DNA of 63,269 nucleotides, the filler included, from Rhabdomonas costata (Eukaryota): the NCBI GenBank assembly GCA_019059605.1. It is 43 parts of 43 records of this genome, joined end to end, with 100 filler letters (N's around TTAATTAATTAA, not from the genome) between each part and the next. Parts side by side here need not be neighbours in the genome. Positions count along the whole stretch, not along the records: positions 45,678 to 47,051 come from JAHMHO010017875.1; 42 more parts are not named here. The stretch is one strand, 5' to 3'. Shown piece after piece: positions 1 through 63,269 of the stretch. The notes under the pieces were generated by a model. That model was not told where the DNA came from. It searched no databases and worked only from the letters and a program-made list of their open reading frames with translations. The number at the start of each line of letters is the position of its first letter. Positions within the stretch are counted from its first letter, which is position 1. The position numbers were made by a program, and so were the translations under genes.

Positions 1-1374
1 GTGTTGGGGGGGGCTGAACATGGGGACCTGGCTGGGTGTCAGCCGGCTCTCGCTGCGGTAGAGGATTCCCCCACACTCCACCACTGTTGCCGAGGATACG
101 GTACATATAATTGCCCCGGAGGGGAGCGCTGGGACGGGGTGGAGCTGCACCGCAGACACCAGCTGCTCCTGCTGCATCACTCCAGCACACAGTCCACACC
201 ACAGCAGCAGCAGCAGCACGGGAGACATCATTGTAGCAGAGCCCATCCTTTTTGACCCGTCACTCCCGCTAGCCAACTCCGCGGCACCCCTGGAAAGGAA
301 GCCCCACGATACGGGGAGAAATGATCAGAAAAGAAAGCAAAAGGCCCCAAGAAGGGATGTCTTTGCCTGCTCCCGTCAGGCAAGGGGAAGCGAAAGCTTT
401 CGACCACGATTGGGTTCTGAGGAAGGAAGTGAAAGAAAGACCATGTGCGGACTGGCAGCACATAATGCTCCCTCCCCCAGCACACGAGCAAACCACGGAA
501 ACATCCATCAGTCATAGTGAAATGGACGTGATGGAGAGCTCGACCAACGTATCGTTTAGGACAGTGACAGGCCGGGAAGTGTCTAGCTTGCGGGCGGCTG
601 TCCACACAGGAGTCCTATGCAAGCTCCAGCCAGTGAATCCCGTAGTTGGGATCACCGTTGTGAGGAGTCCGGGTACGACCAATGGGGCTACATTTATCTC
701 ATTCCTTCACAGGCTGCCGTGGCATTGCCTACACTTTGACTGTCGATGTGATTTTCGTGCAAACAGCTTTGAAATAAGCCAACAAAAATGAGGTGAACTA
801 ACCATCGCAGACCCATGACTGAAACAGCAGCTTGTCCGTGAATAAACACATTAGCATGCTGGCTGCTGAAGAACTGTGGCCTCGGTCTGGGTCAGCGAAT
901 GCCTCTTCGAGCCCACCAAATGAAAACAGCTCCAAATATACACAAAGCATTTGAGATCTCCGCCGGTCGTGCACGCCAACCATCCCACAACGCCGGCCAG
1001 TGTCCACATTTCCCCGAAAAAAGTCCTCGAGTGCTTCTTTCTCACTCCCTAACCGCCCACCTGCTTGGCTTTCCAAAACAGCTGGGACCGCAACCCTAGC
1101 CACTTCCTGCAACGGAGGCTTTAACTTCCAGCCAACCGTTTTTCCCGCTTTTTCCAAAAGAAAAACAATGCCAACTCAGCGTTGTAAACACCTCTTGTAG
1201 TGCACCTTCATTCTCCGTTTTAAGTCCGCGAGGAGGGGGGGGGGAGAATAAGAAAGCCGAGAGATAATGGGGGCGGCAAAAAGCATCCGCTATAACCATC
1301 TTGGGGTTATACGTTCCCTTTTGGCACTGTGGTTCTGAAGAGGTAGGGAGGGAGAGGCAGCCCAACCCCCAAAA

Positions 1375-1474
1375 NNNNNNNNNNNNNNNNNNNNNNNNNN
1401 NNNNNNNNNNNNNNNNNNTTAATTAATTAANNNNNNNNNNNNNNNNNNNNNNNNNNNNNNNNNNNNNNNNNNNN
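1375..1474. other. Artificial contig spacer (first of 42 identical spacers, about every 1474 bp; the last is 61797-61896)
   Basis: 44 N + TTAATTAATTAA (stops in all six frames) + 44 N, recurring between contigs of near-identical length. Confidence 0.99.
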
Positions 1475-4447
1475 TGTTTTTTGGTTTCTGCCTCCGGGAT
1501 CCCGCTCGTGGGTGATGGGAAGCTTTTTGTCATGTGCAGATGCAGTTTATGTCACTTCATGTTGGATGTTAATCAATGTAATGTGACAGTTGGCTTTATC
1601 CCCCCACAAAGGAAAGAGCAAAGGATCTTCGGGCGGTCTCCTCTGGGTTCACATTTGTGAGATGAGTCAGACCGAATGGCATACTCGTAGTGAATAGAGC
1701 TGACTTGGGACGTTAAGAAATCGAACCTGGTCACTGCCGCCCTTTCCACCTCGTGCTTACCTTCAGCGTTTATGCTTTTTCTTATCCTTCTTTTCAGTAA
1801 TATCAAATTTTTTTTCCCGGTTTTTGTACGTTGTATTGAGATATATTAATTCACTGTCCTTCGGAGTCTTCCCCGAACCCACCCTTCGCCTGCTGCATAG
1901 TCCACCCTTCACCAATTGCTTTCGGTGATTTCTCCCTTCCCCTGTGCTTCCTAAAATGGGCTCCGCATGCTCGAAGTCCTCCGTGGTTGCGCCGCTGTAC
2001 GCCGATGACGAGGCACGCGACTCGTAACCTCTTTTCCTGTTGGCTGACTTTCGTCCACTGAATAGTCTTTGACTAAATTGTGCTCTTCCAGTGAGTCTGT
2101 GAGTGAGCGCAGACTGGATGCAGGACTATTGCGGCCTTCGATCTCCATTCTTTGGATCCAGGGACAGTGGTTGCTGCTTTCAGGCTGCTATGTCGAAGAT
2201 TCCTTCAGCAACTATTCCCGTGATTGCAGTGATCCTGCGCCATCGGATTGGCTGGGTTCCGCTTAAATTCTCCTACCTTTTTGGCGTTGCCTTCTCTTCT
2301 ATCCCCTCCCCTTCCCCAGCGCCTCTCTCTTGACTAAGTTCAGTGGTTCAATGTGTCCTTCAGACAGCGCAAAGCTCTCGTTTCTGTGCACTGTCGTGAC
2401 GTTGCCCTACCGCTTCCTGATCGCAGTGTGGTTGGTCGGACGTCGCCGTTGAGCATTTGTAATTCAAAGGACTAATCATGGCTCTCGTACCACAGGACCG
2501 GTGGCGCGACGAGCTCTACGGTGCTGCATGCGATGCGGACGTCGCGTTGCTGCAGAATTGATCTCCGCTGGTTGCACCTCTCTCTGACTCTCTCTCCTTT
2601 TATGCATGTATGTGGCAGGAAACTGGAGATCTCGGACGCAAGCACACGCACCGTGCATAGTGTCAATCGCTCCGCAGATGCAACCTCGCCGCACATCGTG
2701 TACTCTGTGTCAAACCCCAGTCAAACACCCGTCTTATGTGAGTGCGACAGAATTTGGTCGAAGGTAGCGAAGAATGCGTCTGCGCTTCGACTGTCGGTCG
2801 AATGGGTGCTTCCGATGCATTTGATTAACATTTGCATACCCCAAAAAAANNNNNNNNNNNNNNNNNNNNNNNNNNNNNNNNNNNNNNNNNNNNTTAATTA
2901 ATTAANNNNNNNNNNNNNNNNNNNNNNNNNNNNNNNNNNNNNNNNNNNNCGCGCCACGGAACGAGAACACCCGGGCCGAGACATGATTGATCTGCGCGCA
3001 CCACAGAGAGACCCACCTGATATCAGATGTGGAGAGAGCTGCGCAAAAGCAAAAGCCGGTGCAGAGCCACCTTACCTGACCAATCATACAGACATCTTAA
3101 TATCCCATTTTTGATCACCTGGGGTATAGTTTCACACGCATCCCAATGATAAGAGGACCATTCGATAAGGGATAAACGAACCAGCTGCTCAATCAGTTCA
3201 CCAGCTGTCAGCCGTGGTGAAATTGGCAACTCCACCAATAGCACCCACCGTAGATATACTGGCACAGCGGGTCGAAACCACCCGTAGCGGCTAAAGCAGA
3301 GGTAATTAACTGCCTCGTCCGTTGCTCGTCTCTTGAGCGGTGTTTTGTGTCTCCTTCCTTTCTTTCTCCGACCTCCCATCTCCCATACCTTCTCACCGAT
3401 TTCCCCCATCCCACCACCCCCATTCTTTTTTCTAACATTTGCGCAGAAGTTGTCTGTGCATTACACTCGCCTGTGTTCACAGATTCTTCCGTTAACCCAC
3501 CGAGGCATAGGGACTCAGGACCGTCCGAAGCACAAGGAGGCCAACAACCCGTCAACTTGCAGTGCAACTACTCATCTTCCCTCGCCCAAGGGCTTGGCAC
3601 AGAAGTCCGGTTCGAAAATGTAATCCCCCCCATGGATTCAGCCTTGGCAGGAGCCAGGCGTTGGGTGGTCATTGGCTCACTTACTTTTCCATGAAGGGAA
3701 TCCCGAACGAATGCGGGACAGGACATATTCTTTCTTACATCGCACCACGTGTCCGCACACCCAGCCTTTCCCGGAAGCAAACCAGACCAATACCAGGCTT
3801 CCGTGGCTGTTGCGCTCACTGGGGGCGTCGGCGGGTTCGGACCCGCAGGCCTGGAGAGCGGTCGTCGGGTTGCGCCCGGAACACTGGTTGCCTCCGCTGC
3901 AGGCACTCCGGCTAGTCCGCCTTCCTGAACTGAGCACCACCGCACCACACATGAGCCAGTCACAACAGACAATCCTGATACCGAATATACTCTCCGAGAG
4001 GCTGAGTGGTGCAACATGGGGTGAAGCGGCGGGTGGGAACCCCACTGACCTTGGACCCATGACTCCGCACCGAGTTAGCTAGCTGATGACTTATCATACG
4101 GTATGTGTGACCATAATTTATCGCAAACCTGACCCCCAGCAAAGCTACTAACTATTGAAATTCCTTTACTTTGAGGTTCGCCGGAAGATAGTCTATTCCA
4201 CTGGTCGCAAGATAATATCGCGGTGGACACTTATTTGGCGAACTCAAAAAGTAGGATTGTGAGCAGTCTGGTGCACACCAAACACCAGTTTCTCCCCTGT
4301 AAAACTCCTGAAAACCCAAAACNNNNNNNNNNNNNNNNNNNNNNNNNNNNNNNNNNNNNNNNNNNNTTAATTAATTAANNNNNNNNNNNNNNNNNNNNNN
4401 NNNNNNNNNNNNNNNNNNNNNNGTGTTTGGGTGGGGGGGGGCATTAC

Positions 4448-5298
4448 CAGTTCATTCCACGCAGGGATAATGTTGCCCAGAGGGCAGCCGTTGGGGGTGG
4501 TCTGGCAGAACGGCACGCCACAGTCCATGCAGCGGGCGGCCTGGATCTTCAGCTCGTCCGGCTTGTGCCTGAGCACCACAGACATATGCAAGAGTCAAAC
4601 CGGGATACCCCTCCCGCGGCAAGCCCTTCCCACAACCCCGTTCACTATACAAACAAAGCAATGCACACCGCGCCGTGATCTCCTGGAAGTGCTTGATGCG
4701 GTCGAGCGGCTTGGAGTAAGGGTCAGACTTGCGCTGGTACTTCATGAATCTACGCCCCCAAAGCCACACATGCATTTTCAAAAAAAAACATACCCCCAAA
4801 CCCCCGCTTAGCAGTGGAGGCAGCTTTTGGGAAGTGACCGCCCAAATGATTGCTGACGATGATTGGCATATGAACTGCTTCACAGAGGCTCGCCGGTTTG
4901 CAAGTGAAAACCGCGACAGGAACGATGCAATGCCACTGCCAGCGACGGGCGAGGCAGGGGGTGTCCGTTAGACCTCCACAGGGGTAGGTTTCCCACAAAA
5001 AAATGCAGCCCACTGTCTGCTGCAGCGATAACGGTACGGATCCAAGGTTTCGGGAAAGAATTCAGAGCGCTGAGGGGAAAAGGAAGCCGTGGCTGGGGTG
5101 TGCAGCGAGCGAGGGAAGTGGTAAGAGAGACGGGAGTGAGTGCGTGCGGAGGGCGGACCCAGTGACGGTGGTGGGGTGTGAGTGGAGGGGTGAGCACACC
5201 CCCTCATCTTGTCCAGCTTGGTGATGTCCTCGATATCGACGACCTTCGGGGGCTCGGCAGGCTTCTTCATCAGCCGAGCCTTCGCTCGGGCGTCACGG
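4448..5298 (-). CDS. GLT1: NADH-dependent glutamate synthase, eukaryotic fused type, alpha/beta junction region; exons 5298-5200, 4749-4669, 4568-4448 (partial)
   Basis: Spliced translation [83 protein letters not shown] carries the GltD Fe-S motif and the upstream linker; both GTGTGC...AG introns keep frame. Confidence 0.95.
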
Positions 5299-6655
5299 CT
5301 GTGCAGCAAGCAACCATCTCCCACATACAGAGTGCCCACAAACAATCCAAGCAATGGCGCCCCACTGACTGACGCTGAGCTCCCTTCCAGCAGGTTTTGC
5401 TGAATGGAAGGATGCCATTCAGCGCTGCTATCAGCTCTATTATCGTAAATTGACAAATAAGCCTGGACACACTGGAGGGGGTGGGGGCCTCAAAAATGCC
5501 CAGAATGGATATGTGGATAATGGAACCCTTATCATGGATCCCGCTATGAAGTGGATGCAGGGATGCAGTCAGAGGCCGGGAGGCCACCAGCAAACTCAAC
5601 TCAGAAGTACCGCTTCCATCTAACCACCAAGTGCGGGCCCCAAACTGGCAGATCCAGCTCCATTACGATACTCGTGCCAGATCCAGATCTTCAGCTCTGG
5701 ACCCAAGGGCCCACTCATGACTATGAGGAATTATGAAGATGCGGCAGGTGCTCTCGAAATAAGTCACATTCCTGAACACACAGTGCCCCCCAAACCNNNN
5801 NNNNNNNNNNNNNNNNNNNNNNNNNNNNNNNNNNNNNNNNTTAATTAATTAANNNNNNNNNNNNNNNNNNNNNNNNNNNNNNNNNNNNNNNNNNNNTGTT
5901 GGTGGTCCCTGTCGGTGTTGTCGATGGGATATGACGTCCTTAGGCAGGAGCTGTTGCGCGGTTGAGGTTGGCCCCATGCATGCGTATGTGTGTGAAACCG
6001 TGGTGTGAATAAGAATGATGCTCGATGGGGACGATGAGGAATGTCCAGGTTTTGGAGTGGAATTGGGAGTCGGAGGGCACGGCGGTGAATGTGGGGATGC
6101 ATGGGCGTGAAGATTGCTTGATTGTTGGCTTTTCACGCTCACAGCTCATGGATGAATCTTGGAGCTTTGCACGGGGGCGTACATATGTATCGCTATTTGA
6201 GCCTCCAAACTTAGCCCACAGTGGTTCCAGGGGTGTTTAGAACGTCCTCTGTCGACGACGCTTGGTTTCACTGTAGTGCTGCTCTTGCGATGGACAGTTA
6301 TTGTTCGTCTGACCTCAAAAAGGCACAACCCAAAGGAGTGCACTCCAAAATCAGGCATTTTGGACTGCGAAGAGAGAAAGGGGTGAGGCAAAAGCTACCT
6401 ATTTGATGCTTTTGCTTCATTCCCACTTGCTTTTTGGTGTGTCTTCCCTACCTCTAACATTTGAGGTGGGGTAGACGCGTGCCATATTAGCCCCCCACCC
6501 TTTCTTCATCACCGAAATTCCTCCATAGCAGACTCACCAGGGATTAGCAAAGCGCGAATCCACAGGCATTCTCTCCAGGGCTCGTCTTCCTTTTTTTTGG
6601 GGTGGTGGTGGTCTCTTTCTGGGCCTTTTGTTCGTGTGTATGTATGTGTGTGAAG

Positions 6656-6788
6656 ATATTACCGGGACGCCCGAGTGACGGAGATCTACGGTGGCACCTC
6701 CGAGATAAACCACCTGGTGATTGCCAATGACATCCTGAGAGAGTACGCTCGCACCGTGGTGGCGATGCCCCCCCCACCGCCTCACTAG
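6656..6788 (+). CDS. Acyl-CoA dehydrogenase, terminal exon
   Basis: After AAG acceptor: [30 protein letters not shown]...*, matching the ACAD C-terminal motif RDARxxxIYxGTSEI. Confidence 0.9.
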
Positions 6789-7370
6789 CCTGCTGCGCTC
6801 TTGTGCGCGAGCTGACGGAGAAGGTAAAGATAAGAATCAAGAATGAAGAAATCCGTGTCTTGCTTCGATGGGAGTGGGGTGGACTCCAAATGTACAATAG
6901 AGATCCCACCTTTCCAATGTTTACCACGTGTGTGTGTCTGTGCGGGCTGTGTGTTGCCTCTTTATTGACAGAGTTTTTCCCGATTCCCGTGTCTCGCTCC
7001 CCCCGTCACTCGTCTCACATCTTTCTCGAGTTGGCTTTCCTTCCCAACAACGAAGGAGAGGGAGGGGGGCTGACGACTTGTGCTCGAGGGCGTGTGCTCG
7101 TTCGTTCTGGTTCTTTTTTCTTTCCCCTCTCACGGCTTTGGAGCGATTTGGGAGGGATTCGCTTTCCATTAGAAACACTCCCCCACAGACATATGCAGAG
7201 GACCACATTATACGCCCCAAGTGAACGGATTTCGTTTTGCCTTCAGATCCCTTCACACGCACCCCCCCACNNNNNNNNNNNNNNNNNNNNNNNNNNNNNN
7301 NNNNNNNNNNNNNNTTAATTAATTAANNNNNNNNNNNNNNNNNNNNNNNNNNNNNNNNNNNNNNNNNNNN

Positions 7371-8190
7371 GGGTTTTGGGAACCAAGGAGAGGGACTGGG
7401 TGCCGTACGGAGTTCCTGTCTTTATTGAGGACATGCGATTCAGGTAGCACGCAGGGCTGTTTCCCATCATTGGAGAGGTTGCATCAGTCATCTTCTTCAT
7501 CCGCATTTTTTCACCGGAGATGTGTTAAAGACAGCAAAGTCGCGAATTTGAGCGCATTTCTCCACTCACTCATTCGGTTCCGTTTTTAATAGAAAGGTTT
7601 GTGGATTACCGCTGTCTTCTCGACACGGAGGTGGGGTGGTCATCTTCCTGATACCTTTTCCGTCTATGTCACTTTGGGCTCGGGCGCTTTCGCATCTTCT
7701 GCTCTCTTTTTGCAGCCCAACGCCGCTGCAGCACATCCGCCGGCCGATGCCTGAGCACCTGAGGCGTAAGGAGCCCGAGCCAGGCCAGAGAGTGAAGTCC
7801 CGCCGCCGCAAGGCCCCCCGGTTCGAAGAGCTATTCGTGCGCCCCAACGCGGTCTTCCGAGTCGACGGGATGCAGCTCCTGCTTCACCTCCTGCAGGCCG
7901 AGGTCAGCCCGGAGATCTACCGGATCCTCGACACCACTCCAGCCGCAGCCCGCGTGGCGTTTCAGACCGCGGAGGGCGCCCTGGAGGCTGTGAAAAGGGG
8001 AAAGATAGAGATCTTCGGCAGCGCTGTGGAGGTGGTAGGGCTGTCGAAGTCCTCGTTCTGGCGCTCACTGAGGCGTGCAGAGAAGTCCCGTGTAAAAGCT
8101 GTGGAGAAGGCCTCCCAGGAGTCCCGCCAGGAAAAGCGAGCGGCAAGGCGCCAGCACGAATTCGAGAACTATGTCAACTCCGCATTGTGA
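7371..8190 (+). CDS. Hypothetical protein, last two exons (about 7371-7443 and 7717-8190)
   Basis: DWVPYGVPVFIEDMRF-S-PTPLQHIRR joins in frame across a GT-AG intron; GC3-rich codons; ends at TGA 8190. Confidence 0.6.
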
Positions 8191-8844
8191 TACTGTGAAA
8201 CTGGGAGTAGCTTACTTACTGGCGAAGCTGGCACGCGGGGGCGCAGATGGATTTTAAGTTTTCGCAAGCTTCCTTCTTCACTTCTGCGGTGCTCCGTCAT
8301 GCGTTCATCACGTGGAAAAGCATGTATTTGTCAGCACCAAACAAGCGAATCAACAAAATGCCCCGCACTCTAGCAGTAGAATGCAAGATGCAAGTGTCGG
8401 TTTGTTGTTGATCAGGCCACCGTAGCTCAGCGCGTAGGATCTGGCAGTGTCCAAGTGCGTTTCCCATGCTCCCTGCTGTTAGACGTGTTCCTGTGCCTGT
8501 GTGCGTTGTGAGAGTCCGGCACTCCCGGCGGCTATACCCGCCCCCACCCTGTTGTATCTTTTGGGGTGGAGGGAGCGTTTAACGTTCAACACCGTTAAAC
8601 AGTCGGAATCTTTTAAACCTAAAAAAATCGGCATCTAGGGGACAGTAGAACAGTTACCCTAACCCCCCCCCCATGCTGACCGTTTAACGCTGTTTACCGT
8701 TTAACACCATTTTAACAGCAAAGACAACTTTTTGCAACAACCCCNNNNNNNNNNNNNNNNNNNNNNNNNNNNNNNNNNNNNNNNNNNNTTAATTAATTAA
8801 NNNNNNNNNNNNNNNNNNNNNNNNNNNNNNNNNNNNNNNNNNNN

Positions 8845-9709
8845 GTGGGGTGGTGTACGGGTTGGGGATCCCACTGGCTGCCGTGGTGGTCGTTCACCTC
8901 TATATGCTCGTAACAGGTACTGTTTGTTCGTGAGTGAGAGCGAGAGGGAGAGAGACGCCACAGGGGCCTGAGAATGGAGGCTGGTGGGGCGCTCACCTCC
9001 CTTCCGTACCGAACAAAGTGAGGAACAAACGTAGTATAGTGTCGGGTTTGGTGTGCAAGGTCAAGCAGAGCGCCTCTGTACATGTGCGTATGTCTGTGTG
9101 TGTGTGTGTGCGTGTGTGCGTGTGTGCGTCTGTTCTACGAAGTAATGTCCCACATAGTAGTGCTCTACAAAGTTTTGGGAGGTGGCTTTTTGACCCATCC
9201 CCAGGAGATGGTGGGGAAGCAACGCGCGTTTTTGTTGGGTATGGAACGAAGCGCGCGTCTGGTCTGGAAATTTGTGCCTTATTCCGCCTTGTTTTTGGGA
9301 AAACCTCGATTCGACCGTTTTTAACTTCCATTGAAAGTTTTTTTTGCCAACGTTTTTCTTTTGAGCGCTGTAACGGGTCTCACATGGGTCAAAGGCGGGT
9401 TCATCTGGGTCATCGACTTCCGGAAATCCCTAGTTTACGTTTTTGAGCTCGCGGATGCTCAATTGCGTGGGCTTTTCGTGGGTTTGCACGGGCCGACGCG
9501 TTTCGGCTTCTGTTTACGCACTTATCGTCATTCAACCTGCTGGCAATGGATGATATGCCTTTCCCAGACCGCATCATGGCGTTTAAGGTCTTCACCTTCC
9601 TCATGGCCGGGTATCGCAAGGAGCGGTGGTTCTGGGAGGCCGTGGTGATGCTGCGCAAGATGGCTATGGTGTTTATCATAGTATTCATCACCGACCACAA
9701 GCTGCAGAT
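8845..9709 (+). CDS. Multi-pass membrane protein of the protist FLxxGYxxxxWxWExVxxxRK (TRP-like C-terminal) family; exons about 8845-8915 and 9568-9709
   Basis: VVYGLGIPLAAVVVVHLYMLVT|DRIMAFKVFTFLMAGYRKERWFWEAVVMLRKMAMVFIIVF; phase-1 GTACTG...CCCAG intron. Confidence 0.8.
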
Positions 9710-10520
9710 GTATGCTACCCTCCCCGCCCTTCTTTTTTGTCGGGCTGAGACAGTTTCATGCTTACAGCTGACAGCACCTATTTGGACCCCTCCCCAATTC
9801 TCAGAATAGCGAAGGCTACTCACAGCTGAGTCGTGAACGCAGTTCGTGAACGCAGTTCAGGAGGTGGGCAGCGGCCGCAGGACGGCCTGCAAGGCCCAGC
9901 GGTGCCCACTCATACATCCGAGGGAGGATCACCCGGAGAGAAACCTTTGCAGAGATGCTGCCGCTGCGCAGAGGAAGCACCCAAGAAATTATAGCTGCTG
10001 ACGCAATGGGTGAAGAGCCACTGAAAAGGCAGCCCCAAGGCAGGGAGGATCCAGCTGAAGAGGGAAAGAAGACGAAGAACTACACAAAAACACAAAGAAG
10101 AGGCAGCATCCTGCAGATATCGCTGCTGCCGGTTCACACATCCGACGGAAAGCTCAACAGTGTGCGTTTCAATAATAGAAAAACCCAGCCCCGCACTCCC
10201 TCCCCCAAAAANNNNNNNNNNNNNNNNNNNNNNNNNNNNNNNNNNNNNNNNNNNNTTAATTAATTAANNNNNNNNNNNNNNNNNNNNNNNNNNNNNNNNN
10301 NNNNNNNNNNNGTGGGGTGTTTGCTCAGAAGCGAAGAAAGGCGGCCCAGCTAAAGGAAGTTCTTCAAAAAAAAAGTAAGTAAGAACGAAAGGAAAGAAAG
10401 GAAAGAAAGAAAGAAAATAAGTAACAAAACTGCAAACTGGTTAATACCCATGCACAGATCGAGAGGAGAACAATGGCAAGACTGGGGTGCACAGGCTAGG
10501 AAAAACGAAGGGGGGTGCAC

Positions 10521-10583
10521 CTTGGAAATTTTCCAGGCAAGGGCGTGCTCGCGCCCACCCGAGCCTATCACCAAAACGTTCAT
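10521..10583 (-). CDS. purD: Phosphoribosylamine-glycine ligase (GARS), first coding exon
   Basis: MNVLVIGSGGREHALAWKISK is the GARS N-terminal signature, followed by an AAG|GTGCAC donor. Confidence 0.93.
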
Positions 10584-12563
10584 CGTGGGGGAGGTCGGTA
10601 AAGGGTACGGGCACTGGCAAAGCGCCGGACTCCAAAGTCAAAGGTGCGAAGCACCCCCAAAGTGCGGGAGAGGAAGAGATTATTCTATGCGGTGTATGCA
10701 CCCACCGAAGAGCTTTCCAGAAACAAAAGAGACAAGGGCGGCGAGCAGCACAGAAGGGAGGGAAAAGCACTGCCAGCAGACAGAAAGCAAGCACTCACTA
10801 TCTCTCATTTACGCGAGAGAGATGAATTCCGCATTAGAAAGCATTAGATTCCCAGAATGGATTAAGCATTACCTCGTTTTCCACTGACAAGTGATTAGAA
10901 TTCATTCCAATCAATCCAACTCACGATTTGGTAGATACGAGATGAGACAGCAATCTCGGGGGAGACCCGAACTAAAGTTACCGCCCCATTTCAAGCCGCC
11001 GGATAACGAACACGAGTACTCTTCCCCGGCAAACGCGCTGTGCCAAAAGCCACAGTGTGAGGCATGGGGGAATAGTCGCAAGGGGGTGTGGGAGAGCGGG
11101 CTTCCGTCGTCCATGATGCCGCAGCGCATCTCGAGCAAACCCGAAAGTCAACTGTGTTGACAAACACAGCCCGCGCCCACACCGACAAGGAGGTGAAATC
11201 GCAAGGAACACGGAACAGGAAATGCAGGCAGGCAGGCAGGAAGCTGAAGGGAGGAAGAGAGGGTACGAAGGATGTGCACCACAACAAAAGCACAAAAGAA
11301 AGAGGCACCAGCGCGGAGGTGGAAGGGGAGCCGTCCAAGCAACTTCGGCCGCACCTTTATGAAGAAAGAGCGGTCAACGTGGCAGCAGGGTGGATGCCCT
11401 TCATGGGAAATCCATCCCCCCACTTCCGGCACTGTTCGCCTCAAAAGTGGTGCATCGGGCAGAAGGAAAAGAGAAGACAACAGTGGAAGGAGGGGACAGC
11501 GACCCCCCCCCCTCTCACTGGAGGACGAAAGGCCCAACCTCATCATTCTCACTGATGTGCACAAGAAGTATGTTTCTCTCAAAAGGAAACCAAAAGAGAT
11601 ACAGTAATAAGTCTGCAGCTGGGAACCCCAAGAGGAGGGAGGAAGGATTCAGACTCGGGGGTGGAGGCCACACCACACNNNNNNNNNNNNNNNNNNNNNN
11701 NNNNNNNNNNNNNNNNNNNNNNTTAATTAATTAANNNNNNNNNNNNNNNNNNNNNNNNNNNNNNNNNNNNNNNNNNNNCCCTCTTTCTGCATCTGAATGG
11801 AGAACTCAAGGAGCCCTGTGGAGTCTCTTTCTTCAGGCGGTGACCTGCCGTCTCGGACCACCGGGTTTGTTTCTTCGAAAGAATTCTACCAGCGTCAGCG
11901 GAACCGCCTGTGTCGCCGTGCTGTGAGGGAGTCTGCTGAAAGAGGGAAAAGAAAGAAAATCGTCTTGAACAATGCGTATCGTCGAAGAAGTTCTTTTGCT
12001 AAATATAATTTTGATCATATTCATTGTGGTGAATTCGGTGTACTCCCATTGCAGCCAAGCTCCATGACATTTCGTTGTTTAAATAGCGATTTGGATAAAT
12101 GGGTTCTGCTCATTAGAAGGCCAAAAATGGCACCCTTTTAAACGAACGGTTCGCAATGTCTCCGTGGCATGATCCTGATGGGATAGAAGGCAGGGTTTGG
12201 ACACAGGGACAGGAATTCACAACAAGGCAACAGCACAGGGAAAACTATGAACGCTGTTCCTGGCGTAGGATGACACCAAATGTGTCGGAGAACACGACAA
12301 AGTCAACATGGATGTTCTCGGAACCAGCCGAGTCAGAGGTAGGTCAACACCCGTGGGCAGACAAGCTGATCGTCCCAAAAGACCAAAAAACGTTTAGCAC
12401 TGCTAAACGTTGACCAGTATTAGTTGCCCGCTTCACGGGCAATAGGTACGGTCCCACTGCATGTCAAATCTGTCTGTGAGGACAGAGGTGCGGATTCTCA
12501 TATGCCAGCCCTCCCTGCCAATGGACACCAACAAGTGGGGAAAGTTCAGCAGCACCGTGGTGC

Positions 12564-12901
12564 TCAGTGGCCGAGCAAGTGCTCCCGCAGCGTATCCATT
12601 GTGTTGAGAGCGGTAACAGGAACCCATGTCACGGGGCCCTTGCGAGGAAAATACAGAGCAGACGGCAGCCCACCAATACCAAGGCGCTGACACAGCATAG
12701 TATCCTGCTGACTGCGATCACAGTACACAGCACCCAGACGCAGCTTTCTCAGAGCAGATGAAGCACTCTTGGGTTTGGGTGGTAGCGCTGCCATGGCACG
12801 GGCCAGGACCTTCAGCCCACCAACAACCCGTCCGCAGTCCGGGCACCATGGATGGCTCCTCAGGAAGGTCACCAGCCAGGGCTTCCTCCTGGGCTCCACC
12901 T
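12564..12901 (-). CDS. Thioredoxin-fold domain, terminal exon
   Basis: KPWLVTF..HPWCPDC (CxxC)...LGAVYCD...LCQRLGIGGLPSALYF; CACAG acceptor. Confidence 0.8.
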
Positions 12902-13649
12902 CTGTGGAGAACTGTGAGAAAACGTCGCCGTAAAACTTCAAACCACTTCTGCGCAGCAATTTTTTCGTTTTATGAACATTACACAATTCGTGACATTCTG
13001 CTTCCAGCACACAAGAGTATGTCAAAATTGAGCGATTTATGGTAAGTGGACATCGTACGTTCAAGGAAGAAAACACACTGTTACAGGAGTGAGAGGCTTC
13101 ATGACGTGCAATCGTGTGATTGCAAATTGAATTCTGCTCCTTCACAAACCACNNNNNNNNNNNNNNNNNNNNNNNNNNNNNNNNNNNNNNNNNNNNTTAA
13201 TTAATTAANNNNNNNNNNNNNNNNNNNNNNNNNNNNNNNNNNNNNNNNNNNNGGGTGGTGGGGGTATTGGGGAAGTGAGTGGATATCGCAATTCGATTAT
13301 TTTGCGTCTGCCCCGCGTATCGTATGTCGTATTTCGTTTTTGCGAATTCTCTCGCTCTTCCTGCCTTTCGTATCCCTTCCATCTATCGGTGCTGATTCCA
13401 CTGTGGATGGTCGGTTTATAATCCGCCGTCGCACTTTTGCCTGAGTGGCACTGTTGGCTGGCGCCTTTGTTACAGTGGTTGATGTGAGAGCCTACATCCT
13501 CTGTGAGGAGCAGTCGCAACATCTGTCACCTCTAGTTCGAGTCTATAATCTGGACAAGTTCTGTAACGAGATGTAGTGGATGCCCAGACAGGTTCCCCCG
13601 CAAGGTTTGCTCATTCCCGGTTTTCTCTCCGCGGTGGTGCCGTCCTCAG

Positions 13650-14329
13650 GAGCTCAGAAACCGCACCAAGTACTTTTCCTATGACATCGTGCCCGTGTTC
13701 TCGGCTTACACCCGCAGTGCCCGGGAGCTGCTGCGGGAGGCGGTAATGCAGCGCCTGCACAGAGGTTGCTACCACCCTTACCCCTTTACGCGCCTCGATA
13801 GATAGACGATGCAGCCGGTGCCAGGTTTTAATCCGCACTTCGTCTCTGCACTGCGGGAGGTCAGACACCAACACTTCCCCCATAAGTCGGATGCGGATGT
13901 TCTGACGCTTAGCACTGGGAGTGGAGTGACTGCTCGTGCACCCACTTGGGTGCATTGGGTCCGTTGGGTACGTGACATGGCACGCATACACATAAACATA
14001 CACGTACACATACACATACACGCACCCTTTAGAATTTCAGCATTTCACTGACCTGGGCAGACTCCGGTCACGTCCGCACACAAGCGCAGAAGGCAAGGAA
14101 TGCCTCGATGCGTTCACACCAATACAGCCAGGTGGTGCAGGAACAGGAACCTATACAGTGCATGCCGGTGATTCATCTTGTTTCTCTTTGTGTAGGATAT
14201 CAGATCGTTCGCAGCACAGGCAGTGTTGGTGGCGGGTCTTCGGCTGCTTCGGGCGGGATTACCAGTGGGGGCACCCCTCCAGCCGCTGCGCGTGGGATGC
14301 TGACTTCAGAGCCGTCGTCGTCGGAAGAA
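13650..14329 (+). CDS. DEPDC5: DEPDC5/Iml1-like GATOR1 subunit; exons 13650-13764 and 14196-14329
   Basis: Spliced ELRNRTKYFSYDIVP...ARELLREAVMQRLHRG|YQIV resembles the Iml1/DEPDC5 motif (E)xxxQRLxQG(F/Y)QI(V/I); phase-1 GT-AG intron. Confidence 0.6.
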
Positions 14330-14447
14330 GTGTGCCCTGCGGGGTTTCATGGTGGTGCCCACCTCAATTAGAAGAGAAGTTGGATGAACGATGTAATATG
14401 TTCATGCCCGCCCCAGAACTCTCAGCATTGTGTGAGTAGGTTTCAGC

Positions 14448-14620
14448 TGGTTCATTTCAGCCTTCGGCCTTGCCTTCTCTTCCCCTTTCTTTCTGTTCTT
14501 TCTGGATGGACCAGATGCCTCGACAAGTGGATCCCCTCCTTTTGTCGAGGCATCTGGTCCATCCAGAAAGAACAGAAAGAAAGGGGAAGAGAAGGCAAGG
14601 CCGAAGGCTGAAATGAACCA
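14448..14620. repeat. Terminal fold-back inverted repeat (79-bp perfect arms, 15-nt loop), probable library or amplification artefact
   Basis: 14448-14526 is the exact reverse complement of 14542-14620, directly at the contig end. Confidence 0.9.
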
Positions 14621-14786
14621 ACAAAANNNNNNNNNNNNNNNNNNNNNNNNNNNNNNNNNNNNNNNNNNNNTTAATTAATTAANNNNNNNNNNNNNNNNNN
14701 NNNNNNNNNNNNNNNNNNNNNNNNNNTTTTTTTGTTATATTGACTGCTGATTATGGTGGGTTCTGCCCGTATTCTCTTTTTTGCAG

Positions 14787-15332
14787 ATCGTTGAAATTCT
14801 CGAAAGCTCGGAGCACATCGAGAAGATCTCCTCTTCAGTTGAGGCGAAGGTGAGGCAATTGCAATCTGCTGGAAAGCGATTTTGGCTTCGTTTTTCTTTT
14901 GGAAGCGTTGATCTTTGTATTAGGTGGATGTGTCGATCAGGCGCAGTACTGAGGATCTTATGAAGCATCTGAGTGAGTCTGTGGACAAGGTGTGGCCCAT
15001 CGCTTCGACACTCACGTACAGGGCCTCTTATTTTTTCTTCAGCTTTCATTATTTTGTTTTTGTTCAGTTAAAGGGAAGACAAGTCGCGTGTTTCGAGTTA
15101 TTTTCAATGGAGAGTGCTATGCTAGTGCCTTTTGGGCGTTGATGCTTTTTTCCTTGTTTCTTCCATTTTTTGTTGTCTGTCAGGTGTCGTCAGTGCTTCT
15201 ATTTCTTTCATTGCATTTTGTCGCTTCTCGCTCGTGAACATTTTTTTGGTGTATTGGTTTGTTTTCCCCTTCCTCCAAAACGTTAGGGAGGCGGTTCCTA
15301 TCGTTCCGATGCGATCGAAAGGACCCTGGCGG
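14787..15332 (+). CDS. Hypothetical coiled-coil protein; small exons 14787-14849, 14924-14989, possibly 15184-15192, and 15287-about 15332
   Basis: IVEILESSEHIEKISSSVEAK|VDVSIRRSTEDLMKHLSESVDK|...GGGSYRSDAIERTLA; phase-0 AG/GT boundaries with pyrimidine-rich introns. Confidence 0.55.
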
Positions 15333-16368
15333 GCTTCACTGAAAAAGTGTGTTTTGCCTTTGCCATTTTCAACGTTTCGGGTGGTGATTGCGGGAGGTGG
15401 ACATGCAGTTGAGCCCACCCAATGACTTCGCTCATAGCAATGGGGCGGATGCCCCCTCACGTTTGGGACCGCCCGGAAGCCAAGCGCTGGCGAATAGCTG
15501 CACGAGGGATGCATGGACATTTGCGTTTCCTAGGTAGCTCTAGGAAATACAGAGGCCGAATGCCAGTTGTGCCCCGTGAAGAGGCATGTGTAGCATGTTA
15601 TTCCCACGGATTTCCCGCAAGACATATTATCAGCCGATGCTTGAAGAGCGGGTGAATATATGCTGCGGAAGCATCTGTACAGAGCCCGCAGAAATAATGT
15701 GTGGATCTGAACTACTGCAAACCACCACCACCACCACAGTCACGGCCGCCCCTAGAGATTGAGTCGGATGCAAACGAACGAGTCGTTCAATCGCTCCCCC
15801 GACGAGTATCTTGCGACCGCTGTTTGTTTCGGTGGTTAGCAGGCGTTCTGCCCTTGAGACACAGAAGCGTGAGTTTAAATGACTCTTGGAGCTCATCCAG
15901 CAGGTGCCGTAAAGGTACACGACGATGAGCGATTCCTTACTGTGCAGAAGGGAAGCCCCATCCTCATACGCATAGGTGTCAGAGGAGAGAGGCGGTTATT
16001 TCCACAGGTCGTATGCTGGTATGCTAGGTATGTATGCGTGAACGTTGGCAGGCTAGAGGGCCGTATTGTTGTGATAGCTGCCAACGTTCACACAACACAA
16101 NNNNNNNNNNNNNNNNNNNNNNNNNNNNNNNNNNNNNNNNNNNNTTAATTAATTAANNNNNNNNNNNNNNNNNNNNNNNNNNNNNNNNNNNNNNNNNNNN
16201 GGGGGTTGTTGGGTTCGGGGCCATGTGCTGTGGTGTGAAAAGCTTCTTCGGCTCGACCGCAACCACCGCATAGTAATGAGATCGGCGAGGTGTTTTTTTA
16301 ATGAAAGCGAGAGAGGGGCGTGAAACCACAATACAAAAAGAGGTGGGAGCACTGTTATCCGCACATAC

Positions 16369-17098
16369 CGTTCAAAACGCCTGTGGCGCCCATCGCCACA
16401 GAGATCATCCGCATGGTGTCCCGAGCGATAAACACCGCGCCGGCGCCGTTGCCCGTGCCGCAGTACGCCGAGCTGGTGAACACCGTCAGCACCCGGGCCT
16501 GCTTGCAGAACCGGATCCCCTGTTGCTTCACCTCGTGGGCTCGGATGATGCAGTCGAAGTCGTTGTTGTTCAAGAAGGTGTCAATCGCCTACCAGGGCAG
16601 GACACACCCACACACATCACAAAAGATCTGTTCGAGGAGCCACATCATACATCGCGAGGAAGCTGCGGTTGCGTTTACTTGTAGCTGCTATCTTTGCTAT
16701 CTTCCACAGGTGATCACACGACTACTGAAGTACTTGACCGCATTGCTTGAACGAATTGCTGGCTGGCCCCTTTTGCCCATGAGCACATGTCGTTATTAAC
16801 CACATCCTCACCACACTCCACTGAAGGGTGATCATCCCAAGTTGGAAGATGAATGAAGAAGCCAAACAAACAAATGGATCAGGCAGTGTCGGGAGTGGTA
16901 GCGGATACGAGGGGGAGGGGGCGTGCCTGCTGGCCGTACACAACGATCTTGTCTGCATTCCTGGAGTGGTTGGGGCCGAAGCCCCAGGCGTCGAGGTAGG
17001 GTTCCTCTTCATTGGTCGCGGGGTCCCCCCACACCAGGTCCAGGGCGGCCTGGCGGAACATCGCTCGGGTCTGGTCGTCGCCAGGCTGCGGGTCCACA
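16369..17098 (-). CDS. Ser/Thr protein phosphatase (PPP family), C-terminal catalytic region; exons 17098-16927 and 16588-16369
   Basis: DLVWGDP...FGPNHSRN...VYGQQ|AIDTFLNNNDFDCIIRAHEVKQQG...VLTVFTSSAYCG matches the PPP motifs DLLWSDP, IRAHE and SAPNYC. Confidence 0.93.
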
Positions 17099-17285
17099 CT
17101 GCGAGGGGAAGCAGAAAAGAAGACCGGTGCGGGACAATATTCAGAAGGTAAATGCGCAATTCTACGCATCAGGTGCACACCTTCGGCCACAATACACAGT
17201 AGCGAATCCCTGTATCAATCAATCCTCCTCCTGAACAACCAATTTTATTTTCTGGAGCTCGTGAAATGGGGAAATTGGTTCCCCC

Positions 17286-17412
17286 CTTTCCCCAACGTGA
17301 ATTTGGGCCGATTTTATCTGTGCGTTAGGAAACTGAAGTGGAATTTCTTTCCCCAACGTGAATTTGGGCCGATTTTATCTGTGCGTTAGGAAACTGAAGT
17401 GGAATTTCTTTC
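17286..17412. repeat. Perfect 61-bp tandem duplication
   Basis: ctttccccaacgtgaatttgggcc...gaagtggaattt at 17286-17346 is repeated exactly at 17347-17407. Confidence 0.95.
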
Positions 17413-17864
17413 TTCTTTTTATGTTGTCTTTTTATGTTCAGCAACGTTCACGGAATTATGACGCACCCGCATACACAGAGTTGTCGTCGCTAACCAACAG
17501 CTGGCGGCCGCCGCACAGGGGTAGCCCAAACACTTGTCGAATAACCAAACGCATGAATACGGACACCCCCCCCCNNNNNNNNNNNNNNNNNNNNNNNNNN
17601 NNNNNNNNNNNNNNNNNNTTAATTAATTAANNNNNNNNNNNNNNNNNNNNNNNNNNNNNNNNNNNNNNNNNNNNGGGGTTTGGTAAGAGAAATCGCAACG
17701 GCGGTGACCGAGGGAGGAAGGGCGACCCTGCAGGCGGATACGGAACCCGAAAATGGGGGTACTTGGTACTTGGTAATTGGGCATACAACATAGGACAGAC
17801 ATGCGCATTTTCCAAATCCAGGGAGAAGCTAACACACACAACACAACACACACACACACACAAC

Positions 17865-18681
17865 CTTTTGCTTCTCCCCGTCGACCTCGAAAAAGGCCAG
17901 CTCCCCCTTGCGGTAGATCAGCCTGCCCCCCACAGGGGCGCGGTGAGGGCAGTGCCGCTGAGGAGGTTTCACAAAAAAGCACTCCGATGCTAATTGAGAA
18001 CGTATTATGGAGAGAATCGATTGGTGGCGTCGGTTTTCCATTATCATTGGATCATTGAAAAATGTGTCCACACATGTGGATCAGCCGATGTTAGTGTGGT
18101 TGGTGAAGACTCATGACACGTCAAGGCATGGAAGAACGGTATGGAAATGGACCTTGGTATATCTTTTTTCACTGAAAGCCATATCATCCAGCGAGTATTT
18201 GCTGCGCAGAAGAAAAGCAAAGTTTGTGATCTGAAAACAGTGGGAAAAAATTGTGTTATTGCGGGGCTGGAGTATTGAACTGTAGCGTTAACGTCTGATA
18301 GGGTCAAACATTTCACTATCAAAGCGGCCCAAAAAGTTTTAAACTGAATTCTTTTGCTCACCTAAATCCAAAAAATATTGGCTTGAGAATCAGAAGGCGT
18401 TTCAGCTGTAAGCCACCGAAGCGCGTGATACAGAGGATGTCTTCAATTCACGTGGAACTGGGGGAGTATATGGGGGAGTAGATTGCATCGATGACCCGGA
18501 TAGGGGTCGGGGTTTCCACGCAGAAAAAGGCAAGGACCTGATGCGTGGCAAAGGTGCGGGCCTTCCGCATGTACAGCAGGCACCACTCGCAGACCAGCAG
18601 CCATGGCTGGCCCCGGGTAAGGCTCTCGGGGTACGGGGAGTAGTACCACGCGTCCACCTCCCACCGCCCGAACACAATCCA
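17865..18681 (-). CDS. MYST-family histone acetyltransferase (C2HC zinc-finger region); exons 18681-18538 and 17957-17865
   Basis: IVFGRWEVDAWYYSPYP...LLVCEWCLLYM...HQ|RHCPHRAPVGGRLIYRKGELAFFEVDGEKQK. Confidence 0.93.
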
Positions 18682-19854
18682 CTGCACAGAGAAAAAAACG
18701 AGGTAGCCCGCCTTCACCGACGCCAATAAGGGACATTTGCATCTGGGGGGGAGGCGTTAACGTAGTGCTGGACGTTTATCAGCGATACACGTTTCGGTTA
18801 GAAAGCCAAGACAATGAACGCTTCCCAGTAGATGAGAATACAAAAGGGATTCAAGTAATTTAGGTGCGAAGGACAGTCCCAGTCCGCGGTGCGATCGAAG
18901 CGGGTGGATGGGATGCTCCGTTTAGAAGTGCTAAATGCTTCCCCCCCTCCCCAACAACAAAATACAAGAGGCCCGACAAAACTACCACACCGGGGACGAG
19001 AAAAACCACCAGTATTCATCATAGTATGGGGCGGTACCCCACCCCACNNNNNNNNNNNNNNNNNNNNNNNNNNNNNNNNNNNNNNNNNNNNTTAATTAAT
19101 TAANNNNNNNNNNNNNNNNNNNNNNNNNNNNNNNNNNNNNNNNNNNNTTGGTGTGTTTGGGGTGTTGGGAACGGTGGGTGGTCAATTCTTTTTCTATTGG
19201 GTGCATTGGTGTGGGAAAGGTGTTGCGTGTGAGGCCATGGTTCACTGGTGTGTTGCGCTATTGCTGTTATCTCACATTCCTTGGAGTGTGAATCTGAACT
19301 TGTGTCTAGGTATGTGACTGAACTGGATTGGGCTGTCTTAGGGTTTATTGCGTCTACGGAGCATTGTATCGTCCTAGGTTGTGGTGATGGTGGTCTAGTT
19401 CTTAGTAATTCAAGAGCTCCACCCATTGACAAATTCTCAGCTGTAAGAACACCACTACTGTTGCCGCGTTGCAAATGCTAGAACGCAAAACCACAAACCA
19501 AATTATTAGCTGCGTATTTGCGTTATTTTTGCAAACGTAAAAAAGTAGCTAATCGCAGCGGGAATGAGCTTTGGATTCTGAACATCGAGGCCTCCGAAGC
19601 GAATTGGGAGACAACTCTGATACCACACGCGATCGGGAAGATGGCTGGCCAGTTAAAAATGCAGTGTAAGGTGCGCCGGTGCAAAGGAATCATTCGTTCA
19701 ACTCACATTCCTTTTTCAACATGAATGCGAATTACCTTTTACCAGAGAGCTGATAGCTTTTCGATACCGGAAAAATTGAATCGTTTGGTCGTTTGGTTCC
19801 ACATAACCAGCGAAGAGCATCTCCCATACTCTCTGGTTGGGTTCTTTCTTCTGA

Positions 19855-20437
19855 TTACCGAATAACTAACCCCTCCGGGTTCAGATACATCGCCCCCGGA
19901 AGATATGGAGCGTAACCCTCAGCACGCCGGTTGCAGCACGAATGAGGCCCAGGGGGAGGATCCGGCTCGCTGGCCACGGTACTGAACTGATTGTAAAGCA
20001 TAACTGTTTGATCAGCGGTGTAGTGAGCGTGGTAATGTCGTCCTGCAAAAGGCAGAAAAACGTCAGAGGAATAGAGCAGTCCATCCAATAAGGAGAAACA
20101 GATAGTTTCCAGCAAAAGGGAACATCATGTTTTGTCGAAACAATGGTTGGAACAACATAGCTTTGATGGTACGCGAAAACGGCGCTTGCATAATCACTCT
20201 CCCAACATACACGGAACTGAGAGAAGGTTTGCGCAGAGGCAGCGCCGCAACTCATTTCAGCCAAAGCTCAGCAATTAACAAGCCAGCATTCTATAGGACA
20301 AGAAACCGAGCTGAACCTTTCTCTCTGCAAGCACACCGGGACCCTTCAAAACGTGGTGGCGAAAGGAAGACCACTCAACATTATCAGGGGACAGCTCCAC
20401 ATATGGGCCATGGTCGCCATAAAGGACTCGAGTGTAC
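19855..20437 (-). CDS. Hypothetical protein with YxRVLYGDHGPY / GYAPYxPGxxY motifs; exons 20437-20337 and 20042-19855
   Basis: YTRVLYGDHGPYVELSPDNVEWSSF...KGPG|RHYHAHY...LYNQFSTV..EPDPPPG..S..NRRAEGYAPYLPGAMYLNP*; frame-preserving GTGTGC...TTGCAG intron. Confidence 0.75.
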
Positions 20438-21538
20438 CTGCACAGATGTTTTAGCTTTCGGTTTCGGCTCAAAGGCACACAGAAACCGGAATTTAATGTT
20501 CTCCACCCAATACCACAAAACNNNNNNNNNNNNNNNNNNNNNNNNNNNNNNNNNNNNNNNNNNNNTTAATTAATTAANNNNNNNNNNNNNNNNNNNNNNN
20601 NNNNNNNNNNNNNNNNNNNNNGTGGGGTGTGTGAATCCGGCGTTGCGCATCCGAAGCGATCCCAAAAGTAATGGGACTGTAATGTGGATAGCATGCATGG
20701 AATGAGTTCACAACAGAGAGTTGTCTAATTTGATGAATTTTTTCTTTAAAAGAGCTGAAATTGCGGGTACATTTCCAAATATATCTTTCCATACACCAAA
20801 TAATTAGCACACAAATCACAAAATATTATCGAGATCTGATACAAAAAGAAACCCATTCGGACCCTGTAGGCGTAGGAGTAGCAAACACACAAATAAAAAA
20901 CCGCCCAAGAGTCTTTTAACGAGAGGACGTCCAACAAGTGCAAAAAGACCAAGAAGAATACAATTCACTTTATTGTTACAAAGTGCCTAGATTTTGTAAT
21001 ATTGCTCTTTGTTCTTTGACTTTCTGCGGAGTGATGTTTTCCAAGTCTCTTCCATGCCACCAATTTGTCGCACTCAAGACGGCGCCGAATTTTCTGGTGC
21101 CGAATGGTCCGAACATATAGATAGCAGTTTACGGTACTTGAAGCTTGGCGGCATTGGCTGCTGCCATCACACCTCGCATCCACCAGTGCCTCTGTGTGCT
21201 CCAGTTGCGCAGCAGGCGTACACGTCGTTCGTGACGACTCCTGTGGCGCATTTATTGCAGCCGATGCAACTGAATGTGGTGCAGCACACCTCGTTGGATC
21301 CCACAACCATGACCTTTGCCTCTGTAAATATCTCCTCGCCATGCCTACGCGCATGTGACAAGTGCGCACCCAGAGCTGGAATCCATATGTAGCAACATGA
21401 AACGTGAAGAGAGTCGTGAGTGGCGTGGTTGTTTCACATCCATATCATCTGTCTCTTTAGGCTCTTTGAGCTGCTTCGAGCCCTTTGCCGCAGAGTAAAC
21501 AGCCGTCTGGATCTGGTGAGGTTGCTTGGGGAGAGCCA

Positions 21539-21991
21539 TCAAGCATGCTCCAGCGACGCCGTTCCGGACCGCCGGGCCGGAAGCACCGGACTCGAGGCCG
21601 CGAGAGCAGTGCCGACGTTCTGCTCGCTGCGGCGCAAGCGTTTGGCAAGCCACATGGCCATAGCTAGGTGGAAGTCCCTCAGCATGATTGAGAGCGGCCA
21701 CATCTCCAAGGGAGCGGAAAAGCGCTGGAGGTCGGCCAGAATCAGGGCGACGGCGAGTTGCGGAAGGTGCGCCGCCACCCACGCGGGTGGAAGGGCGGCA
21801 CAGCCAGAAACGGGGCTCTGGTGGACGCGGAGCCACAGTTGTGCGGCAAATACCGCACAGTCACCTGAACCCATGGCCGGGCAACCGCAGACCATGTGGA
21901 GGTCGTCCTCGATAGGACCCGCAGCATGGGCAGTGTGCAGGAGGCTGACGCCGTGTACGGGCGTGGCGGTCAGAGGTGACCAGGGCCCCAC
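21539..21991 (-). mobile_element. Decayed non-LTR retrotransposon, C-terminal CCHC zinc-knuckle region
   Basis: HCPCCGS then a frameshift to IEDDLHMVCGCP, reconstructing the C-x2-C...H-x4-C knuckle typical downstream of LINE reverse transcriptase. Confidence 0.6.
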
Positions 21992-22855
21992 ACANNNNNN
22001 NNNNNNNNNNNNNNNNNNNNNNNNNNNNNNNNNNNNNNTTAATTAATTAANNNNNNNNNNNNNNNNNNNNNNNNNNNNNNNNNNNNNNNNNNNNGGGGTG
22101 GGTGGGTGTGGCACGACCACTTTGCTGGTCCGGCCCTCAGTGTCAGCTCTCAGTTTTCCTGTTGGGTTTATCCGTTCAAAATGCCGAGAGTTTCGGCTTT
22201 TTTTTTGCCGTTGGGGTCGGGCTTGGCCCACCCAGTTGGCGCTGCTGCATATGCCTTTGTTGGCGGTTTCCCCGCTTGGGCTGTGTGTGCGGCGGCAAAG
22301 ACTTTCGAACCTTCCCTGCCACTCTGTAACTTGGCATCCTGTTTGCTCTGTGAACGGGTAATAGGAAGCGTTGGCCACGGTTGACTACGGTGCCGCTGCG
22401 GTAATGCTGCTGCGATGGAGCATTTGTTGAGTGGAAGACCGATTGGAGATTTGCCGGCAAGGCAATGATGAGTATCTTTAACCACGGATCCTCCTTTCTC
22501 CACAACTCACCTACGTGTTTCTGGATTCCTCCATGCTGTAAAGCTGGTCCCCTGGTCGATGCAAGGATCTTGTCCAACGAATCCGTTGTACGCAGTCAAG
22601 GATGTCGCCCTTTCGTTTTCTTAATGGGTCCGTTTTGACGGGAACTTCAAGGCATATCAGTGGTATTGGTCATTTCCAAAAGAAAATTGGTGGTTGGCTG
22701 GGGTGATAACTTTGAGGAAAGAAATGAAGGCGTGTTCTCTGCGAGCCTGCATTCAGTGGACGAAGCTGAAGGTCAGCGAATTCAACTGTGGGAGAGGAGC
22801 AAAAAAATGCCTCTTTTTCATTCAGTGTTTTATTTTTTGCAATGACCGAGTAAAC

Positions 22856-23017
22856 ATGGCAGGGCCAGGGCCAGTTTTGATCGGAGTTCCTCTTGGCTTC
22901 GTCGAGAACCTGTTTGACTGGAACGCTAAGCAAGAGCTTGGCCAGGGCACTTTTGGGATCGTCTACAAAACCACCTGCACCACAAACCGTGGCATGGAGG
23001 GCTTCCATGGAATGCAG
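22856..23017 (+). CDS. Protein kinase, first exon (subdomain I)
   Basis: MAGPGPVL...FDWNAKQELGQGTFGIVYK contains the GxGxFGxVY glycine-rich loop. Confidence 0.8.
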
Positions 23018-23379
23018 GCGGGGGCAACGTTTGACCGTTTTCCGACAGCTTCCGGTTATTGTCGTGAGTCGTTTCCCTCCTATTCCCGCACTCCCATTAA
23101 ATATCTTGAGGAGAGCAAGTACATGCAGAATGGTGTCTTGTGAAGGTTACCCTTGCTTTCGCAGCAGAACCAAGGAGGAAAACAACTCCCTGTAAGCGGT
23201 GCCTGCTGTGCGCTGCACATTTGCGTCCGTGGTTGCTTCTTTCTTTCTTGCCCTAGGGCAAAACGGAACAACGAAAAAATGACAAAATTACATCACTGAG
23301 CAGCGCGAACAAGTAAAGGGGAACGCCACGGCATGGTGGTTGCCAACAGAAGGAAAGGTGGGATAGTGCGCAGGCACGC

Positions 23380-23436
23380 CTTGGCCATGATCTGCACGGT
23401 GTCACTGATGGCACAGCTGACCATCACATTTCCATC
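23380..23436 (-). CDS. Putative 57-nt internal exon of an unknown gene
   Basis: cttcttccgcgcag|DGNVMVSCAISDTVQIMAK|gcgtgc; phase 0-0, GC3-rich. Confidence 0.45.
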
Positions 23437-23579
23437 CTGCGCGGAAGAAGAGGCCGAGCACACCACAANNNNNNNNNNNNNNNNNNNNNNNNNNNNNNNN
23501 NNNNNNNNNNNNTTAATTAATTAANNNNNNNNNNNNNNNNNNNNNNNNNNNNNNNNNNNNNNNNNNNNGTTTGTGTGTG

Positions 23580-24323
23580 TGAACACTGTGCTGGATGAGA
23601 ACAAGAAGCTGTGCCTGGTCTCTGGGGAGATCATCCAGATGAGCAAGTACATGACGATGATGTTCGAGGTCGAGGATCTCGCCGTGGCCTCCCCCGCCAC
23701 CGTCAGCCGCTGTGGTGTCTGCCTCTCCCCGCGAGCGTGCGTCTGCGCATTGTGATCTCTGGTCGTTGTTCACACACAAGCCGCGCATACAAGCAAAGAT
23801 GCATGAATGTGGAGGTCGGTATTTTTAGATCCAACGGTCTACATGCTAACGCGGCCAACGCCCGTAACTCAGAACCCAAAGAATATCCAACCATGATTTC
23901 TCTGGACCTCTGTCACAGGCTATGCATCGCAAGCCCGTGTCTTGGGCAAAACCCTAGTAGGAAATTGTGATAAGTGCCGGTGAGTGAAGATTCGCTCGTC
24001 CGTGGGACAGGAAGGGGTTCGAGTTTTCCATCATCTCCTCCTCATCTTGCCAAGGGATGATCTACATGGAGCCCTCGACCAACGTGGGCACGGCGGCGCT
24101 GATCAAGTCCTGGCTGCTGCGGCTGCCGAAGCCCCTGCAGCCCTTCGAGGCGATGCTGCGCGAGCTGCTGGACACGTACCTCCCGCCAATGGTGGAGTTC
24201 GTGCCTCGGGAGTGCAAGGAGTACATCCCCACCAATGCTCCCAACCTTGTGTTCAGCTGCTTCCACATCCTGGACAGCTTCCTGAAGCCCCTGCTGCCCG
24301 TCCCCATCACCGCGCCCATCCAG
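23580..24323 (+). CDS. Axonemal dynein heavy chain, AAA2 region; exons about 23580-23714 and 24055-24323
   Basis: [51 protein letters not shown]. Confidence 0.97.
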
Positions 24324-25073
24324 GCGCGTGTTTTTCGTCTGCGTGTGCGTGTGCTTTTGTTTTTGCTTGGCTCTTCCACCGTCAGAAGCATTGGTCCATC
24401 CAAATGAGACACCGAGTCATTGGATAAGCGAACTCGCAGGTTGCAAAGTAGACCGAGGGAAAGAGCCGAACACCACCGGATAAGAACAAGCGCAAGGACT
24501 TGAACTTCCAAGTCCCAGTGATAACTAAGGGCGCCAAGAGAGGGCGACGTGGGTGCGGCTCTCCGTGGTCAGAAATAATCAAATGAGGATCGCTGAAGAA
24601 GACGAGAAGAGTGGCCTCTGGCAAGGCAGAAGTGCTCCCGAGTTTCCTAGAACTGCGGCGGTATGCGCCATTGAGGTTTCCCAAGTTTTCCTCCCTCTAG
24701 CAGCAGAGGGAAGTTTTAGCACAAGCAATGCGTCATGCACGCTTTGTCGCGTTCCAACCCGGAGAGGGTTTTCATTCCCCCCCCCCCGTCCAGATTTCGG
24801 ACGCATTTACTAAGGAGCTGGGCTGAGATTCGAGACAGCAGACAGCAGTCAGTCCGCAGCTGCCCGCCCGACCTTGGTTTCACACACACACACCTACATG
24901 CACACATGCACACATTCACGCATGCACGAACAAACACCCCCCNNNNNNNNNNNNNNNNNNNNNNNNNNNNNNNNNNNNNNNNNNNNTTAATTAATTAANN
25001 NNNNNNNNNNNNNNNNNNNNNNNNNNNNNNNNNNNNNNNNNNGGGGTTTTTTACTGTGCAATGTTGTCTGCAG

Positions 25074-25177
25074 AGTGCATATGGCGCAGTATTTTGCGGA
25101 CCACGACAAGGCGGTGTTCTGCCGGTCCGACATCTGCCGCCCCAGCTCCCCGTATAGCATTCCTGAGAAGCCGCACG
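25074..25177 (+). CDS. Putative internal exon, unknown protein
   Basis: ctgcag|..VHMAQYFADHDKAVFCRSDICRPSSPYSIPEKPH|gtgcag; GC-rich island between splice sites. Confidence 0.45.
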
Positions 25178-26534
25178 GTGCAGATTCCTGGGACCCGGTT
25201 CTGCTGCGCTGGCTTGGCTTGGCTTGGCTTCCTTCGTTCTTCCCGCTGTCTTTCCCCAGTCTGCCTTTCCTCGACTTATGTGTGGGTGAAACTGACATTG
25301 GGGTGGGGGTGGGGGAGATAAGTGGTTACCAGTGAATAATTTTTCCTATTGGAACACACATCAAAAGATTCGTTTAATTCCCCGCCCCAGGTCACCTTCC
25401 CGTCCCAGGCCGCCCGCTCCGGCCGACGGGTCGCAGGCCTTCCTCCCTAAACTTTTGTCATCCTACTCGTCCATCCCAGCAACCGGTTAGTTCGAACCAA
25501 AAAAATGCTCATCTCGGGAAAGCATGAACAGTTCATCTTACCCCCTTACACTGAACTATAATGCTGGTATCAGTTAGCCTTTTCAGGTTAAAATAGCATC
25601 AATTCTTTTGGTCAGTTGGACTGGTCTGTCACCACAAGTACTACCCCCCAAATGGGCCTATGCGTGGAAACGCGGTGCTGATTGATCCTTTTTGGTTCCC
25701 CATAGCAAGCCATGACAATCGATGGTCTGATCGTGCGTGTCTGAAGGTTGTTTTTTTACCCCCATTTCAAACCTGGTTGCCGTGCTCTATAGCCTTAAGA
25801 GTACTTCCAGCCTCAGCCGCTCCTTTCTTTTTCCAACAGTCCCGAAGCTTTGCCGAATCTTTAGAGACGGCAATGAGCCCGACCATCCGCAAATCTCAAG
25901 GGATTAAAGGTGCGCCTCCTGCGTTGAAATTGTTGTTTTATTTCGATTTTTTCCGTGTTGCTTTTCGTCATGTGTCCAGTGTCACCGTCTGCAAGCAAGT
26001 ACTTGTTTGAGACAATCCTACATGTTTGCCTGAACACCATACACAGAATCATCAATTAGATTCCATCGATCGAAGAGGGCGTCCTTGTCCCTTGTCCGAA
26101 GTCTTGTGTCGACACGTATTCGGTATTTGTTGGCCCCGAGTGAAGGAGAAAGCACTGTGCCTGTGGTGCATCCTCTTGTGTGCAGCTGAGCGGAAAGCCT
26201 GGCGAGCAACGGCGGATTGGAATATGGCCTGTTTCAAAAGGGAGAGTTTCCCACACAACCATCAAATTGTGGGAACTCCGACGAAGCACACACAACAAAG
26301 TGAATAGTTTCCTTCACTTGCCTTTAAGCAATCACTGTCAGCAGCACACTGTGGGCAAGTCTCAGGAGTGGAGTTATTTTTCTGGGATAAAACGGCAACC
26401 CCATTCACCCACAAANNNNNNNNNNNNNNNNNNNNNNNNNNNNNNNNNNNNNNNNNNNNTTAATTAATTAANNNNNNNNNNNNNNNNNNNNNNNNNNNNN
26501 NNNNNNNNNNNNNNNGGTTGGAATCTTTCCTTTC

Positions 26535-27516
26535 GACGGGCACGGGCACGTGACGAATCTGTTTAGGACAGCCCACCACGTCGAAAGGAAAGATTCCAAT
26601 CACACAAACCACACGGGTGAAGCAACACAGCCGCGTTGAGCATAAGGACCTGCTTCACAGGCACAGTCCGGGGCACGGGCACCGTGACGACCTTCTCCAC
26701 AATCTGCTCCTGGATCGTCGGGACGTCGCGGTAGCGCACGCACTCAACTGGGACGGGCACGGGCACAGTCTGCGGCACGCGGACCTCCACAGGGGTGGGC
26801 ACGCACCTGTCGACGATGCGCTGGACCGTCTGTTGAACCCACACACGTTAGTGAGTCAAAGGCCGCTGACGCAGTCTCAGAAGGAATAAACGAAAGCGCA
26901 AGAGAGTGCACACCCGGGTCACGGGGCAGGGCACGGGCCGGGTGACGACCTTCTGCACGGGGACGGTCACCACCACCTGCTGAGGGCAAGGCACCTGGAC
27001 GGGGCAGTCCACTGTGCGCTCCACCACCTTCTGGACGTTGTAGGGCACGGGAACCTCCACAACCTTTTTGACACAGAAGGGTTTTCCAAGCAACGCATAA
27101 AGGCATGTGCTTTGCACGCAACGAAGCCACTCAGATACTCTAACTTTACCTTGTCCACGTTGAAGGGCTGGGGCACCTCCACGACCTTCTGCACGGGATA
27201 GGGCACCTGGACGCACTGCCGCACCTTGACCTCGACCGGGACGTCCACCTGGCGGCAGACGACCTTCTGCACCGGGTAGGGCACCTGCCGGCACACAACC
27301 TTCTCCACAGGGTACGGCTGAGGCACCTGCACCACCCTCTCCACGGGGTAGGGCTGAGGAACGTCAACGAACTTCTGCACCGGGTAGGGCACCTGCACGC
27401 ACTGCCGCACGCGCTTTTCCACAGGGTAGGGCACGGGGACGCACTTCTCCACACAGACCTCCACGGGGACCGGGACGTCAACCTGGCGGCAGACCTCGAC
27501 GGGGACCGGGACAGTC
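26535..27516 (-). CDS. Articulin-like pellicle/epiplasm protein; exons 27516-27150, 27064-26915, 26829-26650 and 26558-about 26535
   Basis: Tandem roughly 12-aa VPVPxxVEKxV repeats; three GT-AG introns keep frame, one with a CACTAAC branch-point-like motif. Confidence 0.92.
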
Positions 27517-27822
27517 CTGGAAATGAACAGAAACACCATCGGGCATTCTGCAGCAAGCAACAGTTGCACAGAAGAAAGACGAAGAAGGAAGAAAAAACAG
27601 GAGGGGAAAATTGTTGCTGGCGTATCGTCGTGCAGGTTCCAAGCCTTTGAAAACACCCGCAGCATTCCGGCTCACTGCGGTGCCTGGGCTCCACCCTCGG
27701 TATGCAAAGCAGACCGGGCCGAACACTTAGTTTCCAAGTCTAAAAATGAGAAAAGTGTATCCCAAAGTCGAAAATGCCCCGAAATAGGCCAAAATGTGAC
27801 CTTCAAGGGGCAAGATCTCGGC

Positions 27823-27885
27823 GAAGGGGAGTCCGAGGCCGGGAAGCGGCCAACCAACACATCTCAGGACTACTTTCATACCCAA
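27823..27885 (+). repeat. Truncated copy of the dispersed repeat also found at 35650-35950 (minus strand)
   Basis: tccgaggccgggaagcggccaaccaac(a/t)catctcagga(c/g)tact..catacc is shared between two unrelated contigs. Confidence 0.9.
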
Positions 27886-28905
27886 ACCCNNNNNNNNNNN
27901 NNNNNNNNNNNNNNNNNNNNNNNNNNNNNNNNNTTAATTAATTAANNNNNNNNNNNNNNNNNNNNNNNNNNNNNNNNNNNNNNNNNNNNTTTTGTGGGTC
28001 CACTTCGAGGTCTTTGAGGACTTCCAGGTCGTTCGGCGGCCTGAAATTGAGCGATTCCAATGACATTGATGAGCGATTCCATTGAGCCCGGCTCCTAGGG
28101 AACAACAACAACAACAACAATAACCTGATTATCTGCCACCCACGCAACGCCAAAAGTTCCCGTCTTGTTATGGTTACGCCCACTTATACATCATGCATGG
28201 ACAGAACTCCCTGTACAGAAGCAGCGAAACAGTGTTCCAACACCAACAGCAAGGGGTTGCCAGCCACCAACAGCAAAGGGTTGAATCCCCGTAGAGAGTG
28301 CAGTGCTATCCCTCACATGTTACCGGCCCTCTGTCTGTGCATTTGTTTCCAGTTTAATCAGCCGCGTGAGGCTGCGGGAAGAACGTCGACGCGAACCGAA
28401 GAACCTGAGCATCACCGACACACCAGAAATTTCCCCATATGAATATGATTCTTATTCTGAGTGGGGCGTCAAAAATTAAGGTGTCATCGTTTGCAGGGAC
28501 AGCTTTTTTGCAGAAAAAATTCCGCACTTCTTGCTATTTTTTGCCAAATTTTTCATATGTGCATATAAATGCATGGCTTGAAAAAGTCGGTTTGCCTACA
28601 GACAAACGACAAAGGCTCAATTTAAAAAGATTCCAGTGAGGTTCATCCCTGAAGTTTCGTGCGCATCGTCCGAGATCCGCACTCCACCCCGCCGTGATGC
28701 TGGAGAAATTTCGAAATTACGCGAGCTGATGTCCCCATGTTACATGGGGTCGGGCCAGGGTTGCCTTCAGCCTAACGCCTAATTGAGACAAGCATGGTAG
28801 AACGTTTTCAAACCCGGGTATTCTTTTCATTTTCTCACAACTAAGTGTGTTTTATGCTGTGAGGAGAGGTAACTATGGCGTCACGTTTTGGGGTTAGGTA
28901 TCCAG

Positions 28906-29097
28906 AGCTACCCCGACGTGCTGGACGTGGAGGTGGTCGAGGCTCTCGGGGGGAGGTACACCACCATCCCTGAGCTGCGGCCCGTGGTGCGGGTCTCCGT
29001 GCGGGGGGCCAGCCAGTCCACCGTCACCCCGCAGCACAGCCTGGTCAGGCCCCAGTGGAACGAGACCTTCCGGTTTCCTATCCGCGAGCCCAAGAAG
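28906..29097 (+). CDS. C2-domain exon
   Basis: VLDVEVVEA...PVVRVSV....QST......LVRPQWNETFRFPI is a typical C2 pattern. Confidence 0.85.
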
Positions 29098-29673
29098 GCC
29101 TGCCGCCCCCTTCTTCCCATTGCGTCCCTCGCACTCTGTTGGAGCGTTTGGTTTGCTCCCGTATTGCACCAAAGTAACACCAACATCAGCTTCCACCCCA
29201 TCCATGTTGGCTCGTCAACACCATCGCAGTCCAAGTGCAGTTTTCCAATTTTCTGCGAGCTTCAGCACTACCCACGCTGCCTTTTGCCAACGCAGTTGCT
29301 ATTGGTGAAAGTTAACTTCCTTCTTACAGGGATCGTATTATCCGCTCTGCTATACCCACACAANNNNNNNNNNNNNNNNNNNNNNNNNNNNNNNNNNNNN
29401 NNNNNNNTTAATTAATTAANNNNNNNNNNNNNNNNNNNNNNNNNNNNNNNNNNNNNNNNNNNNTTGTGTTGGGAATCTCTGCTTCTGACTGTGGCTGCCT
29501 GCATGTTGACGAAGGTTTACGAAACAAACCTGGCTGCTTGGTTACGCATGCCAACAACGGGATTTCACTCTTTTCTCTTCTGGCTGTCATCTTGAAAGGA
29601 TTAGGAAACTGCCCAAATGACTGATTCAGCACAGAGATGCCACTTGGCGGGGGGTGGGGATGGAAGTACCCAC

Positions 29674-30492
29674 CAGCCTCTTCTGGGTTGTCGACCTCAG
29701 TCACGTCTCGGATCCCAAGGTCAGAAAGGTTGACTGAGAAGCTGCCGCCCCAGTTGAAGTGGACGTACCGGTGACCTAACTGCTGCCAGAACGGTGTGGG
29801 GCGAGTCCTGAGCCCATCCCGGACAAGGCCACCTGCAGCGGTGAGGTCAAAGTTGCAACACTCCGTGTCCACAAGATGGACTTACCGTCTTCAGAGGTTG
29901 CCTGCGAATTGAGATCACTCTCGGGTGGTAACACATCTTGGGGACAAATCCTAGGAAAACTCCGCTTCAGCCAAGTCAGCACAGGTGACTGCTTACGGCT
30001 GAGGAAGATTCACTGCCTACAAGTTTTTTTTGGATGACGGATCTCCGGGTTAGTATTCGAGCCCCGGGCTAATATTCGAATATGAACTGCAACTGCCGTG
30101 GAGGAGCCCCCACTCGCACAAATCGGCCCTGCCACGATGTCTGTTGATGCAGCCCGTAATTAAGTCACGGAAACGTGGCCACTCCGTGTAAACACCAGAT
30201 GCCTACAAGAGAGCGCGCCTTAATAAAGTTGTATCCTCTGATCGGCCCATTGGGTTTCCACACCTGAAAGAGAATATACGCGGTATGAAGGGGAGCAAGG
30301 ACCTGAGGAGATCACCCCAGCAAGGAGGTGAGTCTCAATCCCCACCTTTGCCAGGAAGCCCTCCACGGCCTCGGGGCATCGCGAGGAGTTGGACAGAATC
30401 AGCATCCGTACCCCCCGCGAGGCCAGCTCCCTGAGACAGGGGTTGGCTTCGGGGTGGGCCAACGAGCCGTCGTGGAGAACGCCGTACTGATC
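29674..30492 (-). CDS. HAD-superfamily subfamily IIA hydrolase; exons 30492-30303 and 29832-29674
   Basis: DQYGVLHDG...LILSNSSR...VISSG|GLVRDGLRTRPTPFWQQLGHRYVHFNW; phase-1 GT-AG intron. Confidence 0.9.
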
Positions 30493-30937
30493 CTGCAGGT
30501 ACGCACGTGGACATGCTTGGGGGAGGGGGACGGTGTGACGGAAGCGCCGACGCTTACACATCCCGCGGCTGAGCTCAAACCCAGCTAGGCGCCACCTCCA
30601 AACTGAAACCGCCATGTTCCTGTTAGTTCCCGTTGGGGACCACTCCACCTTCTCTGAATGAGTGGCGAGCAAAAGGCGTGGCGCAGGTGCTCCCTAAGCA
30701 AAGGGAACGACGCTCGCAGAGGGGTGCCGCATTCGCTCCCTATCTCAAGGGAAGCTCAGGCCCGTGTTCCCGCCACCGCATCGCTCCGAGAACGGATGCA
30801 GTATGGATCCCAGAGACCTGGTTCTTACACAACAACCNNNNNNNNNNNNNNNNNNNNNNNNNNNNNNNNNNNNNNNNNNNNTTAATTAATTAANNNNNNN
30901 NNNNNNNNNNNNNNNNNNNNNNNNNNNNNNNNNNNNN

Positions 30938-32213
30938 AGAAGGTTTTTGGTGGCTTTCAGCCCATATATGTGGTCGATGTGGGCATGAGTCTGCAGAATA
31001 TGCTTGATCGTCAGCTTCTTCTCCGCCGCAGCGTCCAGCCACCGCTTCACGTTCTGGTCCCCACAGTCCACCAAGGCGGCCGTGCCTACCCGACCACATA
31101 CCCGCATACAATGCAAATGGCACGTCGGACAAAATTTGCTAGCTTTGTGTCAATAGCTGTAGCAAACAAACTGTCCAGTAAGCAACAAACAAACGTGAGA
31201 GAGGCTGGGCGTGGGGGGGAGAGAATGTCTGGAAGACAGGATCGCTGCGATATCGGTGGCGAAGCACCGAGGCAAGATATGCGACGAGAAGAGGGAGAGC
31301 GTTGGGTGAATGGGACGAGAGGGCTGAATCGTAGCTAAAAGACATAATGGCCGGAACGAAAACACATGACACTACCGTGAAGAATGTCCGCAACTATCCA
31401 CCGATAAAGCAAAGTGACCCCTCCTCTTTTAGTATGGCATACCTCCAACTTTACTGAGTTTTGGCTTGTATCTTATGTGGTGCAAAAGTCGCCCAAAGAA
31501 TCGAACGGTGCTCGCAGAAGCTCCAGAAATCTCCTACTAACAAAGAAATGGGACTGCGTGCAATGGAGCTCCGTGCCTTGTCTTTTCCTTTGTCTCCTTC
31601 CCCAAAATAAAGCCATTAACCCCAATCTCCTTCCTGACATTGCTTTTGTGTGGCAGTTGTTTCCTTTTCTTTCTCTCTCTTTTTCTTTTGACGGTGTGCA
31701 TGTGTGCTGCATAGGATTCCAAGGGGAGCACTCCCCTTTGCGTCGCCGTCCTCAGTGGAGGGAAATGGAAGTCCTTCTGCTGTTCGGAGCGAGCGCTGAC
31801 ATTTCGGTACTGCGCTGATTGTGCGTTTGCGTGAAATCCTGCAAGGCAGCCGTGTTTTTGGGTGCTGCATCATTTATCTTCATCTTCATCTCAAAGCAAA
31901 AGCCCAAAGCGAAAGGCTTCCTTATCTTCCTAGTATCCAACCAAATGCCATCCAGTTTGCTCTTCTCTCCCCTTTCTCTCCCCAGCGTATGTTTGCGCAG
32001 GCAGAAACCCGGTCATGCTGCATTAAAGAGAGAAGGCGGGTTTGTTTGCACAAAAAAGCGAAAGTATCACTGCATCTGAGCGAGAGAGAGAGAGAGGTCA
32101 AGAAAGAAAGAGAGGAAGGCTGGATACACACCGGTGGCCTTGCACCCAAGAAGGTACTGATTCATCATGAAGTCGTTCACGGGAGAGAAGGCCAGATAGA
32201 CCGAAGGTGTGTC
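30938..32213 (-). CDS. Metallo-beta-lactamase-fold hydrolase (glyoxalase II/YcbL-like); exons 32213-32132 and 31085-30938
   Basis: FMMNQYLLGCKATG|TAALVDCG...IKHILQTHAHIDHIYG (HxHxDH motif). Confidence 0.92.
31715..31806 (+). pseudogene. Frameshifted ankyrin-repeat exon, antisense within the MBL intron
   Basis: tag|DSKGSTPLCVAVLSG, frameshift, MEVLLLFGASADIS|gtactg; 92 nt, i.e. 7 nt short of a 33-aa repeat. Confidence 0.7.
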
Positions 32214-32576
32214 CTGTGTAGAAAAAGACCAGAGAGAAAGGTCCCCAACTATGAATCCTTAGTCTGCATTCGTGCCAAGCAAAGGAAACGAGAGGGCGTG
32301 CAAACAAACCCNNNNNNNNNNNNNNNNNNNNNNNNNNNNNNNNNNNNNNNNNNNNTTAATTAATTAANNNNNNNNNNNNNNNNNNNNNNNNNNNNNNNNN
32401 NNNNNNNNNNNGGTGGTGTTGGCGGCGGGGCGATGGTCTGCGAGTAGATTCCCGCATGATGCGTTTTTCGCCGTGCTCAGAGATATATTCCAAAGCTTTG
32501 CTCCCTTCTTGGCTTTTCTTGCTGCTGTTTCTTCGTTTTTTTTCTCCTTCACGTGAAATAGGAGATAGGTAACACC

Positions 32577-32912
32577 ATGGGGGGGTGCTGTTGTGCGCAC
32601 TTTTGCGTTGAGACGTGCGAGTGCGAATGCTGCTGTATAGCGTGGAGGACACCCTGCATGTATCGCAAGGCCACTTTCGATAAGGACGAGGGAAAGGTGG
32701 CAAAGCCTTCCCTCTTGACGCCTCTGTGCTGGGACCTCATTATGGCAGTTCTGTCGTACTGTGAAGATATTCGGACGATCGGGGCGCTGCGGGCGAGCTG
32801 TCGGTATGGCCGGCTGCTGGTGCAGAGGCTCCGCGAGAAGCACGCTCGGTCGGTGCTGGAGGCCTGCCCTCTGGCTTCTCGGCAAGCCCGCATCGAGACC
32901 ATGGTTCGGGCG
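32577..32912 (+). CDS. Putative F-box protein with Cys-rich MGGCCC N-terminus, first exon
   Basis: SLLTPLCWDLIMAVLSYCEDIRTIGALRASCR resembles the F-box consensus; GCG|GTATGT donor. Confidence 0.6.
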
Positions 32913-33659
32913 GTATGTAGGGAGCCCTCCCCCCGCGGGTCATTAGGTCATTTTTCACTTCAAGTTCCACTCAAGTCCCTCCATACATTGAACATCAAGT
33001 CCGAAAAGCAAATTTCGAGAAAAAAATTCGGTTTTTGTGGGAATTCACCAAGTGAGTTGGCACTTGAGCTGCATGTGAGTTGGCGCCTAAGTTGGACCTG
33101 TTGGGCACTCCCCCCTCTCCCCAGATGGGTCTCATACCCGCTGGTCGAAACCCGCGTTTCCAGCAGAAGTCGCGAAAACGCAGGCTAAAAAAGTTATCTT
33201 TTCTTGTATATGCCAATGTTTTCCCGATGTGCTTGTGACATTATGTGTAGTTTTTCGCTTCTCACTTTTGACATAAAAACGCCATTTTGGCTAAGCTTGG
33301 AAATGGAGCCACGCAGATGCGTAATTTGTCATTTGTCCGTCCTTCAGTGCTCGTGTCCACCGTTGACCCGCCTCCTCGTTTGGACAGCATCTCAGGGTTG
33401 CAGCCCGGGAACTCTGCGCCGGGTGGCGCTTAACCTTTCAGTCCCATTTCACGGTTTCTTTAATTCCTGCGGATACGCAGTCGTCTTGCATTGTAATTAA
33501 CGAGGGGTTTTTTCTCAGGCTTCTTCCACAATTTTCCCGCGTAGGTCTATGCACCGCTTTTCCTCCGTTTTATACGCTCCTTCGTTGGGTGGTTCGAACA
33601 CCTTCCCACCGAGTACGGCTCTATCGAGTTTAACATCGACCGCTGGTCGTGCTGTGGGA

Positions 33660-33784
33660 TGCTGCAGGTCACCGTTTCTCAGCAAGGCAAGGGAGGTCCT
33701 TGGCATGATGCTCCTGGGAGATTCTACCATGAGCATCATGCCAAGGACCTCCCTTGCCTTGCTGAGAAACGGTGACCTGCAGCA
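33660..33784. repeat. Terminal fold-back inverted repeat (54-bp arms), probable artefact
   Basis: 33660-33713 is the reverse complement of 33731-33784 at the contig end. Confidence 0.9.
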
Positions 33785-35649
33785 CCCCACACCNNNNNNN
33801 NNNNNNNNNNNNNNNNNNNNNNNNNNNNNNNNNNNNNTTAATTAATTAANNNNNNNNNNNNNNNNNNNNNNNNNNNNNNNNNNNNNNNNNNNNGTGTTTG
33901 TTGTAAAACATGTGCTGCTTGCACACGCTGCGGGCCTTGAAAAGAAATTGCCATTGAGCGCGCAATGGGTTATAATTTCATTCGTTTTGTGAACTATCCT
34001 TCATGGCTGATGGTTGTTTATCGCTGTAAAAATTGAGCTTGGGTAGTAATTTGATTACGGGATTAAAACAAAAATCCACTCCAAGAGGATCGTTTTGTAA
34101 CGGCAGAGCTTTCCTTTTGGTACTCCCCCAGGGCAGGTGTCCCATAACCCGTTTAAATTGCGGGGGGCTCCTCCCGTGTCTGCTGCCGTGGGGACTTTGA
34201 GGGACAAAGGTTCGTGGACAGAGTGGCTATCATCCGGGGCCAGGTGTGTCAAAGCCTGGCCCCATTCTAGGAGACCATGGATTCTCTCTCTAGCTTGTTC
34301 CGTTCCGGAAGGGCCTTGAAATAGAATACTACCAAGACAACCGAAAGCCGGCACAGCACAACGAGCACGAGGTCACGGGCACAGTTGTGTCGAATTTTAT
34401 CCCGGTTCCTTGCCGAGAATCTGGCGAAAGGTGGTATCAGGTTTGCAAGCCGGTTATTGACACCCCCCCTGAAGGGCGATTGGTTCAGATGCGCGGTCCC
34501 CGCTTGGCTAACGACTGAAAGCACGTTGGGCAGCCACCACCGTGCATTCTCGGAAGCTAAACTCGTTCATTCAAACCGCCAACAATAAACGACAAAAACG
34601 ACATATTTTTTCGAAAAAGAAAAGAATCTGGTGAGCGTGGAGATCAATAAGCCTTACCCCTAATCCGAGTACAAACTACTTCAGGGTGTAAAACCGTTGG
34701 TTTGATTTCATCGGTATTTCCAATGCAGAAAACCCGCTGTGTAATGTCTGCGGACTTGCCGCTTTAGCGTAGCATGGGACGCAAGGAGAGTCCAGGGGTA
34801 TGGATTTTAGAAGTGTTATGCAATGACATCGAGTGGACTTTATTTGCCTCAACAGAGATTTGGATGGGAGGTGCCGGGATTGGTTATGTCAAGCCATCAC
34901 ACACACACACACTCTCTCTCTTGTTTGTGCTGCACACCGAGAGCATTTCCGGCGCTTTGGGATAAGAAACACTGCCAAGGAGACAGGATTAAAGTTAAGA
35001 AACATTCCCCGTTTGGCACAGCCCTCAGTATATAATCCGAACAAAAAAAGGAACCACCTTCCACACAGAAGGTGTGACAAAGTCAAAGTGCGCATAGAGG
35101 AAACCTGCATGCACCCCAACAGAGGCCAATTGGCAACGCAAACGCCTTCCCCCTCTTCCCCCTCCTCCGGCTTGACTCACACTCACAAGAATGCCTTGCA
35201 ACGCAACGCCCACCGCACAAAACAACACAAACTCACAACGTGACGCAACGCAACGCAACACAACCCCNNNNNNNNNNNNNNNNNNNNNNNNNNNNNNNNN
35301 NNNNNNNNNNNTTAATTAATTAANNNNNNNNNNNNNNNNNNNNNNNNNNNNNNNNNNNNNNNNNNNNTTTCACCCCTGGCCGGTCTGCATTGATTTTCTG
35401 GTTTGGGAGGGTTTGGGGGTTTTGAAATCTTTGGCTGACATTGAGTTGAACTTTGAGGATTTTGACCTCTTCGCCGGAAGGAAATTACAGTGAACATTGA
35501 ATTGATTTGGACTTTTTCGGTCCACATTGAACTTTGAGGTTTGTGCAACCCTGCTTCGAGAGCGCCATGTCTTGTTTCGGCTGTTTTTTTTGTGAGGGTA
35601 ATTGTTGTTGTTGTTGACAGTTCTTTCTCTTATCGTTGTTCTGCCAGGG

Positions 35650-35950
35650 GTTCTACCAGGTGGGATAATCTAGCCTCTTCAGCCGGCCTCGAGAACCTCA
35701 CCAATCGTCGGGGGCCTCATCGGAAATGGGGGGATAGGACCACTTGCTTCGGCCCAAAAACTCGCCCAAACTCGCCCTATTCGCTGGGTGACATCCGCCA
35801 TGGTCACTCCCGGACCGGACCGGACCGGACCGGAGATCTAACTTGACCTCAGAACTCGAGCTAGCGTGACGGGTTGGGCCTCATATTTGGTGGTATGGGA
35901 GTACTCCTGAGATGAGTTGGTTGGCCGCTTCCCGGCCTCGGAGTCCTTCT
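35650..35950 (-). mobile_element. Dispersed non-autonomous repeat with a 5S-rRNA-like core and a (CCGGA)n tract
   Basis: Shares about 60 bp with 27823-27885; the minus strand from 35907 reads GGAGTACTCCCATACCACC...AACCCGT...TCGAGTTCTGAGGTCAAGTTAG; the lower boundary is approximate. Confidence 0.6.
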
Positions 35951-36526
35951 CTACGCCCAGCGAACAGTTCCCTGCATCCTTTTTTATCGCGGTGACTCCG
36001 AGGAGTGTGTGACCGGCACGAGAAACCAGGCGTACTTCGATGTTCTTCACAGCTTGCTCGCGGTCGGGCTGGCCATGCTCATGCTGAGCGGTGAGTGGGT
36101 CTCGCACCTGCAGACAGAGTTGACCGCGGGGAGAAGGGCGCAGCAGTCTATAAAACAATGTCATTCAGCTGAAATGCCATATATCAATGAAATGTTTGGC
36201 AGTTCTGGCTTTGGCGAAGTATTACACTTCACGCCCCCTCCCGACTTCCGGAAGGCAAAGCAAGAACTGGCCACCACGTTGGCGACAGCAAATAAAACCG
36301 TCGTGACGTGAAAGCCAAGAAAACCGCAACACCACACGTAAAAAAGCCAAGAAAAATGGAAAGAGCGATGTCTGAAATGCGTGCCAGACAAACCACGACA
36401 TACCACGAAATTTATCAGCCAAGCATTTATTTTGAATCCTGCGGCTGTGTGCGTGTAATACTTCTACATGCAGTGCAAACCACTGTCTGATAAAGTACAC
36501 AATAGGCGGCCAGCAGGTGTGGCATT

Positions 36527-36576
36527 TCTTTTTCACCCTATTACTTCAATACGTTGAAGTAATAGGGTGAAAAAGA
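36527..36576. repeat. Perfect internal palindrome, 23-bp stem with a TACG loop
   Basis: tctttttcaccctattacttcaa-tacg-ttgaagtaatagggtgaaaaaga. Confidence 0.95.
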
Positions 36577-36994
36577 GCTGCCAACAGGAATTTTCTTGCA
36601 CAAGACTTGTCCCTGGATCCTGGCCCAGGCCTTTGACCTTTTGCCCGCGCCACTAGATTCTCTCGCATTTCACAAATATAAGTACAGAGATGCCTGGAAG
36701 TCACCAGTTCTTCAAGCCAGCAAATTCCTTCCAAACCCAACNNNNNNNNNNNNNNNNNNNNNNNNNNNNNNNNNNNNNNNNNNNNTTAATTAATTAANNN
36801 NNNNNNNNNNNNNNNNNNNNNNNNNNNNNNNNNNNNNNNNNTTTGTGTTTTAATACCGGCATATCCTTTCATGTTTTTAAGTTTCGGAACTTCGGGCTTC
36901 TTGTGTGCTCAGTCAAAAGGTGAAACCCTTCCTCGCGGGAGCGGGTTCTTGGCATCCTTTTGCTCGGAGTTTGTCCAGGACAAGTTGCGCAGCG

Positions 36995-37215
36995 ATCAGT
37001 ATGACCTCTTCCGTGGTGCTCGGCTGAATCCCCTGGCGAAGAAGCCTTCGGGTGTGCGCCTCATTGCCGTGGGTGAGGCCCTACGCCGGCTCCCAGCGAA
37101 GTGCCTTGCTGGCAGATATCAAGACCTGGCGGTGGAAACACTTGCACCGCTTCAGCTCAGAGTAGGCGTGCAGGGTGCAACGGAGGCAATCTTCCACCAA
37201 GCGAAGGAGTGGATG
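36995..37215 (+). mobile_element. Reverse-transcriptase fragment of a CRE-like non-LTR retrotransposon (truncated)
   Basis: ARLNPLAKKPSGVRLIAVGEALRRLPAKCL...LAPLQLRVGVQGATEAIFH matches RT motifs 1-2a (RPIAVGExLRRL...QxGVGxxGGxEAIxH), then the similarity ends. Confidence 0.85.
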
Positions 37216-40200
37216 CGTTCCCGGGGTCCACCTTGCGGGGATGTGGTGCCCGGTAGGACACCTTGGGGGACCGGGCCTTTAGTTGCGCCTCGCACGCATG
37301 CTCGCCATTCCTTGTTCCGCTGAGTACAATCGCGTGAATCCCAGTGGCCACCCCCACGCGATGGCTCTCGTTCCGACGTCCTTTTGTTTAACTTGAATAC
37401 ACGGTCCATGGGCGCAAGGGAAAATTAGAGAGCAAAGGGTGAGGTCGACAGTGAAAGCAAACGTGCACAACAGTAGCAAAGTCTGTCATTAACAGTGATC
37501 CCGGAATTGGATCGACCAAGTTTTGTTGGTTTTGCGAATTGGAATCAGGGGAATCAGGGTGCAGATGGTGTTGGAACCCATCGAAGTCGCTGCCCGGGCA
37601 CATCGATGCGTCAGTGGTCACTCTGCGTCAGAGGGTACCCCAGCTTGCGGGCTCTCCTTCTTTCCTGAGCCCTGATACAGCACACATCACGACCCAACAT
37701 CCCCACCAATCTCGTCCAAACACGAAACCAAGAATTCCATTCGCCGTTGCAAGAATGCCCACTAACCCTATCTTACCCACGTGCACCACCACCACGGAAC
37801 CCCGACTTGCATTATTCCAACCCCAACTCAAGATTGCCCAAACCCAGAACTCGTGAGGTACAATCTCATCAAAATTTTCATATTTTCAGCTAAAAATTGA
37901 AGTAAATATTGAAATATTGATTTTTTTGAAAACATCCAATGTTTTTTTCAAGAAAAGTTCCAAATTTTTCACAAAAAATTTGTTACCAAAGCTTTTCTTT
38001 TCGTAATCGCTCTCTCGTCGCCCCTCCCGCCCTGTCACTACGTCACAACCTCGGTCTTGTCGTCACTTACACCCAGCCTCCCTTCTTGATGGTGATGGCG
38101 GCGGCGAAATGAACCCCCCGCTTTCATTGCCGATAATTCGCAACTGAGCCGCTGTTTTATTCTAGTTTTTCCTGCTTACCTTTATTTTGTTCAGCAGCTT
38201 GATTTTGCTTTCCTTNNNNNNNNNNNNNNNNNNNNNNNNNNNNNNNNNNNNNNNNNNNNTTAATTAATTAANNNNNNNNNNNNNNNNNNNNNNNNNNNNN
38301 NNNNNNNNNNNNNNNCCCCAACCGGGCACCTGCTGGCTCCATTGTTCCTCTGGGGAAGTCCTGGTCGGGGGTGGGGCCAGAGTTGCCTTCATCGTAACGC
38401 CTAATCGAGACCAGCATGTTAGACCATGATCATGATATGGATTCGAGCCGACCTCGGTGCCTGACAGTATCCCAGCTCAGTGTATTAGCATGTCCGCTGC
38501 TTGGCGGTTTATGGATTTTCCCCTCTGCAGCGGCGGGTTCACAATATCAGACAATCGTACCTGATATGGTTGGGTTGTCGCTGCTGTTGCAGTGTGCTGG
38601 GTGACTCTGTATCGAACGTGACGTGTTTGTTTGAGAATATTGTGCCAATAAACCGCCCTTCTCTCTTGGGCAGTGCTGGAGGTGACACCGACCTCGCGTC
38701 CAGATGCACCTGCGAGGGCAGCGAATTCTGGCGCCGGCTGCGCGTTAAAAAGGCACCCTTGCGACCGTCCTTTTTCTCGTTTCCTTTCTCTCATTCGGTT
38801 CCCAGTTTTTCTTCGTGTAGTCCGCTTCTGTTCTTCTTTCGACACCCTTGTGCAAAAGTTCTTCAATAGAGCGCTGTAAAGAGGGTCCAGAGGGTTGGAG
38901 AAGGGTGGCGTACGTAGAATTAGCTATGAAAAGCGTTTACCCCACCGAAACCGTTGGACAGAATTGTACTGCAAGAGTTCTCAGGAAAATCCGTTCGTAG
39001 CGGTTATCTTGGTAGGTGTGTGATTTGTATATTCTGCACACGTTGTGCCTTTAGTGCCCACCTCGCCTCGTATTTTCACACATGGCTCTCACTGGCCGGC
39101 TGATCTGCTCAAAAAGAAAGGTCACATGATGAGTTCTCAGGATGAGCTCAAGCTCTGGCTTTTTCCCAGCAGGGTCGCTCGAACGACATTTTGTCATCCC
39201 AGTTTGAGATCCGAGAACGACTCGTCGTGATGGGGGGTGGCGGGCATCAAAACCTGCTGGATTGCTGCCAGTGGTTTTTGCACGACAAATTTAGCCCAAT
39301 GGTTCTCCAAAAAGGAATAAAATGATAACAGTCAGCATGTTGTTTTTCCGGTGTGGTTGGCAGCCATAGCTCTCCTCTCACAAAAAGGGGATCAGCCATT
39401 TCGTGTGCTGCAAGTGCGGGCAGCGGTGAAAGAGCCGCTGCCCCAGGGACGAGGTACCAGACTTCCCCAGTCGTCGCGCCATGCGAGAGCTTTGCGGAGT
39501 AAAGGGACCTACCTGTCTTTCTCACCCTTCCACTAGCTCCTAAGCGCACCCCTGCTCCTCAAACAGAAACCACAAACATAGCCAACCTTTCTTGCCACAT
39601 TGGGCCACCCACCGAGCAGGGTTGTTCTCCTGTTCTTTTCACCGTTATTACAATGACGCAAGCGTGGGTATGTGTCCCCCCCCCCCCCNNNNNNNNNNNN
39701 NNNNNNNNNNNNNNNNNNNNNNNNNNNNNNNNTTAATTAATTAANNNNNNNNNNNNNNNNNNNNNNNNNNNNNNNNNNNNNNNNNNNNGGGGTGGTGGTT
39801 CCAATATAGTGGATCAGAGGGCTTCGCTGCATGCTCTCTTCGATGCGGCCGTGGCACATACCGTTATCTTTTTTGTGTCTTGGGAAGGCATCCAACGGGC
39901 CTGGGAGGGCTGGGTCGTTTACCACGTCCAATGGGAATACCAGAAAGGAAACGGCTTGTGTGCTGTGTTTTCTCTTTTCTCACCATTCGTTTTGATTTGC
40001 TGTGCGCGTTGTGCGGTAGCATGTGGGCTGCATCTCGATGGGGCGTTTTGTCAGACGACATCCGGTCGCCATGAAAGCTTTGCCAAAAGTGTCCCTGGGA
40101 CCTCACCACCCCAAAACTACACAGACCGTTGAGCAAAAAGCTGTGCGCTTGGACCACAGTGTTGTTTCCGCGAGGGCGAGGGGAGGGGGGGTCCAGAAAG

Positions 40201-40534
40201 TACAGAAGCAGTGCAGGTCGTACCCCCTACCCCTTTCGACACACCTCCCCCAAAAGCAAGCTTCAAAAAAAGAGGGGCTTCCAAACATACACTGACAGAG
40301 AAAACCCCACTGACAGAGGACTGACAGAGAAAACCCCAAAGCGCAAAAAGCCGAATCGTCAACTGAACCTTGCAAGATCAACCTAAAAAATCCACCTCCA
40401 GATAAACATTTACAAAAAAAAAGATAACATCTCGTCTGATCCTGCAGCAAAAAAAACACATGCACGTAGAGGCGGTTCCAAAAGTGCATAGTAGATTCAA
40501 TGGCAAATCGAAGAGAGAGGAGCCGCCAGGATAC

Positions 40535-41080
40535 CTGATCTTTCGCTGAGCTCGGGAACTCTTGGGTGGGGCGGTAGACGGGCAGCACCCCGGTAGAGGC
40601 GTAGCGCAGCACCGCCGCGGGGAGGCACTGAATCTGACAATCGACCTGCAATAAGGAGAGAAAAGGACACGAAAAATTACAAACATGAAAAAAAAGTGGG
40701 TGATGAAAACCGTGACATGCCACAGGCACGTAAAAGTGAGGAAGGAGGTGGCGGAGAAATCTCACCTGCTTCGCGACGGACTCCGTGATCAGAACCGGTA
40801 CCCCAAGCGCCTTGCACGCCACCTTCTGCACCGCAACCGCCTGCCCAACAGCCTCACCCACCACCACAAACCTCTTCACTACATCGCTGCCCAGGTTGCC
40901 AAAGCTCACCGGGGAGCTCGCGATGCCCACCCGAAGCCCCAGTAGGGGAGGAGGCGCCTCCTCCTCCTCAGGGAGCTTCTCGGCGTCGGACGGGGTAGAG
41001 GTGGTTGGGCCGACGTACGCCAGTCCACGTGTGGGGAGTCCCCCCTCAGCAGCGGAGCGTCCCTCTACCGACGACACCCC
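40535..41080 (-). CDS. Class III adenylate/guanylate cyclase-like domain, degenerate; exons about 41080-40766 and 40645-40535
   Basis: LRVGIASSPVSFGNLGSDVVKRFVVVGEAVGQAVAVQ...VPVLITESVAKQ|V aligns with RIGIHxGxVxxGxxG...GDxVNxAxRL...ILISE. Confidence 0.8.
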
Positions 41081-41084
41081 AGTA

Positions 41085-41155
41085 GGGTGGCAATGGACGA
41101 TACCCCACTGCGCCTTGGAGGTGCTGGCGCAGTGGGGTATCGTCCATTGCCACCC
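41085..41155. repeat. Terminal fold-back inverted repeat (30-bp arms), probable artefact
   Basis: 41085-41114 is the reverse complement of 41126-41155 at the contig end. Confidence 0.9.
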
Positions 41156-41606
41156 CACANNNNNNNNNNNNNNNNNNNNNNNNNNNNNNNNNNNNNNNNN
41201 NNNTTAATTAATTAANNNNNNNNNNNNNNNNNNNNNNNNNNNNNNNNNNNNNNNNNNNNTGTGTTGGGAGTGTTTTGGTTGTTGGTGATTTTCAGGCCCA
41301 TCACTTTCCTGCAGGGGAGGAGCTTGCACCGGCCCAGGTCTGATTTGTCCGATGATGCTTCTTTCTACCCTTCGCAAAAAAAAAAAGAAGAAGCTACTCG
41401 CCTTTCTGGTGTTACGTGGGGTTGTGTTGACGGACGTCAGTATTGCTGTGGCGCTGGTGTTCGACCTCCTGAAGCGTTAGAAAACGGAGAAAGTGGAGAA
41501 AGTGGAATGTGGAGAGCAGATCCAGCCAATGGGTTTCTCTTGGCTCCACCTAACCCTAAAATTGGATCGCGCTCTCGCACTCCCTTCTCGTGTTCTCTTG
41601 GAGTAG

Positions 41607-42248
41607 GCTCTGCTGAGACGGGTGCGGCAGGAGTGGGAGCTGCTGCGGACCTCGCTCCCCTCGGAGGGCTTTGTGGTGAAGGCAAGCAGCGGTAACCTCA
41701 GGCAACTCAAGGCCCTGCTGGCGGGAACCCCGTATACACCCTACAACCACGGGTTTCTTTCTACTACCCCACTCTCACTTTGGGGAAGGAAGAGAGGTGG
41801 GCATGCACTCTACCTGTTTACAGTACAGTCGCGGTGCAGATGGATTCTTGTTCACGTTTGTAATGCACGTATGTTCAGATGATTTGGTCGGCATGCCATC
41901 GGTGAATATCGCAGGGCGTCGGTCCCAACGATGCGTTTCCTCACACCGCACCACAACTTCCTCCTTCCCGCCTGCCCTTTGCGGGCACCTGCCACGGCGC
42001 CTTTATTTCTCTTGCAAAAACATCACGTGTGCTTTTGCCTCACGTTTCTTATCAGATTGTTTGGGTTTGACCTGTTCCTGCCTGAGCAGTTCCCAGCCGT
42101 TCCTCCAGAGGTATTCTTCCACAGCTACGGGGTGCGGCTGAACCCCAACCTCAACCACAGGGATGGCTCTGTGTGCCTCAGTCTATTGGGAACGTGGGAC
42201 TCCCCTTTCATCCACGAGAGGTGGTCCACAAAAGCTAACCTTCTACAG
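41607..42248 (+). CDS. Ubiquitin-conjugating enzyme, UBE2O-like UBC domain; exons 41607-41752 and 42056-42248
   Basis: VRQEWELLRTSLP...TPYNHG|LFGFDLFLPEQFPAVPPEVFFHSYGVRLNPNL..DGSVCLSLLGTW, with the catalytic Cys present. Confidence 0.92.
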
Positions 42249-43644
42249 GTCTCTTCTTGGCACGGATAATTGCAGCGTTTCTTCCCTACCGTTTTTATCC
42301 TTCTTTGTGTTACCTTGAGTTGCATAAGTACCCCTCCTTGTAGTGAGTGAGCGGAAGTCCCAGATTATCAGATAGAAAAAAGGGCTGTTCAGACTATTTT
42401 TCTCGTGTGACGTCAAGCTTACGACCATTCCATTAAATTCTTTCAGCAAGCACAGCTTGTGAATACACGATGACTCGAAGCGCATTGGCTTCAGCCCCCC
42501 AAGAGAGGGTGATTTGATATGTATGGTTTCCTATGTACTCTTCTTCTTCTTCTTCTTTGCGTTTTCGTTGTGTTTCTTCCGGATGCCGTTCATCGTGGTG
42601 AAGGTGATGCTCATGGACCCACCCCAAAACCNNNNNNNNNNNNNNNNNNNNNNNNNNNNNNNNNNNNNNNNNNNNTTAATTAATTAANNNNNNNNNNNNN
42701 NNNNNNNNNNNNNNNNNNNNNNNNNNNNNNNGGGGGTTGTTAGCGCGAATCCTTCCCCCCACGCAGCAGCTGCCGTTTTGGAGGGCATCCTTCGTCCCTT
42801 TTCTGCGACCCTCCTACCCTCTCTGTATGGCCTTGCCCCCTTTCCATGATTTGTGCAAACCAAAATGGATTCCCCCGTCTTTCCCTCCCAAAAAAAAGAG
42901 AAAAAGAGCGAGCGAATGAGAGAGAGAGACAGAGAGAAATTGGATCTGAGCATGCAGGCAAAGTGAGTTTAAGCTTCGGTATAAGAAGATGAAGGGCGGG
43001 ATTTTTCGGTATTAGGGAGAGGAGATCAAAGAGAGCCCGGCATTGCAGCCTTTTTGTTTTGGGATGAGTTGTACTTTGTTCAAACTTTGGTTGGTTCCCA
43101 CCGCTGCTGCAACAATAGCTGTGGATGCGTGGTCTTGTCTTGCTTCGGGGAAGGATGATGCGCCATGGGAGACCTGTTGACTCGATAAGAGATCCATACC
43201 TCACCACGTTTGCTTCACAACTTGAGCACTGAAATGCCACTTGTCCCCACACGTAGACTCTCGCGAGGAAATGCCCCGTTGGGGCCGAAATTCGCCTATG
43301 GCCTATGGGCTCATGAGCAATGAGAATAGGTTGTTGGCCCAACTTGTATGAGCCGTGATGGTGTGGGTGGTTCGATTCTTCCGGGGTCCTGGTGGGAAAG
43401 CCCCCTAGACGTCCTATTCTAAGTTTTTTTTGCCGGTCTGCTTTCCCTATTCTTCAGGGTTTTGCCTATGCCCTCTTTTTCAAAGAGCCACTGGACTGCG
43501 TGCACCTTTCACCTCAACGCTTCGAAGTGGAATCGGTTGTGAAGTGGGAAAGCTCAGTACTTCACTTTCCTCGATTATCTTGCCCCCACCGTTGTCTATT
43601 TTCGGAGACTTGCCTTCGGATCCCAGAGGATCATTGCAATAGCA

Positions 43645-44104
43645 ATGACTTCCTGGATCAAGAATCACATTGTGAAGAAGGCGTCGCGCAAGGTCGTTCA
43701 CAAATTCCTGAAGCGCTGGCTCGAGCCGTACCTAAAGTACCGATTCGCTGAGGAACAGATCTCTGATGTTGCGCTGACGGGTTTGGAGCTGCACGATCTG
43801 GAGCTGGACGAGACCTATATCAACGCACAAGCTGCTCCGGGGTCAGCCCTTTGAATTACGCTTCGGCCGCATTGGTTCTTTCAGTATCAGATTGGTTGAT
43901 ATGCTCCAGTTCCTGGTTGAGATTAAAGGCCTGTATCTTACCTTTGAAGTGACCGGTGATCATGCAGAAGCAGATGATGTGGCTGAAACTCTCTCCCTGC
44001 CCTTGACGGAAGATTGGGTCTCGATTCCTGAGGAGCAGGAGGACAAGAATGAGGAGGCGGAGGACGAGGAGGGGGAAGTGGTGGTGCAAGGACGGCGCGC
44101 TAGC
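43645..44104 (+). CDS. ATG2/VPS13-like (Chorein_N) N-terminus with a +1 frameshift near 43820-43845
   Basis: FLKRWLEPYL...LELHDLELDETYIN in frame 0 continues as KLLRGQPFELRFGRIGSFSIRL...LVEIKGLYLTF in frame +1. Confidence 0.7.
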
Positions 44105-45014
44105 NNNNNNNNNNNNNNNNNNNNNNNNNNNNNNNNNNNNNNNNNNNNTTAATTAATTAANNNNNNNNNNNNNNNNNNNNNNNNNNNNNNNNNNNNNNNN
44201 NNNNTCACACGGGTCCGATGCATTGGGAGGAGGAGGGGGGTAGGAGGGGGAAACGGTGTGGTTCTTTCAGAAATTTCTGTTTTCTCAGAGAACAGGGAAA
44301 TACTTTCCCCGGCAATGATTGCGCACAAGGCCAACGTTCAAAGTTCGAAGACAACGCAAAAGGGGGCTGGCGGCAGGGCTGCGGATGTGTCGACACGAAA
44401 AAGAGCGCAGCTGCGAGAAAACAACAGTTACATTGGACATTTTGTAAAGGGGTACCTTTCCTGGGTTTTTCTGGTGCATTAGAGGTTGACTTCGGTGAAT
44501 TTGCCCGGGAACGGCGACGAACGGGTTCCCAGGTTGCCTAACAAAAGGGACAGAGTGATTAAGGCCAGCGCCGCGACCGGAGCGGGTCAACGGGAACGTT
44601 GCTGGGGGGGACTGGGGGAGTTTTTGTAGTAATGCGCCGCAAAAGCGATTCTCACGAGAGGGTTTTGTGGTGACCTAGACCAGCATAGTTTTGAACCTTA
44701 CCGCCTATTGTTGTGAAGCGGTTTAAAAAAGCGCTAAACGGTGTAACAAGGTTGAAACCTTTAATACCCCCTCCCCAAAGAAATGCAACAAACCGCACTC
44801 ACACACGATACAGAGTGTTTACTCCACTTTTATATTTGTCCTGCTGGTCCCATGTTAAAAACTGAGGGAAAGCACTATGTGGCCCCGTCCTGAGACATAC
44901 CTTTCAGCACAGAAGAGCTGTATACTGGCATAGCTACTTCGGCTTGTGGGTTGCTCCGGATGGGTTTTCAGAGAGGTGATGGTAGCGTTTGTTCCAGTGC
45001 AGTCCTCCCTGCAG

Positions 45015-45260
45015 AGCGTTCTGTACCCAAAGGAGGAACCCACCATGCTGGCGTGAACCCGCGATGTGGGCTGTAACGTTTCTGTCTTGTCTCTTGTGCC
45101 TCCTTGGGAAAGCAATTTAGCATTTTTTCCAGCACTGATTTTTCCTTTGCAGGTTCATGCCGTTATCGTGACCCACAGCGGCACCCTAGCCGCGCTGGAG
45201 GGCGAGTACGTCGTTATCCATTGGAACGCCGCGAAGCGCTGTGGCACGGGGCGGCTTCAG
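45015..45260 (+). CDS. Unknown protein; exons 45015-45050 and 45153-45260
   Basis: SVLYPKEEPTML|VHAVIVTHSGTLAALEGEYVVIHWNAAKRCGTGRLQ; CAG acceptors, GC and GT donors, phase 0. Confidence 0.5.
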
Positions 45261-46185
45261 GTGCGCATCCCTCGCCGATATGACGAGTAACCCCGCAAAG
45301 GAGCGAGGGCCCAGGCAACTCAATGAGCATGGGACCTCAGTAGGTTCAAGCCTTCGATTGAAGTGCAGAGATAAAGTTATGATGAAGCGATCTCAGCCCA
45401 AAAGAGAGTGGTTGTCCCCCTTCGCTTCACTCTACGCCGAGAATCTTTTGGTCAGCACCCGCTTAACTTCTGCCCGTAGGTGTTTCTTTTGTCGAAATCC
45501 GGCGGCACTGAATGTAATTTGCTCTCTGTGCCGCTTCTGTACTTTGCCCAGCTCCCCACCCCTGTACCACAACCCACNNNNNNNNNNNNNNNNNNNNNNN
45601 NNNNNNNNNNNNNNNNNNNNNTTAATTAATTAANNNNNNNNNNNNNNNNNNNNNNNNNNNNNNNNNNNNNNNNNNNNGTGTCAGGGCTTGTGCTGTGGGT
45701 CGATGTGTCGTTGCTGTTAGGTCCGTGGGGTTCATGCTGCGTTGGTCTGTGAGTCGAAGGGAGAGTGTGGGCAATGTCAAGCTGAGTACCATGGTCTGTG
45801 TGTTAGTGTGTGTTCTTGGGCTCTGTGTGTGGTTGGAGGGTGGGTCGTGGCATTTCGTGTCTGAGGTTCTGTTGGTTGCTGGTGGTGTGTGTCAGTGCTT
45901 TGTCAGTGCTTGTGTGTGTCAGTGTCAGAGGGGCTACGTGTCAGGATCTTGGGGTTACGTGTGAGGGTTTCGTGTTCTTGGCTTCTGGGTGTCATGGTTT
46001 GTGTCTTTCTGTGTCAAGGGCTGTATCCTGGTCTCATGATGTTGGTGTGTAGGGCTTCGTGTTCTTGTTTCTTGGGGTGTGGTGGTTGGGGTTGGGGTTG
46101 GTGAGGTAAGGCTAAGGGTAAGCGTATCAGCATGACTCTAGGGGAATAGAGATGCTAAGATGCTAAGATGACCCTAGATGCCAAG

Positions 46186-46957
46186 ATGCCCTCCTACTCC
46201 GCTACGCTGCGTTCCTTGCACCTGATGCCTTTACTCCTCCTACTACGGATGGATCGCTACGCACCCATCCTTCGTGTATTCTATGCGTAGGGTATACTCC
46301 GATGCATGACATCCTCCACTTGGGGACACGTACCACTCTCTACTACGGCATGTCGACAAGCACCATGCCTTCGTTCCTTCCACCCTCTATGCCTTCAGAG
46401 TGAGAAAGAGGGTGTAGGGATGATGCATGACTGTACTATGCTTGTGTGTTGGATGCTTGAGGGGTGTTTCTTGCCTTCTTGAGGTCACGGTTTCTGAGGG
46501 TAGGGTGGATTTTAGGACGTAGGGGCATTTCTATCTGCGATGCCCTCTACTACGGATGGCTATGAGGGGATTCCTACCGCAGGTGCCTTGACCTCTACTT
46601 CTACGGGCATGCCTCCTGACGTCGACATGCCCTCCGATACCCTAGTGATGGAATACCCGATGCAAGGCACAAGGGGACCCAGATAAAAGGTGTGATGTCG
46701 GTCGATGCCTACGTCATCTCCCTCCTAAATGTGATGGTTCACTCACTCCACCAGCCTAAGCTGCTTACGTTCGTTCACCAAGACGTCAGCATTCTCAGGT
46801 CTTCGAATGCTTCCTCTGTATGATGGTTCGTTACGCCACCATAAGGTGCCTCCACTCACAGAACCCGAACTCAGAAGACAGAAGAAGGAACTCAGAACTC
46901 AGACGTCAGGATGCTCAGGCCTTCGCATCCTTCCTCTGATGTTGGTTCGTTCCGCCG
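46186..46957. repeat. Non-coding array of short hairpin cassettes (two families)
   Basis: CTACTAC-stem-loop-stem-TTCG units at 46237, 46337 and 46593; AGACGTC-stem-loop-stem-TCCTCTG units at 46781 and 46901; no ORF of 60 aa or more in any frame. Confidence 0.8.
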
Positions 46958-47967
46958 CTAATTTGATTTGGTGATTTGCCAGGATACCATCAACAACCGT
47001 GAATAACTCCCCATCCCTGCAAATGCAGGGAAACAAAAAAACCCACACACCNNNNNNNNNNNNNNNNNNNNNNNNNNNNNNNNNNNNNNNNNNNNTTAAT
47101 TAATTAANNNNNNNNNNNNNNNNNNNNNNNNNNNNNNNNNNNNNNNNNNNNGGGGTTGGGGGCGTCGGGGTCGTCCAGCGCCACCCCTCACTGCCCGGGC
47201 TGTGCGAAGCCCCTGTGCCCTCGGGGAGAGGCCTGCGGGTTCTCGCTGCAGAGCCATGTGCTGCAGCACTGCCACACCGCGGCGCACCCGGAGTTTCCGT
47301 GCCGCGCTGCCAAGCACTGAGTAGGGCTTTCGGTGACCTTGTCTATAGAGAAGACAAATGGAGAGAGAGGGGGGGGACACTGTTCCTGTGCTGTCTCGGA
47401 CTCAGTCGTTGAAGGCTCTTCTTTTGAATGCCTTGCTGCAGACTCGTTTGATGCTACGACATCCGCAAACATTTGCATTTGGCAACGTTCCCCCTCTCCA
47501 CACAGATATTGAGCTCACAAATAAGTCGCTCGATGTGCTTAGTAGGTGGATGCGCACCGCTGCGTGAGTCCCAGGGGATGCAATGCAAAGAAAAATATTG
47601 GGTTGTTATCGTTAGAAAGCAATCCGGGATCAACGCATAATGTTCACAGAGAAAGTGTGCTCCCAATGGGGGCAATGTGTCCCTGATGCCCCCCATCGCC
47701 AAACATTTTTAAGGAGCAGCATATCCAATTTCTCAGTTGGAACGTGGCTACAAAGCCGAACACACCAAAATTGAGGTTCAATTTTGTCTAAACTCGTCCT
47801 TTTTCTCTCATCCTGCCATTCCCCTTTTGTTATACCCTGGTCGCTACCTTGTCAGCTGCTGGGTTTGTGTTCCGCTGCTAATGGCCGATGCTGCACTTGA
47901 GGCGAGCCGGTCCACCTGTGAAAGCATCTTTAGGTATAATGGTGCAGCACTTCGGCCGTAAACCGTT

Positions 47968-48171
47968 ATGGTTGCCCTGCGACCCGTGCTGCACCTGTTG
48001 GCTCTGTTTGGGGTGTGCCTTGTGGTGATCTCCACCCGGTCTCTGCACTCCCACCGCGCTCGGCGCCGGGCGACCGCACAGCCACCACCAGCTCCCCTTG
48101 GCAACGCAAGCGCTAGCTCGCCTGCCTTCCCCGACCGGGTGCTCCCGAAAAATCGGCCGTCGCTGAGGTTG
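47968..48171 (+). CDS. Possible first exon of a type II membrane or secreted protein
   Basis: MVALRPVLHLLALFGVCLVVISTR signal anchor followed by a Pro/Ala-rich stem. Confidence 0.35.
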
Positions 48172-48624
48172 GTGCATAGGGACGCTGCATGCTATTGATT
48201 CTGGTTCGACGAGAATTGTTTTTGTTTTTTGTTTTGCGTTGCAGCTGTTTCCCTGGTAAACGTTTGCCCCGTTTGATGTTGCGGTTTGCCTGAAACGAAA
48301 TGTTGTTTAGGAGCGCTTCAACCCGTTTACACGTTTACCCGGTCCCTGACCCCTTAAGTCATACGCAACGTCCCCCTTGTTGGTCCCCACCACCACTACC
48401 CTCGCGCCACTCCCTGTGACCACCTCCAGACTTACAATTACATACAGACTTACAATATCTGGTGGACTTCATTTAGGGTCAGGCCGTGCGAATGGCCAGT
48501 TAGTTCCCCATCCGCCCACAACACNNNNNNNNNNNNNNNNNNNNNNNNNNNNNNNNNNNNNNNNNNNNTTAATTAATTAANNNNNNNNNNNNNNNNNNNN
48601 NNNNNNNNNNNNNNNNNNNNNNNN

Positions 48625-61948: not shown

Positions 61949-62835
61949 CTTGGCTGGCGTGGCAGACCGTTCCATTGCTCTTCACGCGGTCCGGAGGGCA
62001 CACGAACTTCACCCCATCCTGAAAGAGAGAGAGGAGGGGGGGGCAGCGGGGGACTGCAGAGCCCTCGCTATTCATCGGAAACAAGACACTGGAGCAAAAA
62101 TCCTTACACCTGAAGTGCACTGTTCCGGTGTAAGGTAAGAAACCCATTGGACCCCCCGAAAACGGATTTGGTGAACTCTTTCAAAATTCGGGAAAGAACC
62201 CACTTATCTCTTAGCCTATTGTTTCGATTCAGTCAAAGCAAGCTTCAACCGCGCGTGAGGGAAGGAGGAGGAGGGGGGTCATACGCAGTTTTCAGCGATG
62301 TCGCAAGGTCCGGCGGCGGGGCGGCACTGCGTCAGTGTCGTGGCCGGTAGGTCGGGCGGGCAGTAGGCAGAAGTCCCGGTGCAGAACTCAGACTGGTCGC
62401 AGTCGCCTAACAACACGTGCGTAATTAACGTAACCTGATCGTGTGCGCGTGGGCATCGACGGGGTTCACGTCTGACTCCACGGTTTGAGACTGAACGCCA
62501 CCTTCCGCACCATACACTCATGAACCACACAAACTAGGCTCTTGCAACTGGTCAGTTACCGGAGACAGAGCCGACGGAGTACACGCTGTTGGCCCAGTAG
62601 CCTCCGCAGGTCTGGGTGGGATCCGCATAGCATTGCATGGTGCAGGCTGTGGACTCCCCGTAGCTCCCGAAGGTGTTCCCACAGAAGCACTGAAAGCCAT
62701 ACTGCACCCCGGCGTACAGGTAGCCCGCAGACTGGCACAGGTCGATGCAGGACTGCGGCGTGGTGAAGGAGGCGCTCACGTCGTAGCTCAAGTCACGGGA
62801 GCTGGAGTCGGCGAAGCAGTCCACGTACACGATAC
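61949..62835 (-). CDS. Extracellular protein with a WSC domain followed by disintegrin-like repeats; exons 62835-62560, 62406-62285, 62018-61949
   Basis: YVDCFAD...TPQSCIDLC...YAGVQYGFQCFCG...CTMQC...QTCGGYWANSVY (WSC); GDCDQSEFCTGTSAYCPPD...CRPAAGPCDIAENC|DG...CPPD (disintegrin-like). Confidence 0.92.
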
Positions 62836-63269
62836 CTGTGGGGAAAGAGAGCCCATATGTATGACGCAAGTGCTTCCGAACATATCACACACAGCCGAGA
62901 ACGCTCGCCTCGAGGGGTAATGAGCGGGGATTCCGCACTGCCCACTGACGCTGCCCTTTTTCTCCACAAACCACGAAACAAGAATGGAGCTGTGCCCATT
63001 TTTTCGCCAGAGAGCGAGCCAAACAGCTCGACCCTCCAAAAGACTCTTCTTCAAGGGCAGAAACTTTCCGATCCGTTTCGGGAGGAGCATGCGGTTCTCG
63101 CACGCTCTGGGCTATGTGGAGCAGCCACCCATGGAATCACAACCAGCGGTAACAGCACCATGGATGGTCGCATACTCACACTCACACTCACACTCACACT
63201 CAGCGAGGAAGGACGGCGAAACCGCACACCCAGTCCAGCAGTCGAAAACTAGGCGCCGGCCCCCAACCC

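Follow-up and report, generated by a model that had tools for sequence, protein, structure and literature searches.

The element analysed here is a short hairpin cassette present as two close copies, and a third, much more diverged one, on a single contig. Its features are listed below, with coordinates counted along the window, which is the whole stretch of DNA that was analysed (63,269 nt).

45678..47051, no strand assigned: contig with the cassette, 1374 nt, between N44-TTAATTAATTAA-N44 linkers
46150..46960, + strand: strand-biased patchwork of degenerate short repeats that holds the cassette, from word counts and repeat families
46694..46764, + strand: copy 0, a third and much more diverged unit directly upstream of copy 1, from Smith-Waterman alignment
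46781..46837, + strand: copy 1 of the 57-nt unit, from repeat search, BLAST, masked pattern and alignment
46788..46811, + strand: hairpin 1 of copy 1, 10-nt loop on the stem AGCATTC/GAATGCT
46823..46842, + strand: second, weak hairpin of copy 1, 10-nt loop on a 5-bp stem (ATGGT/ACCAT)
46859..46903, + strand: degenerate period-7 run (CAGAACT)n, 6.6 copies with 71% matches by Tandem Repeats Finder (TRF), one of the direct-repeat families
46901..46956, + strand: copy 2 of the unit, 56 nt, with 1 base fewer after TCCTCTG
46908..46931, + strand: hairpin 1 of copy 2, 10-nt loop on the stem AGGATGC/GCATCCT

The window consists of 43 contigs, each about 1,373-1,386 nt long, with the same linkers between them, and its GC content is 43-54% throughout. 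Neighbouring contigs are unrelated, and any feature that seems to cross a linker is an artefact of the joining. The cassette contig is without coding signal: there is no open frame longer than 112 codons on 45678-47051, none of the 19 frames of the contig gave a Pfam match above cut-off, and neither rRNA, nor a transposase, nor a terminal inverted repeat was found on it. Across the window, 148 open frames of at least 110 codons were found, and 7 of these had a Pfam match at E 0.001 or better, among them the following.

23988-24404, + strand: dynein heavy-chain AAA lid (Pfam), in agreement with axonemal dynein by Atlas search
28873-29361, + strand: C2 (Pfam)
30223-30693, - strand: HAD hydrolase (Pfam)
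41883-42266, + strand: ubiquitin-conjugating enzyme, UBC (Pfam)
49098-49676, - strand: BRCT (Pfam)
62555-62884, - strand: WSC (Pfam)

The frames with Pfam matches are exon-like fragments of eukaryotic genes, from a flagellate eukaryote, and at this sampling the window is mostly non-coding. Repeats of several kinds are scattered over the other contigs. A 61-nt unit is repeated perfectly in tandem at 17286-17412 (2.1 copies, 100% matches), and several contigs carry (AC)n/(TG)n microsatellites (9083-9133, 17832-17862, 51418-51478 and 52418-52453). Matches of 32-56 nt with 87-91% identity link different contigs (27828-27882 with 35892-35946, 28746-28801 with 38368-38423, and 26235-26266 with 58147-58178); two of the three pairs are in inverted orientation, and these short matches may be small interspersed repeat fragments. 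A degenerate repeat with a 36-nt period (71-83% matches) at 27148-27494 lies inside overlapping open frames on both strands and is a possible coding repeat.

The first 430 nt of the cassette contig (45678-46110) are strongly G+T-rich on the + strand, with TGTCAGTGCTT repeats, and a (TTGGGG)n-like run lies at 46072-46101. The patchwork that holds the cassette includes a (AGATGCCA)n run at 46150-46190, and 17 families of short direct repeats were counted in the 952 nt around the cassette. Its word content is strand-biased. GATGC occurs 12 times, roughly 10-fold over the remaining window, against a single GCATC; CTACG occurs seven times, roughly 21-fold over the remaining window; ATGCC occurs nine times on the + strand; and ACGTC recurs at 46618, 46711, 46783 and 46903. 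Near the contig end, 60 nt downstream of copy 2, another perfect 7-bp hairpin with a 4-nt loop (TCCCTGCAAATGCAGGGA) lies at 47014-47031 and is followed by an A-rich run.

Copies 1 and 2 are 86% identical over 57 nt (E 3e-12 by BLAST within the window). Their similarity can be divided into a repeat pair at 46781-46818 and 46901-46938, with 87% identity and 120 nt from start to start, and a tail pair at 46820-46837 and 46939-46956, with 89% identity. A degenerate pattern in which the five variable positions were set to N matched copies 1 and 2 only in the window, and matched in none of 100 shuffles. The initial annotation had described two paralogous units of about 57 nt lying 120 nt apart, and the sequence bears this out exactly. 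One unit was duplicated locally, and the spacers drifted apart after the duplication, partly by growth of a 7-nt microsatellite; the (CAGAACT)n run now occupies most of the spacer between copy 1 and copy 2.

Over the 57-nt unit, the alignment of copy 1 with copy 2 contains seven substitutions and one 1-nt indel. Four of the substitutions fall among the 14 stem positions, one in the loop and two in the tail. Conservation between the copies is therefore 9/10 in the loop and 10/14 in the stem, and it is 14/14 in the two 7-nt flanks. The four stem substitutions combine into a C-G to G-C swap and a U-A to G-C swap, both exact. In the RNAalifold consensus each copy has the 7-bp stem, and the two swapped pairs are scored as changed on either side yet retained; in the two-sequence tally, 2/7 pairs are doubly changed and none is broken. 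Alignment and RNAalifold thus agree with the earlier description of four stem differences forming two compensatory pairs within a perfect 7-bp stem and a 10-nt loop. Transversions account for six of the seven substitutions, in the stem and outside it alike. Both stem swaps are double transversions, for which a G-U intermediate is impossible.

The likelihood of such a pattern arising by chance was calculated exactly for seven substitutions distributed independently and uniformly over 56 sites. The probability that at least two pairs are compensated and that the stem carries no uncompensated change is 1.2e-4, to be read with the caveat that the pattern was picked from a very large scan, in which a 1e-4 event per duplicated hairpin is expected somewhere. 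The same probability for five substitutions in 38 nt is 1.1e-4. For a single unit, the swap pattern exceeds chance and is locally non-random. Pure coincidence would require four independent substitutions to land, by luck, as two complementary pairs within a chance hairpin of a duplicated segment. Perfect 7-bp hairpins are commonplace in the window, at about one per kb, the preference for transversions is shared by stem and surroundings, and rare patterns are expected somewhere in a scan of this size. Against coincidence stands the exact probability itself; the crowding of at least four of the seven substitutions into the 14 stem sites has p = 0.058 on its own. We consider this explanation very improbable.

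Hairpins of this kind are more frequent in the window than expected. Maximal stems of at least 7 bp with loops of 3-12 nt number 54 in 59 kb, compared with 35.3 in simulated sequence (maximum 44 in 30 simulations), and there are 77 seven-bp hairpin windows, compared with 34 in shuffles. Perfect stems of 23 and 30 bp are found among the inverted repeats of the window. This excess of perfect inverted repeats points to some DNA-level or assembly-level source of palindromes at work, and part of the excess of long palindromes sits at contig ends, where it is a possible assembly artefact. Three contigs end, to within a few bases, in a long near-perfect palindrome: 14448-14620 (173 nt, 95%), 33653-33791 (139 nt, 95%) and 41082-41158 (78 nt), the last of which holds the perfect 30-bp stem. 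These may be real fold-back DNA that broke the assembly, or chimeric fold-back artefacts. The 23-bp stem, also perfect, has a 4-nt loop and is located in a contig interior at 36520-36583.

The hairpin of copy 2 has a further symmetry at the level of DNA. Its 24 nt form a near-palindrome without spacer, in which 10/12 dyad positions match (an inverted repeat with 12-nt arms, 83% complementary, and 0 nt between them). The single loop difference gives copy 2 the centre AGGCCT, with the axis between AGG and CCT, and the dyad thereby reaches adjacent bases, which cannot pair in an RNA hairpin. A TC/TC mismatch persists in the loops of both copies. Since a palindrome that runs through the centre of the loop is meaningless for an RNA hairpin, it was counted in favour of an origin at the DNA level.

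This symmetry could also be that of a DNA site bound by a dimeric protein, with one site per unit, as in sub-repeats of a ribosomal intergenic spacer or promoter, or in the subterminal sites of a DNA transposon. Arrays of protein-binding sites contain many same-strand copies of short words, and the 12 copies of GATGC and seven of CTACG would be consistent with such an array. In addition, each unit begins with the palindrome GACGTC or a near copy of it, and the word ACGTC recurs four times. A single dimeric protein would, however, hold its half-site constant, and the paired half-site change would have to be explained by a second, paralogous protein. Given also that the contig has no rRNA, transposase or terminal inverted repeat, we regard a dyad-symmetric protein site as improbable.

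The initial annotation had taken the swaps to mean that pairing rather than sequence is conserved, and had read this as the signature of a functional structured RNA or of a single-stranded DNA or cruciform element. The first part stands, in that pairing is kept between the copies, while the function is without independent support. A structure-selected RNA could be a tandem small non-coding RNA gene, or a repeated cis-acting hairpin in a transcript (untranslated region, intron or spacer); a protein would read the loop and flanks, the stem would need only to pair, and the + strand would be the RNA strand. Several observations fit this proposal. The two exactly compensated pairs have the low chance probability given above, and the loop and flanks are better conserved than the stem, a pattern typical of protein-bound RNA hairpins. 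The core is conserved between units whose spacers are barely alignable by MAFFT. This last observation can be explained without selection on the core, because most of the spacer between copies 1 and 2 is degenerate (CAGAACT)n and the spacers no longer align for that reason. Besides the copies, an older relic at 46246 also has the second hairpin (ATGGT/ACCAT). This hairpin contains G-U pairs that are sensible only on the + strand. Its outer pairs are broken in one row each, its consensus energy is only -3.44 kcal/mol, and its covariation term is +0.06.

Other data are difficult to reconcile with selection on an RNA structure. Only two sequences are informative. Compensatory change under RNA selection is commonly thought to proceed through G-U intermediates, and both swaps are double transversions with no wobble path; the absence of a G-U route was therefore counted for a DNA-level origin. 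The folds are also unremarkable. The minimum free energy (MFE) of the units relative to shuffles gives z-scores of +0.23 and -0.41 on the + strand and of -1.61 and -0.90 on the - strand, and the 276-nt array gives +0.13 on the + strand and -2.09 on the - strand, where the array fold leaves the 7-bp stem of copy 1 unused. The fold is no more stable than that of shuffled sequence. The 1-nt indel and the unequal spacers are typical of neutral repeats.

Searches for a known RNA gave no candidate. No Rfam family matched anywhere in the window at gathering score, which was the outcome of a comparison that the initial annotation had itself proposed, and its statement that the unit could not be assigned to a known family agrees with the empty Rfam, tRNA and snoRNA box searches. 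With E up to 10, the only Rfam matches on the contig were two long non-coding RNA (lncRNA) fragments outside the cassette, with scores of 18 bits (cut-off 37) and 11 bits (cut-off 48). ARAGORN found no tRNA gene in the window, and no tRNA-like Rfam match was present on the contig at E up to 10; a tRNA-derived element was rejected on both counts.

C/D-box snoRNAs are about 60-130 nt long and carry a C box (RUGAUGA) near the 5' end, a D box (CUGA) near the 3' end and a short terminal stem. The exact C box TGATGA is absent from both strands of 46600-47051. Four C-like words with one mismatch occur on the + strand of this interval, and the sole pairing of a C-like word with a D box, 46820..46936, spans 120 nt and has non-complementary flanks with no terminal stem. 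A C/D-box snoRNA was rejected for lack of an exact C box and of a proper box layout. H/ACA snoRNAs consist of one or more hairpins with an internal pseudouridylation pocket; their hinge carries the H box (ANANNA), and ACA or AGA lies three nt from the 3' end. By eye, ANANNA is absent from the 11-nt linker TCCTCTGTATG, and neither ACA nor AGA follows hairpin 2 in either copy; with stems of 7 and 5 bp that have no internal loop, this class was rejected as well.

Further candidates were set aside, the first two on inspection by eye. A spliced-leader reading was dropped when the candidate splice donor in the loop proved to be GU in copy 1 and GC in copy 2, and a Helitron end was dropped when the CTRR end after the hairpin was present in copy 2 only. 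A protein-coding repeat was rejected on two grounds: the 1-nt indel after TCCTCTG shifts the reading frame between the copies, and the longest frame across them, of 79 codons, has no Pfam match and no candidate relative in the protein database. The lack of any independent sign of an RNA gene was counted against selection on structure, and the cassette is probably not a structured-RNA gene. Taking both sides together, a structure-selected RNA in either of the forms described, with a protein reading the loop and flanks of the + strand transcript, is an unlikely explanation.

Additional evidence on the history of the unit comes from copy 0. Its Smith-Waterman score is 36, compared with a mean of 22.2 (sd 3.1, maximum 33) in 200 shuffles, and with cheap long gaps the score is 38.3, compared with 18.9 (sd 3.5, maximum 30.3, n=200). 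Its identity is about 60%, against 86% between copies 1 and 2, and its homology with copy 1 extends some 12 nt past the 57-nt core. What copy 0 says about the hairpin depends on how it is aligned. In the three-copy MAFFT alignment, it pairs at 5/7 stem columns around a 2-nt bulge, one of them with an additional double change, and 19/21 stem cells are then paired, with three pairs doubly changed; this level is reached by 13/500 shuffles, and the copy 0 row of the alignment is insecure. The MAFFT pairing would support an RNA. In an equally good alignment with cheap gaps, copy 1 joins copy 0 from ACGTCA, 17 of the 24 hairpin bases are gapped, and only copies 1 and 2 would carry the hairpin, gained by insertion or inverted duplication. 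RNAfold folds copy 0 into a different hairpin. With the covariance model made from the other two copies it scores 4.7 bits (E 9.7), which was counted against an RNA. Copy 0 is real and much older than the other copies, and it is taken as uninformative on the hairpin, whose presence in it depends on the alignment.

The three units lie head to tail in the same orientation, at 46694, 46781 and 46901, with periods of about 89 and 120 nt. They form a tandem array of homologous units, although TRF did not call it even at a score of 30. The diverged copy 0, together with homology that continues past the core, argues that the units are ageing members of an array, rather than sharply bounded genes.

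Relatives of the unit were sought more widely. A covariance model with 12 pairs was built from the two copies and run over the whole window without filters, a check that the initial annotation had suggested. It recovered only the two training copies, at 98.3 and 93.6 bits; no further copy was found in this 59 kb of assembly, a result that counts against an RNA family, and the next matches were the reverse strands of the two copies themselves and noise at E of at least 0.39. A strict pattern with free stems and a fixed loop and flanks (22 fixed bases) gave no match in metagenome contigs, prokaryote genomes or viral contigs. A looser pattern with 17 fixed bases gave at least 119 matches in metagenome contigs. 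Among the matches listed, none had six or seven complementary stem positions and the distribution was that of binomial chance; they are treated as chance matches.

A donor for the changed arms was also sought. Allowing up to three mismatches, a search of the window for an outside source of the arms that changed in copy 1 returned copies 1 and 2 and nothing else. An inverted match of 13 nt (12/13) links 46611-46623 with 46902-46914. It was given no weight as a source of the 5' arm, because chance alone should give about 0.3 matches of this kind in 952 nt (an estimate) and both segments contain the self-complementary GACGTC.

The initial annotation had mentioned conversion between the arms as an alternative mechanism, and this is now the explanation that we favour, with a probability of roughly one half. 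The cassette would be a neutral repeat whose arms, as those of a quasi-palindrome, have been kept complementary by template switching or arm-to-arm copying, a history that has to be read from two or three copies. On the same even odds, and as part of this reading, copies 1 and 2 would be the most recent pair within a tandem or patchwork repeat that is non-coding and in decay, in the nuclear DNA of a flagellate eukaryote. In this model, the short stem-loop would behave as a DNA quasi-palindrome. Two point changes would arise in one arm, or the arm would be overwritten from another copy. A replication template switch, or copying from arm to arm, would then rewrite the other arm as the exact reverse complement of the first. 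The “compensatory” pairs would arise in one event, and selection on pairing would not be required. One published account describes template switching as capable of fixing stem pairing, with multibase compensatory changes, in a single event (PMC8794818).

The evidence for arm copying is the lack of a G-U route for the swaps, the palindrome of copy 2, and the decaying repeat setting with its excess of perfect inverted repeats, which was likewise counted for a DNA-level origin. The alignment of copy 0 in which the hairpin is gapped and the lack of any sign of an RNA gene were counted on the same side. In both copies the arms are exact reverse complements; this fits a template switch, and is also what selection would produce. 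Interpretation in terms of template switching is challenging in several respects. The persistence of the TC/TC loop mismatch excludes one switch over the entire 3' half of copy 2, and a template switch requires two prior changes within one 7-nt arm, which makes three events where independent substitution needs four. The chance probability of 1.2e-4 and the better conservation of loop and flanks than of the stem also weigh against arm copying, as do the pairing in the three-copy MAFFT alignment and the second hairpin with its + strand G-U pairs. Finally, no donor was found in the window, and the excess of long palindromes is partly located at contig ends. The odds left after arm copying, RNA selection, a dyad-symmetric protein site and coincidence go to something not considered here.

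If the favoured reading is correct, the cassette is an ordinary element, and an example of how DNA-level copying between arms can mimic the signature of compensatory substitution that is commonly accepted as proof of a functional RNA. That would be a warning for scans that trust one or two swaps between paralogues. If the RNA reading were true instead, the sequence would represent a small structured RNA family with no Rfam relative in a poorly sampled eukaryote. The most specific form of that reading is an undescribed family of tandem RNA elements, each of about 60 nt and with two hairpins, in the nuclear genome of a protist. They would act as a small RNA gene or as a protein-binding hairpin in a transcript; the 7-nt flanks and the loop UCAGGYCUUC would be read by their sequence, and selection on the stem would be for pairing alone. 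We consider this form rather unlikely.

The nearest known systems on the RNA side are the tandem small guide RNA genes of protists. Protist snoRNA genes occur as tandem short units with poorly conserved spacers. The cassette shares with C/D-box and single-hairpin H/ACA-like genes its units of about 60 nt and its poorly conserved spacers of similar length; it differs from them in having no exact C box, no pocket-bearing hairpin, no suitably placed ACA or AGA, and no Rfam match. A resemblance to tRNA-derived elements was seen by eye in the tail, where GGTTCG matches the start of a B-box or T-arm motif. Unlike such elements, the unit has no tRNA according to ARAGORN and no tRNA-like Rfam match.

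Parallels with repetitive DNA are closer to the favoured reading. Degenerate tandem repeats, such as minisatellite-like arrays and spacer sub-repeats, share with the cassette head-to-tail copies whose identity falls with age, microsatellite growth in the spacers, and strand-biased words. One difference from these repeats is that TRF made no call, and another is that the 57-nt core is far better kept than the spacer. The remaining comparison is with template-switch quasi-palindromes, as presented by Monttinen and Loytynoja (2022; PMC8794818). Compared with the cases covered there, the cassette has no securely aligned outgroup and no donor beyond the hairpin itself, and a single switch spanning half of the palindrome is excluded by TC/TC. 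What it shares with those systems is arms kept complementary through multibase, two-sided changes, together with transversion swaps that have no wobble intermediate, a repeat-rich DNA setting and an excess of inverted repeats.

Follow-up and report, generated by a model that had tools for sequence, protein, structure and literature searches.

Confined to one contig of the window, the whole 63,269-base stretch of DNA analysed here, is a small array of cassettes in which constant flanks enclose short, perfectly paired stems. The region contains a repeat structure, enriched short words, short palindromes in excess that pair perfectly, and hairpin arms with compensated changes. These cassettes may well be the remains of a lineage-specific minisatellite that has decayed, with its palindromes kept by template switching and with no RNA product. 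The best reading of the setting is that the repeat lies in non-coding nuclear DNA and was recovered as a single whole-genome-amplification fragment, and in our view the array most probably serves no sequence-specific function in the cell.

The window is a composite and comprises 43 unrelated contigs, each of 1,367-1,386 bases, joined by spacers that consist of N runs around a TTAATTAATTAA linker (for example, 45578-45677 and 47052-47151). The cassettes are confined to the contig at 45678-47051, and the repeat and its hairpins are known from this single 1.37-kb contig. At 52% G+C the contig resembles its neighbours, and no open reading frame longer than 81 codons and free of spacer was found in it. 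In compressibility it shares first place among the 43 with one other contig, and it ranks second in the number of 7-mers occurring at least three times (34). Three mutually unrelated short tandem repeats, TTGGGG-like, AGATGCYA and CAGAACT, share the same 1.4 kb, and AGATGCYA shows in its simplest form the GATGC word found throughout the region. The features of the contig are listed below, with U0 to U4 denoting the units of the array.

45678-46071, + strand: G/T-rich non-coding stretch, internally repetitive, upstream of the cassettes (A 9.4%, C 14.0%, G 38.7%, T 37.9%); direct repeats D4-D8.
46072-46103, + strand: G/T-only run of 32 nt, TTGGGG-like, 4.7 copies; the longest internal G/T run in the window.
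46150-46192, + strand: 8-nt tandem repeat AGATGCYA, about 5 copies (direct repeat D3; Tandem Repeats Finder).
46186-46236, + strand: U0, a relic of ~50 nt that has leader CTCCTACTCC and a decayed 3' arm but has lost its 5' arm (direct repeat D17; U0-U3 alignment).
46237-46336, + strand: U1, 100 nt, with the cassette at 46237-46275 and its hairpin GGATGG/CCATCC at 46247-46270, then GATGCATGAC (alignment).
46337-46445, + strand: U2, with the cassette at 46337-46374 and its hairpin GGCATG/CATGCC at 46347-46369, then GATGCATGAC (alignment to U1).
46523-46545, + strand: orphan hairpin GGGCAT-11 nt-ATGCCC, lacking a CTACTAC leader (hairpin search).
46540-46592, + strand: U3, a relic of ~50 nt with leader CTACTACGG at 46547, 5' arm GGATGG and a decayed 3' arm (CCTACC).
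46593-46700, + strand: U4, with a variant cassette at 46593-46636 and its hairpin GGGCATG/CATGCCC at 46605-46632 (alignment to U1).
46781-46837, + strand: first copy of a neighbouring repeat, AGACGTCAG, with hairpin AGCATTC-TCAGGTCTTC-GAATGCT at 46788-46811 (direct repeats D2 and D12; self-BLAST).
46859-46903, + strand: 7-nt tandem repeat CAGAACT, 6.6 copies, between the two copies of the neighbouring repeat (Tandem Repeats Finder).
46901-46956, + strand: second copy of the neighbouring repeat, with hairpin AGGATGC-TCAGGCCTTC-GCATCCT at 46908-46931; 86% identical over 57 nt to the first copy.
47031-47051, + strand: C/A-only run of 21 nt at the 3' end of the contig, read as the complement of an amplification primer.

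The best long-range inverted match within the contig spans 31 nt at 74%. The possibility that the G/T-rich first third is a transition-hypermutated copy of the hairpin-bearing part was rejected, the best match in purine/pyrimidine code scoring 23 within a shuffled range of 19-29. A scan with bacterial promoter and terminator models returned 0 and 0, a result that carries no information for DNA of a eukaryote.

Three cassettes had been quoted in a preliminary description of this DNA, and all of its strings are present at the positions given there, the hairpins having been re-found independently. They are CTCCTACTAC-GGATGG-12 nt-CCATCC-TTCGT at 46237-46275, TCTCTACTAC-GGCATG-11 nt-CATGCC-TTCGT at 46337-46374, exactly 100 nt 3' of the first, and CTCTACTTCTAC-GGGCATG-14 nt-CATGCCC-TCCG at 46593-46636; leader-only relics lie at about 46191 and 46547. 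Copies of the word CTACTACGG stand at 46240, 46340 and 46547 on the + strand, and neither strand of the other 42 contigs has one. Searching the whole window for a leader (one mismatch allowed) joined to a perfect stem of 5 bp or more with a loop of 8-16 nt returned exactly the three cassettes and nothing further.

The cassettes exceed chance. With perfect hairpins counted as stems of at least 6 bp with loops of 3-20 nt, six are found in 46186-46640 against a mean of 1.27 in dinucleotide shuffles, none of the 500 shuffles reaching six; over 46111-47051 there are nine against 3.33, with 5 of 500 shuffles as high. All nine hairpins of the contig fall within 46247-47031, and a total of nine per whole contig falls among the 0-13 counted in the other contigs (mean 5.7). 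The excess is local owing to the base composition of the first third of the contig (A 9.4%, C 14%), which is G/T-rich and unable to pair with itself. Besides the shuffled controls, the preliminary description had looked to recurrence of the motif elsewhere; by these two criteria the outcome is split, since the shuffles do not attain the observed number of hairpins and the motif was met with in no other contig (0 of 42 in the window, and none by strict pattern in metagenome or viral contigs).

Homology between the units extends beyond the hairpin, and the region is therefore a degenerate tandem repeat. In gapped local alignment U1 and U2 reach a score of 53, where the best of 300 shuffles gives 39; U0 and U3 reach 34.5, where the best of 300 gives 29; and U1 and U4 reach 43.5, a value as high being found in one of 300 shuffles. 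U1 and U2 are adjacent homologous units that abut head to tail, the arrangement that defines a tandem repeat. The order common to the units is a leader CTCTACTACGG, the hairpin, T(T/C)CG, CTATGC/GTAGGG and then (C)GATGCA(T/A)G(A/G)C, with a mean column identity among units of ~45%. Further hairpins accompany this plan: one of 7 bp in U1, overlapping the first, at 46257-46290, and one of 8 bp in U2 at 46381-46414, made by an insertion of ~20 nt relative to U1. In U4 the hairpin is followed by ATACCCGATGCA...GGGGAC, as in U1. Judged by these alignments, the cassettes are the conserved core of about three full units of ~100 nt, plus two relics of ~50 nt, rather than free-standing modules.

Tandem Repeats Finder does not report the ~100-nt period in this contig, and self-BLAST of the contig detects only the 46781/46901 pair and none of the cassettes. 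We attribute this to the unit identity of ~45%, which would be too low for both programs; Tandem Repeats Finder usually fails on arrays with less than about 70% likeness between copies.

Under the minisatellite reading, the repeat would be an old one, and its ancestral unit of ~100 nt would have consisted of a leader CTCTACTACGG, a short GGCAT/ATGCC palindrome, TTCGT, a variable stretch and then GATGCATGAC. It would have been duplicated head to tail about three times, leaving in addition two half-length relics, and the copies would then have diverged. The region may have grown as a few short words (GATGCC and CTACG) were multiplied by slippage and duplication, a hairpin being expected to form wherever an inverted copy of the dominant word sits 11-14 nt upstream of a direct copy. 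The arms would have stayed complementary through replication template switching that homogenises quasi-palindromes, and not through an RNA. Unit homology, compressibility, the clustering of short repeats, the enrichment of words and the presence of these words in most of the hairpin stems all support the minisatellite reading, as does the finding of no open reading frame longer than 81 codons, Rfam family, tRNA or C/D-box candidate. Two of the five units, U0 and U3, have no hairpin, which fits decay.

The words themselves are 10- to 18-fold enriched in the contig and strand-biased: GATGC occurs 12 times against 1.14 expected (12 on the + strand, 1 on the - strand), ATGCC 9 times against 0.83 (9 on the + strand, 4 inverted) and CTACG 7 times against 0.39. 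The density of GATGC and ATGCC words noted in the preliminary description is thus borne out, at about 10-fold on the + strand. Words of the GATGC/ATGCC/CTACG type are found in six of the nine hairpin stems here, compared with 4 of 240 hairpins in the other 42 contigs, and two of those four are long foldback artefacts. The stems had been described as differing in sequence. They are perfectly paired, as stated, but three of the four share a GGCAT/ATGCC core (GGCATG, GGGCAT and GGGCATG, each with its complement), so that their variability was overstated. The loops of U1 and U2 have TCG...GCAC in common.

Such a distribution also raises the possibility, which we regard as doubtful though worth serious weight, that the words are clustered sites for a DNA-binding protein with sequence specificity, (G)ATGCC(Y), mostly in one orientation, serving as monomer sites and GGGCATG-N11-14-CATGCCC as dimer sites. 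Settings that would suit such a cluster include a regulatory or insulator module, the subrepeats of a ribosomal DNA spacer and the subterminal repeats of a DNA transposon. The stem word ATGCC fills the region in unpaired form as well, and it and GATGC are frequent in direct orientation; unpaired direct copies fit an array of sites because an RNA hairpin has no need of them. Across the four hairpins the arm sequences are conserved, but three of them have loops that show no relationship, and arrays of short motifs in direct and inverted orientation are typical of the subterminal regions of transposons. Against these points, neither a terminal inverted repeat nor a target-site duplication nor a transposase is visible in the 1.4 kb, where the 31-nt match is the best inverted one, the word array is absent from every other contig of the window, and no rRNA was found anywhere in the window by Rfam at gathering score. 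We know of no protein for the GATGC/ATGCC word. A p53-type response element, for which the half-site pattern is RRRCWWGYYY with two decamers 0-13 bp apart, was considered separately: one perfect decamer (46605) and one matching at 9 of 10 positions (46623) occur, in U4 only. This candidate was rejected, as the 43 contigs together hold 14 perfect occurrences, so that there is no enrichment at the locus.

All three full units have perfect stems of 6-7 bp despite the column identity of ~45%. Between U1 (GGATGG/CCATCC) and U2 (GGCATG/CATGCC) both arms have changed in a compensated manner, and both hairpins pair perfectly. The preliminary description therefore holds in its structural part: the array is small, its flanks are constant and its stems have remained paired. 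Pairing has been kept better than simple decay predicts, and this needs explaining.

The cleanest covariation in the contig is that of the neighbouring repeat pair, whose first copy continues after its hairpin with CTTCCTCTG...TGGTTCGTT. This pair, situated a little beyond the coordinates given for the cassettes, probably corresponds to the first cassette family of the preliminary description. Four of the eight differences in 57 nt sit in the 7-bp stem and give two compensatory pairs (C-G to G-C and U-A to G-C, 46788 versus 46908 hairpin), whereas the loop (TCAGGYCTTC) is the same at 9 of 10 positions and the flanks at 9 of 9 on each side. By our own arithmetic, the chance that four random substitutions in 14 stem positions would do so is about 0.002. 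An alignment of the pair, which consists of two sequences only, predicts 16 pairs, 3 of them changed on both sides. This pattern is what selection on a structure looks like, and it counts against plain decay.

Candidate causes of the maintained pairing are selection, acting either on a structure or on a site bound by a dimer, and template switching at quasi-palindromes. According to passages in PMC8794818 and PMC8604942, template switching creates and maintains perfect hairpin arms and produces compensated changes of several bases in the absence of selection. Every stem is purely Watson-Crick, with no wobble pair, and so the elements are palindromes on both strands; this, together with the loss of the hairpin in two of the five units, favours a neutral reading at the DNA level. 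The conserved loop and flanks of the 46788/46908 pair favour function. That the five hairpins with fixed flanks (the three CTACTAC cassettes and those at 46788 and 46908) are selected functional elements, representing either a new RNA class or recognition or dimer sites, seems to us unlikely; were it so, they could be tandem small RNAs, more probably from the - strand, or sites recognised by a mobile element or DNA-binding protein not yet characterised, in a eukaryote that has been poorly sampled.

Likewise improbable is a reading in which one strand, more probably the - strand if either, gives rise to tandem small structured RNAs or RNA-processing hairpins. In its favour, the stems are kept through changes on both arms, and the constant flanks could act as processing signals. 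On the - strand, folding energy is mildly low (z = -2.09, with 1 of 100 shuffles as low), and a G-U pair makes the U1 and U4 stems 2 bp longer. The same strand has 21 stems of at least 7 bp when G-U pairs are admitted, against a shuffled mean of 10.5 (0 of 60), six of the 21 lying in the primer-derived end; this wobble-stem excess is a weak sign of RNA structure. The + strand folds no better than its shuffles (z = -0.63 and -0.62), the stems are just 6-7 bp and free of wobble pairs, and the hairpin is lost in U0 and U3. RNAalifold on a MAFFT alignment of the three cassettes yields no common pair, the arms being out of register, and strict patterns for both repeat families match nothing in metagenome contigs and nothing in viral contigs.

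Searches for known RNAs gave no support to the small-RNA cluster that had been suggested for this DNA. None of 4227 Rfam families reaches its gathering score anywhere in the window, and ARAGORN finds no tRNA in it. When Rfam 15 was run on the contig at E values up to 10, only sub-threshold matches to the long non-coding RNAs HOTAIRM1_3 (18 bits versus 37) and CLRN1-AS1 (11.1 versus 48) were returned, and these are chance matches. Box C/D snoRNAs were sought as a C box RUGAUGA near the 5' end and a D box CUGA towards the 3' end, closed by a terminal stem of 4 bp or more; the four weak candidates on the + strand, with none on the - strand, have terminal stems of 2-3 bp, none combines a canonical C box with the required stem, and all were rejected.

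Consistent with amplification of the library before sequencing, a G/T-only run of at least 9 nt stands at the 5' start of 33 of the 43 contigs and a C/A-only run of at least 9 nt at the 3' end of 38, with no contig showing either in the reverse orientation. Three contigs (4423, 19148 and 56005) retain GTGTTTGG directly ahead of the G/T run. A whole-genome-amplification primer printed in section 19 of PMC10781638 reads 5'-TGTGTTGGGTGTGTTTGGKKKKKKKKKKNN-3', that is, TGTGTTGGGTGTGTTTGG-K10-NN, and the match of the terminal runs and of the retained GTGTTTGG to this K10NN primer identifies the contigs as single amplified fragments, probably ordered by length. Since they are unrelated, distances or 'arrays' that extend across spacers mean nothing, and any finding that crosses a spacer, or that takes the window as a single molecule, needs to be read again. 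The practical lesson is to judge each finding inside its own 1.4 kb.

Several other observations touch on these low-complexity ends. The contig at 45678-47051 lacks the usual primer-type run at its 5' end, where only 4 G/T bases are present. C/A-only runs of 66, 40 and 35 nt, which include (CA)n microsatellites, lie at 51418-51483, 52415-52454 and 17831-17865 in other contigs, indicating that G/T- and C/A-rich low-complexity DNA is either common in the genome or favoured by the G/T primer. The B-chromosome marker primer 182B1-F, as given in Table 1 of PMC4991083, starts with the 12-mer that ends the amplification primer and continues with G/T-rich bases; amplification-primer sequence may have entered the design of that marker.

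An amplified library could in principle have generated the array itself, as chimeric or polymerase-made sequence rather than genomic DNA, through whole-genome amplification or assembly. Apart from the primer-like ends, two contigs terminate in long, near-perfect foldback inverted repeats (14448-14620, 84 nt at 98% with a 5-nt gap; 33653-33791, 69 nt at 96% with a 1-nt gap), which are probably snap-back chimeras from amplification or assembly. The cassette contig itself has the internal 32-nt G/T run at 46072, which could be natural or could mark where two amplified fragments became joined at a primer site. The cassettes, however, lie wholly between this run and the C/A run at the 3' end, and would be untouched by a junction at 46072. 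The units have diverged, whereas duplication in vitro would give identical copies, and the long, terminal foldbacks elsewhere are unlike palindromes of 6-7 bp. An artefactual origin of the array is therefore very unlikely.

The gene content of the other contigs is that of a eukaryote with introns. Parts of eukaryotic domains, each about the size of an exon, are encoded there (dynein AAA lid, UQ_con, C2, BRCT, WSC and HAD hydrolase), and 6 of the 148 open reading frames of at least 110 aa in the window pass the curated Pfam cut-off, each covering only part of its profile; among the ten frames of at least 200 aa in the window, none has a Pfam family. Protein searches with three open reading frames from other contigs gave best identities of 52% (WSC), 50% (VP-repeat frame) and 46% (HAD), with named matches scattered over fungi, insects, molluscs and rotifers. 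The VP-repeat frame, 234 aa on the - strand at 26967-27671, is packed with VPVPVEV/PYPVEK-type repeats and belongs to no Pfam family. Its best database matches are repeat proteins 45-50% identical, the named ones mostly from insects and many unnamed; being of low complexity, it says little about taxonomy.

Short palindromes with constant flanks do occur in organellar and extrachromosomal genomes, and this general resemblance underlay the earlier proposal that the cassettes are replication or recombination signals of such DNA. That origin is scarcely credible here. The window holds many unrelated molecules, not one, its gene pieces are exon-sized and of nuclear type, and the cassette contig matches its nuclear-type neighbours at 52% G+C and carries no gene. 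By blastn the contig has no match in 72,556 plasmids or 50,697 phage records. In viral contigs the strict cassette motif finds nothing, and the loose flank pattern finds 67 matches, none of which (0 of 67) forms a hairpin.

In prokaryote genomes, the loose flank pattern occurs at no fewer than 120 loci. Among the matches listed, 3 of 120 have at least four further stem pairs, two of these three looking like the same sequence in two Aquiluna assemblies. As matches to the loose flanks so rarely form a hairpin, the flanks define no family in the prokaryote and viral collections, and we read these matches as chance and used them only as a null. A separate regularity was seen in the prokaryote matches to CTCTACTACGG-N16-22-CCTTCGT: among those listed, the spacer is 17 or 20 nt in 97 of 120, so that total lengths differ by multiples of three, which suggests a conserved coding motif unrelated to the cassettes.

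As it stands, the array matters little. Its palindromes, staying paired amid the decay of the repeat, nonetheless form a test case for selection on structure versus a mutational bias from template switching. Were the units conserved and transcribed in the source organism, they would represent a new family of small RNAs or protein sites in a lineage without a close sequenced relative.

Bacterial REP/BIME elements resemble the array in being short palindromes with conserved flanks, clustered in non-coding DNA; they differ in that the source here is a eukaryote and the prokaryote flank matches are chance only (3 of 120 with a hairpin, among the matches listed). Eukaryotic polycistronic snoRNA clusters share with it tandem units of ~100 nt, conserved short boxes and a local hairpin, but here there are no C/D boxes with a terminal stem and no Rfam match. 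Elements of the En/Spm type carry arrays of a 12-bp motif in their subterminal regions. As in those arrays, one short word recurs many times within a few hundred bases, mostly direct and in part inverted, whereas terminal inverted repeats, a target-site duplication and a transposase were not seen in the 1.4 kb.

Quasi-palindromes made by template switching, as described in passages of PMC8794818 and PMC8604942, show short perfect inverted repeats with arms that change together, like those found here; the events themselves are described in those passages, while here a template switch is proposed from the present arms only. Degenerate minisatellites, or cryptically simple DNA, are alike in having homologous head-to-tail units of ~100 nt, clustered short repeats and over-represented words, together with a lack of coding or known-RNA content. 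The array departs from them in having only about three full units, each of which has kept its palindrome perfect despite an identity of ~45%.
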